Source: Callorhinchus milii
Lineage: Eukaryota
Reading direction: 5' to 3'
Assembly (NCBI RefSeq): GCF_018977255.1
Contig: NW_024704743.1
Location: 13,270,001-13,334,000, forward strand
Length of the DNA: 64,000 nucleotides
Shown: in pieces, positions 1 to 64,000 of the stretch
How positions within the stretch are numbered: the stretch's first letter is position 1
Layout of the letters: each line of letters opens with the position of its first letter
Position numbers and translations under genes: made by a program
The notes under the pieces: generated by a model
What the model was told of the DNA's origin: nothing
The model's database searches: none
Seen by the model: only the letters and a program-made list of their open reading frames with translations

Positions 1-554
1 CATTTTCAAATAATAGTCTAGTTTTCAAAGAAAGGGTAATTCAGAGATACAAAAATGTTAGTTCAATTAGTCAGCCTTTTCTGGTGAATTTGGGGGTGAT
101 TTTCTCACACAGCTCCACACTTCTATAAGGAATAAGGCATAAGAGGTAATTTAACCCTAGTAAATTTTGGATTACTGGTGCGTTTTTACATATTGATACA
201 TGGCACAGGGCAGATTAAGGGATCTGTAACAAAGACTGATATCTTGGCAAATCCTGAAAGATGCTGAACTTGAAGAAATTGTCCTGGAGGACCATCGAAT
301 ATTGCATTTTTCCCATTGTGGGGTGCATACTCCAGCATCCCCACTCTGACACAAACCATCAGAAATATTTATCATAAGTCCATTTTGCTTCAAGATTGCA
401 TAGAATTACGAAAAGTTGTTCAATTCAATCTTTTATTGGAAACCAGACTTTTTTTAAAAAAACCCTGTCAGTCAGCTTTTAATTTAAGACCAAATTTAAG
501 AATTTTGCACAATTTGGCGCAATTTTAAACTTTAACTCAAAATGGGCTAGCAGG

Positions 555-880
555 ATAATAATAATAATAATAATAATCCTTGCATTTGATATAGCGCTTT
601 TCACGTCGGGAGGACGTCCCAAAGCGCTTCACAGAATACACTGTAAAGTGAATTGACTGTATATTTGTGGGCGAATGCGGCAGTCAATTGCGCACAGCAA
701 TGTCCCACAAACAGTCGTAGATTGAAAATGACCACTTTATTATTGTTTTGTTTTTGGAGGGATTATTATTAGGCGTGTGGAGTAAGGAAACTTGCCCAAG
801 GTTTCGCCCTGCCTGGAAATGAACTCAGGTCTCTCGCTTGCAAAGCGAGCGCTCTAACCACTGAGCTACAGGACTCCACA
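555..880 (-). mobile_element. tRNA-derived Deu-domain SINE, short young subfamily, full length
   Basis: The reverse complement has the head TGTGGAGTCCTGTAGCTCAGTGGTTAGAGC with A/B-box-like motifs and anticodon arm CTCGC-TTTGCAA-GCGAG. It also has a Deu-like core (GTTTGTGGGACATTGCTGTGCGCAATTG), an L2-like 3' stem-loop and a (TTA)n tail. It is near-identical to the copies at 12047, 44845 and 55051. Confidence 0.92.
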
Positions 881-928
881 AGAGTAAATGATAAGAGTAA
901 ATGGAATTTCAGGCCTTAAATCTATTGC

Positions 929-1290
929 TTTTTTTTGGTCAGATGGATGTCTTGACACATGCAGAAACCCATCACCATGCTTAAGAGTATCCAAATTGAG
1001 CATTCCATGCATCCACCTATGCGTTGAAATTCCAGCAATATTTGTTGAATGGAATACGCATTTTTATCTTGGAGGGACACATCCTGCTTATCAAATTCCA
1101 GAGAGGATTCGGTCCAGGTTAGCAAGAGCGAAGGCTTGGAACACCAGCATGTGAGTTGGGGTACTTCTGTAGTCTAACCAGCCAAAACTGCATAGCTTGC
1201 CATTCAGCGCAGTCCGGCAAGCTTTCCCGCTGCTTGTCCAGCTAGGGCCACATTAGGACTTTGGCTTGCAGGGTTAACAGGAACCGAGTA
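929..1290 (-). repeat. Unclassified interspersed repeat (family C), A-rich end
   Basis: Shares the blocks GGTCAG..TGTCTGACACATG..GAAACCCATCACCATGCTTAAGAGTATCCAAA and GGGTACT..GTCTAACCAGC..AAAACTGCATAGCTTGCCATT with the copies at 26731, 26945, 34255, 35185, 49725, 58975 and 60178. Confidence 0.8.
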
Positions 1291-1501
1291 GGAAGTGTCA
1301 TCTATTGACCAACTCCTCAATGGCTTGAAATCACTGAGCAAAGCATTAGGTGGCACACCTGACCACCTGCAGATCTACATCCCATGAATAGTGGAATAAT
1401 TGGAATCTTGATAGGGAAGCTCTAGTGAAACTTGGCTGCATCAAGGAACTAATAGTTTTGAAACAGAAAATTACCACCTCCACATTTCATTGATTGGTCA
1501 A

Positions 1502-1720
1502 AATAATAATAATAATAATAATTTTTGCATTTGATATAGCACTTTTCACGTCGGGAGGACGTCCCAAAGCGCTTCACAGAACACACTGTAAAGTGAATTA
1601 ACTGTATATTTGTGGGCGAACGCGGCAGCCAATTGCGCACAGCAATGTCCCACAAACAGTCGTAGATTGAAAATGACCAATTTAATTATTGTTTTTGGTT
1701 TTTGGAGGGATTATTATTGG
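1502..1720 (-). mobile_element. Short-subfamily SINE, 5'-truncated
   Basis: Body and tail are near-identical to 555-780. The tRNA head is absent. Confidence 0.9.
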
Positions 1721-2394
1721 GTTAAAATGTAACCTATATTCAAATGAAGAAAATACCCAGGCTGATAATCTATTCCATTTTCATTTACTGATCAGTTGAG
1801 TAAACTCACAAAATACATAGATTGAGTCAGATTTGTTAAATGGAATGAGGGAGGAAACAGGTTCTATTTGAACTTGTTAAAGTTTAAAGTTTGGTTTATT
1901 ATTTATATATTGATATATTTGCTATATCAAACGCAAGGATTATTATTAAAGGTAAGGATTATTATTGTTGCCCATCCCAGTAATGGCCCTGTGTACTGTA
2001 TTAATCATACTTCAGCTGTAACAGTGCAATATAAGGTAACATTAAACAAAACCTGGATAACCAACAAGAGAAATTAAAGACACAGGTTGCTAATTTTAAT
2101 TTCCACTTTGAGAATGTCAGATTGCGGAGAGTCAGGAATCCTGCATTGGCAAAGTCTGACAAACGTCTGGTGAGCGAAGGGCCAGCCAGTCCCCTCAGGC
2201 GTTTTGTTGGAGGGTGTTTTTTTTTACGTTTTCTGACTTGGGATTTGTTATTTGCAATTTTGCAATCTTGCAATGTCATATTTGCAAAACAGAAGTTTCA
2301 ATTAATTTGTAAATAGGGCACTTTAGACCCTAAAACTGTATCTCAATGCACATACACAACACACAAAACAATAATTAGCTAGGTTGCAAAGGGG

Positions 2395-2645
2395 GAAGAG
2401 TAGGAGGATTTTTTTTCTATGTGAGAGGTTAAGATGTGGAATGCTCTGTTGGATCTGGTGATCGAGGCAGATACTAAATTAGCTTTCAAAAGAAAACTAC
2501 ATAGATATCTGAAAAGGAGTAATTTGCACAGGTATGGGGAAAAAAGGCAGGCAAATGGGACTGAATGAATTCTTCTTTCAACAAGCCATCACAGACATGA
2601 TGATCTGAATAGTTTTCTCCTGTGCTAAAACGTCTATGTTTGTAT
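2395..2645 (+). mobile_element. CR1 LINE 3' end fragment
   Basis: Degenerate C-terminal motif (FF..RV..MWNAL) followed by a CR1-type 3' UTR. Resembles the reverse complement of 5229-5500. Confidence 0.65.
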
Positions 2646-4684
2646 GGTTCTAAGCAAAGGATCATTAAGAATGGAAAACTAAAAATGAGCAGCACAGAGC
2701 AACAATCTAATACAGATACATTGTGTCCCCAGGAATTATACCAGAAATTACAGGACAGATAGTCATTGCACCCATGCTCATAGGCTCAATTACTTACAGA
2801 AAATCCAATTCCCAAGTCTGTTCCCATGTCTTTGTTTTTCTTATAATATTTATCCAGCAATTCCAGGATTTTAAACCAGAGTACCACATTCCAGACTTTA
2901 GATTCCATTCGACCTGATGTTGGATGGTGCTGAGGTCTTTGGGTGCTGTGTTGAGATCATTTACACGCTCCTGCTTGTCCAGTGATGGACCATTACCCAT
3001 GAATTCAGGCACTTTTCAATGCCTTCAGGTTATTCACCTCAAATAATTCAATTTAATTTGAGTATTTGTGTATTAATTATATGTTTCTTGTTTGATTATT
3101 TATTTTCAGATGATTAACCTTTTTTTGAATGCGTCATTAATTCACTTCCTGTCTTGCAATTCAGGTATTAATGAGCCACTGCCACTATTTCAAGTGACAT
3201 TTTTCTTCTGATTATCCTACCTTACCTTCCTCCCTCCATCGAAACTCATCTCCCAAAATTCTAAATTACAATACAACCCCATTATCATGCATTTCTTTAT
3301 AATATACGTTTGTTTATAACACAATTGAGTCATGGACATATTCTTATTTAAAATTGAAAAGTAATGACATGTTTTGAAGTGTGACAACTGGGCTTGATGT
3401 ATGCAGCGCATTGATGTACCCAACCAGCTTCCTGCTCATGTCCGTCACCGTTCTGTGATCTGTGACATCAGGATGTGGACACACTGACCAGCCACCACTC
3501 TTGATTGTTCCTTGTTGTAAGGTTTCATGGAATTTTATGGACCCTCAACAACCACCTTATAACATACGCTACTATAACTGGATTTCATTTCATTGTTGTT
3601 TGTAAGACATTGCTATTGTGAATTAACTACTGCATTTTTCTCCTTAACAACATTCACTTCACTTACAATTAATCTCATTCTGTAAAGCACTTTGGGAAGT
3701 TTCCTTTGCATCAAAGGCGCTGCTATAAGTTGTTTTTGCCACCGCCATCACACAGCACGAGATGGTTCTGAAAGAGCATCTGAACCATATACCATTTTGA
3801 TACCACAGTGGCTTACTGACTCAGTTGTCAGTGTATTCAATCAAAAGCACCATTTATGAAGCCAACATCAACCTGCTGAGCTCTTCAGTGACTAACAATA
3901 TGTACCAACACAGTGCATCAATCGTTTCCTCTGGTGCCAAGTTAACCCACCACATAGGCATTGTCCTCACAAGGAGTGCCTGGATTCTAGCTACCCTCCC
4001 CAGTCCCACACTCTCCAGTTTCACAGCACTATTTGATGTAGCTGGAGGGAATTTTGCAGCTGACTCAGGCAATGTGATCCTGATGTGAAACTGATGCATG
4101 TCAAGGAGAAGGGAGGCCTTGTAGCTAATTGCTCTGTCGCACTTGTTTCGTGTGTGAGAACCAACACTGGGAGAACCAAAAGCTTCGCTCATTACGCTGC
4201 TTTTACTGGTCCACCACCTGCAGCAAGGTGCTTTCAAATAATGATTTCATGAAGTGTTTATGTTCCCACAAAGTCAATTTTCACACTGCTTTGACCGTAC
4301 AATTACCTGCATTAGACGCATATCATTGACATGACTGTCATTGTACTGATAGTGGCCTTGGATCGTATTTCTTTCTTTACCTGTGTAATTTTAGCAGGTT
4401 GTTTCTTCGATCACTGAGTTTTACAACACATGGAATCAATTACACTTAATGGGGTCAAAATAGCATCGGTTCATAACAGTATTCATAAATAGTGGCTCAG
4501 AGTTTTAACAACAGAATCATAACGGTAACTAGGCGTAAATCACTTTCAAATCATTGGCTCCCAAAACCTACTAACTGTGCTTTGGAGAAGGGATACCATA
4601 AATCGGCCATGACATCTTGCCGGTTATCAGTCTCATTCCCTATCAACAACAACTTGTATACTTGTATACAATAATGTTTTGGAG

Positions 4685-5040
4685 CACTTTACAATAGTGG
4701 GATGGATGCCAATCAAGGGAGGGAGGGGAGAGGAGACGAGGTGACCATAGGCACGGTCGAAGATGTAGGTTCAAAAGAGAGACCTGAAGATAGAGTTGGG
4801 GAATCAAGGCAGGGGACTTCCAGAGGTTTGAGTGTAAAAGCTGAAAGCTTGGCCACCGATGGTAGGTTGGAGTCGTGAGCATGCCCTAGTTAGCTGATTG
4901 GAGTGGGTGAACAGAGGAGTGGGGGAGAATGAGATCAGAGAGGTTGAGAGGTGCTAGGATGTGAAAGTGTTTATAGATGAGGGTGTTGACCTTGAAATCA
5001 ATCCACTGAGAGACAGGGAGCCGGCAAGCCTGGCAAGTGA
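4685..5040 (-). mobile_element. Old L2 LINE 3' fragment
   Basis: Similar to the other L2 3' ends (CACGGTCGAAGA..AGGT, CCACCGATGGTAGG, TTGAAATCAATCC..GGGAGCC). Confidence 0.7.
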
Positions 5041-5228
5041 CTCAGAGACACTATTTGTTAATCTCATTGCGAACTTATGCTTTTTCAACAGCGAGAATCA
5101 AGAAGTGTCTACTTGTATTGTCATCTGAGCTAAACGAAATCCCAATTTCTTGCAGTAAGCAGAAATGCACCGATCGCTAAGATACTTTCACAAGTTGAAC
5201 AGTTCAAACAGTCTGATGATTTTATTGA

Positions 5229-5960
5229 ATCATAGAAGCATACAATTATGCAGCACAGAAAGAGGGCATTTGGCCCATCATGTCTGTGCGGCTCTTTGAA
5301 AAGACCTAGTCAAATCAATCCCACTCCACCGCTCTCTCCCCATATCCCTGAAAACTTGTCCTCCCCAAATAATTATCTACTTCTTTCTTAAAAGTTGTTA
5401 TCAAGTTGGCTTCCACCACCCTTTCAGGCAATGCAATCCAGATCCCAACAACTTGCTGTGTGAAAACATTTCTCCGCACTTCCCCCCTGTTTCTTCTAAC
5501 AACTATTTTAAATCTGTGCTCTTGAGTTACCGACCCACCCGTCATTGGAAACAGTTTCTCCTTGTTCACCCTATCGAATCTCCTCATAATTTTGAAAACT
5601 TCTATTAATTCTCCTCTTAACCTTCTCTGCTCCAAGGAGAATAATCCCAGCTTCTCTAGCCTCTCCTGCTAACTGAAGTCCCTCATTCCTGGTACCATCC
5701 TGGTAAATCTCCTTTTCACCCTCTCCAATGCCTTGACATCCTCCTATCGTGGTGCCCAGAACTAAACACAGTCTCTAGCTGAGGCCTAACCAGTGTTTTA
5801 TAAAGGTTCATCATAACTTCCTGACTTTTGTATTCCATACCCCTAATTATAAAGCCTAGTATCCCATGTGCTTTTTTAACAGCTTTATCTCCCTGTCCAG
5901 CCACCTTCAAAGATTTACTTATTTGAACCCCAGGTCTCTCTGTTCCTTCACCCACTTCAA
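5229..5960 (-). mobile_element. CR1 LINE 3' fragment (ORF2 C-terminus and 3' UTR)
   Basis: ORFs 5716-5955 (LYKTLVRPQLE) and 5315-5635 (LEQRRLRGELIEVFKI..HRFK..FTQQVVGIW..LP) carry typical CR1 motifs. Same family as 63506-64000. Confidence 0.92.
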
Positions 5961-6084
5961 GATTTGTATGGATGGATACAACAATTTACTCATCTGTTAT
6001 TTGTTTAGTGTAACAAAAAGCTGAGGATAGTGCAGTGAATTGTCAACATTTGGGGTCTAACCTGTGATATTTATAAACTTATTG

Positions 6085-6420
6085 CATTAACCCCATGTCA
6101 GAACTTGAGCTGACAATCTAGGATGACATTCCAGTGCAGTGGTGGGGAAGCCCTGCATTGTCAGAGCTACTATCCTTCAAATGAAACATGAACAAAGGTC
6201 TTGTCCTTTGATGATAAAAATCCCATGACACTATTTGAACAGTGAAGGGAGTTTCTCCAATGTCCTGGCCAACAATTCTCCAGATAACTTGTTCATGGCT
6301 GTTTATGAAGTATTCTGGCACACTACCCTGAATGAGCGATGCTATATAAATACAAGTTGTTGTTTTTGTTGTTAATGTGTGTAAATTGGCCACAACATTT
6401 GCTTACAAATATTAAAAAAA
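6085..6420 (+). mobile_element. SacSINE1-like DeuSINE, degraded and interrupted
   Basis: Motifs CTAGGATGACATTCCAGTGCAGT, ATCCCATGACACTATTTGAA and TGTCCTGGCCAAC match the copy at 22880. Confidence 0.7.
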
Positions 6421-7544
6421 ATTATTTGGGTAGCTGGCGATGGGACTGAGGCATTTCAGCATTATAGGGGCTACAGCAAAATCAAGGATTATTGTTCTTA
6501 TTAAAAATCCTTGCCTTGGAATTGTTCCCAGATATTCATTATTCCTTCCATGTGAACCATTGGAAACCTTAGTGAGATTACTGTCATGTAATCACTCTCA
6601 TCTATCCATTAATCCCTGCATCAGAACTTTTTAATATGACTACAGATTGGTCATCACTCCAGGGTATCTGTTATTCTCTATTCAAGCCATTGAGAATCCT
6701 TAATGAGATTACTGCCATTTAAGCATGCCTGGGGATTCATTATTCTCTTGTGACACTGATAGACATTTTGCATCTTTCACATACTGACAACCATTTCCCA
6801 TGTCTGATTTCTCATAATGTGGAGTTATGTCTGAAAGTCGGCCCCATTTCAAAGCAAAGACTAAAATGTACCTCATGTCATTGCATTAATTATTCAGCGA
6901 CGGCTGAATGGATTCAATTCTAAATCGCCTGATATCTTTGTCTGTGTATAACGGTCTTTGCTAGTTTCAAATGATTTATATAATTAATAAAGAATTGGCC
7001 ACAGGTAATTGGCACATTGTCATTGTTGGTTTCATTGGTTTTCGCTCATTGCTGAGGCAGTGCACTTTTATAAATCCTATCTGTGATCATCTGTATTAGT
7101 GCTGGGAGCTAGGCCAGACGTAGGTGACGTGTGGTATTAGCAGTCATGATTGCGTTAATACCTGATAACTTAATGGTGTGTAAAACGTGCTTAAGTGCAG
7201 TGTGCAGTGCTGTGGGAAAAGGAACAATGTGCATAAGAATTGGAGTACAAAACATCATGTGGGAGGGAATTACAGAGACAATAAGAATCAGGGCAAGACC
7301 TTGTCAATGCCGAGTGCAATCTGCGGTGTCAAGCTGTTCAGCCTCTATTGAACTTGATGGTGCGAAACGGTTTGGTGCTGCTGCATCGATATGTTAATTA
7401 GATGCTTCTTCTGGTGTGTTTCTGTGCATTGTAGTATCATTGGAGTGACAGCTCAGAGAAACTGCACACAGCGCTGGCACACAGTGTCACTATCCCAGTG
7501 TTTGACTCCCAGATAAAAAGATTGACTCTCAGAAGAAAGGAGAA

Positions 7545-7812
7545 AGAACTTGCATTGACTAGGGATGCAATGTCTCAAAGTACATTATAATAATTATTGC
7601 TGACTGTAGTGACTACTGTTTTGTATTCAAACACAGCGGTGATTTTGTACCAGCGCAGTCCCACAAACATCCTACAAACACCTGTGAGATGAATGACCAA
7701 AATACCTGTAGGATTGTTGATCAGGATATCGGTAAAGCTCGCTACTCTTTTCAAATAATTTCATGGGATTGTTAACATCCACCTGAACAGGCCTTGGTTT
7801 AACACCTCATCA
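7545..7812 (-). mobile_element. SacSINE1-like DeuSINE fragment
   Basis: Contains CCCACAAAC, TTTTCAAATAAT..CATGGGAT..AACATCCACCTGAAC and GGTTTAACACCTCATC. Confidence 0.65.
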
Positions 7813-8318
7813 AAATTTGACAATATATCACAAAGACAAAGAGTATCTATGGCCAACAATCTCCCCCACACAAAAAAATAGTCATTCACTTCATGGTTGT
7901 TCATGAGACATTGTGTGTTGTACACAAATTGGCTGTTGCAAAGAGTAGTGACTACAAAATAGTCACTACACTTTACAGTAAATCCTGTGAAGCACTTCCT
8001 TCCAACATGAAAAGTGCTAAATTCAATGCAAGGATTATTCTATTTATTATCTTTCTCCCTTGCTCCATCCAGCATAAGGGCCAATGATGATAATTTTTAT
8101 TCTAAAACCATGTTTCTGCTGATCTGCCTGGGGTATCACAAAGATATCACAAGCAGGACGACAGCAATGGTGCCAGCAGAGATGCTAGAATCCTCCCAGA
8201 GGGAGGAAGGTTCATTTCCAATGTTAACAAGCCGGGACTCCTCATACCAGAGCTCCTGTGCAATGATGATCATGTTTGTGAACTTGAGCACTGAGTAAAA
8301 TATGGCTTTTGGCCATTA

Positions 8319-8947
8319 ATAATAATAATAATAATAATCCTTGCATTTGATATAGCGCTTTTCACGTCTTCTAGACGACCCAAAGCGCTTCACAGAATAT
8401 ACTGTAAAGTGAATTGACTGTATATTTGTGGGCAAAACGCGGCAGCCAATTGCGCACAGCAATGTCCCATAAACAGTCGTAGATTGAAAATGACCAATTT
8501 ATTATTGTTTTTTTTGGAGGAATTATTATCAGGCGTGCGGAGTAAGGAAACTTGCCCAAGGTTTCACCCTGTCTAGAATTGAACTCAGGTCTCTCTTGGA
8601 GTCCTGTAGCTCAGTGGTTAGAGCACTCGCTTTGCAAGCGAGAGACCTGAGTTCAATTCCAGGCAGGGCGAAACCTTGGGCAAGTTTCCTTACTCCACAC
8701 ACCTAATAATAATCCCTCCAAAACCAAAAACAATAATAAATTGGTCATTTTCAATCTACGACTGTTTGTGGGACATTGCTGTGCGCAATTGGCTGCCGCG
8801 TTCGCCCATAAATATACAGTCAATTCACTTTACAGTGTGTTCTGTGAAGCGCTTTGGGACGTCCTCCCAACGTGAAAAGCGCTATATCGAATGCAAGGAT
8901 TATTATTATTAAAGCGAGCCCTCTAACCACTGAGCTACAGGACTCCA
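8319..8947 (-). mobile_element. Short-type SINE split by a nested SINE (pieces 8319-8595 and 8911-8947)
   Basis: The body runs to GAACTCAGGTCTCTC at 8595 and resumes as AAAGCGAGCCCTCTAACCACTGAGCTACAGGACTCCA at 8911. Confidence 0.9.
8597..8910 (+). mobile_element. Short young SINE, full length, nested
   Basis: Runs from TGGAGTCCTGTAGCTCAGTGG to GCAAGGATTATTATTATT. Confidence 0.92.
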
Positions 8948-9167
8948 TTATTACTGAGGAGCCTGGGTTTTGTGCTACGAATGAATTGCAGGTGTTAAGC
9001 AACACCACAGACTTAGAAAATCACAATTATTCCAAGATAAGAGGGATGAATTGAACTGGGTTAGGATGAATAATGACTTTGCCTCATTTCACCCACAAAA
9101 TATACAGTCAATTCACTTAACAATACATTCTATGAAGCGCTTTGTGATGCCTCATAAGGCGCTATAT

Positions 9168-9534
9168 AGTGGTGTCGTGCACTTAGAGCACTTGCATCGC
9201 AAAGAGAGACCTAGGTTAAATTCCCAGCAGGGCAAAACAAAATGCTGGACGAAGTTCCATACCCCACACGCCTGTTTATGTAGCAATAAGTAGGAACCCG
9301 GTAGATAGTCGATTGGCGGATTGCTTTTTCAGGGGTAATAATTCCTTAAAAAACAATAATGAATTGGTCACTCAATCCACCACTGTTTATGGGACACTGC
9401 TGTGCGCAATTACCTGCTGTGTTTTTCCCACAAAATATACAGTCAATTCACTTTATGGTATGTTCTGTGATGCGCTTTGAGACATCTCAAAGACATGATA
9501 AGGCGCTGTATCAAATGCAAGGATTATTATTATT
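9168..9534 (+). mobile_element. Long (older) subfamily SINE
   Basis: Degenerate tRNA head plus the extra internal segment TGTTT..TAGCAATAAGTAGGAACCCGG..GTCGATTGGCGGATTGCTTTT, a Deu core and a (TTA)n tail. Confidence 0.85.
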
Positions 9535-10059
9535 TAATCAGGTGGCCTTAGTTCCCTGGGTTAGGGAAGCAAATGATCTACCTGAAGTGTGAAAGTGCTG
9601 AGTGGAAGCAGCCCCTTTGACCAGAGTTCTGTCAGCATTTACCTTTCAAAATGGGATGGAATTAGTGGAGGTTATGTGGAGGGTAAGGTACATTCATGGT
9701 GGGAGTTTGAAATTCCCCTGCTCATTCATTCTATAACAGGTGGACATCCCAACCTTCTTCCAGTTTTTGATTGCATTCTGGTCATGTCCCAGATTTTAGG
9801 CTTTCAAGGATGCTAGAGGCACCAAGAGCCATGCCTGGCCTCACTGAGCTTCAGCCTATTCATCTTTGTTTCACAGGGTAAAGCATTGCCTGGCCGTGCA
9901 AACTGCCCCAACTCTTTTTGTCTTGTTCAAGTTGCATTCCCCAGTTGAAGAGGGGAGGGGGCATCACTATTGGGCCTGATCCTGTCTTTCCCCAGTGCCT
10001 TCATATATGTACTTCCTAGACTTGTCACCGGATAGTGATAAAGAGAGGACTGTCTGCTT

Positions 10060-10540
10060 GTTTAGCTTTTAACACAGTGGACCATGCCATCTTCCTCTAC
10101 CGCCTCTCCTCCCTCATCCACTTCAGTGGGTCTGCCCTCTTCTGGATCAAGTCCTACTTGAACTCTATCTGGAACTCTATCCCCCAGTGCCTTCGCCGCC
10201 TCCTCCCTTTCCTCCTTCAAGGCCGGTCTCAAGACCTTTCTCTTTGACCGTGCCTTCAGCTCCCCTCTCGACTCTCTACCCACTCCTCGCTCCCTCCCTT
10301 CCCTCCCCTCACCCTGACCATTTCCCCCCTGCTCGGGTCCTGACCCAACTGTACAGCGTCTTGGGACGTCCTCCCGACGTGAAAGGCGCTCAATAAATGG
10401 AATCTTGTTGTTGTTGTTGTTGTACTTGACACACCACCACTATTTTGTCTCCTCTAATGGTTTCTTCTCCCACTCCTGCATGGTCACCTGGATATATCCA
10501 CAAGGATATATTCTTGGCCTCCTTTTTCACATTTACATTA
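10060..10540 (+). mobile_element. Old L2 RT fragment interrupted by a young L2 3' end
   Basis: AFNTVDHAIFLYRL..W.KSYL continues after 10423 as THHHYFVSSNGFFS..PQG.ILG. Confidence 0.8.
10162..10422 (+). mobile_element. Young L2 LINE 3' end with 7-bp TSD
   Basis: Near-identical to the reverse complements of the 55539 and 63059 copies. It has a (TTG)n tail, and TACTTGA is duplicated at 10155-10161 and 10423-10429. Confidence 0.9.
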
Positions 10541-10663
10541 AGTCTTCAACAGCATTCAGTTATCAAGGAAAATTACCGGAACTTGTTTAATTAAACTTAA
10601 TTTGATTAAACGACTGTTTGTAAAACATTGCTGTGTGCCATGTTGCACCCACAAAATACATGG

Positions 10664-10664
<1 letters not shown>

Positions 10665-10696
<32 letters not shown>
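10665..10696. repeat. (CAAT)n microsatellite inside a SINE remnant
   Basis: Run of tandem CAAT units expanded from the CAGTCAAT of the SINE body. Confidence 0.85.
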
Positions 10697-11734
10697 TGAT
10701 AAGGGGCTATATCAAATGCAAAGATTATTGTTACTATTGCATGCTCCCTCTTCGTGATATCATCCGGACACAGGGGTTCAACCAGCACATTTATTCAGGT
10801 GATACCCAAATCTAGTTTACCTTCTTATGTGCGGGGAAGCATCTCGGAGTACTGAAAGTATTTCTCATGCTTTAAGTATTAAGTATTTCTACCTTCTGCA
10901 TCAACAGAGTTTACTGTCCTATGCAAAATAATGTCCGTCACTTTATTTGAAATGCTTCACTACCAAACAAGAGATTAATTGCTATTGTTGTTAAGTTAAA
11001 GAGCTTTGTGGTTTGACTAATGTACACACTGCAACTATAAATCTGCTGAATCAGTTCTGTATTTATAGCTGTTCAGAACCACAAAGAGTGTAAACAATAC
11101 AGAAAATTTGCTTCAGTGCATTTTCTATGTTGAGTACAATCTCACGCTAGCTTCTCTGTGGCTGCTGATGCCTGAACTCATCTATGTATCAGTAAGGAAG
11201 GGAAAGACGTGTGTCATAACAATTTATGCTCAGTGGTAAGAAACCACATTGAGTGGCCTGGACGTGACCTGAAAGAGAACTCGCATAACTCATAGTAGCT
11301 GAATAGACATTGTGAGATGTCAGCATGGGCAGCGTTTGAAGGTGTTAACACAAGGGTCTGACAGAAGCACCAAGAATTATGCTATCAGTCTGCAGTTAAT
11401 GTGCAACTTTGCCAATGCCCAATGCACACTGAGTTATGGGAGGGGTGATTCATAACAAAACCTTTCTGTGACCTCCATGTAATGTGCAGCTATAACCAGT
11501 GCTGCATTCTGTTTGCCATCTGTCTTCTGCACGTGCTGTTCATTGTACATAAGTGCAACTGAACGGTAAAACAGCTGTGTAATAAAAATATATTCTAACA
11601 TGCATTTAACATCCGTTGGTGAGCAAATTTTAGTTATTGTAGCACATGCTCAGGAATGTACAGGAGTCTGCAAAAAAACTTACTCAAGTTTTTCATACTC
11701 CATTAAACTGTGTTATTCACTACTACCACCACCA

Positions 11735-12046
11735 ACAACAATATAGCACCCTTCACAAGCGCCAGCGTCTCAGAGCACTTAACAGAGGCGGAGTTGATAC
11801 CGAGCTGGGGGAGGGAGGAAGTGACCATAAGCACGGTCAAAGAGGAAGGTCTTCAGGCATGATCTGAAAAAGGGGAAGGAGGGGAAAGGCAGAAAGATTA
11901 AGGGCGTAGTGACTGAAGCCACAGACACCAATGGTGGCGCTGAGAGGACGAGGGACAACCAGGAGGCTAGAGCCAGCTGAGCAGAGGTGGTAGATGGTAG
12001 AGTGGAGAGTAAGCAAATTGGAAAGGTATGGAGGTACAAGGGAGTT
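11735..12046 (-). mobile_element. L2 3' fragment
   Basis: The minus-strand translation contains P.YLSNLL and FRSCLKTFLFDRAY. Confidence 0.8.
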
Positions 12047-12374
12047 ATAATAATAATAATAATAATAATCCTTGCACTTGACATAGCGCTTTTCACGTCG
12101 GGAGGATGTCCCAAAGTGCTTCACAGAACACACTGTAAAGTGAATTGACTGTATATTTGTGGGCGAACGCGGTAGCCAATTGCGTACAGCAATGTCCCAC
12201 AAACAGTCGTAGATTGAAAATGATCAATTTATTATTGTTTTTGTTTTTTGGAGGGATTATTATTAGGCGTGTGGAGTAAGGAAACTTGCCCAAGGTTTCG
12301 CCCTGCCTGGAATTGAACTCAGGTCTCTCGCTTGCAAAGCGAGTGCTCTAACCACTGAGCTACAGGACTCCACA
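12047..12374 (-). mobile_element. Short young SINE, full length
   Basis: Near-identical to 555-880. Confidence 0.92.
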
Positions 12375-12544
12375 AGTCCAAGTTAAGGGATTTGTAGACT
12401 TGTGTGAGGATCGTGAAGTCGATCTGTTCTGTGATAGGGGGCCAGAGGACTGGTGTGATGGAGGTATGTAGTTTAGAGCTGGTGAATATACGGGCGGCAG
12501 AGTTTTGAATTTGTTGGAGTTTGTAACCAAATATTTATCTAATT

Positions 12545-12667
12545 CCATCTTAAATTTACATGGACGCATAATTGGAATTGAGGTACAGATCAGCCATGAT
12601 CTTATAGAATGGAGGAACAGGCTCAAGGGGCTGAATGGCCTACTCCTTTTTGTGTGTTTCTATGTTT
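12545..12667 (+). mobile_element. CR1-type 3' UTR tail
   Basis: GATCAGCCATGATCTTATAGAATGG..AGGCTCAAGGGGCTGAATGGCCTACTCCT. An inverted homologue lies at 54308-54370. Confidence 0.75.
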
Positions 12668-13929
12668 CTACTCACTACTCCCTGACACACCTCCAAGGCT
12701 CAGCACTTTCTTAGTGTCATTCCTCCTGTCCCAGCGTCTTCACTTTGTCCCTTATAATGGCTTCTCCTCCCACTCACGTAGTCTCTTGTGGCATTCCTGT
12801 ATAATTCTATGATTCTATCATATATGGATGACAACCAACTCTACCTCTGCTCAACTCCTGGACCACTGTTGCTCTTTTCAGACATCAACCACAGCAGACT
12901 AGCTATATGGGAAATTGGAAATTGGGAAATTTTGGGTTGGCTCCTGAGTACCCCTGTGATTGTTTCCCAAGTGCCCCATCCAACAATTTTACATCACAAT
13001 CCTGAGCCTATTTAGGGATTCAGTCCACCACCTTTCTCCAAATCAACGCTGATAAAGAACACCCCTACCCCTCTGTCTGCATCCCAGCTCAGTCTCCCAC
13101 TCTATCTTTGTAAAGCTCTTTGAGATGTTTTCTCTTACTTGAAGGGTGCTATTTATTTAAGAGAGAAGTGTTGTTGTTGAAAAAATATGATGTGAAAATC
13201 AACAGTAGTGCCACAAGTTGATTTTTCAATCCAGATACTTTTAATCGTGATCATGGGTTTGCTCATGTTTTAGACACCTGGTTAACCAGAACTAAATGAG
13301 TAACACTGAGAGGTGTAGGTATCTCCCATTTCAGGGACATCCCATTTACCCTTTGCTTTTGGACTCACAGCAGTTGTAAGTAGAAGTAGTGTAAATAGAT
13401 TATAAGCCATCCTTTTTCTCCCTACTTTGTGAGCACTTTACCAAAACCTGTCTCTACTTCGATCATAAGATTCCTCTTCCTGATGTCTACTCATTGAACA
13501 GGATATCATAGATCTTTTTGTGAAAGTTATAACTGCCGATAACAAAAGATAGAAAATAAGCCTTTGTAACTGATAGTATTGTTTAGAATCTACCTGTAGT
13601 GAATGTGGCTTTTAACTGATACTGTCTTGTAATGTGACCTGGCCTTATTTGCAGAACGATCATTGTGTCACTGTATCACCTCTCTGTAGCTTAAACCAAG
13701 ATTGAGTCACAAGGAAGATGTCAAAATCCAAATGTCAAGTGATGACTTATCTTCCACTTTTGAAATATCCATTATTTTGTTGTTGGTACTTAACTTACCA
13801 TCCGTTGTTTTGGTCATTTACCATTTAACTCAGAAGATTGAGGATACTTTTTTTGCAATAAATATTCTTACTTTGCACCATCTCAAATTCTTAATTCTAC
13901 ACCAAATGTATAATGTCCACTGCACACAG

Positions 13930-13989
13930 AACATCAGGACAAGAACCTGAGGAGGGAGAGTGCATTCCATCTAAGGCACCAGGGAATAT
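13930..13989 (+). other. Candidate 60-nt exon, copy 1 (TSGQEPEEGECIPSKAPGN)
   Basis: Bounded by CACAG| and |GTTAAT. The length is a multiple of 3, and the unit is duplicated at 14700. Confidence 0.45.
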
Positions 13990-14699
13990 GTTAATTTTTG
14001 CGTACTGTTAGTTGATTGGTTTACGGTGATGGTGTTTCAGCAAGTTATTATGAGAAACTGTTGAAGAACTGTGTTACTGATCTCTTTCAAATGGAGGAAA
14101 TCAGTTAATCACTGGCCATGTGAAGCAGGTTGTGTGTTTGAAGTAGGAAGGGAACATTTTTGAAACTGTTGGTGGAAGTAAATATGATGTGTGCTGGGTG
14201 AATCCAATATTTTGTGTCTCTTTCATCCTTCTCCTGTTCTTTCACTTACAACCACTATGCCCCAAAGCCTTCGAACTCTCTCCCTCCGCCTTGCCACCTC
14301 CGTCCCATCTTTTAGATAATGACTGAAGACCTTCCTCTTCAACCAGGCTTACAGTCACCTCCTTCCTCCCTTCGGCTCAGCATCAATCCCTCAACCAGCT
14401 ACCAGTGAAGTGGATGGATACTTAGCTCTATTGACTATTGGAAATATTGAAAAAAATGGATTTGGTTGGCTGGGTGACTGACACATGTGGAAAACGATCA
14501 CCATGCTTATGAGTATTCAAACCAGACTGAGAGTTCTACCTGCATATGCCACCTACAAATGGAAATTTTCCTGTGTTTCAAATGGAATCTGTTGGAGATA
14601 GATCTAGACTATTGGAGGTCTGACAATCTCACCTATTCAACAATTAAACATATTTTAACCAATTTTTTTAACATTACCTTTCTTGTTCACTACAGACAG

Positions 14700-14759
14700 A
14701 ACATCAGGTCAAGAAGCTGAGGAAGGAGAGTGTATTCCATCGAAGACATCAGGGAATAT
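14700..14759 (+). other. Candidate 60-nt exon, copy 2 (TSGQEAEEGECIPSKTSGN)
   Basis: 53/60 identical to copy 1, with the same AG/GT boundaries and a pyrimidine-rich upstream tract. Confidence 0.45.
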
Positions 14760-15369
14760 GTTAATTTGCTGCGAATACTGCTCCAGCATTCGCACATTAT
14801 AAATCTCAATTTCTTCTGTTAAACTTTCTGCAATCGCAGATGTATAGTTAAACAAAAATAACTTGATCATTCAAATCTAGAACTGTTTGTGGGGCACTGG
14901 TTTGCACAATTGGCTGTCATGTTTCGCCAACAAAATACACAGTCAATCCACTTCTCAGTATATTCTGCAAAGCACTTTGAGATGTGATAAGGCGATACAT
15001 CAAATGCAAGGATTATTATTGTTATTATAAAATAAAGCATTGTGTGATTGAAAATTAACTTGTAAAATGTTGTATTTTCTCACCACCAGGGGGCACAATT
15101 GCTTCCATTCTTGCAGTTCATTTCTGGGTTTTAATCTGACTGGTTTGCAAAAGGATAATAATAATAATAATAATCCTTGCATTTGATATACAAGAACAAC
15201 AAACTTATATTTATAGAGCACCTTCCATGTCGGGAGGACGTCCCAAGGCACTGGGACATCTTGTATATAGCGCCTTAGCACGTCTTCGGGGCATCTCAAA
15301 GTGCTTTACAGAATATACTGTAATGAGTGATACGAATCCCTGCTCCTGGACCCTCTAACTATTGGCTGA

Positions 15370-16310
15370 ATGCCAGCCTGGCTCATTTAGTAGAGCTCTC
15401 ACCTCTGAGTCAGAAGGTTGTGGGTTCAAGTCCCACATTGGAACTTGAAACTCATGCTGAAACCCCAATGCACTGCTGCGGGTGTGCTGTATTCAACTTC
15501 CTCCAACTGAATGTTGGCAAGACAGAGGCCCACCCACTTGGTTCCCGTCAGTGCCTTCTCACCTCAGGCATTGACAGTATCACTATTCATGGCTGCACTC
15601 TACACCTCACTGGGCTAATATGGAACCTCGGTGCCCTGTTTGACCCTCAGGTATCTTTCAAACCACACATTTGTGCTGTGACCCGTTCCGCCGTTTCTCA
15701 CCTCCGCAACATTGCCCACCTCGGCCACTGCCTCTCGCCGCAGGCCACCAAGACCATGATCCACACTTTCATCACATCCCAGCTTCACAACGTCAACTGC
15801 CTGCTCACTGGACTTCCCATCCTTGCCCGGGTTCACCAGCTCCCCATTCTTCAGAGGGTTCAAAACCTTGTTTTCAGCTTCAAAGCTCTCCATGGTCTTG
15901 CTCTCCCCTACCTCTGTGACCTCCTAACCCCATATCAGCCTGTCTGCTCCCTCCACTTGGCGGATACGAGCCTGGTCCAGGTCTCCCACACTTCCCGCCC
16001 CTCCATTGGTGGTCGTGCATCTCTGCCCCCACACTCTGGAACTCTACCCCGCAATCCCTCCGCCTCACCCTCTCCCTTGCCTTCTTTAAGTCCCGTCTTC
16101 GACCGCCTACCCCCCCGCCCCGTGCCCTCCACCTCTCCTAACCCCAACTCGGATCCCAAACCCCTGATTATCCAGCACCCTGGGACATCTTTCCCATGTG
16201 AAGAGTGCTATATAAGTGTAATTTGTTGTTGTTGTATTGTTGGAAGTGCCATCCTATGGATGAAACATTGAAACAGGGTCCAGTCTGCCTGATTAAGTGG
16301 CTGTTAAAGA
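15370..16310 (+). mobile_element. SacSINE1-like DeuSINE split by an L2 insertion
   Basis: The head TGCCAGCCTGGCTCATTTAGTAGAGC..CTGAGTCAGAAGGTTGTGGGTTCAAGTCCCAC runs to 15493. The element resumes as GTTGGAAGTGCCATCC at 16239. Confidence 0.8.
15494..16232 (+). mobile_element. L2 LINE 3' fragment with 6-bp TSD
   Basis: ORF 15327-16271 contains NFLQLNVGKTE, NLGALFD, HLRNIAHL and FKALHGLALPYL. It has a (TTG)n tail, and TGTATT occurs at 15488-15493 and 16233-16238. Confidence 0.9.
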
Positions 16311-16864
16311 TGTAAAAAAAAGTCTTTCAAATTAAAACAGAATTTCAGACTTTTCTGTACAACTTAAACACTAAGTCAAAATGGACTTAACATGTTAAGG
16401 TAAGATGAGTCTTGTGCAACCTTTTTACTCTCTGTGTGACTCAGAGTGGGAGCCAAGCAAAGGAAACAAAACGAGAGAAGAAACAAAGCCAGTGACAGGA
16501 GCTCAATGGCTTTGATGCTCGATAGATTTATTCAACTGTTGGCTTTTGGAGCAGAGTAAATTCATTTGATATCGATCTCCAACAAAAGCAGAGATCTGAG
16601 GAGAACATGGGTGGCAGTTCTTAATCAGTTAATCTCTGTGATTTGGGACAGCAGCTGCAGTGGTTTCTATCCACAGAAAGATCAGGTTACAAATCCATTT
16701 GGGCTTCTTCAAAGCTGAGAGGACTAATTAGATATGATTTCTGATGCAAAGAAATTAGAAAATTTGGGACCATAGCACAAGTCAGATCCAGATCACAACT
16801 TATCCAAATAACTGGATGTGCTTCTTATTACATTATTTGAGTCCTTGCTGTTAAATGATAACAA

Positions 16865-17267
16865 TAATCGATGCATTTGATATTGTGCCTTTCAGGTTGG
16901 GAGGACGGCCCAAAGCTCTTCACATGATTTACAGTAAATTGTAGTAACTGTATTTTTGTGGTGGCAGCCAATTAGCACACAGTAATATCCCTCAAACAGC
17001 TATGAAGTGAATAAACAATTTTACCTGTGGGATTATTGGTTAGGACATCAGGAGAAACCCCCTTCTCTTTTCAAATAATGAGATCTTTAACGTCCACCTA
17101 AACAGGCAGACTGGACCTCGATTTAACATTTCATCCAACAATTCAGCACCTCTCACCGCTGCATTGTGTCAACATCGAGTGTGAGTTCAAAGTCCTGATG
17201 TGGGGCTTGAACTCACAACCTTGTAACTCAGAGGCGAGCATGCTACCAACTGACCCAGACTGACACC
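16865..17267 (-). mobile_element. SacSINE1-like DeuSINE, near full length
   Basis: Reverse complement of the 22880 element. The head ends ACCAACTGACCCAGACTGACAC. Confidence 0.85.
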
Positions 17268-17594
17268 TGTTGATAATTACAGGACAAGATCATTGAGTGT
17301 CTTTAGTGTGCGTAGTCTGACATTGAATTAAAGCTTTATGGCTCATGTCTAATAGCACTGTAACTATTAAACAGTGCTACCTATTTCCCACTCCTGGTTC
17401 TTCGATGTTTATATTTTATTATGCAAAATACTGAAGGGCATTCTTGTTTAAAAACAGCAGACTTTATTCTTTGAGGGATGCATATTTTTATCTAATGTTT
17501 TAACTGTTTTAACAATCTTATTCTGTCGATTATGATCCTATTCGTTTATTTCCATAGGTCAAAGACCGACTGGTATGAAATAAGATGGAATCGA

Positions 17595-17998
17595 AGAAAT
17601 ACAATACAAAACATTTGTATTACGCCATGTCGGGAGGACGCCGCAAGGCGCTGGACAGACAGGGATTTGGACCCGAGTGCGGGGGGGGGGTTTCGATCAA
17701 TGAGGGTGGAGAGCAGGGAGGGTAGGAGGGTACCGAAGGTGCAATCAAAGAGGAGGATCTTGAGGCGTTCCTTGAAGGAGGCAAGAGAGAGAGCGAGGTG
17801 AAGGGAATGTGGGATGGAGTTCCAGAGGCTTGGGGCAGAGAGGCTGAAGGCCCAATCGCTGATGGTGGGGGGGGTGGGGAGGGGGCTGGGCAGGGGAACG
17901 TGGAGCTGGCCGCAACCTGCTGAGCGGCGGACAGATTGAAATAACAACAACAAGATTACATTTGTATAGTGCCTTTCACGTTGAGAGGACATCCCAAG
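17595..17998 (-). mobile_element. L2 3' fragments (two tails)
   Basis: AFSLSAPSLWNSIP..SFKERLKILLF. A second (CAA)n L2 tail lies at 17942-17998. Confidence 0.8.
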
Positions 17999-18819
17999 GA
18001 AAATAAGATGAATCAGAGAGATTACACACAAAGGCATGGGCAATTAAAGGGTTAAACCATGTTCAATTGATGTTAATTCGAACATTTAGATAGAAACCTG
18101 AACAGAAGTGGATAAAACCTCTTGAGTTTATCAGGAATATCTGAAGTTGTGATCAGGTGGAAAGATCCCACTGCAGTTAGGCACCTGTTGCTGCTCGTTC
18201 AGACGCTTGTTTTGTTTAAGACAGAAAAGTCTCGCCATAAACATCTGTGATTTTCATCATGTTTGGTATCTGTCATCAACGTGGGGTTGATGCCACTGAG
18301 TAAAATAGCAGCAAAGGGAACAAGGCAAAGCTTAATCAATGATAAAAGCAGCCAGGGAGGCCTGAACAGAGATTTTAGGGGTCTTTCACTATCAGATCCC
18401 AGATTTTATCCCTGAGTTCTGTCTCTGTAATCCAAGACCTTTTGTTCAGGGGGTAGTGCTCTGGGCTGAGCTAACCTTGAGTCAACAGCTTTTGAACAGC
18501 ACAGAGCAGGGAGCTGAGGTGAGTGGTTCAGCATATGGGGTAATGAAACCCATGGAGATTTATTACAGGCTACAATTTATAACTGCCCCCTGGGTGTGAG
18601 CTTCACCTGATCTTTCCCACTGGCTGAGGAACCTAAGCTTTGGGAACAGTTTGGCTCTTTAATCTGCTGTACATCCTTATATTCTATGATAGGAAAAACA
18701 GAAGCACTTTTCATTGCAATTCCACCAATGCAGTGCGCAAACCTGGCCATTCATCTCCAACTTCCTTGGATCCCCAGATATTTTATGCTGTGCACTTTTC
18801 TCATGGGATTTTGATGGGA

Positions 18820-19005
18820 ATAATAATAATCCTTGTATTTGATATAACACCTTATCACATCTTCGAGATATCTCAAAGTGTTTCACAGAATATACTGTAA
18901 AGTGAATTGAATGTATATTTGTGGGCGAAACACAGCAGCCAACTGCACACAGCAGTGTCTCACGAACAGTTGTGGATTGAAGTGACAAATTTATTATTAT
19001 TATTA
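18820..19005 (-). mobile_element. SINE 3' half (older tail type)
   Basis: Deu core and (AAT)n tail. Confidence 0.8.
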
Positions 19006-21677
19006 GTTTTTTTTTAAAAAATGAAGGAATTATCTGAAATATAAAATATAAAGCTGCACATTATCTTTATGCTCTCGTAACTCAAAGCTCATACGCTTGA
19101 GTCAGCCCACCAAAATCACTGATTATTTTCCGGCTGAATTGTTCCCAAACAAGAATTTAGACATTTCTAACTCTGACATATCTCACGGGCATGTCCTGGG
19201 TCACTCCTATGAGATCCAATTTGCAGTATTCCTAACACATTTTGGAGAGAAAATGTAGTATGTGATTTAATAATGATCACTAGGTATTGCATTGAAATTG
19301 TTGTTTATTGATGTGCTTTTTCTTAACACAATTTATTATGGCTTCACAATCTGTTGGTGAAATGTGCTTGAGCTGTTCTAAGATGATATACGAGCACAGT
19401 ACTGCAGAGAGCCCTGATTTGTTGGGTTGAGGTCCTTAGGGTAAGATGTTAAACTAAGAATCTGTCTATTCAGATGAATGTTATGGATCCTCTTTTAGCT
19501 CTTCTTTTATAATCCGTATCCAAACCAAACTACCGAGATTTCCATATAATGAATGATTCTGTTTCTGACTGTGCCCTTTCTCGCCAGAGAGACACAGGCT
19601 CTGATTTCCTAATTCCAGAGAGTTTAGGTGCAGGTTGGCAAGGGTGTCTGTGCCTCCAAACCCTGCCCATGATTGAGCCTGGCTGGTCCATCATCAATGG
19701 TGTCCCGAAGTACTGCAGATTTGCCTGGCTCAGGTATCCATCAACTGAAACTGCCACAGATTCTGATTCTGATCCTCCACTGCCAGGTGTGTCACCCTGG
19801 AGCCAGCTCAGCCCCAAAGCACTATGACTATAAAAAGATGGGAGTTTCTTCCAGTGTCCTGAACAACAATTCAGATTAATTGGTCTTTCGCATCATAGCT
19901 GTTTGTGGAACCTTGGGCAAATGGCTGCCGTGTTTGCTTACATAAGCCAGTCACTACACTTGACAGTACTTGTGAAGCATTTGAAATATCTTAATGCGAT
20001 AGGGTACTATATAAAAATATATATTTCTCTTAACATACAGGTATCAAAAAATCATTGAGGAGATAATCTGACCTATCTGAAACTTTGAGGATTGTTGCAT
20101 TAAGTTTTGCTTCAGGGGGGAGGGTGTGAGGTAGATGTGTGAAGTTGAGGTTCAAAAAGGCAATGCGTGGCTGAGTGTGTGTGTGGACGTCTTACACATA
20201 TATGTGTATTCTATTACTGAACTGGTAAATAGATTGGTACATTCCGTGTCTTTTTTGAATAACAGTGGGGCATATCAAGTCTTTCAATAGACTTTAGAAA
20301 ATTGTATCAGGCAGAGAGCTACAATCAATTTGTGAACTATATGCAGGTTCCCACGAACTGTTATCTACTCCGTGCTGTTTGTATTGTTTAACTGCCTCTG
20401 ATGTGGGTCCTAACCAGCACATTACACAGACGTTGTTACACCTGTTTTTGTGTCCAAATAGAGTTCAATTGATGCTCAGCTTCAACAATATAGTATTATA
20501 TTCAGGACTTGTTTCACTACAGGCTTACTGGGGATAAAAGAAACTCATATCCTTATTCAGTAATCCTGACAGGCTGCATCAAAGGGACTGACGTGACTGA
20601 TGTGAATTTATACACAGCAGGTGTGTCTATTGCCCTCACTGCAAGGTCCATTCCCTGTTCGGAGTGAGAGATCAGTAATCTCAAGATTTGACTTCTCAAT
20701 GAGATTTCCAGGTGGGTTTCAGGTGTACAGATGTTCTGAGGGAGTACAACACTTCAGTACCCACATGGAAGCATGACTTCACAGTGTACACACAAGAACA
20801 CCACCCTTCATAGTTACATGGATCTGTTTACACCCCATTGCTTTGTAAGATTTATTTTGAATCATCAATCGTTACAATTTTATTGTTCATGGGGAACCAT
20901 TACATTAGCTAGAGCTTTGCAGATTTGAAAGCGGATGTCTCAGAGGGTGTAGGAGAGTGTGGGTCACTCCCAGAAAAAAACACTGTTTGGGTTTTACAAT
21001 AAAAAGAAAGGTTTATTTCAATAAAGAAGCTGTTACTTTTCACAGTCATCTTCTGCAGACTCTCTCAAGCACTCAGCTATATATTGGTGCTGATTCATTA
21101 ACTGGTTGCTAGTGCTCAATTAGCACATAAGGGCTGGGATTTTAAACAACCTGATTAGAGTCTAGCCCGGTTAGCTAACTTGATTGAGGCACCTTTTTAA
21201 ACAAGTCAAAAAAACAATGTGCTCCTTTACACATAGGTGCAACACCAATATGCATGGAAGGTAGGGACAGAGGGAACCTTATGTAAGATGTTAAGCCTGG
21301 GACTGTACTTTCCACTAATGCCACAACAGCAGGATAAGAGGTCACATGCTCAGGGATGTGAGGAATAATTTCAGGATAGACCGAGGAGGAATTTTATTAT
21401 ATAGTTGTGGTGAACAGTTAGACCGAGTTATCAGGAAGAGTGGTAGAGGGCAGGAGGGGGGATTATTCCATCTGAGTTTAGACATTTTGAGACTGTATTT
21501 CCCAGTGTGCATATTTTGGACAATTCTTAAATTCAGTATTTGTTTTGAATCCAATCCCTCTAGTTCTATAAACCTAAGAATAACTTCTGTTGGTTGTACC
21601 CAAGCACTTCTCACCACCAATAGACCTATCTGAAAACAGGAATAACAATGCAGTTGTTATGCCACAAGTTTGAATAT

Positions 21678-22050
21678 AGTGGAGTCCTGTAGCATATTGG
21701 TTAGAGCACTTGCCTCAAAAGCGAGAGGTCCTGGGTTTGAATCCCGGGCAGTGTGAAACCTTAGGCATGTTTCCTTACTCCACACGCCTCTGATTACCTA
21801 TCAATAAGTAAGAATTCAGTTGCTAGTCGATTGGCGAATCGCTTTCTGGGGGTGATAATCCTTTCAGAAATGTTTTTAAAAAACTAAATAACTAAGAATT
21901 TGGTCACAACAACTGTGTGGAACATTTTGTGTGCACAATTGGCTGCTGTGTTTCACCCACAAAATATAGTCAATTTACAATATATTCTGTGAAGTGCTTT
22001 GAAACATCTCAATGACATGGTAAGGCACTATATCAAATGCAACGATTATA
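21678..22050 (+). mobile_element. Long subfamily SINE, full length
   Basis: GTGGAGTCCTGTAGCATATTGGTTAGAGC head, extra internal segment, Deu core and tail. Confidence 0.88.
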
Positions 22051-22879
22051 TGTATGTATATATACTATTATTCCTATATAGTATATAACATGGGTACACT
22101 GTGTACCCACACAATATTGAAGTGTGGGGCATTTCCAACTTCCATCACTGACTGGCACATTTTCTTGTGCCATAGTACATGTGGCAGGTCTCCGGACATC
22201 AGTGTATCCCCAGCAACACCTGGAAATATTCCATAGAGCAGTCACCACTGACTGGCCGGCTTCCTGATCATGGCCACGGCGATTTGTGATTTATGCGACG
22301 ATCCTGACAACACCACTGGTGATCAGCCACATGGTATGGTATGGAGTGTGCGAAACGTGAGCTGGCTAGGTTAGCAAGCAGGGCATCGGAAACATCAAGG
22401 CTGAAGGGTGACAAAGAGATCTCACTCAGGCTATTTTCATCTCTCTACTGCCGTGACTTGAAGCTTGTATCCCTCTACTCTTCATTGAATCAGGAACATT
22501 GTTATGTTTGTCTATGTTTAAACATGAGTGTAACAATCTTTTTCTCACATGTAAGCACTTTCACTTTGAGTTGCTACTTGTTGGAGAGTTGCTTAATTCA
22601 GAACTATGTCCCCTCGTTCTTGTCTCCTGGCTTATACCAAAGAACAGCTCCCCATGGATCCTATTGCAAACTTATGCATCAAGCCCACCAGTGATCAACA
22701 ACATCAACTTGCAATAATATAATAATTTTCTCAGAGTGATGTACAGTGACAAGATGGAACACCAAGGAAGATAGGGGAGGGGTAGATGATCATAGGCCCA
22801 GTCTATCACATCCTTCATAGGATTGAATCAGGTAAAATACTCCCACAAGGGGTCCATTTTGTAATATGTAACCATTCAG

Positions 22880-23302
22880 GTGTCAGCCTGGCTCAGTTAG
22901 TAACACTCTGAGTCAAAAGATTGTGGGTTCAAGATCCACTTCAGAACTTTGATCTCATAGACTAGAGGGCCAAGGCTGACACTCCAGCGCAGTGCTGGGC
23001 AGTGCTGCATTGTCGGAGGTGCCGTCCTTTGGATAAGATTAAGGCCCTGTCTGCATATTCAGGTGGATGCTAAAGATCTCATGTCATTATTTGAAAAGTG
23101 AAGGGAGTTTCTCCCGGTGTCCTGGCCGACAATCCACCTAATAAAACTGGTCATTCGATTCATGGCTGTTTGTGGGACATTGTCTGCAGTGCCTATCTAC
23201 AAAATACACAGTCACTACATTTTACAGTAAATCCTGTGACTCACTTTGAGAAATGTTGATGATGTGATAAAGCACTATATTAAATACAAGGATTATTATT
23301 TA
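22880..23302 (+). mobile_element. SacSINE1-like DeuSINE, near full length
   Basis: tRNA-like head GTGTCAGCCTGGCTCAGTTAGTAAC..GTGGGTTCAAG, then GGCTGACACTCCAG and GGAGGTGCCGTCCTTTGGAT, a Deu core and an L2-like tail. Confidence 0.85.
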
Positions 23303-23604
23303 TATTATAACATCCACTCTGGTATTAATCTATACATACTCAAAGTGAGTCATAGGATTTTCTGTAAAGTGTTGTGACTGTGGATTAGGTAAACAAGCAG
23401 CCAATTCATGCTCAGCAATGTCCCACAAACAGCCTGTCCTTTTCTGCCCTATTCAGAAGTGGGCATCTGCCAGAGAGGATATAGATATTTGCCTCTTCAA
23501 TAATCTGGGTGTGGACGAGCAGGCTGGTACCGTGGTTGTTAAGACTTTCCATGGTTGTCTTCACTGGGGTTGCTCACTGTGAAGTGAGCATGTTATAGCA
23601 ATCA

Positions 23605-25254
23605 TCTTCAGCCTCTGCAAGGAGATGTTGGACTTCCTCGAATCCAAAATCAAGGAGATTGATTTGGTTACCTCTGTGCTGTCCACCGCTACTTCCTCGC
23701 CACCTCCCCCCTCACACCCCGACCCCCACCCATCCCTCCCTACACACTTTTGACCTTGTCCCCCTTTCTTCCTTCACCTCCACCATCTCAAAAATGAAGC
23801 CCACCACCTGCTCCCTCAACCCCATCCTTACCCCTCTCCTCACCTCCCAACTCCACCTTCTGTCCCCTTTTCTAACCAACATTATCAACCTCTCCTTATC
23901 CACTGGCACTGTTCTCACCCCCCTAAAAACAGCTGTCATCACACCCATCCTCAAAAATATTTCCCTGGACCCATTCCTACTCTCCAGCTATCAGCCCATC
24001 TCCAACTTCCCATTCCTCTCCAAGTCCCTGGATAGAGTCGTCACATCCTACCTTCTCTTTCCTCTCCCGCCATTTCCTCTTTGAACCCCTCCAATCGGGT
24101 TTCTGTGCTGCCCACAGCACAGAAACAGCCTGGTCAAAGTCATTAACAACATTGTGAACATCTGCGACCAGGGCTCACTCTGCCTCCTTGTTCTCCTCGA
24201 CCTCTCTGCTGCCTTTGACACTGTTGATCATTCTATCCTCGTACACCGCCTCTTCTCTCAGCTCAACCTTCATGAACTTGCCCTTGCCTGGTTTAAATCC
24301 TATCTCTCCCACCATCTCCACTTTGTCGCTACTACCGGCTTCTCCTCCAGTCCCCGCACCATCACGTGTGGCGTTCCTCAGGGCTCTGTTCTTGGCCCTT
24401 TCCTTTTCAATATCTATATCCTCCCCCTTGGTGACATCATTTATAGACATGGGGTCAACTTCCACATGTATGCAGATGTTACCCAACTCTATCTCTCTGC
24501 CTCCACCCTTGACTCCAGGACCACTGCTGTCCTCACAGACTGCCTGTCGGACATCAAGTCCTGGATGACAGCTAACTTCCTGCAGTTGAATATCAGCAAA
24601 ACCGAGGCCCTCCTGCTTGGCTCCCATCAGTGCCTCCATATCTCGAGCACTGACAGCATTGCCCTCCATGGATCCACTCTACATCTCAAGGAGTCAATAT
24701 GGAACTTCGACATCCTGTTTGATCCTCGTCCTTCATATCCCACATCCATGCCATGGTACTCTCCACCTTTCTCCACCTCCGTAACATCGCCCGGCTCCAC
24801 CACTGTCTCGTACACGTATTCATAACATCTAGACTACTAGGCAAACTCCCTACTTGTCGGCCTCCCCAACTCCTCCCTCCATAGGCTGTAGTTCATCCAG
24901 AACTCTGCAGCTTGTGTCCTCTCCCACTCGAGGTCCGCAACCCTATCACCCTGATCCTCGCCCGACTCACTGGCTTTCCATCACACAGAGGATACAGTTC
25001 ACTTTGAAAGCCCTCCATGGCCTTGCTCTGCCCTTCACCTGCGACCTCCTAACACCCTACAAACCTTCAAGATCCATCCCAAGACCCTCCTCTTCAACCG
25101 TGCCTTCGGTCTCCTTCTTTCTTCCACTGCCCTCTGCCCTCCACCCTCCCCGTTCCCGACCCCCAGCTTGGGTCCAAAACACTGATTGTCCAGCGCGTTG
25201 GGACGTCCTCCCGACGTGAAAGGCGCTATACAAATGTAATTTTGTTGTTGTTTG
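23605..25254 (+). mobile_element. L2 LINE ORF2 remnant (RT domain to 3' end), disrupted
   Basis: Motifs YQPISNFPFLSK, LVLLDLSAAFDTVDH, GVPQGSVLGP, YADVTQLY and LQLNISKTE, with frameshifts and a (TTG) tail. Confidence 0.95.
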
Positions 25255-25771
25255 TTCCAGCTTAGAACAAGCAGTTGAAATGATATAAGATTTGCACTGT
25301 TTATTGGCTTTAGCGATTACTGGCTTTATTTCATTATCTCTATCGCTTTGTACAACTTTTGTCGACAGCCACATCAGATCACTGAGGAGTGGAGAGAATT
25401 TAGCCTTGGAGACTCAGAGGAACGCTTCATACTTCGTTACTTTTTCATAATGTTCTCAGCACAAGGACGTGAGAGAATGATGAATCATGTGTTGTGTTTG
25501 AGACTGACAGATGCCCTTTCCCTTCTTTGCAGTACATCTCTCAGGCCCCACAGGGTGAAAGTGTGAGATCATCTCAGGATATAAGCACCTGCCTTAGTGT
25601 TCTTTTTCCTATCTCAGCCCAGAGCCTCGCTGCTCCCTGATGTGTGTGGGGACAGCCATTCCTCGACACCCATCACTTTCTCTCCACAATTGTTATTAAG
25701 TATATTCAGCATGATTAAGACATATCTTTTAGAAGTATCCTACAGTTGTAAAAAAAAGTACATGATTCATA

Positions 25772-25985
25772 GGTGGAGTACTGCAGCGTATTGGTTAGAA
25801 TATTCGCCCTGCAAACGAGAGTACTGGGTTCGATTCCCGGGCAGGGCGAAAAGTTAGGCAAGTTTCCTTACTCCGTACACCTCTGTTTACCTAGCAGTAG
25901 GTTGGAACACGGTTGTCAGTCAATTGGCGTATCACTTTCTGGGGGTACTGATAAGGCGCTGTATCAAATGCAAGGATTATTATGA
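25772..25985 (+). mobile_element. Long subfamily SINE with internal deletion of the Deu core
   Basis: The head and extra segment are joined directly to TGATAAGGCGCTGTATCAAATGCAAGGATTATTAT. Confidence 0.8.
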
Positions 25986-26730
25986 TATCCTTGTAGTGCC
26001 CAGGCAGCTGCTAGGACAATTATTGTTTTTGAGGAGTGAATCAATGCTGTTGTTTGGAGTTTCTATCCACTTACATTCACCTCCATGTGGGGAAAACTTT
26101 CTGCTCGTCCCACTTGAAACTCCTTTCATTTTAAACTTGTATCTCTGGTTTTGCATTTATGGCCTAAGAGAAATTGGCTGCTTACATCTGGAGCATCTGT
26201 TCCTCTCATCATTTTAAAGACTTATATTCTGACCCATTGACATTCCACAGACCTAATGCTAGGAAGAGGAATTTATTTACATTTTACAACATTCAGCACT
26301 GGTTCACCACATCTTGTAGTGTCATTATTTTCAAGCAGTAGAACATGAAGAGATAACATTGGGTAATGTTAAGCGCGTTTCATAAATACTCCTTTCAAAG
26401 TTAAATCGGTATATAAAAACAGGGCTGACAGCTGTGCATTGCTGCGTGCAGCTTGAGAAACATGCCATCAATCACACAGAGGAGTGTGCTCAAATGGCTC
26501 ATCTGTGTTTCCAGCTTCAGAAGTTGCAGGGCAATAGGCTTGAAAAGGCAATAATAATAATAATCCTTGCATTTGATATCATGTGGTTGAGACATCTCAA
26601 GGCGCTTCACAGAATATATTGTAAAGCTGATTTGCTGTGTATTTTGTGGGTGAAATGTTAATTGCGCATAATGTGTCCCACAACAGTCATGGATTGAATG
26701 ACCACATTTTTGGGGGGAGGGACTATTATC

Positions 26731-26936
26731 CTTGCCAACCTGGACCTATACTTTCTGGAATTAGGTAAGCAGGCTGCATCCCTCCAGGGACAGAGTGTGC
26801 ATTCCATTCCAACAATCTTTCTCTGGAATTTCCATGTGTAAGTGGGATGCATGCAATTCTCAGTTTGGTTTGGATACTCTTAAGCATGGTGATGGATTTC
26901 CACATGTGTCAGACACCCAGCTGACCCCCTAAAAAA
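26731..26936 (+). repeat. Family C repeat, A-tail-proximal part
   Basis: Reverse complement of 929-1130. Ends CAGCTGACCCCCTAAAAAA. Confidence 0.8.
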
Positions 26937-26944
26937 CTATTTGT

Positions 26945-27157
26945 TCCCTGGACAGATGCACCCTCCTTACCTACATCCAGAAAATATTAGGCACAGGTTG
27001 GAAAAAAAACAAGGCTCTGGGACCCTGGAGTGTACTTTGGAGGTACTGCTGGAGTTTAACCAGTTTGCCATTGAAAGCAATGTTTGGCACTGCTTGTCCA
27101 ACTAGGACCATCTTGCCTGTTAGGACTTTGGCTCACAGGGTTATCAAGAGCTGAGTG
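26945..27157 (-). repeat. Family C repeat, distal part in opposite orientation
   Basis: Collinear with 1068-1290 and 60298-60510. Confidence 0.75.
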
Positions 27158-27258
27158 GGAAGCTTTCCTGCCCAGTTTGCCATTCCAACTCCTACCAATG
27201 AGCAGGTTGGGCTGTCCTGAGGTACTGCTGAGCCATATGGTTCAGGTACCAGTGTACC

Positions 27259-27584
27259 AGTCCTGTAGCTCAGTGGTTAGAGCACTCACTTTGCAAGCGA
27301 GAGACCTGAGTTCAATTCCAAGCAGAGGGCGAAACTTTGGGCAAGTTTCCTTACTCCACACAGAGCCTAATAATAATCCCTCCAAAAACCAAAAACAATA
27401 ATTAAATTTGTCATTTTCAATCTACGAATGTTTGTGGGACACTGCTGTGCCCAATTGGCTGCCGCGTTTGCACACAAATATACAGTCAATTCACTTTACA
27501 GTGTGTCCTGTGAAGCGCTTTGGGACGTCCTCCCGACGTGAAAAGCGCTATATCAAACGCAAGGATTATTATTATTATTATTAT
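27259..27584 (+). mobile_element. Short young SINE
   Basis: AGTCCTGTAGCTCAGTGG..GGGACGTCCTCCCGACGTGAAAAGCGC..(TTA)n. Confidence 0.9.
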
Positions 27585-27853
27585 CATGTCTTCAAGTCAT
27601 CGCAAAGTGCTTCACGGAATATACTGTAAAGTGAATTCACTGTATATTTTGTGGGAGCCAATTGCACACAGCAGTATCCCACAAATAGTTGTGAATTGAG
27701 TGACCAAATTATTATTATTATTTTATTTTGAAGGAATTGTTACCCCCGGAAAAGCCATGTTCCTATTTACTGCTAGGTAAACAGAGGCGTGTGGAGTAAT
27801 GAAACTTGCCCAATATTTTGCCCTGCTGGGAATCGAACCCAGGTCTCTCGCTT
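27585..27853 (-). mobile_element. Long subfamily SINE, truncated at both ends
   Basis: TGCTAGGTAAACAGAGGCGTGTGGAGTAA..GGGAATCGAACCCAGGTCTCTCGCTTG. Confidence 0.85.
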
Positions 27854-28774
27854 GAGTCCAATGTCTCAAGCCCATGTTATAACGAGGCACAATAAAATGG
27901 TCAAATTGTAGGTTGTCAGGTTGACGCTGACATCACTTCCTGCTTGCTGCCCAAGAAATGCTACTCCTATCCCTTTGCAAAGTGTTAATAGGGGCGAGCA
28001 TGAATGAGCAGAAAGTGGCATTAATGGCAACCTGAGGCCTTAGAAGTCGGCCCTTTTTTGCAGTGACAGGATTTGAATGGCACATCTTCGATTTTTAAGT
28101 AAGAAAATGAACCTATGCCATGTTGAAGCAGAGCACATTATAACAAGGCTATACTGTTTGTGGATTGTATTGCAAATGAATTTATTAAATTCTTGATTTA
28201 AATAGAAAACAGTTCAAAAGAAATAGCCTTGCAATAGTATTTTAAGACAACATATCACATTTAAGTGCACAGTGTAAAATAGTATTTAAAATAGAATAAT
28301 GATTACTTCAGCATAATCACAAGTAATTGAATCAATGGTGCAGATGATATCTTAAAATGTGACAGCAAAGTTTGAGCAGTTTATAGTTGCCATCTGAACC
28401 CTGGGATCAGATAACTGTCTTAAATAACTCCCTGGTACCTATTCCTACTTATAATAATCTCTGTTTTATGTGGAGGTTTGTGTTTAGTTTCTGAGCAAGC
28501 CACAGCTGTCAATTTTGATACTGACTGAGACTGAACTCCATGTCCTTTGGGCATCCTGACCCAGTGATTACAGAAAAAATATAATTATAGCATATCTTAT
28601 AGAATCATAAAAATAATAATCCTTGTATTTGATATAGCACCTTATCACGTCATTGAAACGTCTCAAAGCACTTCACATGAAGTGATTTTATTACTTATCT
28701 GGGACATTACTGTGCACAAATTGGCTGCCACATTCACCTACAAATACTTAGTTACCTCACATGGCAATAAATCT

Positions 28775-29042
28775 TCGTCGGAATTGTTTATAGCCTTTGC
28801 CTCACAAGCGAGAAGATCCGGGTTTGATTCCCGGGCATGGTGAAACCTTAGGCAAGTTTCCTCACTCTACAAACCTCTGAAACATCCTCCCGACGTGAAA
28901 GACGCTATACAAATGTAATTGCTTTGTTGTTGTTGTTTACCTTGTAGTAAGTAGGAACCTGGTTGTTAGTCAATTGGTGGATTGCTTTTCCGTGGGTAAT
29001 AATCCCTTAAAAAAATGATAATAGTAATTTGGTCACTCACTA
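28775..29042 (+). mobile_element. Long SINE 5' part interrupted by an inverted L2 tail (28880-28935 region)
   Basis: The head runs to AAACCTCTG. An L2 tail (CATCCTCCCGACGTGAAAGACGCTATAC..TTGTTGTTG) follows, and the SINE then resumes as TTTACCTTGTAGTAAGTAGGAACC. The L2 tail is actually on the + strand, in the same orientation as the SINE. Confidence 0.75.
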
Positions 29043-30469
29043 AAGACCTTCCTTTTAGATCATGCTTACGGTTACCCTCTCTCCCTGGCTCGGGGTCAGA
29101 CTCCGACACTGTCAAGGGCTCCAGTACAGTACCCCGCGTGAAAGGTGCTATATAAGTGCAAGTTGTTGTTGTTATAGCACACATTTTGAATGCACAGGAA
29201 ATGCCGTAAGCAGCATTTCCTGCATAAAGATCATACATGCATCATGCACAGGAAGTGACATCAACGAAAACTTGATGACCCAGTTTCAAACAATTTATCA
29301 CACTTCACTTATAACACGATCTGCCCCAAAGTGACCATGTTATAATATGGTTGCTCTAACCAGCACTTTAAGGGCTATTCCTAGTCACTCGTGGCACTTG
29401 ATGTGATGATTATTGTAATACCACCTTAACCAGAAAATAAATTTGAGTGAAGTTGGTAAATAACACTCCAATGTTCATTGTGATTAAAAAGTACAACAAC
29501 TGTATTGTGACAGAGGCAGGGAATAGGGTCATGGGTCAAAATGTAGTGATACTCATGTGGGATGTCCTCCCGACGCGAAAGGTGCTATACAAATGTAATC
29601 TTGTTATTGTTGTTGGACTAATTGTGTTATCAATTGGCCTCATTGACTGCATTTATCACTAATAATATAACAATCTTTGTATTTGATATAATGCCTTATC
29701 ACGTCATCATAATTTGTCAAAGCGCTTCACAGGATTTACTGTAAATTGTGGTGACTGTGTTTCTACGGGCAGTGGTGTGATAATCAACATACCAGAATTT
29801 TCACCTTGGTAGTTCAGAGAGTGCCTTATTGAAGGAACAGTCCTCTGAATGTAACCCTTGGTCTAGACAGCACATGTGTCACTTAACCATACTTTTACAC
29901 TTGGCTCATGATACAGTCACGCTGACAGCAAAACAGAAAATTTTATATTTTATGGAACAGTGGCACTATTTAAAAAAACTGGCACCAACATCCACAGAGC
30001 AGATGGAAGCTGAGTCCAAAGCGTCAGGGTAATGAAAAGCAGAAATAGAGCGTTGTGCGTGGAATTTTCCACCAAGATTAATTTTATAAACCTGAGCTCA
30101 AGCCCATGGCCATATTGTGCTGTGGCTGTGTGCCCACACCTACAATCCAGCGATATTTCCCCATCAATCACAGAAATTTATTTGTACAGCTCTGCAATCA
30201 AGCTGACCACTAGTGGCTTTCATACTGGCGGGGGAGAAAAAGGGGGGAAAACATTTCTCTTTCACGCAGAAAGCCAGCAAAATACAGATAGACATCCAAA
30301 CCTCTCCTGTGAATGCAGAAGAATGTAAAAAATGCTTTACACTCTGCCTCTTCTATGAACTGAACACCTGGCCATTCTGACACATTTCCATAGAATACAG
30401 CACATTTGGTTCATTTGTTTAATAGAATCTTCAACTCAACAACAATTTACGTTTATTTTATGTAATCAA

Positions 30470-30735
30470 TGATAATAAAGAAAGTGGAAGATAACCTACG
30501 TAAAAATAATCTAATAATTGACAGTCAGTACAGATTCAGAAAGGATAGGCCTTGTCTGACCAATCCCATACCCTTTATCATTGACTATGGGAAGCAAAAT
30601 AAATATGGTATATCTAGAATTTAAAAGGAGTTTGACAAAGTACCACAGGAAAGATTCCTTTACAAACTGTAGTTATTGGGTATCAAGGGACGTGGATTCA
30701 GAATTGGCTGAAGGGAAAGAAATAAGTGGTTGCTT
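30470..30735 (+). mobile_element. Old CR1 RT fragment
   Basis: Degenerate Q.RF.KDR.CLTN and VYLEFKR.(F)DKVP motifs. Confidence 0.65.
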
Positions 30736-31038
30736 GTTAGGGAAGGTAGGTCAAAATAGGAGAGGTACAGTAAACTCCTGATAGCTTGACTTGTCACCAC
30801 CACTTAAATCACCATGTCAATATCCCAGCAGCTTCCCATGTAAAACGTAAAAAAAACTTTACTTGTCATTTTGCTTAACATTTTACTAATCACATTCTGG
30901 AAATTCTTGTAAGTATTCACAATGTAAAATTGTTTGGATTACTCGTTCTTTAAGATGGCGTCTTGCAACGAAGAAACTTCCTGCCCTATCCTATGATTGA
31001 TGCAGGCACTCGGCAGAGGTTTTGTGCATTTGCTCAGA

Positions 31039-33797
31039 TGCATCATAGAGGCCTCTGTGACAGAATTGGATGGGAGGCCATGGGCTGAGCCAATAGAAAT
31101 GTACGGAAATATTTCCCCAAAAATGCGGCGAGCTTTACAAATTTTGCGGGGGATTGCAGCACAACTTGCTAAGTTTTGCAGAAAATTGAGGAGGGTTCAT
31201 TGATCTACTGAGAGATGCATTTCGTTGCTAACCTACATTTTTTCTCTTTTCTCATTTTTAAAAACTAAACGTGAAGAAATAACACATCATAGGTTATTGG
31301 GAAAAAATTTATTCATGTTTTCTTTTACAAAAACAGAACATTTCAAAATTTTGAAAGTGTTGACTTTCAAAGGATGCAAAAGTGCAGTTTCAACACAGTT
31401 TGCAGAAAAATTTAAATTTTCAAAATCAAATTTTCACAGAAACAAACAAAAAAGTCTCAGCCGAAAGTTTAGCGCTGGTTACATTTTAACGTGAGAAGCA
31501 TCTTTATATTTCCTTCTGTTAGGCTTTATCTATTATCTTTGAGGAGGTCTGAATAAACAGAAAATGACCTTTCAACATCAGCTGTGCTCACTCGTAGCCA
31601 AACGTACCTTTTTACAATTTTAACAAGTTTCACAAGTGGCTCAGGCTGAGCTCCCCACCATGCTGCTATTTTGTGGTTAGCTGAGATATTTTCTCCAGCT
31701 GCTTTATAAGCATGCATTTCGAAGTTTGAAAGGGCAGGAATCATATTACTATAAGTGTTTTTCTGCATCCATTGTTGTTAGCTGGTGAGGAATAAAAATA
31801 CAAACTGCTTTGTAGGTAGCAATTGACAGGTACTTTTTCAAAATCAGTTCCAACTTTTCACTGCTGTCTTGCCTGATTTTCTGGAAAATGGTTGAAACCT
31901 ACCTCTCTCTCACTCTCAAGACAGGCTGACAACTTTTCTACTGTCTTTGGTCTGTACTCCTGTGCTCCAGCAGCAGCACAGAAATCAATAAACAAATGTA
32001 AATTTTGCACCCGTAAGTACAGATTGTGGCCCTGAAGCACAGCTGTTGCCTAACATTCTTCAATGAGTTTTATGAGCTCAGATGAGTGCTCTGTGACAAA
32101 GGTTGCTTGGGCTTGCAATTCTGCAGCATTATTGTTCAAGAACATTTTCATTTTCTTTCGCTGTTAAGGCCTCTGATGCGATTCCTTGAAGAAATTCTGC
32201 CAAGACAGAATACAAATATACAAATATTCAACAGCCTTCACCCAGGAGCACCAACGTGTCTGAACAGCAAACACTGGCATCTATTGTTTAATTCCATCCT
32301 TCTTTCCATAAATTCCAAGTACTGATGCCAGCCTATTGGACTTTGGCAGAAGATATTCTTGACTTTAGCAACCACTGTGTTTAAGTCCTCCAGTATAACA
32401 GGTTAAATTTCCAAAATCAAGCTCAGAAAATGGGCAATGCATAGAATATGTATTGTGTTACGAAATGATCCGGACAAATTTGTGTTAAATGTTTTAATCA
32501 TGTAGTTTACACTGTCTATGGCAACTGCAAGCACTTTAGCAAAGTTAACTATTTTTACATTTAAAACGTGGTGTGGTTTGCTGCAAGAATTCAACTCCAA
32601 TAAGAAGAAGCTTTTCCCCAACTTTCTGCAATGGTTGTGCCAGCACTGGCAGAACACTGTGCACACAGGAATCAGTGGTCTCATCCGTGTCCTCAACATG
32701 TTTTTTCAATAATACTTTATGCTCAGGAATAAGCTCCTTCAAGTATGTATTCTGAAGCTGTGATGGTGTTGGAATAGTCCCTCCATGTTCGCTGTACTTG
32801 CATAGAAACTCTTCAAAGGCAGGAGCTTTTTCAAATGGTCTGTCTGCACCAGTCAAACACTTCACAAAGTCCAAAATGATTTTTTTCCTCTCCATAGAGA
32901 AGTAGGTTGTCAGAGCAAGTTGTCTTTGAGGTCCAGATCCACCTAGAAAGGAAAAAATAAAAATTGATCTTCATGATGCATTTGTCATTTGTTTTTGTTT
33001 GCTGTGGTTGTTTTATGTGCTTCTAAAATTCAATCAAAAAGGAGGGAGATTAACTTTTGTAATCATTAAGATTTTCTTTCAAAATTCAAGTGAAAGCAAA
33101 TAATGATACCTTTTCATTTAATATATATTATTATATATACCAAAAGCAATTTCTCTTCATTTTTTCCCCTTATTGCCACTGTCTAGCATTCACAATGTTT
33201 CCGAGATTTCATGTGCTCATCAATGCAAACATGGTCAATTGTGTGACAGCAAATACGGCAAAACAGCTGCCCCCCCGCCATAAAGGTCATCTGGAGAGAG
33301 TACAATTCTATCTGAGGGACAGACGGAAAATGAGACGTGCTGCCCCTTGGCTTATTCCCGGGATTTACAAACAAGTTTGACGTGTTTGTATTGTATAACC
33401 TAAAAAGTGAAACACCAAAAAGTGTGGTTATGTTTCAAATACTAAATATTTTAATTTGAATAGTACAGCACTTACCAAGATTTCATCACAGTCGTGTGGT
33501 GTGTGACGCAGCAGCTTTCCTACCAGTGAAGTCCATTTCCCGCACATGCAGCTTCCTCGATCCCCAAATTCACCGCGCCACGCATGCATGCTCGGAGCCT
33601 CTCCAGCCAGAGTAGCAGCATCAAGCAAATGGCGCGAGAGGTCTGGGGTCTAGTGCACTGTATGGGAAGTACTCGAGGGCCTGTTTGTAGCGGACGAGGG
33701 TCATTGTAGGGGAAAATGTTGAAGAGGTGCGCTCACATTTTTGGATTGGCCCAGGCCATGGGGCAGTTCTCAATAAACCAGAGACCTCTGTGATGCA
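31039..33797 (-). mobile_element. Decayed hAT DNA transposon related to CGGBP1
   Basis: Transposase remnants (next feature) are flanked by an imperfect inverted repeat. TGCATCATAGAGGCCTCTG at 31039 matches the reverse complement TGCATCACAGAGGTCTCTG ending at 33797. Confidence 0.8.
31526..33330 (-). pseudogene. CGGBP1-like hAT transposase pseudogene
   Basis: In order on the minus strand: zinc finger GGQLFCRICCHTIDHV..IDEHMKSRKH; DFVKCLTGADRPFEK..FLCKY..GGTIP..QLQNTYL; DETTD; DSVNYM; HILCIAH; WW..STADVERSFSVYSDLL. Multiple frameshifts and stops. Confidence 0.88.
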
Positions 33798-33872
33798 GGA
33801 CACCACCCGAGTGCATTCCATTCAGATATAGGGACATTTCCATGTGTAGATGGTATACATATAATATTCCCA

Positions 33873-34253
33873 ATAATAATAATCCTTGCATTTGATATAG
33901 TGCCTTATCACATTGTCGAGACATCTCAAAGCACCTAACAGAACATACTGTAAAGTGAATTGACTATATATTTTGTGGGCAAAATGTGGCAACCAATTGT
34001 GCAAAGCAGTGTCCCACGAACAGGGATGGATTGAGTGACCAAACTATTATTTGTGTTTTTTTGTAGGAGGGATTATTACCCCCGGAAAGCCATCCGACAA
34101 TCAACCAACAACTGGGTTTCTACTTACTCCTAGTTCAACAGAAGCATGTGGAGTAAGGAAACTAGCCTAAGGTTTTACCCCACCTGGGAATCGAATCTGG
34201 GTCCTCTCGTTTGCAAGGCGATTGCTCTAACCAATATACTGCAGGACTCCACA
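33873..34253 (-). mobile_element. Long subfamily SINE, full length, inserted in a family C repeat
   Basis: Runs from the (AAT)n tail to GCAGGACTCCACA. Family C sequence lies on both sides (33808-33870 and 34255-34340). Confidence 0.88.
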
Positions 34254-35184
34254 TATGTGGAACACTCATTCTAGTTTGGATACTCTTAAGCATGGAGATA
34301 GGTTTCACATGTGAAAGACACCTGGCTGACCAAAACAAAATGTCAGTCTAGTGAGTGAGTGTTAGCAGGAAATTCAACTGTGGGTGAGGGGACGCAGAGC
34401 AGCACAGGCAACCTGGTGCTGTCTTCACCCAATGTGCACTGTGTGATTGATGACATGATGTAATCTGAAGCTGAAAATTAGATGACAGCCTATGTCTGTT
34501 ATTATTTAGAATACATCCTGTTTCCATTTAGCTCAAAGCTTTGCCTCAGTTTCTCCTTGGCCTCCGTGCCAGCTGTGGTTCTCAGTGTGCTGAGCAGAGG
34601 ATTAATAAGTGTCAAAGGTTTGTGCAGAAATAGTATGCAGTTGTCTGCTGGTGTGAGGTGTATCAATGCTGTGTTTATGTTGCAGAGCTGGTTCAACTGC
34701 CCTGGAATATCCTCAACTCCTGAGATCTACCTGCCTAGACCTCAGGGTACATTTCAGTTCACCAGGGCCGATAAACACACACAACTTTACGAATAAGCAG
34801 CTGTTTATTGAAGGCGTTTTCCGAAATTATTTTTCATCTTTAACTTTATATCCTGCAAATTAAAGTTGCAGAAATCTGATATTCTGGGCAACAGACCTTC
34901 ATTGGATTTTTACCAAAATCTGTATAGGGCAGTGACAGAAAGTCTACTTTACTGAGCTGTATCTTCTTTGGAGGTGCAGAGGAGACATAAGCAATGTCAC
35001 CTTGGGGCTTAACTGGCTCCAAGGTGATGTGTCTGGCAAGGGAATATTGGAATTGAGGCAATCCTACCTGGTGATCTCAGTAGCCCAGTTCATGAGTCAA
35101 AACCCTGTGCAGTACTCCAAGACACTGATGATGACATGATGATAGCCATAGCAACTTGGCTCATCAATAGGATTTGGAGGGGCA

Positions 35185-35463
35185 GGCCTGTTAACACCGC
35201 CTAATGGGTAAGGTGATCCAAGCTGGACAAATAACAGGAAGCTTGCCAGACAACACTCTCAATGGCAAGCTATATGTTTTTAACTAGTTAAACTCTGGCA
35301 ATAGCCCAGCAGATATTCAAGTGTTGGCCCTTCCAACCTGCGCCGAGTAATGTGGTTTATTTAAGGACGACGTGTAGAGAAAGTATGCATTCCAGTCCAG
35401 ACACAGAGAAATGTCCGGGCATACATAAATGGAACCTTCCAACTGGTTTAGATGCTCTTAAGC
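35185..35463 (+). repeat. Family C repeat, diverged
   Basis: CCTGTTAAC..AGCTGGACAA..GGAAGCTTGCCAGACA..CTCAATGGCAAGCTAT..GATGCTCTTAAGC. Confidence 0.7.
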
Positions 35464-38429
35464 TCTGTTTTTTTTATCTATGAGCGTTAATAAAATGATG
35501 TTTAAATGTGAGCATTTCATTGTTAGTGATTTTCCAGAGCGGTTGAGCCATTTTCTTGAACAAACTTTAAGAGAAAAGAGACATCAGCACTGTAATATCT
35601 GGCCATGTGATCAATAAAAATAGGCTGGAGGGAAGGTTACACTAGTCTGGCCATGAATGAATATCTGATATTAACTTACACTACAGCAGAGCTGTCACAG
35701 ACCAAATCACCATCTACTTAACAAGGTTAGACAGATGCAATACATTTACACAAATCACCTGCACACAGAACTTTCCCAGTGACCAGCTTTGAAGTCCAAA
35801 GCAAAAGTGGCCATCTTCTGTGTTGTCAGGTTGTAACTGACGGCACTTCCTGGGTGCTACATTCATGTGTGTTCTGAGCAGGAAGTGCCGCACGCACAGC
35901 CTGCAAGAAATGACATCGGTGGTGACCTGAAGTCAGCCATTTTGTAACAGTGGAAGCCGTCGGGCTGGACAGTAATGTAGCACACGTCCATGAACCGTGG
36001 GCTCAAAGCAGATCTATCCTATAAGGAAACTCCTGCTCTAAAAAGGTGTCTTATAACTGGAACCCTGCAGGTAGGGTAGACTAATCAGGGAGGCTGTGGA
36101 GAAGGACTGTTTGGGGGTATGAAATTGATTGAGAGATAGGATAGAAAGGATTGTGTAAGAATATTAATTCATTTTTAATTTGAGATTAGTCAGATAGACA
36201 GCAGTGCTTTTCTGCTTTTCTTGTCCTGTACTTTCCTATGTTCGTATAGTTTTGTTCCCAGACACTTGGCAGACCTTGGCATTTCTAATAGTGAGACATT
36301 TAATGAAACTTGCTTTGTTAGCTCTTTAGGTCAGGCATGGCACAGACTAGTGCTTGGCACCAAACAGCATGTAGATGTGCAAGAGAAGAAATAACAATGT
36401 ATCTCCAAGTTAGCCAAGCTGTTGTGGAGTTATGGTCAGATAATCTATTATATTACTAAATGGAGGAAACACTTGGAAAATAGCAGCCTCCCTATTAATG
36501 AAAGTTAAAACATTCCTGACACTTTGCAGAATTCAATTCAGACACAGCTTGGGGAGCAATACAGTGTTGGGGGAGTGCAGCATTGTACTAGGTGCCATCC
36601 ATCAGTTGATACGCTAATCTGAGGACCCATTTGCCTGTTCATGCAGAACTATTCAAAAAGAGAAGGGAGTTTTTCCCAATATCCCGATCAATAACCCATA
36701 GATACAGTTGGTCATTTATTTTATGGTGTTTGTGAGACGTTACATGACTGTTCTGCATTTGCCTACAAAATACAGTCATTACACTTACAAAAAATTCTAT
36801 GAAGCACCTTGAGACGTCCTTTTTGATGTGGAAGGTGCTATATCAAACGTAAGGATGAATTTTTTTATTGCTTTATTTAACTATTTCCAAAGTGTCAGGA
36901 TTATGGGCAGTGAAGAAGAAAATGGAGTTTGTTTTAAGCAAGGGAAGGGCAGTTTAGAAACTAAAGGAGAGAGAAGTCAAAAATGAGAGCAGGAGTGGAG
37001 ATGAAGGGACAGCCACAAGGAGATTAGGAAATCCCAGAGGAGCTTCTGGCAAATGTGATAATCCTTAATGTCGATGAGGATCTCCCCAATGATTGTCAAT
37101 AAATAAAGTCAATGAGTAAAGACTGGTTGCAGATATGATCCACCCAACACCCCCCTCACACACACACCTTGACATAGGGCCGGAAACTGAACGATGCAGA
37201 CATCAGGGTAACAGATCAGTGTTGGATTTGCTGTTCACAGACAGGTAGGGTGGCTTTGGTGGGTACAGCTATTGTGATGGGGCTGGGGAGAAGGAGCCCA
37301 ACTGTGAACCAGTTTTTAGATATAAATCAGCTGCATTCATCACATTTACCACATTATGTCACAATTTACACCTTTTGCGTTTCACATTCCTGAGGCAATA
37401 TAAAGTGGGACGTGTTGATTAAACATTTTCTTCCACATTGCTATGCTGCTAGAAGCAAAAGGTTTCTGTTCCCAGTGGCACAACCACAGTATTTGCCTCA
37501 TCAGAGGCCGTGCAGACATCTAAGCTGATCAGCTAAATGTAATTGAGAATTCTCTAACTCATTGACAAAGAGCAGGGAGCGTATCCTGGACCTATGTAGT
37601 GCAGGGCCTCATTATAACTTAGTAGTGAATGGGCTGCAAATCTCACCGGGGGAAGAAGAAAGGAAGAGACACTCCTCATCAAGCAGCGGTATTCTTTTTG
37701 CTGTGTATTCCATTACAAAAGAACAAAATCTCTGTACAAAGCAAAATCTGATTACTTGATAAGAAGGCGGAGTAATGCTGGAGACTAATTCCACTGAGTC
37801 TCTATCCTCCCACACCTCACAATACAAACTATGAGAACTTCCTTCCTTCCCTTCCCCCTGATTGAGGATTTACAATGAGGGCAGCTCGGCAAAGCATGAT
37901 GAGGGATCTCCATCTTGAGTCTCAAATTAATGCATTGTTCATCATTGTGTCATTCCCCACCCCCATACACAAGCCTGCTTCAAATATCCTGAAATAAATG
38001 AACCAGGTCCAGCTTGGAAAGTAAAGAGCTAGGAAATTCCTGTAGGCAGCTCAGCTAGTTTTGAGGTGATGGTGATTGACCATAGTTTTATGTTTAGATC
38101 TCTAGGTGATAAACAAATATGGGAGGGTGTAAGGGTGGGAGCAGAGGGAGCTGGAGATGGCTGGTCCACAGGGCTCAATATGTTCTTGTGCAGCTGGACG
38201 GGAGGATGTAAGGAATATTTTTCAGTGAGAGAAAAGAGGTTTGAATGATCATAATAATAACCCTTGCATTTGATATAGCTCCTTATCACATCTTCTAGAT
38301 GTCTCAAAGTGCTTCACAGAATATACTGTAAAGTGAATTGACTGTATATTTTGTGGGGGAAACTGTGAAAGCATTTTGTGATGCTCTCTCAATGCCCCAA
38401 TTCTCACTATTTTGGTGTAGACATAAAGG

Positions 38430-38815
38430 AATAGCCTGGCTCAGTCAGAAGATGTGGATTCAAGCCCCAGGACTTGAACTCATATAGTCCAAGATAACAT
38501 TCTAATGCTATGTTGGAGGTCTGTTGGATTGCCAGAGGTGCCATCCTTTGGATGAGTCGTTAAATTCAGGTCCTGTCTGCCTGTTCAGGTGGATATTAAA
38601 GACGTCATGGCACTATAGTTCTCGAAAAGAACAGGGAGTTTCTCCTGGTGTCCTGGCCAACAATCTCCCAAATAAAATCAGTCATTTCTTGACTGTTCGT
38701 AGGACATTGCTGTGTGCGGTTGGGCTGCCATGTTCGCCTACAGATACCCTATGCAGTAACTCCTGCGAAGGGCTTTGAGATGTCCCGATGTGAATGGCGC
38801 TATATAAATGTAAAT
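38430..38815 (+). mobile_element. SacSINE1-like DeuSINE
   Basis: GAGGTGCCATCCTTTGGATGAG, TTCAGGTGGAT, GGTGTCCTGGCCAAC and tail. Confidence 0.8.
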
Positions 38816-39149
38816 TATAATTGTAACCTAAACCATATCCAAATTGACTAGAACACTGGAATATGTTTCACTATTAGAATGATATTAGTAAGGAAAGTTT
38901 CTAGCATTGGGCCACATAGATTTAAAACAAGATACTATCATTGTTGGGCACTGCCAAACTTACAGCTTGTTCACTTATAGGGATCATTACACTTTACAGT
39001 AAGTCCTGTGAAGCACTTTATTATTATATTGGCTGAGCTCCTACTGAATTCATTCCACAACAGCTGCACCCAGATAGCAATAACAAAGAGAGAAGGAAAT
39101 TCAGTCTAGTTTCATAACCTGAATATGCATTGAACTACATCACTTACAT

Positions 39150-40260
39150 CCACTTCAGTGAGACTGTACTTGCATGGTTCGAGTCCTATTTAACCAACCA
39201 CCTCCATTTCATCTCGGCAAATGGTTTCTCCTCCTGCCCCCGCCCGGTCACCTGCGGGGTACCCCAGGGCTCCATCCTTGGCCCTCTTCTTTTCCTTATC
39301 TATATGCTCCCTCTGGATGATGTCATCCGCAGACACGGGGTAAACTTACACATGTATGTGGATGCCACACAAATCTACTTTGCTTCCTCCAGTACCAAAT
39401 CCAGGTCCACTGATGTTCTAGCAGCTTGTCTGGCAGACATCAAGGCCTGGATAAGTGTAAACCTCCTGCAGCTGAAAATGGACAAGACAGAAGCCATACT
39501 CCTTGGCTCCCGCTAACATCTTCACTCCTGTGGTTCTAAACTTCTCAATCTCCCAGGGATCTCCCTCAGACTCACCGAACCAGTGTGAAGTCTAGGCGTC
39601 TGGTTCAACCCCCAGCTGTCCTTCCTCCCCCACATCGGTCCCTGACCAGGACCATCTTCTTCCACCTCCACCACATTGCCCACCTCCGACTGTACCTTAC
39701 CTCAAATGCAGTTGAAACCCTTGTGCACGCGTTTGCCACCTCCCACTTTGATTATTCAAATGCTCTCCTCGCCAGTCTCCCCAGCTCCATTATTCAAAAG
39801 ACTCAGCTCATTCAGAACTCTGCCGCCCACATACTGAACCAGACCAAACTCCATACCCACATCTCACCAGTTCTGGCCAGGCTCCACTGGCACCCCATCA
39901 TCGAATGGATCGACTTCAAAATCCTCACATTCATGTTCAAATCCATTCACTCCCTGGCACCTCCCTACCTCTCTGACCTCCTCACTCTCCAATTCACCAC
40001 CTGGCGCCTCTGCTCGGCTCTTGCATTCTCCGCCCCACCATCGGAGGTTGCGCTTTCAGCCACTATGCCCCAAAACTCTGACACACTGTCACTCAATCCC
40101 TCTGCCTGACCCCCTCTCTCCCCTTTTTCAAGTCCCGCCTGAAAACTTTCCTCTTCGACTGTGCTTACGGCCACCTCCCATTCCCCCCCTCAAAGTCAGG
40201 CTCCGCCACTGTTGCTACCCTGCGTGGAGGGAGCTATATGTGTGCAAGTTGTTGTTGTTG
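39150..40260 (+). mobile_element. L2 LINE RT to 3' end, disrupted
   Basis: Motifs GVPQGSILGPLLF, YVDATQIY, FDYSNALL, LHW.PI..WIDFKIL and a (TTG)n tail. Confidence 0.92.
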
Positions 40261-40979
40261 TACTTCTCACAGTGAACTTATACTACAATGTATTTGTCCA
40301 ATTCCAATTGAGAAGATTTTATCAATTCTGTTTCAGCTACTATTTACAGTTCCATGGGTTAATAACTATCTGCACGAAAAAATCTTCCAGCCCATCCTTT
40401 TTCTTGTAATAAACTTAAATTTACAGTCTTTTGTTATTGACGCACTAAGCAGTGGCAATAATTTACGTATTCACTCACTTTACTCACTCTTTCAGTGAAC
40501 CTGTCTTATTTTTAAATTGTGTTTCATTTATTTCCCTTTTTAAGCTACCCTCACTCCAAATATCCCGCTTCGATCATAATGACCAGAAGTGTAGACAATA
40601 CTCCAGGTGCCACCCAGCCACAACACTGCACACAGAATCTAAATTTAACAAGCTTACAAGTGTAGCCCAGTATCCCCTTTGCCTTATTTATTGTTGTTTA
40701 ACAATGTTTGGTGAGTGAAGAGCCAAGTAACAAAAACTATAGCACTTATATATTCTGATAATAGCAGTGAGGACCTCTCAATAGGCAGATACTAGCCATG
40801 ACCACCTCTGTATAGTCTGATATTAGTAGAAACCCAGTGATTCCTAAATATAAAGCTGCGGTGAAGTTACAGTGGATAGTGATCTCGCCTCTAGGTCTGA
40901 AAGTTGTAGTTCATGTTTTGTGTTGGGGATTTGGAGCTCCTAATCTAGGTTGATCATTCAGTGCAATGACATATTCGCT

Positions 40980-41290
40980 CTAGATGACCAGGGCTCCTTC
41001 TGCCTCCTAATCCTTCTCAACCTCACTGCCACTCTCATCCACCTCTGTTAGACTACAGTCTCCTGGTTTCAACCCTACCTGATCCATCAACTCCACCTTA
41101 TCTTCTCCAATGGTTTGTTCTCCTGCCCTCATACAGTCACCTACAGAGTACCTCAGGGCTCCATCCTTGGTGACATCCTTTTCCTTATTTACATTCTGCC
41201 TCTTGGCAACACATCTGCAGAACCGGATCAATTTCCACATGGATACAAATGACACCCCAAATCTAATTTTCCACTTCTCATCCTGATTCC
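40980..41290 (+). mobile_element. Old L2 RT fragment
   Basis: DQGSFCLLILLNL and VPQGSILG remnants. Confidence 0.7.
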
Positions 41291-41574
41291 ATGTTTATTG
41301 ATATTCTGACACTGTATTCATGTGTCTTTCAAATCATAAACTCTTGTTTGTGCCCTCAGGTGTTTCACCAAGCCTCCTGAGCGGAAAATGGGAAATGCAA
41401 ATATCCTGCAATCATTGACCAAAATGGATGTTTTTTCACGGTTTCAAAACTATTTTGATACACAAACTCCATGCTTAGAATTGTCTGTTTGCACAATTTC
41501 TGCATATGATTGGCTGGCCTGAGTTGGTAATATTTATATTTGTCAATATCCTCCACTGTAAAATCCACTACAAG

Positions 41575-42365
41575 AACAACAATCCCCTACAACACTTATA
41601 TAACATCCTCCACGCAGGGTAACATCTCAGAGCACTTAATGGTGATGGAACCTGACTCTGAGCCGGTGGGGGTGGGGGGAGGGGAAGTGACCGTAAGCAC
41701 GGTCAAAAAGGAAGGTTTTCAGTCGGGACTTGAAAAAGGGGAGGGGGCAAGGCAGAGGAATTGAGGGAGTGTGTTCCAGAGTTTTGGGGTGTAGTTGTTG
41801 AATGCGCAACCTCCAATGGTGGAGTGGAGGACTCGAGGAACAAGCAGGAGGCTGGTGCCAGTCAAGCAGAGGCACCAGGTGGTGGATTGGGGAATAAGGA
41901 GGTCGGAGAGGTAGAGAGGTGCCAGGGAGTGAAGGGATTTGAAGACTAGTGTGAGGATCTTGAAGTTGATCCGTTCGGTGATGGGGAGCCAGTGATGGAG
42001 AATAGTGTCTTTGGATTGTTGTTTGCCCCCAGGATGACTTTGGAGTAAAAGTCAGTTTGGGCCTGTGAAAGGGATAGGTCGTGGGTGAGGAGGTGCTCGA
42101 GCCACAGCTGGTGGTGAAACTTGAGGCCGGATTTCTGTCATCTGTGCTCCATCATCCGGGTTTGGATTTTAAGTGAGCGGAAGTGACTGTTGTACCAGGA
42201 AGAACGAGTGGATTTGGAAATAAAATCAGTATTTCAGGGGAGCCAGGGAATTAAAGGTTGTGGAGAGATGGTCATTCAGTAGCTTGACAGCTGCATCAGG
42301 ATCCCTGCGGGTGGAGGGCCAGAGGGAGTCTGAGGAAGAGAGGGCATTTATGAAGTACTCAGGGG
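41575..42365 (-). mobile_element. L2 fragments (3' end plus upstream ORF2 piece)
   Basis: FKSRLKTFLFDRAY. The upstream part resembles 51150-51660. Confidence 0.75.
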
Positions 42366-42824
42366 GAAGTCAATCACTTGACAAAATGTACTTGCATTAA
42401 AATGTCAATCTTTGTCTTCAAAAGCTAAAGGATGGACAGCTATCACCTTTCAGTTCTTCAAAGCTGTGCTTATCAAGCAATTTGCTTTGAGAATTGACAC
42501 AATATTATGATGAATCAGCATGAAAAAGCATCTATGAACATGAACCACGTCGCATGCAGGGAAACCCCTTATAAATCATGCCAGCTGGTGAATCCTCGGC
42601 TCTGGTGAGATGTCAGATCAGATCCAAGATCCTGCACGTGGGAATGACATATAATACATATGATATGCCGCAGAAAACCCAGTTCATGGCCCAAGCCACT
42701 TTTTCCAGTATTGATGAGCCAGTATTTCTATTGTTTTTCTCAGGAAATAAATTTTTCAATCCCAATATATATCTTAAACTCACCTGAACAATGTTGAAGA
42801 CATTATAGCAAACATGCATTTAAG

Positions 42825-42940
42825 TATATATATATATACATTATATGTATATATATATACACATATATACATTATATGTATATATATACATATATACATA
42901 TAATGTATATATATATACTTAAATGCATATATATATACAT
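42825..42940. repeat. Compound (TA)n/(TATACA) microsatellite
   Basis: About 115 bp of alternating TA with CA/TG interruptions. Confidence 0.95.
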
Positions 42941-43934
42941 TCATAAAAATAATACTGAACATGCCAAACAGACATCTATAATATTATTGTAATGTTCTCA
43001 ACAATCAATGTGTAGAAATCTTTTTTATTCTCAGCTCACAAGTTACAAATCCAACCAAAAACCCTCTAGGCAGTTCCCCTGCTTCCTGCTTTTCTACCTC
43101 CTGATCCCCTTTCATTGGTCCTAATTAATTGGCCCTTATTTTCTTAAAGGGTAGCCAACAATTATTGTGTTTGATGAGGCCTTCAATTTATTTCCCTGAA
43201 CGGGTGTTGCTCTGCACATTCTGGGACCCAGCATCACAGGCCAACAACAACATACACTCTGCCGCTGAGATTATGAGATTATGTATTTTGGAGACCAGTA
43301 GGATGAGACCAGCCTCGCTCACCCTCATAACGGGTGGGGAGTGACTGGGGGAAAGTGGCCAATACTGTAGGGTTCAAAAGTACCTGAACCACCAGCTAAC
43401 AGACTTGAACCAGCAGAAAGTTGGTTCAGAAAAACTGTCAAATCTCAGATTAATGTGCTGCTTTGCTTTTATACTGCTAATATTTGTTTATGTTTGAGTT
43501 TTACTATTGTCTATGTGTTATTCTTGGTATTGCCTTTGCTGAAAGAGAGCATGGCTCAGAACAAACCTGGGTTCAATTTGCAACATAAACTGTCTTCTGG
43601 GGCAGCGTTGTTGAACCATAGATCCACAAACCACATGTATCTCAGTGTGGCTTACAGCCATCTCCGCTTCAGCAGAAAGCATGCCTCAGATAATTCCCGC
43701 TGACAATTTGCTTATGGAGACATATGCATGGCTATTTAAAGATGTCATGTATGTGGTAAAAATTTCTATTGTCAGGCTTTTCAACTGTCCAATTGAAATA
43801 GTCATCTAAAATAATACTCACCTGAGTAAAACAATTATTGTGAAACCCGTTTCAATGTTCGGATCGACATATCTCTGTGAACCAACCTCTTCTGGGGATC
43901 ACTTCCATCAAAGTAAACACAGATCCCTGTTGAC

Positions 43935-44488
43935 CAACAACAACAACAAATTACATTTGTATAGCGTCTTTTTCATCAGGAGGACGTGCTAAAGTGCTGG
44001 ACAGTTAGGGATTTGGTCCCGAACTGGGGGTTGGGAGAAGGAACGTTGGAGGGTGGGGAGGGTAGGGCTAGGAGGGTGACCAAAGATGGAGCGTTTTGAA
44101 ATGGGCCTTGAAGGAGGCAAGGAAGAGAGCGAGGCAAAGGGACTGTGGTGGGGGCAGAGAGGCTGAAGGCCTGACCGCTGATGGTGAAGCAGGCCGGGCG
44201 GGCCGAGTGGGGGATATGGAGCAAGCCGGAACCCACAGAACAGAGGGAGCAGACAGGTGGATATTGGAGTTAGCAGATCACAGATGTGGGGAGGAGCAAG
44301 GCCGTGTAGGGCTTTAAAGACAAGGCGAAGATTTTGAACTTTATCCACTGGAGGGAGCGAGGATGGGATCACAGAGCCTGGTGCGGAAGTGGACACGAGC
44401 TGCAGAGTTCTGGATGATCTGCAGCTAGTGGAAGGAACAGTTGGGAAGCCTGACAAGCAGGTAGTTAGCGAAGTTGAGCTTGGATGTG
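43935..44488 (-). mobile_element. L2 3' fragment
   Basis: (CAA)n tail, with FKALHGLAPP and AFSLSAP motifs. Confidence 0.88.
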
Positions 44489-44844
44489 TCTGGTTGCGGA
44501 ATCATTTTCAGTGAATTTTCAGAAATTGGTTGAGGAAAACTATCAAATCTCACACGTTTGTGTTGCTTTTATACTGCTAATATTTGCTTATGTTTGAATT
44601 TTGTCTATGTGATATTCTTGGTGTTGCTTTTACTGAGAAAGAGTATGGCACGTTTATAAATAATTTTTCAGGGGAAATTCTGTGTCTTGTTCCATTTTTC
44701 GACTTGTGTGGCTTGCACTGTTGCTGATGAACCACACATGTGGCTCAGTACAAATCTGGATTCGACAACTGGACTAGGAGAATTTTGTGTGGGTCACACT
44801 GCATCATGTCACTGGGAGTATTAGTGTGATATGTATTAGTGTGA

Positions 44845-45171
44845 TAATAATAATAATAATAATAATCCTTGCATTTGATATAGCGCTTTTCACGTCAGGA
44901 GGACGTCCCAAAGCGCTTCACAGAACACACTGTAAAGTGAATTGACTGTATATTTGTGGGCGAACGCGGCAGCCAATTGCGCACAGCAATGTCCCACAAA
45001 CAGTCGTAGATTGAAAATGACCAATTTAATTATTGTTTTTGGTTTTGGAGGGATTATTATTAGGCGTGTGGAGTAAGGAAACTTGCCCAAAGTTTCGCCC
45101 TGCCTGGAATTGAACTCAGGTCTCTCACTTGCAAAGCGAGTGCTCTAACCACTGAGCTACAGGACTCCACA
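44845..45171 (-). mobile_element. Short young SINE, full length
   Basis: Near-identical to 555-880. Confidence 0.92.
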
Positions 45172-45175
45172 ATGA

Positions 45176-45490
45176 TGTGGAGTCCTGTAGCTCAGTAATG
45201 TTGGGCAAGTTTCCTTACTCCACATGCCTCTGTTTACCTAGCAATAAGTAGGAACCTGGTTGTTAGTTCATTGGTGGATCGCTTTTCCGGGGATAGTAAT
45301 CCCCCCCCCAAAAAAAAAATAATTCGGTCGCTCAATCACGACTGTTTGTGGGACATTGCTGTGCGCAATTGGCTGCTACGTTTCACCTGCAAATATACAA
45401 TCAATTCACTTTACAGTAAATTTTGAGAAGGGCTTCGAGACACCTAGAAGATATGAAAAGCCCTATATATAATGCAAGGATTATTTTATA
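45176..45490 (+). mobile_element. Long-type SINE with only 21 bp of head
   Basis: TGTGGAGTCCTGTAGCTCAGT-AATG-TTGGGCAAGTTTCC, then the extra segment, Deu core and tail. Confidence 0.85.
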
Positions 45491-46954
45491 AATATAAATA
45501 TGCAGGGATGGGGTGTGGGATGCGAACTATAAGCACAAGACTTTGGAGAATAACTTGAGGAAGTGGTTCCGTGGCTTTAGTGAGGCTGAACATAACTTGC
45601 TTTATGCAAATTCCCTTTATTTCGTAGGGTGACTTTTACAGTGCTAGATCCACTTGATGCACAATTGTTCTATATCGCTTTGGCACTGCACATCACTGCA
45701 TATCCCTGACTGATCTGCACCTCCATGTCCTGCCGATGAGCCAGTCTGGTTGGTCTGTCATCAGCAGTGCCCTCCTGGATTGCTGTGTACTGAGTACTGT
45801 GGCTCAGGAACTAGACAACAGAGACCTCCACAGAGTAATGACTTGATTCCGACATTCTTTTGCCAAGCATGTCACTTTGGAGTCAGCCACTACCAATAAA
45901 ATTGGGAAAATACATTAGGCAAATTAGCTGTGTCCCACATACGGCCATGGAGTGAGTGATCAATTTTACTTGGGGTTCTGTTGGCCACCATACTGAGAGA
46001 AAGTTCCTTTATTCGAGTCGTGGCATAGGATCTTTAAAGTCCACCTGAACACGTAGACAGGAGCTCAGTTTAACGTCTCATCCTTCAGAAGAAATGATTG
46101 AAAATAATATGTTAAATGCTTGACCATCATCTCAACTGGGAAAGGATTCCATTTATTTAGCTGTCTGTCACTGTACTCAGTTAGATGCCACTATTGTATG
46201 ACTGACCAAATACATCAAGCACACCCTGTGTTTTAGGTGTGTGAACAATTGCTATGTAAAGCAAGAATGCTGCTGTTATAAAGGTGGATTTGCATTACCT
46301 CTTCAATTTGATATTTACTCAGCGCTGAGATTTAAGCAACACAGATTTCACTGATAGAACTGTCTCATACACAAGTAATTATTCTCTTGTTAAAAGTGCA
46401 TGATGAAAGCACATCAAAGAGCACTTACTTCATTAAAGCAATAATCTTGCTTTTGACATGTCTTTAATCTGTAACCTGTGGTAAACCTGGCTGTATAATG
46501 CTGATCATTCTTTTATTTGGAAATACACAGACTGCATTACATAAAGGTACTTTTTATAGCTTCAAGGCAGTCCCAGTTTACTTTGATATGTCAATGCTGA
46601 TTAATGTACTGTATTCAGTCTCAATTACTTAACCGTTCAGAAGACAACAAATTATTTCAGATAATTGAGTGTTTATTTAAGCAAAAGTTGACAACTGAAA
46701 TAATGTTAAATAAGCCTTGGTAAACCCTCTGTCGCCAGGTTCCTTCAGAAGAACACTTAAAAGATTTCTGGAAAGATTTCTAGGAAAGTTTAGGCTAGGG
46801 GCGATATAAGTTTAGGCATGTGTCCAAGCCAGGTGATATCTGAGTTGTAGCTTTTGTGAGATTGGGATCTCAAAGGTGACAGTAGCTGAACTAAGTCTTC
46901 TCTTCAACATCTTATGTTTGTAACTTCAGAATTATTGTAGCTAGCCCAGAAAGT

Positions 46955-47173
46955 CAATTAGTTGATTGGTAGTTGACTTTTCCAGAGGTAATAATTCCTT
47001 GCAAAAAAAATAATAATAATAAATTGGTCACTAAGTTCACAACTGTTTGTGGGACACAGCTGTGCTCAATTGGCTGCCGCCCACAAAATATAGTCAATTC
47101 ATTCTGTGAAACGCTTTGAGATGTCTTGAAAACGTAATAAGGCACTATATCACATGCAAGTATTATTATTATT
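46955..47173 (+). mobile_element. Long SINE 3' part
   Basis: TTAGTTGATTGG..TTTTCCAGAGGTAATAAT, then Deu core and tail. Confidence 0.8.
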
Positions 47174-47744
47174 AAAGTGAAAACCTCTTTTGTTGTGACT
47201 AGAAGCTGTAATTCTCAGAAATCTAGGAGAATAAAAACAACTGGGAAGTACAGATATCCTACATTGTTTTTTGGGTTTTCCCATTTCAACAAGGCAATAT
47301 TTCAATTGTCAACTTGTGCTTAAAATTTTTTAAATTATCTCAAATAATTTGTTGTCTCCTGAATGTTTAAGTAATTGAGACTATTCTACAGTATATTAAA
47401 AGAGAGTGATAGAAATGTGGAATAGATTGTCATCAGTGGTAGAAGTAACCAAAATAGGTTTCAAAAGGAAACTTGGAAATAAACAGGATAAATGTTTAAT
47501 GCAACAACAACTATTTATAGAACACCCTTCACACCGAATAGCACCTCATAGCATTGTACAGAGATGGGGCTGCACTTTAGCAAGAGAAATAGGGTAGTGG
47601 GAGGTGGCCATAGGCATGATCAAAGAGGTAGATATTAAACTGGAATAGATGTTGAGAGATATTCAAGAAATCTTTTCAGTCATAGATGAATCACCCATTG
47701 ATCTGCTCCATTAAAACATTATTATGTTACTGAGGTTCAAAATT

Positions 47745-48055
47745 TGGAGTCCTGTAACTCAGTGGTTAGAGCACTTGCTTTGCAAGCGAGCGACCTAGGT
47801 TCAATTCCCGGCAGGGTGAAACCTTGGGCAAGTTTCTTTACTCCACACGCCTGATAATAATCTCTCAAAAAAATAGTAATAAATTGGTCATTTCAATCCA
47901 CAACTGTTTGTGGGACACTGCTGTGCGCAATTGGCTGCCGCATTTCGCCCACAAATATACAGTCAATTCACTTTACAGTCTATCCTGTGAAGCACTTTGA
48001 GACGTCTAGAAGACGTGAAAAGCGCTATATCAAATATAAGGATTATTATTATTTT
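47745..48055 (+). mobile_element. Short-type SINE with older tail loop (intermediate form)
   Basis: Lacks the extra segment, but the tail reads GAGACGTCTAGAAGACGTGAAAAGCGC. Confidence 0.88.
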
Positions 48056-48799
48056 ATTATAATTGTGGTAATGTATATCTACATTATGTTCCTTAAATAA
48101 GAAACACTGCACCTTTGACCCCATAGTTACTAACCGTAGCAGAGTGATAACATCTTTTAGGTTGATGGAACACTTTCTTTTCATTCCTCCTTTCTGCTGT
48201 CAGCCAACACGTTCCCCAAAGAAACTGAAGACTAGAATTTGCATCAGTTATTGTGTAACTATTCAAGCATTGTTTCAATGTGAAATACACTTGAGTTATG
48301 ATCAGATTAGACATTAACACCAGAATAAATGCCCAAGTCGAAGTATCTAGCTTTCCACTGTTTCTGAGCACGGAGCAAGTGTATCATTAATTTCCAAGCA
48401 TTTCTTAACCTCTGCCATTTCAATCTTTACAATTGTGGGCAGGTCATTCACGCAATACTTGGTGGTCTTATTCACCTTTGTATTCACGTGATTGGGATAT
48501 TCAGAGCTCATAATTATATGGATCTAACACTCCACTACTCCAAGGAAAGCATATCTGGTACAGCAGGAAGCACGGTACGAGCTGTGAGAAGTGGATTATT
48601 TGTATCTAATAAGAGACTTGAATCTATTGGATTAACATGGGCACAGATTTAATCACCACTCTGCTTTTATTTACAGATCTGAAAAGATTAGGAGAAAAAG
48701 AGGTAGAAGAAACGAAGCAACGTTTTATACAGTGGACAAAACAAGAGAAGAAAAGTTACAGAGGACCAAGGGAAAGAAATGAAAACATGCTGGATTCAA

Positions 48800-49400
48800 G
48801 GCTTTTACTAGACAATCTTATAGTTCAGTGGAGAGTTCAGGTTGACAAGCAATTGGCTTTGGAATTCACAATAAGTCCATCAGGTTGCAAATGACACCAA
48901 GCCTGGAGGAAATGTGCTGTCAGAGGTGACAACCGGCAGAAAGATATCTGGGTGCTAACTGACTCTTCACTCACCTTGTCGAAACAATGTGAGACATCAG
49001 TAAACAAGATAAACAGAATTCTGGGCAATATTGCCAAATTGATTGAGTTTAGATCCCCAGTAGCCAAGCTGAAACCTGTAAAATGGACTGATTAGGTTCC
49101 ACCCGGAATACTCAATACAGTACCAGTGACCTTAACAGAAGGATCTGCTCATTGCTCTAGCCTGAGAGGCAGTACATAGGACAGCAGTGTACACGCTCAG
49201 TGTCTGTACACAGTGTCAGAATAATAACAAAATAAGCTTGTGCTTTTCAGTCTTTAAAATAGATGGATACTTCAAAGAGATCCTTATAGAGAAATATAAG
49301 ATGCTAATATAGTGGACAAAGTTAAAAAAAAAACTTTGATCAGTCAACAACAGGTCAAAGGTTTAGGAATGTAAATGATAATTTTAGGACAGACACCTGG
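48800..49400 (+). mobile_element. Very old CR1 fragment
   Basis: Degenerate remnants (KQC..AVNK.NRILG.I, LIR.H.EY..Q, DLIE.YK). Confidence 0.55.
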
Positions 49401-49724
49401 GACCCAGAATTCCTCCTAGTCTTAGCCTTTTAAGCCCATATTGTCTTAAAATATAAGTTGGCATAGAATTGTGAAAAACATCTTAAATTCATTCTTAATT
49501 TGGAAGCTGATTCATAATAATATTCTTTGCATTTGGTATAGTGTCTTTCACGTTGGGAGGATTTTACTGAAGTGCTGAGACTGTGTTTGCATGCAAACAC
49601 AGCAGCCAATTGCATACAGTGTCATCTTGGACAATGTGAGTTCAAGTCTGACATGAGGCTTGAACCCACAACCTTCTGACTTGGCCCAACTGAGTCAGAC
49701 TGACACTCTGGTCTGACTGGATGG

Positions 49725-50010
49725 TCCTGGTTTTTTTAGAAAGCAGGAAGCTTGTCAGACAGTGATATCAATGGCAAGCTATGCAGTTTTAACCAAATGC
49801 GCACACTCAGGTTCCCCAAGCCTTGGCTCTTGCCAACCTGCTCCTATAGCTCTCCAAAACTAGGGCAGCAAGATGGATACATCCATCCAGGAAGAGAATG
49901 AGTATTCCATTCCAGACATGGGGAAATTTCCATACATAGGTAGAGCTCTCGGTATGGTTTGGATACTCTAAGCTTGATGATGGGTTTCCGCATGCTGGCT
50001 GACCAAAATA
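49725..50010 (+). repeat. Family C repeat
   Basis: GGAAGCTTGTCAGACAG..CAATGGCAAGCTATGCAGTTTT..CCAAGCCTTGGCTCTTGCCAACC..GGTTTGGATACTC..CTGGCTGACCAAAA. Confidence 0.8.
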
Positions 50011-50154
50011 TTTTTTAGAACTGCAGAAAATTAGTTTCCAAATTAAAGACTGAATTTAACAAGGTCTCCGATAGATCCTTTAAGATATAAGTTGAGAAGC
50101 GAATTCCACATTTGAATGTTTAACATAAACTGTTTCACTTTTTAACTGAACACT

Positions 50155-51147
50155 AGGCCTCCTCCTTTTCACCCTCTACGTGCTCCCCCTTTGGTGACAT
50201 CATCCACAGACATGGGATAAATTTCCAAAGGGAGGCAGATGACACCCAACTCTATCTCTCTGCCTCCCCCCTCAATTCCAGGACTACTGGCATCCTGATC
50301 GACTGCCTGTCTGACATGAAGTCGTGGATGAGGGACAACTTTCTCCAATTCAACATCAGCAAGACCGAGGCCCTCCTGATTGGCTCAAGCCAGTGCTTCC
50401 GCACCTCAGGTGCTGGCAGCATCAGCCTCCACGGCTGCACACTCAACCTCACTAAGCCAGTCAGGAACCTGGGTGTCTTGTTTGACCCTGAACTGTCCTT
50501 TGTCCCCCACATCCACGCCATGACCGGCACTGCTAACCACCACCTCCACAACATTGCCAGACTCCGCCACTGCCTCACCCCTCAGGCTGCTGAAACCCTC
50601 ACCCACACATTCGTCACATCAAGGCTCGATTAAGGAAACTCCCTCCTCATCAGCCTTCCCAACTCTTCCCTTCACAAGCTGCAGATCATCCAAAACTCAG
50701 CTTGTGTACTCTTGCGCACTAGGCTCCGTGACCCCATCACTCCCACCCTCGCCCGACTCCACTGGCTCCCCATCCCTCAGAGGATCGAGTTCAAGATGCT
50801 CATCCTCACTTTCAAGGCCATCCATGGCCTTGCCCCTCTTACCTCTCTGACCTTCTGACTCCCTACTAACCTGTCCCCTCCCTCCATCGGTGGCTGGGCT
50901 TTCTGCCCCCATATTCTGGATCTCCATCCCATGGTCCCTTCGCCTCGCTTCCTCCCTTCCCTCCTTCAAGGCCGGTCTCAAGACCCTTCTCTTCAACTGT
51001 GCTTTTGGTCTCCCTCCCACCTTTTTGGCCTTCCCTCACCTCTACATCACCCCTCCCCCATGCTTGGGTCCTGACACCTGACTGTTCAGTGCTTTGGATG
51101 TCTTCCCAATGTGAAAGGCGCTCTATAAATGTAATTTTGTTGTTGTT
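50155..51147 (+). mobile_element. L2 LINE 3' 1 kb
   Basis: Motifs ADDTQLY, WMRDNFLQFNISKTE, VRNLGVLFD, FVTSRLD and FKAGLKTLLF, with a (TTG) tail. Confidence 0.93.
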
Positions 51148-51149
51148 GG

Positions 51150-51665
51150 TTGAGGTGAGGATGGAGGTAGCTTGTGGCGGTGGAGGGGTGGGTGGTGATG
51201 GATGGGGGAGAACAGTGCCTTTGGGTTGTTTTTGGCATCCAAATGGTTTTGGAGTAAAAGACAGTTTTGGCTTGTGAGACAGAGAGGTGTAAGGTGTAGA
51301 GATCCTTGAGCCACAGCTGGTGGTGGATTGTGAGGGAGGGTTTGTGTCACCTGCACTCGAGCGTCCAGGTTTTAGTTTTGAGGGAATGTAGGTGACTGTT
51401 ATACCGGGGAGCAAGTAGATTTGGTGATGGCTGCGTAAGGATTGCTGCGAGTGAAAGTCCAGTGGGAGAAGAGATCTGAGGAAGCGAGGGAAGGACTTGG
51501 GTGGAAGTTTTTTCCAAGGTCAAAAAACAATGGTGGTTGGCTTGGAACGGGGGGGGGGGGGGGGGGTTGTGGGACATGAGGGAGATAAGGAAAGGATCTG
51601 AGATGGCCTTGTCTGTGATGGACAGGTCGGAGATGTCAAGGCCATGAGTGATAAACCACACAAGG
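51150..51665 (-). mobile_element. L2 internal ORF2 fragment in opposite orientation (contains a G run at 51549-51566)
   Basis: THGLDISDLSITDKAISD, AKNNPKALFS and an LERS..T.L-like region. Confidence 0.7.
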
Positions 51666-52377
51666 AAACGAGAAGGGAACTGGAGAAAACCTTTAATGAA
51701 TGTTTCTAAGAGCTCCATAAACACAGGAGGCCGTACTGTTGTGAATATCAGGAGCACATTTGCAGTCCTCAGGTGAACATTTGATCAGAGGACTGGAGCA
51801 CATTAAAGGTTATGCTGACATTCAAAATGAAGCTGGAATACTTTTGGAATCAAATTAATCTAAAATACCTTAGGTAACGGAATTACCGAGCAGCAAGAAG
51901 GTGCTGCTAACTTGAAAAGAAACTTCTGGGATGCAGTGAAGATTATTGTTTGTAGTGATCAGTGTAAGACCAACCCCTCTCTTCTGGAATCAGTTATTTG
52001 TTTTGGGTCATTTGTTGTTCACATTGGGGTGTAATTTACAATATTTGCCCCCTCTTTATCTATCTTAAAATTCCACCTGAAGACTTACAGGTTCCACCAC
52101 ACCTATGGGATCTCCCCTCCCCTTTCTCCTTTGCTTGGTGTGCAACCCTGCCACTGTACAGCACTGGGAGAAGCTATCCCATGTAAACAGAGCTATTGGT
52201 TGTTCATATTTGCAAACAAGGTGGGAAATACCAGTTTAAATTCCCTCTCCTTTCTCACCTGCTCAAGTTCTCCCATTGTCTTTGTGAAGCACTTGAAGGT
52301 ATTCCTGCATGAAGGTGATGCATAATTTTAGTGACTGTTTAGATTCCTTATGATTCCACAGCTTAGGGCTCAACAAT

Positions 52378-53040
52378 ACCAACAACAACATAAAATTGCA
52401 TTGATATAGCGCTTTTCATATCAGGGTGACATCCCAAAGCATTGGACAGTGGAGGATCTGCACCTGAGCTAGGGGTTGGAATCAAGAGGGGTGTAGGGCC
52501 AGGGAGGTGGAGGAGAGAAGATGATCAAAGGTGCAGTCAGAAAGGAAGGTCTTGTAGCAGGCAAGGGAAGGAGCGAGACAAAGGATGGAGTTCCAGACAG
52601 TGGAAGCAGAGAGGCTGAAGGCTCAACCACCGATGGTAGGGAGGGCAAGGCCAGTGGACAGAGCTGAGGCAGTGGGCAGGGTGGTAAAGTGGTAAAAAGA
52701 AGATTGAGGGGGGTTTTTATATTGTAAGAAGCATCTTATGTAGCTGTAAGGGGCTGGTCGACTTGCAGTGTTATTGAAGAATTAGAGAATTCTGCAAGCT
52801 GTGTGCTTTGCTGCCCTAGGCTCCACGAGCCTATCAGTTCCCACACTCTGGAACTCCATCCTGGAGTCTCTCCAACTCACCCTCTCGCTGGCATCCTTTA
52901 AGATCCATCTAAGGACCTTTCCTTTTGACTGTACCTTCGGGCATCTTTCCCCTTCCCATCCTTTCAGCTCCCACCGCCAGCTCGAGTGCCCAGCCAGGAC
53001 TGTCAAGCATCTTGGGACATCCTCCCAACATGAAAGCTGG
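52378..53040. mobile_element. Two L2 3' ends, divergent (52378-52660 minus; 52820-53040 plus)
   Basis: (CAA) tail at 52378, and LWNS..SFKIHLRTFPF. Confidence 0.75.
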
Positions 53041-54307
53041 TATTATGGTCGCCCACAAAGTATACAGTCAATTCACTTTACAGTATATTCTGTGAAGCGC
53101 TTTGAGATATCTTGACGACGTGAAAAGGTGCTGCATCAAATGCAAAGATTATTAATTATTCTTATATAAATGTAAATTGTATTGTAAAAGCCAAGATTTC
53201 TTAAAATAGCATTCTAAAGATATATCTGGAAGAATTCAAAATAATCCACAGGCTCAGCTTTATTATTGGGCTGTCATTTACATCATCACTTTTGCTGGGA
53301 TCAGCATTATATTTTGTCTGTAGCAGACAAAATAAGATGCTGAAATAATTCTCGATGTGACATTATGGAACGTAGTATGACTTGAAGTGTTTGTGAGTGT
53401 TTGTTAATGCATGTTGTCAACCACTACTGTGTACTGATTTGTAATAGATTCAAATGGATCATTGCTTTAATACATTCTAGAGTTTTGTATATCAAAGATT
53501 TAAGTTTAAAGACTCTATGAAGACTCTCAAACATGTTGGGGTCTGAGATCCCTCAGAAACCATGCCAAAACCTGTAACAGCTGTTTTTTTATGTTCAATC
53601 ACTTAATTCTTTGTAACCCACGGCCTGACTCCTTCTTTACTGCTTTTCTATAAGGTAAGAAATCCCACACATCCTCAACATCTTATTATAAAAATCATAG
53701 CAAACCAGATCTCTTCAAATTAAATACTTAAAAAGAGCATCTGGCAAATTAATGCTCTGAAGAAAAAGGATTCTCTGTGTTTCTGTTTAAATCACAGGCA
53801 TTAATTGTATTGCATCGCAATAAATCTAAGCTTTTTGAATACAGTAAAGCAAAAAGAAATACACAAACCAGAACAAAGTATGGAGCAGGAGTGGAGGGGA
53901 AGCACCTTAATTACACAAATCTATTTCAGAGAGAAATTTGTTTCTAAATGGGAGGGGCAGTGGAAACCATTTTTTAACATGTTGCTTCTGACTTTGAATG
54001 ATAAAATACAGTAATCCCCCCCGCTCTGGGTATCCGGAATTCATATGTAGCCAGACCAGGCCTGGAAAAATTAAAAAACAAATCTGTGAACTCGCGCACA
54101 TGCAGACTCCTGCCAGCCCACTCCCAGTCTTACCTTCAGTGGCCAGGGATATCCACTTTGACTTAGATTGAATCTTGCAAATAGAAGACTATTTGCCATC
54201 TTCTACTCCTGGGAATCAAATAATTACAATACCGGTACCAGTATTTACCCTCAATTTATGGCACTGAAAAAAGTCTGTACCAATGAAAGCCAGTCAATGC
54301 CAATACC

Positions 54308-54530
54308 GGAAATAGAAGTAGGCCATTCAGCCCCTCAGGCCTGTTCTGCCATTCTATATCATGGCTGATCTGCACCCCAGTTACCCACCTTTGCCCCATA
54401 TCCCTTGATACCCTTACCTAACAAATATCTATCCAGCTCAGTCTTGAAAAGATGAATGGATCCAGCATCCACGGCCTTTTAGGGGAAGGAGAGAGATCCA
54501 GATGTCCAGTATCCTTTGTGTGAAAAAAAT
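54308..54530 (-). mobile_element. CR1 3' end
   Basis: GTAGGCCATTCAGCCCCTC..CATGGCTGATCT..CCCCATATCCCTTGATACCCTT. Confidence 0.8.
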
Positions 54531-54710
54531 GTGTCACCCAGTGCAATTTTCACTGGGAGGCTGTGTGTTTCAGTCCAGGTTGGTGTCCAGGATTTTGCAA
54601 GAACCCTTCTTCAAGTGTAACTTGCTGACTTTTCAGTGGGTGTTTGTGATTGATGTGACATTGTTGTGTTTCCTTTTTGAATTCTGGGCCTGTGGCTGTT
54701 CCTAATCTCA

Positions 54711-55050
54711 ATGGAGTCCTGTAGCTTAGCGGTTAGAGCACTCACCTCACAAGCTTGAGGACCTGGCTTCGATTCCTGGGCAGTTGGGACAGTTTCCTTA
54801 TTCCACACGCCGCTGTAGGAACCCGGTTATTAATCGATTAGTGGATCGCTTTTCCCGGGATAATATTTAAATGTAATATTTAAATTCGGTCACTCAATCC
54901 ATGACTGTTTGTGGGATGTGCTGTGCACAATTGACTGCTGTGTTTCGCCCACAAAATATAGTCATTTACTTTACAGTATATTCTGTGAAGCGCTTTGAGT
55001 AGTCTTGAAGACGTGATAAGGCGCTGTATGAAATGCAAGGATAATTGTAT
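54711..55050 (+). mobile_element. Long subfamily SINE
   Basis: Head, partial extra segment, Deu core and older tail. Confidence 0.85.
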
Positions 55051-55367
55051 TGTGGAGTCCTGTAGCTCAGTGGTTAGAGCACTCGCTTTGCAAGCGAGAG
55101 ACCCGAGTTCAATTCCAGGCAGGGCGAAACCTTGGGCAAGTTTCCTTACTCCACACAACTAATAATAATCCCTCCAAAACCAAAAACAATAATAAAATTG
55201 GTCATTTTCAATCTATGATTGTTTGTGGGACATTGCTGTGCACAATTGGCTGCTGCGTTCGCCCACAAATATACAGTCAATTCACTTTACAGTGTGTTCT
55301 GTGAAGTGCTTTGGGACGTCCTCCCGACGTGAAAAGCGCTATATCAAATGCAAGGATTATTATTGTT
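55051..55367 (+). mobile_element. Short young SINE inserted at the tail of the long SINE
   Basis: TGTGGAGTCCTGTAGCTCAG begins immediately after the tail of the 54711 element. Confidence 0.92.
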
Positions 55368-55538
55368 ATACCTGCATTGCAAGTACCCTTAGTCAGAAAT
55401 TCCAGCCAACTGAACTGGACCTCCGCCCTCCATTGGTCTGGCTAGCCAATGTTTTAAGTGTTATGATAATCCTTACATTTGATATTGTGCCTTTAATGTA
55501 GAGAGGACGTTTCAAATAGCTTCACAGGATTTACTATG

Positions 55539-56490
55539 AACAACAACAACAACAAGATTCCATTTATAAAGCGCCTTTCACGTCAGGAGGACGTCCCAAG
55601 GCGCTGCACAGTTGGGTCATGACCCGAGCAGGGGGGAAATGGTCAGGGTGAGGGAAGGGAGGGAGCAAGGAGGGGGGAAATGGTCAGGGTGAGGGGAGGG
55701 AAGGGAGGGAGCGAGGAGGGGGAAGAGAGTCGAGAGGGGAGCTGAAGGCACGGTCAAAGAGAAAGGTTTTGAGACCGGCCTTGAAGGAGGAAAGGGAGGA
55801 GGCGGCGAAGGCACTGGGGGATGGAGTTCCAGAGCCTGGGGGCTGAGAGGCTGAAGGCCCGACCACCGATGGTAGGGCGGTTGGGGCGGGGGACGTGGAG
55901 CAGACCGGAGCCAAAGGAACGGAGGGTACGGGCAGGTAGGTAGGGGATAGTAGGTTGGAGAGGTAGGAGGGAGCGAGGCCGTGAATGGCCTTGTAGGTGA
56001 GGATGAGGATCTTGAAATCGATCCTCTGGGGATGGGGAGCCAGTGGAGGCGAGCGAGGGTGGGAGTGATGTGGTCGTGAAGCCTGGTGCGGGACAGTACA
56101 CAAGCTGCAGATTCTGAATGACCTGCAGCTTGTGGAGGGAGGTGGCGGGAAGGCCGGCGAGGAGAGAGTTCCCATAGTCCAGCCTTGAGGTGACAAAGGC
56201 GTGGACCAGGGTTTCAGCAGCGTGAGGGGTGAGGTAGTGCCGTAGTCTGGCGATGTTCCGAAGGTGATGGAAGGCGGTGCCAGTTGTAGTGCGGATGTGA
56301 GGGAGAAAGGACAGCTCAGGGTCGAACAAAACGCCGAGGTTCCTGACTGGCTTTGAGAGGTGGAGAGTGCAGCCTTGGATGCTGATGGTGTCGGCGCCTG
56401 AGGTGCGGAGGCGCTGACACGAGCCAATCAGGAGGGCCTCGGTTTTTCGCACGTTGAGCTGAAGAAAGTTGTCTCTCGTCCAGGACTCGA
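55539..56490 (-). mobile_element. Young L2 LINE, 3' 950 bp
   Basis: Motifs NFLQLNVRKTE, VRNLGVLFD, AFVTSRLDYGNSLL, RIDFKIL..YKAIHGLAPSYL and FKAGLKTFLF. CpG-rich, with a (CAA)n tail. Confidence 0.95.
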
Positions 56491-56574
56491 TGAAATATAG
56501 TGACTGTGTATTTGTGGGCAAACATGGCAGCTAATTTGAAACAGTTATGCCTCACAAAAAGTCATGAAGAAAAT

Positions 56575-56850
56575 AATTTCTTGAGGATGTATCATGACAA
56601 TAGAACAAGAGGACATAGGTTTAGAGTTGTAAAGGGCAACTTCAAGACAGACACCAGGAAGTTTGTCTTTAATCAGAAGGTAATCACCGACCGGAACTGG
56701 TTGTCAGGAAAGGGGAGTGGATGCCAGGATTCATTTAAATAGCAGCTTGATGCAATGATGGGGAATGGTAGGATGGATGCTCTGGAAGAATGAGATCAGA
56801 TGGGCTGAAGAGCTTTCTTCATCCAGACCAATCTTGTGATCTTGTGATCA
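56575..56850 (+). mobile_element. CR1 3' end
   Basis: RTRGHRFRVVKGNFKTDTRKFVF.QKV...N.L followed by the 3' UTR. Confidence 0.8.
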
Positions 56851-57058
56851 GTCATATTTAGGGGATTGTTGACCAAGACACCAGGAGAAACTCTTCTCTT
56901 TTCAAGTAGTGCCATGGAATTATTCAAGTCTAACTAAACAGGCAGACAGAATCTAGTTTAATGCTTCATCCAAAGGATGGCACCTCCCATCACTAGGAGT
57001 GTCAGCCTATACTTTACAAGTTCAAAGTCCAGAGGTGAGGGTGCTACCAACTGAGCCA
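56850..57058 (-). mobile_element. SacSINE1-like head and body (rest at 55465-55538 and 56491-56560)
   Basis: GACACCAGGAGAAACTC, CTTCATCCAAAGGATGGCACCTCC and GTGCTACCAACTGAGCCA. Confidence 0.8.
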
Positions 57059-57274
57059 TCAAGAGACTAAATGAGCAGGTTGAACATTGCTCCTACTCCT
57101 AGCTTAAAATGCAAATTTAAAGCAAATCATAAAATATGCAAGAAAGAACTTTTAGCCACAGCAAAACATCTCAAAACTGCTTCACAAGTAATTACTGAAG
57201 AATAAGTGATTGTACACAAACTCGGGATATTTAGTTCAAGTTCTAAGACTGACACCCCATTTCTCTCTTTCATT

Positions 57275-57377
57275 GTGACGAAAAGTCATTGACCTGGAAC
57301 ATTAACTTACTTTTCTCTCTCCGTAGATGCTGCCTGACCTGTTGAATGTTCCCAATGACTTCTGTTTTTATTTCAGA
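57275..57377 (+). mobile_element. Probable Penelope-like terminal repeat fragment
   Basis: TGACGAAAAGTCATTGACCTGGAACATTAAC..TCTCTCTCCGTAGATGCTGCCTGACCTG..TTCTGTTTTTATTTCAGA resembles, from memory, a common shark Penelope-associated repeat. Confidence 0.5.
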
Positions 57378-58974
57378 CTAGTTATATCCACTACACTTGC
57401 AACCAAAGGTTTCAATACAGAATGTAGACAGACATGCATTTTATCTTTATCTATACTCATCTGGGAGGACACCTGTGCGAGGATTCCTTTTGGGAGGACT
57501 AAATGGAAGGACTCGGCACTTTAAAAATGTAATTTTGTGGTGTGGCCGTGACTTAGCTTTGTCTGTGTTCTTTATTTTGTTTCTACCATTGCTTGGCTGC
57601 ATGTGTGCTCTGTGATATAGGATGCCAAAGCACCATGGTCAGCCAGCGCAGCCACCAGGTGTAACTCCAGATAAATTGGTCATTTATTTTGTGGATGTCT
57701 AGTGTGTGCAAATTGTCTGCCATGTTTGTGTACAAATACACAGTCACTACACTTAACATCAATTGTGATGCACTGAAATGTTTAGATAGGAAAGGTTTGT
57801 TATGCAGCAGATTGACGAGAATCAACAAATGTTGCCCACTGTGCTCAAATCAATTTTATGAAGTTTAGTGTACAACTACAACTTGTATTTATATAGCACC
57901 AATCACGTAGGATAATGTCTTAAAACGCTCCACAGACTTAGTTGGACGCTGAGCAAAGGTGAAGGATGAGTACATCTCAGTACACTGCGTATATCCAGGC
58001 TGTGCTTCGGCATGGAAACTGACAATGCCATGTTGATTATCCTTCTCAAGTAAAGTAGGCTGAGAGATGTCGCAGTCAGATTATATTGTGTTGGGAAGCT
58101 CAATGAAATTGGACTCTAAGCTGCCTTGATAAATACATTTCTGTATTATTCTACTGGAAGTTTAAAATTCAGAAGAATAATATGCCTAAATTCTGCAAAT
58201 ATGTAACAACTAGATACAGTCTTACTGATAAATCAATCCATGCTTATAACATATAGCAGTTGACCTCCCTCCCTCCCTTGCTAATGAGATAAATGTCAGA
58301 TTTTACTGACCTTTAGAATATCTTTTTATTTTATTTATAGGCAAAAATAAAACCTGGACTCATCTCAAGCAAAGTCATCCATTTGTCTCTGGAAATTGTC
58401 CAATGATTTCCAAATCGGCACTAATGTAAAACAAGCCTATTTGGGGCTACATCTCAGGCCAGATTGTTATTATGGAATCAGAAGAGTCAAACACATTACA
58501 ATGCATTCATGACCCCCAACTTATCACTTTACTGCATGTGTTTCTTCTCTTCATTTGTCATTTCTGGAGCTGAAAATGCGAGTACAGTATTTGCAAACCC
58601 AAAGTAACAGCCAAGGCTGGGAAAAGGCCTTAAAGGTCTGATGAAAGGCCAGAGAGTTTCTAAATGTAAATTCTGTGACCAAACTAAGAGTAATACTCAG
58701 CGTTTAAATTCTGTTATATAAAAGTAGCATCAGGCATGTATGTCACTGCCAAGGTTGCTATCTTTACTGAGTCAGAGAAACATTTTTCAAGGCCTCCCCC
58801 CACACCCTCCCTGTATACATACAAATGAATTGCTAACACACAACACTGCATTCATTGTACATTTAGTTTAACAAACTGTCAATAAAAAAATACACTTCAA
58901 GAAAAGAGACAATCTTCTTATCTTTTCGCTAACTTTGCTGCCAAATCTCTGCATCTGGTGACTAAATTCATTTT

Positions 58975-59210
58975 TCAGTCAGTCGAGTGACTGCCACATG
59001 TGGAAACCCATTGTCACGTTTGGAAGTATCCAACCCAACCTGAGAGTTCTGCACATGCATTGAAATTTCCCTTATCTGGAGTGAAGTGCATACTCTCTCC
59101 CTAGAAGCATTAGGTGCAGGTTGACAAGAGCCAAGGCTTGGAGAGCCCAGAGCGTACATTGGGATACTGCTGGAGTTTAACCAGCTAAAACCATACAGTT
59201 TACCATTGTG
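58975..59210 (-). repeat. Family C repeat
   Basis: CACATGTGGAAACCCAT..GTATCCAA..CAAGAGCCAAGGCTTGG..TACTGCTGGAGTTTAACCAGCTAAAAC. Confidence 0.75.
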
Positions 59211-60177
59211 GTAGTGACTGAGGTAAACCCAAGTCTCCAGCTAGTGCATGGTTATTTGCTAGGGGTTTTTACACAGGCCTGAGCTTTCTTTGTTCAAACA
59301 GTGGTTCACTTCCCCAGGCAACTGTGACTGATGGCTGATACACAATTGGAGATTGTTTTTGTATAGAACAAATGCAAGTTAATTCTTTGCTCTGCAACTT
59401 GAAAAGCTTTCATTGAGTTATGTTTTAAAACATTCCTTGGTGTTCACTGGCAGGACTGATAATTGACATGTGGGCTCATGTTTCTATTGTTGAGCAGCCC
59501 CCCAAAAAGCTGTTTGACACGGTTTGTGGTAACCTGCATTCAAGGCTGTAATTGATCTGAGGGGAATGGGATGATGTTCTGCTCTCCTTGAAAATGCTTG
59601 AAGATGTAATCATTTTCTGTTCCAACGGTTTAGGTCTAAATTAATAAAAATAAGTGTTTTAATTGCAAGAGATAACTACCCTTTGAATTCCTCCTGAATC
59701 CCGACAACAGGAAATGTGTTAATATTTTCCTTTTAGTTGTGTGTAAGCTTATAGGCATAGCACAGCAATGGGGATATACAGTCTCTGGGAAAACAAAGAA
59801 GCTTCCAGCCATCCACACATGAATTAGTTCCTTTGAGTCTGATAGACTTTTGTCCCATACAATCTTAATGGGTTGAATCAAACATGGAGGAAAGTACATT
59901 TTGGAGTGAAGGCTGAATTCTGTGTAATGGCATGTTGTTATTTGAGCACTTCAATTGCCCTGAATCGCTGAATTTTGTGACATGGTTCAAATTCCTCGCC
60001 TTAAAATACAGTACAATATATGGAGTGGTTTCTCCAAGAGGTAAAAGTACAGGCCTTGATGATGTGAGCTTACAATGCCATTTTCCTACTATATTCACAC
60101 TGGTACGGCTAGCAAATTTGTTAACCAGCGGAGTCATCCAAAGTGTTTTAGAATGATTAATTTGCTGAGCAAAAAGC

Positions 60178-60512
60178 ATTTGGTTAGCCAGGTGTCTGAC
60201 ACATGCATGCCTAAAAGCATCCAAGCCGAACTGAGAATTCCATGCATCCCACCTAAACATGCAAATTCCTGTGTATTGGAATGGAATGCGCGCTCTCTCC
60301 CTGGAGGGACACATCCTACTTACAAATTCCGGAGAGCATTAGGCATAGGCTGGTAAGAGCCAAGGCTTGGGGACCCTGGAGTGTGCATTGGGGTACTGCT
60401 GGAGTCTAACCAGCTAAAACAGCATAGAAAGCACTGTCTGGCAAGCTTTCCTGCTGCTTGTCCAGCTAGAACCACTTTACTTTGGCTTGCAAGGTTAACA
60501 GGAGTTGAGCAG
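60178..60512 (-). repeat. Family C repeat
   Basis: Collinear with 929-1290. Confidence 0.8.
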
Positions 60513-61015
60513 GTTTACTCCCTGACCCCAGTGACTGGTCTGTCCCTCCAAGTCCTATTGATGAGCCAGGCTGGCTGTGCTGTAATCAGCAATGCACTTG
60601 AATACTATGGACCTGCATGGCTCTGGAACCAGATTACCAAGAGCACCACAAAGGATTAACTTGATTCTGACTTTCCATTGTCAACATTGTTACTTGGAGC
60701 TAGTTCTCCATCCAAAGAAGAATAGACACATCCTGTAATAGAAGTGTTAACAGAGTGAAAAAACTAACTCTTCTATCACATATGAATGTATAGGACAAGA
60801 CAGGACCATTGTGGTTCACCAAATATTACAACTAATCCAGCAACAGCAACAAATTACATTTGTATAGCGTCTTTCAGATCAGGAGGATGTCCCAAGGCAC
60901 TGTCAGGGATTTGGATCCAAGCAGGGGATTGGGATCAGAGGAAAGAAAGAAAGAGGTGCATAATTATAAAATATATAACAGGCATATTAAAATAATATAA
61001 AACATGTCTGGAAAT

Positions 61016-61910
61016 ATGGCAGGGCAGCTGAGACTAGTTGTATGAACAATGTGTGCTCTGTGGGAACTCCAGGAAGCTTTGCGTGCCCTGGACAAACACA
61101 TGTGCAGGAAGTTCCTCCGGCTGCTCAAGCTTGAGTTCAGGGTTTCTGAGCTTGAAGAGAGGCTGGTGTCACTATGTAGCATACAGGAGGCTGAAGAGTT
61201 CATGGATCAAACGTTTTAGGAGGTGGTCACCCCACAGCCACAGAGGGTGCATGAGGAGAGTGAGTGGGTGAACACTCAGCATGGTAGGAAAAGGGGACGG
61301 GCATTGCAGAAATCCACTCTGAGTGTGGCACTCACAAACCATTTCTCTGTACCGAATACCGGTAAAGATGATGACATCTCTGGGGAGGGGAGTCAAAAGC
61401 AAATGGATGCAAAGGGGAATACAGGGAAGAGTGTCAATGCAATTGTCATTGGGAATGCAATGATGAAAGGAGGTAGATAGACGTTTCAGCAACCAAAAAC
61501 GTGATTCTCTTGCCTCTTGCCTCACTGGTGCCAGGGTTGAAAACATCATGGAACCGGTGCAAAACATTCTACATGGGAATGGGGAACATCCAGAAGTTTG
61601 GTCCATGTTGGGATCCATGACATAGGGAAAGAAAGAGCTGAGATCCTACAGGGAGAATATCAGAAGCTAGGGAAAAAGTTAAAGAGTAGGAACTCAAAGG
61701 TGGTGATCTCTGGATAACTCCCAGTGCCTCATGCAAGTGAATATTAAAACAGCAGGATCAAACACATGAATGCATGGTTGGAGAAATGGTGCAGAAAGGA
61801 GGGCTTCAGGTTCCTGGGCCATTGGGACCAGTTCTGGGGCAGCTGGGACCTGTACAAGGTGGATGGGTCCTCGCAGGGAGGTTAACTAGTGCTGTGGGGA
61901 AAAGTTTAAA
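61016..61910 (+). pseudogene. CR1 ORF1 remnant (Cys / leucine-zipper region plus SGNH esterase-like domain)
   Basis: MAGQL.., CRK..LE.RVSELEERL..L, AIVIGNAM, CL.GARV, VVISG.LPVP, N.WL..WCRKEGFRFLGHW and DLYK.DG. Contains stops and frameshifts. Confidence 0.88.
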
Positions 61911-62065
61911 CTCATTTCAAGGGAGGAAGGGAATCAGGATGTAGGATCAGCTAAGAGAAACAAGTTTCATAGAGAGCTAGGAGAGACGAATAGCAATATA
62001 AAAAGCAGTAATACAGAAAATGGGGGATTAGATGGGAGAGAAATGCAGAGCAGACTCAGTCAGTC

Positions 62066-64000
62066 TTGAAGTGGATGTGCGTAAATGCACGGAGTGTGAC
62101 GAATAAGGTTGGTGAGCTGCAGGCTCAAGTTGCCACATGGGGTTATGATGTAGTGGCAATAACAGAGACCTGGCTCAAACAAAGGCAGGAATGGGAGCTG
62201 AATATTCCTGGCTACAATGTATTCAGGAGGGATAGGGAAGGAAGAAAAGGAGGGTTGATGTTGCTCAAGGTAGATAAGTCACCCAGTCCGGATGGGATGC
62301 ATCCTAGGTTACTGAGGGAACAGAAGTAAGTGTGGAAATAACGGAGGCTCTAGTCACAGTCTTTCAATCCTTCTTGGACACTGGGGTGGTGCCAGAGGAA
62401 TGGAGGTTGCAAATGTTACTCCCCTGTAGAAAAAGGGACAGAAGGATAAACCCGGGAACTACAGGCCAGTCAGCCTAACGTGAGTAGTGGCGAAACTTTT
62501 AGAGCCTATGATCCGGGACAAAATAAATTTTCACTTAGAAAATATGGGTTAATAAAGGGACAGCCAACATGGGTTTGTTAAAGGCAAATCGTGATAGTTT
62601 TCTGATGAAGTAATGGAGAGGGTGGATGAAGGTAGTGCAGCTGATGTAGTTTGCATGGATTATCAAAAGGCGCTTGATAAAGTGCCACAAAAGAGACTTG
62701 CAAGCAAAATAGAAGCCCAGGGTATTAAAGGAATAGTGGCAGCATCGATACAGAACTGGCTGGGAGACAGAAAGCAGAGAGTGGTGGTGAACAGTTGTTT
62801 TTCTGACTGTAGGAAAGTGTGCAGTGGTGTCCCCCAGGGATCAGTATTGGGACCACTGCTATCCTTGATCTATATAAATGAGCTGGACTTGGGTACAGGG
62901 AGTACAATTTCCAAGATTGCAGATGATGCTAAGAAAAGTAATAAACAGTGAGGAGGATAGTAGCAGACTGCAAGGGGTCATGACAGATTGGTAAAATGGG
63001 CAAACTCATGGCAGAAGAAGTTTAATATGGAGATATGCGATTGATGCATTTTGTGAGGAACAACAACAACAAGATTCCATTTATAGAGCGCCTTTCACGT
63101 CGGGAGGACGTCCCAAGGCGCTGGACAGTTGGGTCAGGACCCGAGCCTTGGGGGGAAAATGGTCAGGGTGAGGGGAGGGAAGGGAGGGAGCGAGCGAGGA
63201 GGGGGTAGAGAGTCGAGAGGGGAGCTGAAGGCACGGTCAAAGAGAAAGGTCTTGAGACCGGCCTTGAAGGAGGAAAGGGAGGAGGCGGCGAAGGCACTGG
63301 GGGATAGAGTTCCAGAGCCTCGGGGCTGAGAGGCTGAAGGCCCGGCCACCGATGGTAGGGCGGTTGGGGCGGGGGATGTGGAGCAGACCGGAGCCAGAGG
63401 AACGGAGGGTACGGGCAGGTAGGTAGGGGGAGAGTAGGTCAGAGAGGTAGGAGGGAGCGAGGCCGTGAATGGCCTTGTAGGTGAGGATGAAGATCTTGAA
63501 TTCGAATGAGGAGAGGCAATATAAGCTGATGGTAGAATCTTAAAGGGGGTGAAGGAACAGAGAGACCTGGGGGTTCATAATCTTAAATCTATGAAGGTGG
63601 CAGTTCAGGTAAATAAAGCTGTTAAAAAAAAATATACGAGATACTAGGCTTTATAAATAGGGGCATAGAATACAAAAGTCAGGAAGATATGATGAACCTT
63701 TATAAAAAACTGTTCAGGCCTCAGCTAGAGACTGTGTTCAGTTTTGGGTACCTTACTTTAGGAAAGATGGCCAGGCATTGGAGAGGGTGCAAAGGAGATT
63801 TACCAGGATGGTACCAGGAATGAGGGACTTCAGTTATCTGGAGAACCTAGAGAAGCTAAGATTATTCTTCTTGGAGCAGAGAAGGTTAAGAGGAGACTTA
63901 AGTTTTCAAAATTATGAGGGGATTCGATAAGAAACTATTTCCACTGGCGGGTGGGTTGGTAACCTAAGGACACCGATTTAAAATAGTTGTTAAAAGAAAC
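62066..64000 (+). mobile_element. CR1 ORF2 remnant (APE endonuclease N-terminus, RT), internally deleted, runs off the window
   Basis: Motifs NARS..NK..EL, VAITETWL, KSPSPDGMHPR, NYRPVSL, D.QKALDKVP, GVPQGSVLGP, ADDAK and RPQLE. Confidence 0.95.
63059..63505 (-). mobile_element. Young L2 3' end inserted into CR1
   Basis: Near-identical to 55539-56020. CR1 reads ..TTTGTGAGGAA before the insertion and GAATGAGGAGAGG after it. Confidence 0.93.

What the first reader, a model, noticed from the sequence alone, without database searches (positions are those of the whole stretch)
31039..33797. Fossil hAT transposon whose N-terminus looks like the vertebrate host gene CGGBP1, still joined to a full catalytic core
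Seen: ordered minus-strand remnants of a zinc finger (GGQLFCRICCHTIDHV..IDEHMKSRKH), then QRQLALT..ERKKIILDFVKCLTGADRPFEK..FLCKY..GGTIP..QLQNTYL, followed by DETTD, DSVNYM, CIAH and ADVERSFS. Known: CGGBP1 has GGKLFCTSC..SDHLKSKTH and DFVKMCLEANIPLEK..GGSIP..QLRRAYL, is short, and is considered hAT-derived; DDE, CxxH and ERSFS are hAT transposase motifs. Inference: this is a once-mobile relative of the lineage domesticated as CGGBP1, and it retains the C-terminal domains that CGGBP1 lacks.
Basis: partly seen in the sequence, partly recalled or inferred. Interest (0 to 1): 0.7.

Follow-up and report, generated by a model that had tools for sequence, protein, structure and literature searches.

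The report
Dead CGGBP-type hAT transposon copy

Summary
Real, but ordinary. All 11 quoted motifs are present in order. The locus aligns over residues 15-582 of an intact 585-aa teleost hAT transposase (202 of 537 identical), with the DDE, CxxH and RW motifs in place. The element most likely spans 31085-33754: short inverted ends and a perfect 8-bp target duplication. The copy is dead: 7 stops, at least 6 frameshifts, and the CGGBP-like head is broken too. Its closest named relatives are Callorhinchus milii gene models, and sequencing runs hold other copies at about 84-87% identity. Yellan et al. 2021 (PMC8097297) already showed that the CGGBP domain marks 29 of 824 catalogued hATs, mostly hAT-19, so a CGGBP head on a catalytic core is the normal build of this subclass. 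By-eye comparison with human CGGBP1 puts other intact transposases closer (49 and 48 of 77 residues, against 34). The scan found this family before on other DNA of this genome (e1-7812294). I found no paper describing the chimaera family itself.

The parts
31085..33754 (-). Whole element, 2670 bp, decayed autonomous hAT (CGGBP-domain, hAT-19-like) DNA transposon copy
33755..33762 (-). 8-bp target site duplication, 5' copy (CCCATGGC on the minus strand, with a centred 6-bp palindrome)
   Evidence: 8 of 8 identical to the 3' copy
31077..31084 (-). 8-bp target site duplication, 3' copy
33735..33754 (-). 5' terminal inverted repeat, begins CTGGGCCAAT
   Evidence: 9 of the first 10 bases match the other end; match goes on after a 2-base gap
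31085..31102 (-). 3' terminal inverted repeat, reads CTGAGCCAAT from the end inward
33455..33754 (-). 5' subterminal region, G+C 53%, rich in CGC (40 per kb against 7.7 in the window); likely promoter and transposase-binding sites (inference)
33400..33475 (-). Candidate 76-nt intron in the 5' untranslated region (GTAAGT ... TTTTTAG); splicing not shown
33159..33383 (-). First coding exon, broken: ACG where sibling P0004 has its start Met (33383), TAA at 33354, frameshift near 33275, three-residue deletion inside the zinc finger, TAG at 33185
33195..33275 (-). BED-like C2H2 zinc finger (CRIC ... H ... H), first half of the CGGBP domain
32943..33158 (-). Intron between zinc finger and Hermes-type block; acceptor TTTCTAG ends at 32943; no GT at the donor position implied by sibling P0002, so the 5' edge is approximate
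   Evidence: (242-nt skip)
31469..32942 (-). Main coding exon: Hermes-type DNA-binding block, RNase-H-like core, insertion domain, hAT C-terminal region; stops at 32405, 32283, 32166, 32052, 31528; frameshifts near 32571, 32335, 31899, 31775; natural stop TAA 31471-31469
32740..32892 (-). Hermes-type DNA-binding/dimer block, second half of the CGGBP domain
32683..32685 (-). First catalytic Asp (D170 of P0045, invariant in 13 of 13 aligned homologs)
32514..32516 (-). Second catalytic Asp (DS motif, D232 of P0045; aligns with FVTD of Hermes)
32430..32441 (-). CxxH motif (CIAH)
32251..32256 (-). RW motif (R318-W319 of P0045)
31571..31573 (-). Catalytic Glu in ADVERSFS (E549 of P0045), inside the hAT C-terminal region
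31308..31313 (-). AATAAA, candidate poly(A) signal
33779..33797 (-).
31039..31057 (-).

Best explanation
One decayed insertion of an autonomous, intron-bearing hAT DNA transposon of the CGGBP-domain (hAT-19-like) group, in a chimaera genome (Callorhinchus milii or a close relative). When alive, it made a spliced mRNA for a transposase of about 600 residues. The zinc finger and Hermes-type block bound the ends, the DDE core with CxxH and RW cut the element out through hairpins on the flanks, and a staggered insertion left the 8-bp duplication seen here. The family spread to several or more copies, then this copy decayed and can make neither a transposase nor a CGGBP-like protein. Shown here: homology, motifs, lesions, inverted ends, duplication, other copies. 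Inferred from known hAT chemistry: binding, cutting and insertion. Inferred from one sibling protein: splicing.
For: Collinear match to intact P0045 over residues 15-582, 202 of 537 identical. [quoted passage not shown] Inverted ends (9 of 10) with an 8-of-8 duplication arose in 2 of 5000 simulated flank pairs. [quoted passage not shown] Contigs of public runs include pieces at about 84-87% identity, with up to 20 contigs carrying another letter at one site. The lesions are not assembly errors: one contig matches 32373-32748 with no difference and another 31684-31969 with two.
Against: The ends read CTG, not the CA or TA start usual for hATs (my recall); an end six bases further out would start CATGG but leaves a 4-of-8 duplication. 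The ends rest on this one copy. The window's own pieces do not pass any Pfam cut-off: 1 of 9 hit the hAT domain at E 0.022, 15 bits against 21.4. No Repbase hAT-19 sequence or PANTHER CGGBP model was available, so the subclass is assigned by likeness. The host species is inferred from homolog names.
Confidence: 0.93

Rival explanations
1. The locus is a domesticated CGGBP-type host gene (as in coelacanth) or the chimaera CGGBP1 locus, with a decaying transposase tail behind a working DNA-binding head.
For: Intron-bearing layout; a sibling protein is named CGGBP1-like and is joined across the intron; dozens of such domestications are published.
Against: The head is as broken as the tail: ACG at the start position, TAA 33354, frameshift near 33275, deletion inside the finger, TAG 33185, no GT donor at the expected place. 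Inverted ends and duplication survive. No host exon was recognised in the window: 2 of 113 non-repeat frames hit Pfam, both retrotransposon domains, so synteny gave no support either way. CGGBP1 proper is described as amniote-conserved.
Confidence: 0.02
2. The family is the direct sister of the element that became CGGBP1 in amniotes, not just one of many CGGBP-domain hATs.
For: Sibling P0009 begins MERF and has R-x-RSK and P-x-DR at spacings like human CGGBP1 (by eye).
Against: By-eye identity to human CGGBP1 over the zinc-finger and Hermes blocks (77 residues): window 34, P0045 38, P0048 48, P0064 49. Five stored proteins share CGGBP1's two-residue DH insertion (EK-x-DHP); the window and the C. 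milii and teleost proteins lack it. Part of the window's deficit is decay. Yellan et al. find many independent lineages.
Confidence: 0.07
3. The element's true ends are the outer 19-bp inverted repeat (31039-33797), as the reader drew them.
For: 17 of 19 bases complementary, and the inverted match can be stretched with gaps to about 63 bases.
Against: No duplication flanks these ends (2 of 8); the inner ends have 8 of 8; the 36-38 bases between outer arm and inner end align only with gaps.
Confidence: 0.1
4. The segments are unrelated fragments or chance matches.
For: No piece of the window passes a Pfam cut-off alone; a search among longer proteins found 0 of 223 candidates.
Against: One protein explains all segments in order and spacing; shuffled controls reach at most 31.2 bits.
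Confidence: 0.005

Closest known systems
hAT-19 subclass transposons with a CGGBP domain (hAT-19_Crp, hAT-13_LCh, hAT-4_LMi, hAT-1_RPr; Yellan, Yang and Hughes 2021, PMC8097297)
   Same: zf-BED plus Hermes-type DNA-binding head on a hAT transposase; element length of about 2-3 kb (axes of their Fig. S3); vertebrate host
   Different: No cartilaginous fish among the 15 clades in their Table S1; this copy is dead; its sequence could not be compared with the Repbase consensus sequences
Intact teleost transposase XP_059199577.1 (Centropristis striata, P0045) and relatives in Thunnus, Coregonus, Synaphobranchus, Oncorhynchus
   Same: Whole-length collinearity, 38% identity, same motifs, no DH insertion
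   Different: Open frame of 585 residues; forms its own clade (100/98), joined to the chimaera clade with weak support only (80/49)
Callorhinchus milii UniRef gene models P0001-P0005, P0009, P0054 (one named CGGBP1-like)
   Same: Same family: main segments about 54-83% identical; P0002 uses the same splice acceptor
   Different: Other loci, short predicted products; their status (gene or fossil) was not tested
Human CGGBP1 (NP_001008391.1, seen in the supplement of PMC11575156)
   Same: C2H2 finger and Hermes-type block: 13 of 30 and 21 of 47 residues identical by eye
   Different: 167 residues, ends before the first catalytic Asp, has the DH insertion, is a conserved host gene
Hermes transposase (PDB 8EDG, 4D1Q, 2BW3, 6DWW)
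   Same: Fold and DDE, CxxH, C-terminal motifs, tested on the intact homolog P0045
   Different: 15-18% identity in the fold alignment; another hAT subclass

Membership tests
hAT superfamily | 8-bp target site duplication (PMC4763223, PMC9004415) | tested here: met
   8 of 8 at 33755-33762 and 31077-31084; 2 of 5000 by chance together with the inverted ends
hAT superfamily | Short terminal inverted repeats | tested here: met
   9 of 10 terminal bases, extending to about 18 with one gap
hAT superfamily | Ends starting CA or TA (recalled rule, no paper seen here) | tested here: inconclusive
   Best-supported ends start CTG; related L001 also has CTGGG..CCCAG but preceded by TAAAG on both sides, duplication 4-6 of 8
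hAT superfamily | DDE triad with insertion domain, CxxH and conserved Trp (PMC4763223) | tested here: met
   D 32685, D 32516, CIAH 32441, RW 32256, E 31573
hAT superfamily | C-terminal hAT domain (PF05699) | tested here: met
   Window piece E 0.022, under the cut-off; collinear homolog P0045 passes at E 4.8e-12 and matches the window there at 35%
hAT superfamily | Dispersed copies in the genome | tested here: met
   Seven C. milii gene models and many divergent contigs; no count possible, no genome held
hAT-19 / CGGBP-domain hATs | zf-BED plus Hermes DNA-binding block with the conserved C, C, H, H, upstream L and two prolines (Yellan 2021) | tested here: met
   LFCRIC..H..H present; prolines of RPFEK and TIP present; Atlas first hit for the homolog's head is CGGBP1-like, 0.96. 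Which two prolines the paper means was not visible (figure not held)
hAT-19 / CGGBP-domain hATs | Match to the PANTHER CGGBP1 model, or clade with Repbase hAT-19 transposases | not testable with these tools
   Neither the model nor the Repbase sequences are held
hAT-19 / CGGBP-domain hATs | Head binds motifs in the element's own subterminal regions | not testable with these tools
   Needs a binding assay; the 5' end is CGC-rich, a hint only
Domesticated CGGBP genes | Open frame for the head (under 200 residues), transcribed as mRNA | tested here: not met
   No ATG at the homologous place, two stops, frameshifts
CGGBP1 orthologue | Synteny with the amniote locus | tested here: inconclusive
   No host exon recognised in 64 kb; short exons could be missed
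Active autonomous transposon | Intact transposase frame | tested here: not met
   7 stops, at least 6 frameshifts

The most novel reading that the evidence does not exclude
The chimaera genome holds an uncatalogued, intron-bearing CGGBP-domain hAT family with unusual CTG ends and a palindromic target, and either this family lies close to the ancestor of CGGBP1 or one of its other copies has been kept as a spliced CGGBP-type host gene, which would extend these domestications to cartilaginous fish.
Probability: 0.1. Interest if true: 0.45.

Novelty: new member of a known kind. Interest (0 to 1): 0.14.

Why it matters
Little in itself. It adds a cartilaginous-fish family to a known subclass, in a genome described as poor in DNA transposons (PMC4350176). 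This copy is useful as a scaffold because it keeps both ends, the target duplication and the exon layout, so it can seed a family model and a place in a CGGBP1 tree. It does not change the published account of where CGGBP1 came from.

Tried and rejected
No whole genome is held, so copies were not counted and ends were not checked across copies. Pfam on 9 stop-free pieces: one weak hAT hit and two irrelevant weak hits. PDB sequence search with the longest piece and with a head profile: nothing significant, so no solved CGGBP1-like structure was found. Search among longer proteins: 0 of 223 candidates, a sensitivity limit, since later gave a 585-aa relative. A head-profile search meant to fetch CGGBP1 orthologues returned 21 of 2641 candidates, none named CGGBP1, so CGGBP1 is missing from the tree (51 of 66 rows kept, 15 dropped for not spanning the block, among them 4 of the 7 C. 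milii proteins). No RNA holder listed; nothing is claimed on expression. Laying reads on 30500-34300 was swamped by the neighbouring SINE, so joints and loose ends at the element's ends were not shown. Metagenome scan: 2 loci of 151 candidates; L001 is a whole relative but its duplication is imperfect at every register. No second copy of the element in the window. Rfam over 29000-36000: no match. Look-up of earlier notes by sequence and nearby place: none. Paper searches with no hit: 'hAT-19' + 'target site duplication' (62), 'CGGBP' + 'elephant shark' (75), 'CGGBP' + 'chondrichth' + 'transposon' (76); two papers listed for 'hAT19' + 'terminal inverted' (45) were not read.

Full report
Observation. 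The window is repeat-rich animal DNA: 37% is masked by self-comparison, and its long frames look like LINE reverse-transcriptase remains. No second copy of the element is in the window, and no genome is held.

Homology. A 120-residue stop-free piece (32581-32940) found 44 relatives at E up to 0.001 among 1.84 billion cluster representatives. [quoted passage not shown] Next come teleost proteins, among them an intact 585-residue protein of Centropristis striata, P0045. A frameshift-aware alignment lays P0045 residues 15-582 along the locus with 202 of 537 identities and one 242-nt skip. The best tblastn segment scores 84.7 bits, against at most 31.2 for 200 shuffled copies. P0045 is a hAT transposase: it passes the Pfam cut-off for the hAT C-terminal domain, its significant PDB sequence hits are all Hermes (4 of 31 rows; the other 27 have E of 0.15 or more), and the ten best fold matches of its model (mean pLDDT 70) are Hermes, E 5e-12 to 6e-9, with low TM-scores of 0.32-0.38. 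[quoted passage not shown] In the window, D (32685), D (32516), CxxH (32441), RW (32256) and E (31573) are in place; these are the hAT catalytic motifs described in PMC4763223 (passages). Against this, the window's own pieces pass no Pfam cut-off (1 of 9 hits the hAT domain weakly).

Ends. A scan of all end pairs found one register with a perfect 8-bp direct repeat, CCCATGGC, directly outside inverted ends CTG(G/A)GCCAAT, at 33754 and 31085. Such a pair arose in 2 of 5000 simulated flank pairs. The duplication has a centred 6-bp palindrome, which explains why the inverted match seems to run a few bases further. The CTG start is unusual for hATs by my recall. A whole, intact relative from a metagenome contig (L001) also has CTGGG...CCCAG, but with TAAAG outside on both sides and no perfect duplication, so the family's terminus is not settled.

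State of the copy. There are 7 stops (33354, 33185, 32405, 32283, 32166, 32052, 31528) and at least 6 frameshifts (near 33375, 33275, 32571, 32335, 31899, 31775); the first is inferred from sibling P0004. Other copies also differ by single-base indels at 32217 and 32155, which points to a compensated pair. About six residues before the first Asp are missing relative to sibling P0001. The head is broken as well: ACG at the start position, a deletion inside the finger, and no GT where P0002 implies the donor. P0002 is joined to the same acceptor (32943), which supports the intron; that P0002 comes from a cDNA is my recall only. Contigs from public runs carry this allele across several lesions (32373-32748 with no difference, 31684-31969 with two) and across the 31085 junction (30500-31255 with one and three differences); these runs may include the source of the assembly. 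Other contigs differ by about 13-16% (for example 46 of 325, 51 of 318, 72 of 442), and up to 20 contigs show another letter at one site (40 rows shown, 1238 not). So the family has several or more copies, and many differences are private to this one. Contigs give no copy number.

Relation to CGGBP1. I counted identities by eye over the finger (30 residues) and the Hermes block (47): window 13 and 21, P0045 14 and 24, P0048 18 and 30, P0064 15 and 34. P0064 and P0048 are full-length transposases with the whole core, and they share CGGBP1's DH insertion, found in 5 of the 65 stored proteins but not in the window. In a tree of the Hermes block (51 of 66 rows; CGGBP1 absent; unrooted) the window joins three C. 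milii proteins at 100/97, with only weak support for a link to the teleost clade; the DH-bearing proteins lie elsewhere and deeper branches are open. One point runs the other way: sibling P0009 starts much like CGGBP1 (MERF, R-x-RSK). The family is therefore one of several CGGBP-domain lineages, probably not the nearest, and the order is unresolved.

What is known. Yellan et al. 2021 (PMC8097297; main text read; supplement text; figures not seen) report that the CGGBP1 model finds 29 of 824 catalogued hATs, including 13 of 16 hAT-19, that hAT-encoded heads bind motifs in their own subterminal regions, and that dozens of independent domestications exist, 62 genes in coelacanth alone. Frith 2022 (PMC9004415; passages) lists hAT19 fossils in human and takes them as support for CGGBP1's origin. 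PMC11575156 (passages and two supplement look-ups) repeats the hAT origin. No cartilaginous fish is among the 15 clades of Yellan's Table S1, and searches for CGGBP with elephant shark or chondrichthyans found no paper, so this family may be undescribed in the open literature; Repbase and Dfam were not searchable.

Mechanism and verdict. An autonomous, spliced hAT element inserted here by cut and paste, leaving the 8-bp duplication, and then decayed; the chemistry is inferred from Hermes and Kat1, the rest is shown above. Confidence 0.93. A domesticated gene at this locus is excluded by the broken head. New member of a known kind; interest 0.14.

Noticed in passing
window 31039-31057 and 33779-33797: 19-bp inverted repeat (17 of 19) outside the target duplication; with the element removed, the site is a hairpin of about 90 bases with the target in its loop. 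Each arm holds a near-palindrome, so the arms also match as a direct repeat. Origin unexplained; possibly a small older element.
   Followed up: partly
window 33754 and 31085; L001 19 and 2333: Both this element and a distant intact relative have CTGGG-type inverted ends; in L001 they are preceded by TAAAG on both sides, either part of the end or a palindromic target preference.
   Followed up: partly
L001 1-2401: Whole AT-rich eukaryotic hAT element in a metagenome contig, with a 457-residue open main frame and an apparent intron inside the zinc finger, at another position than in the window.
   Followed up: partly
P0064 (577 aa) and P0048 (561 aa): Unnamed full-length transposases whose heads are 62-64% identical to human CGGBP1 over 77 residues by eye and share its DH insertion; better candidates for the lineage closest to CGGBP1 than this locus.
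   Followed up: partly
window 33872-34253: A very high-copy short repeat (SINE-like) 110 bases from the element's 5' end, with more than 20 related copies in the window.
   Followed up: no
window 30500-31007: The flank beyond the 3' end drew several-fold more contig depth than single-copy sequence, so it may itself be a low-copy repeat.
   Followed up: no
window 23599-24822, 39118-40106, 55757-56530, 62012-62948: Decayed LINE-type reverse-transcriptase and endonuclease remains; no host exon was recognised anywhere in the 64 kb.
   Followed up: partly
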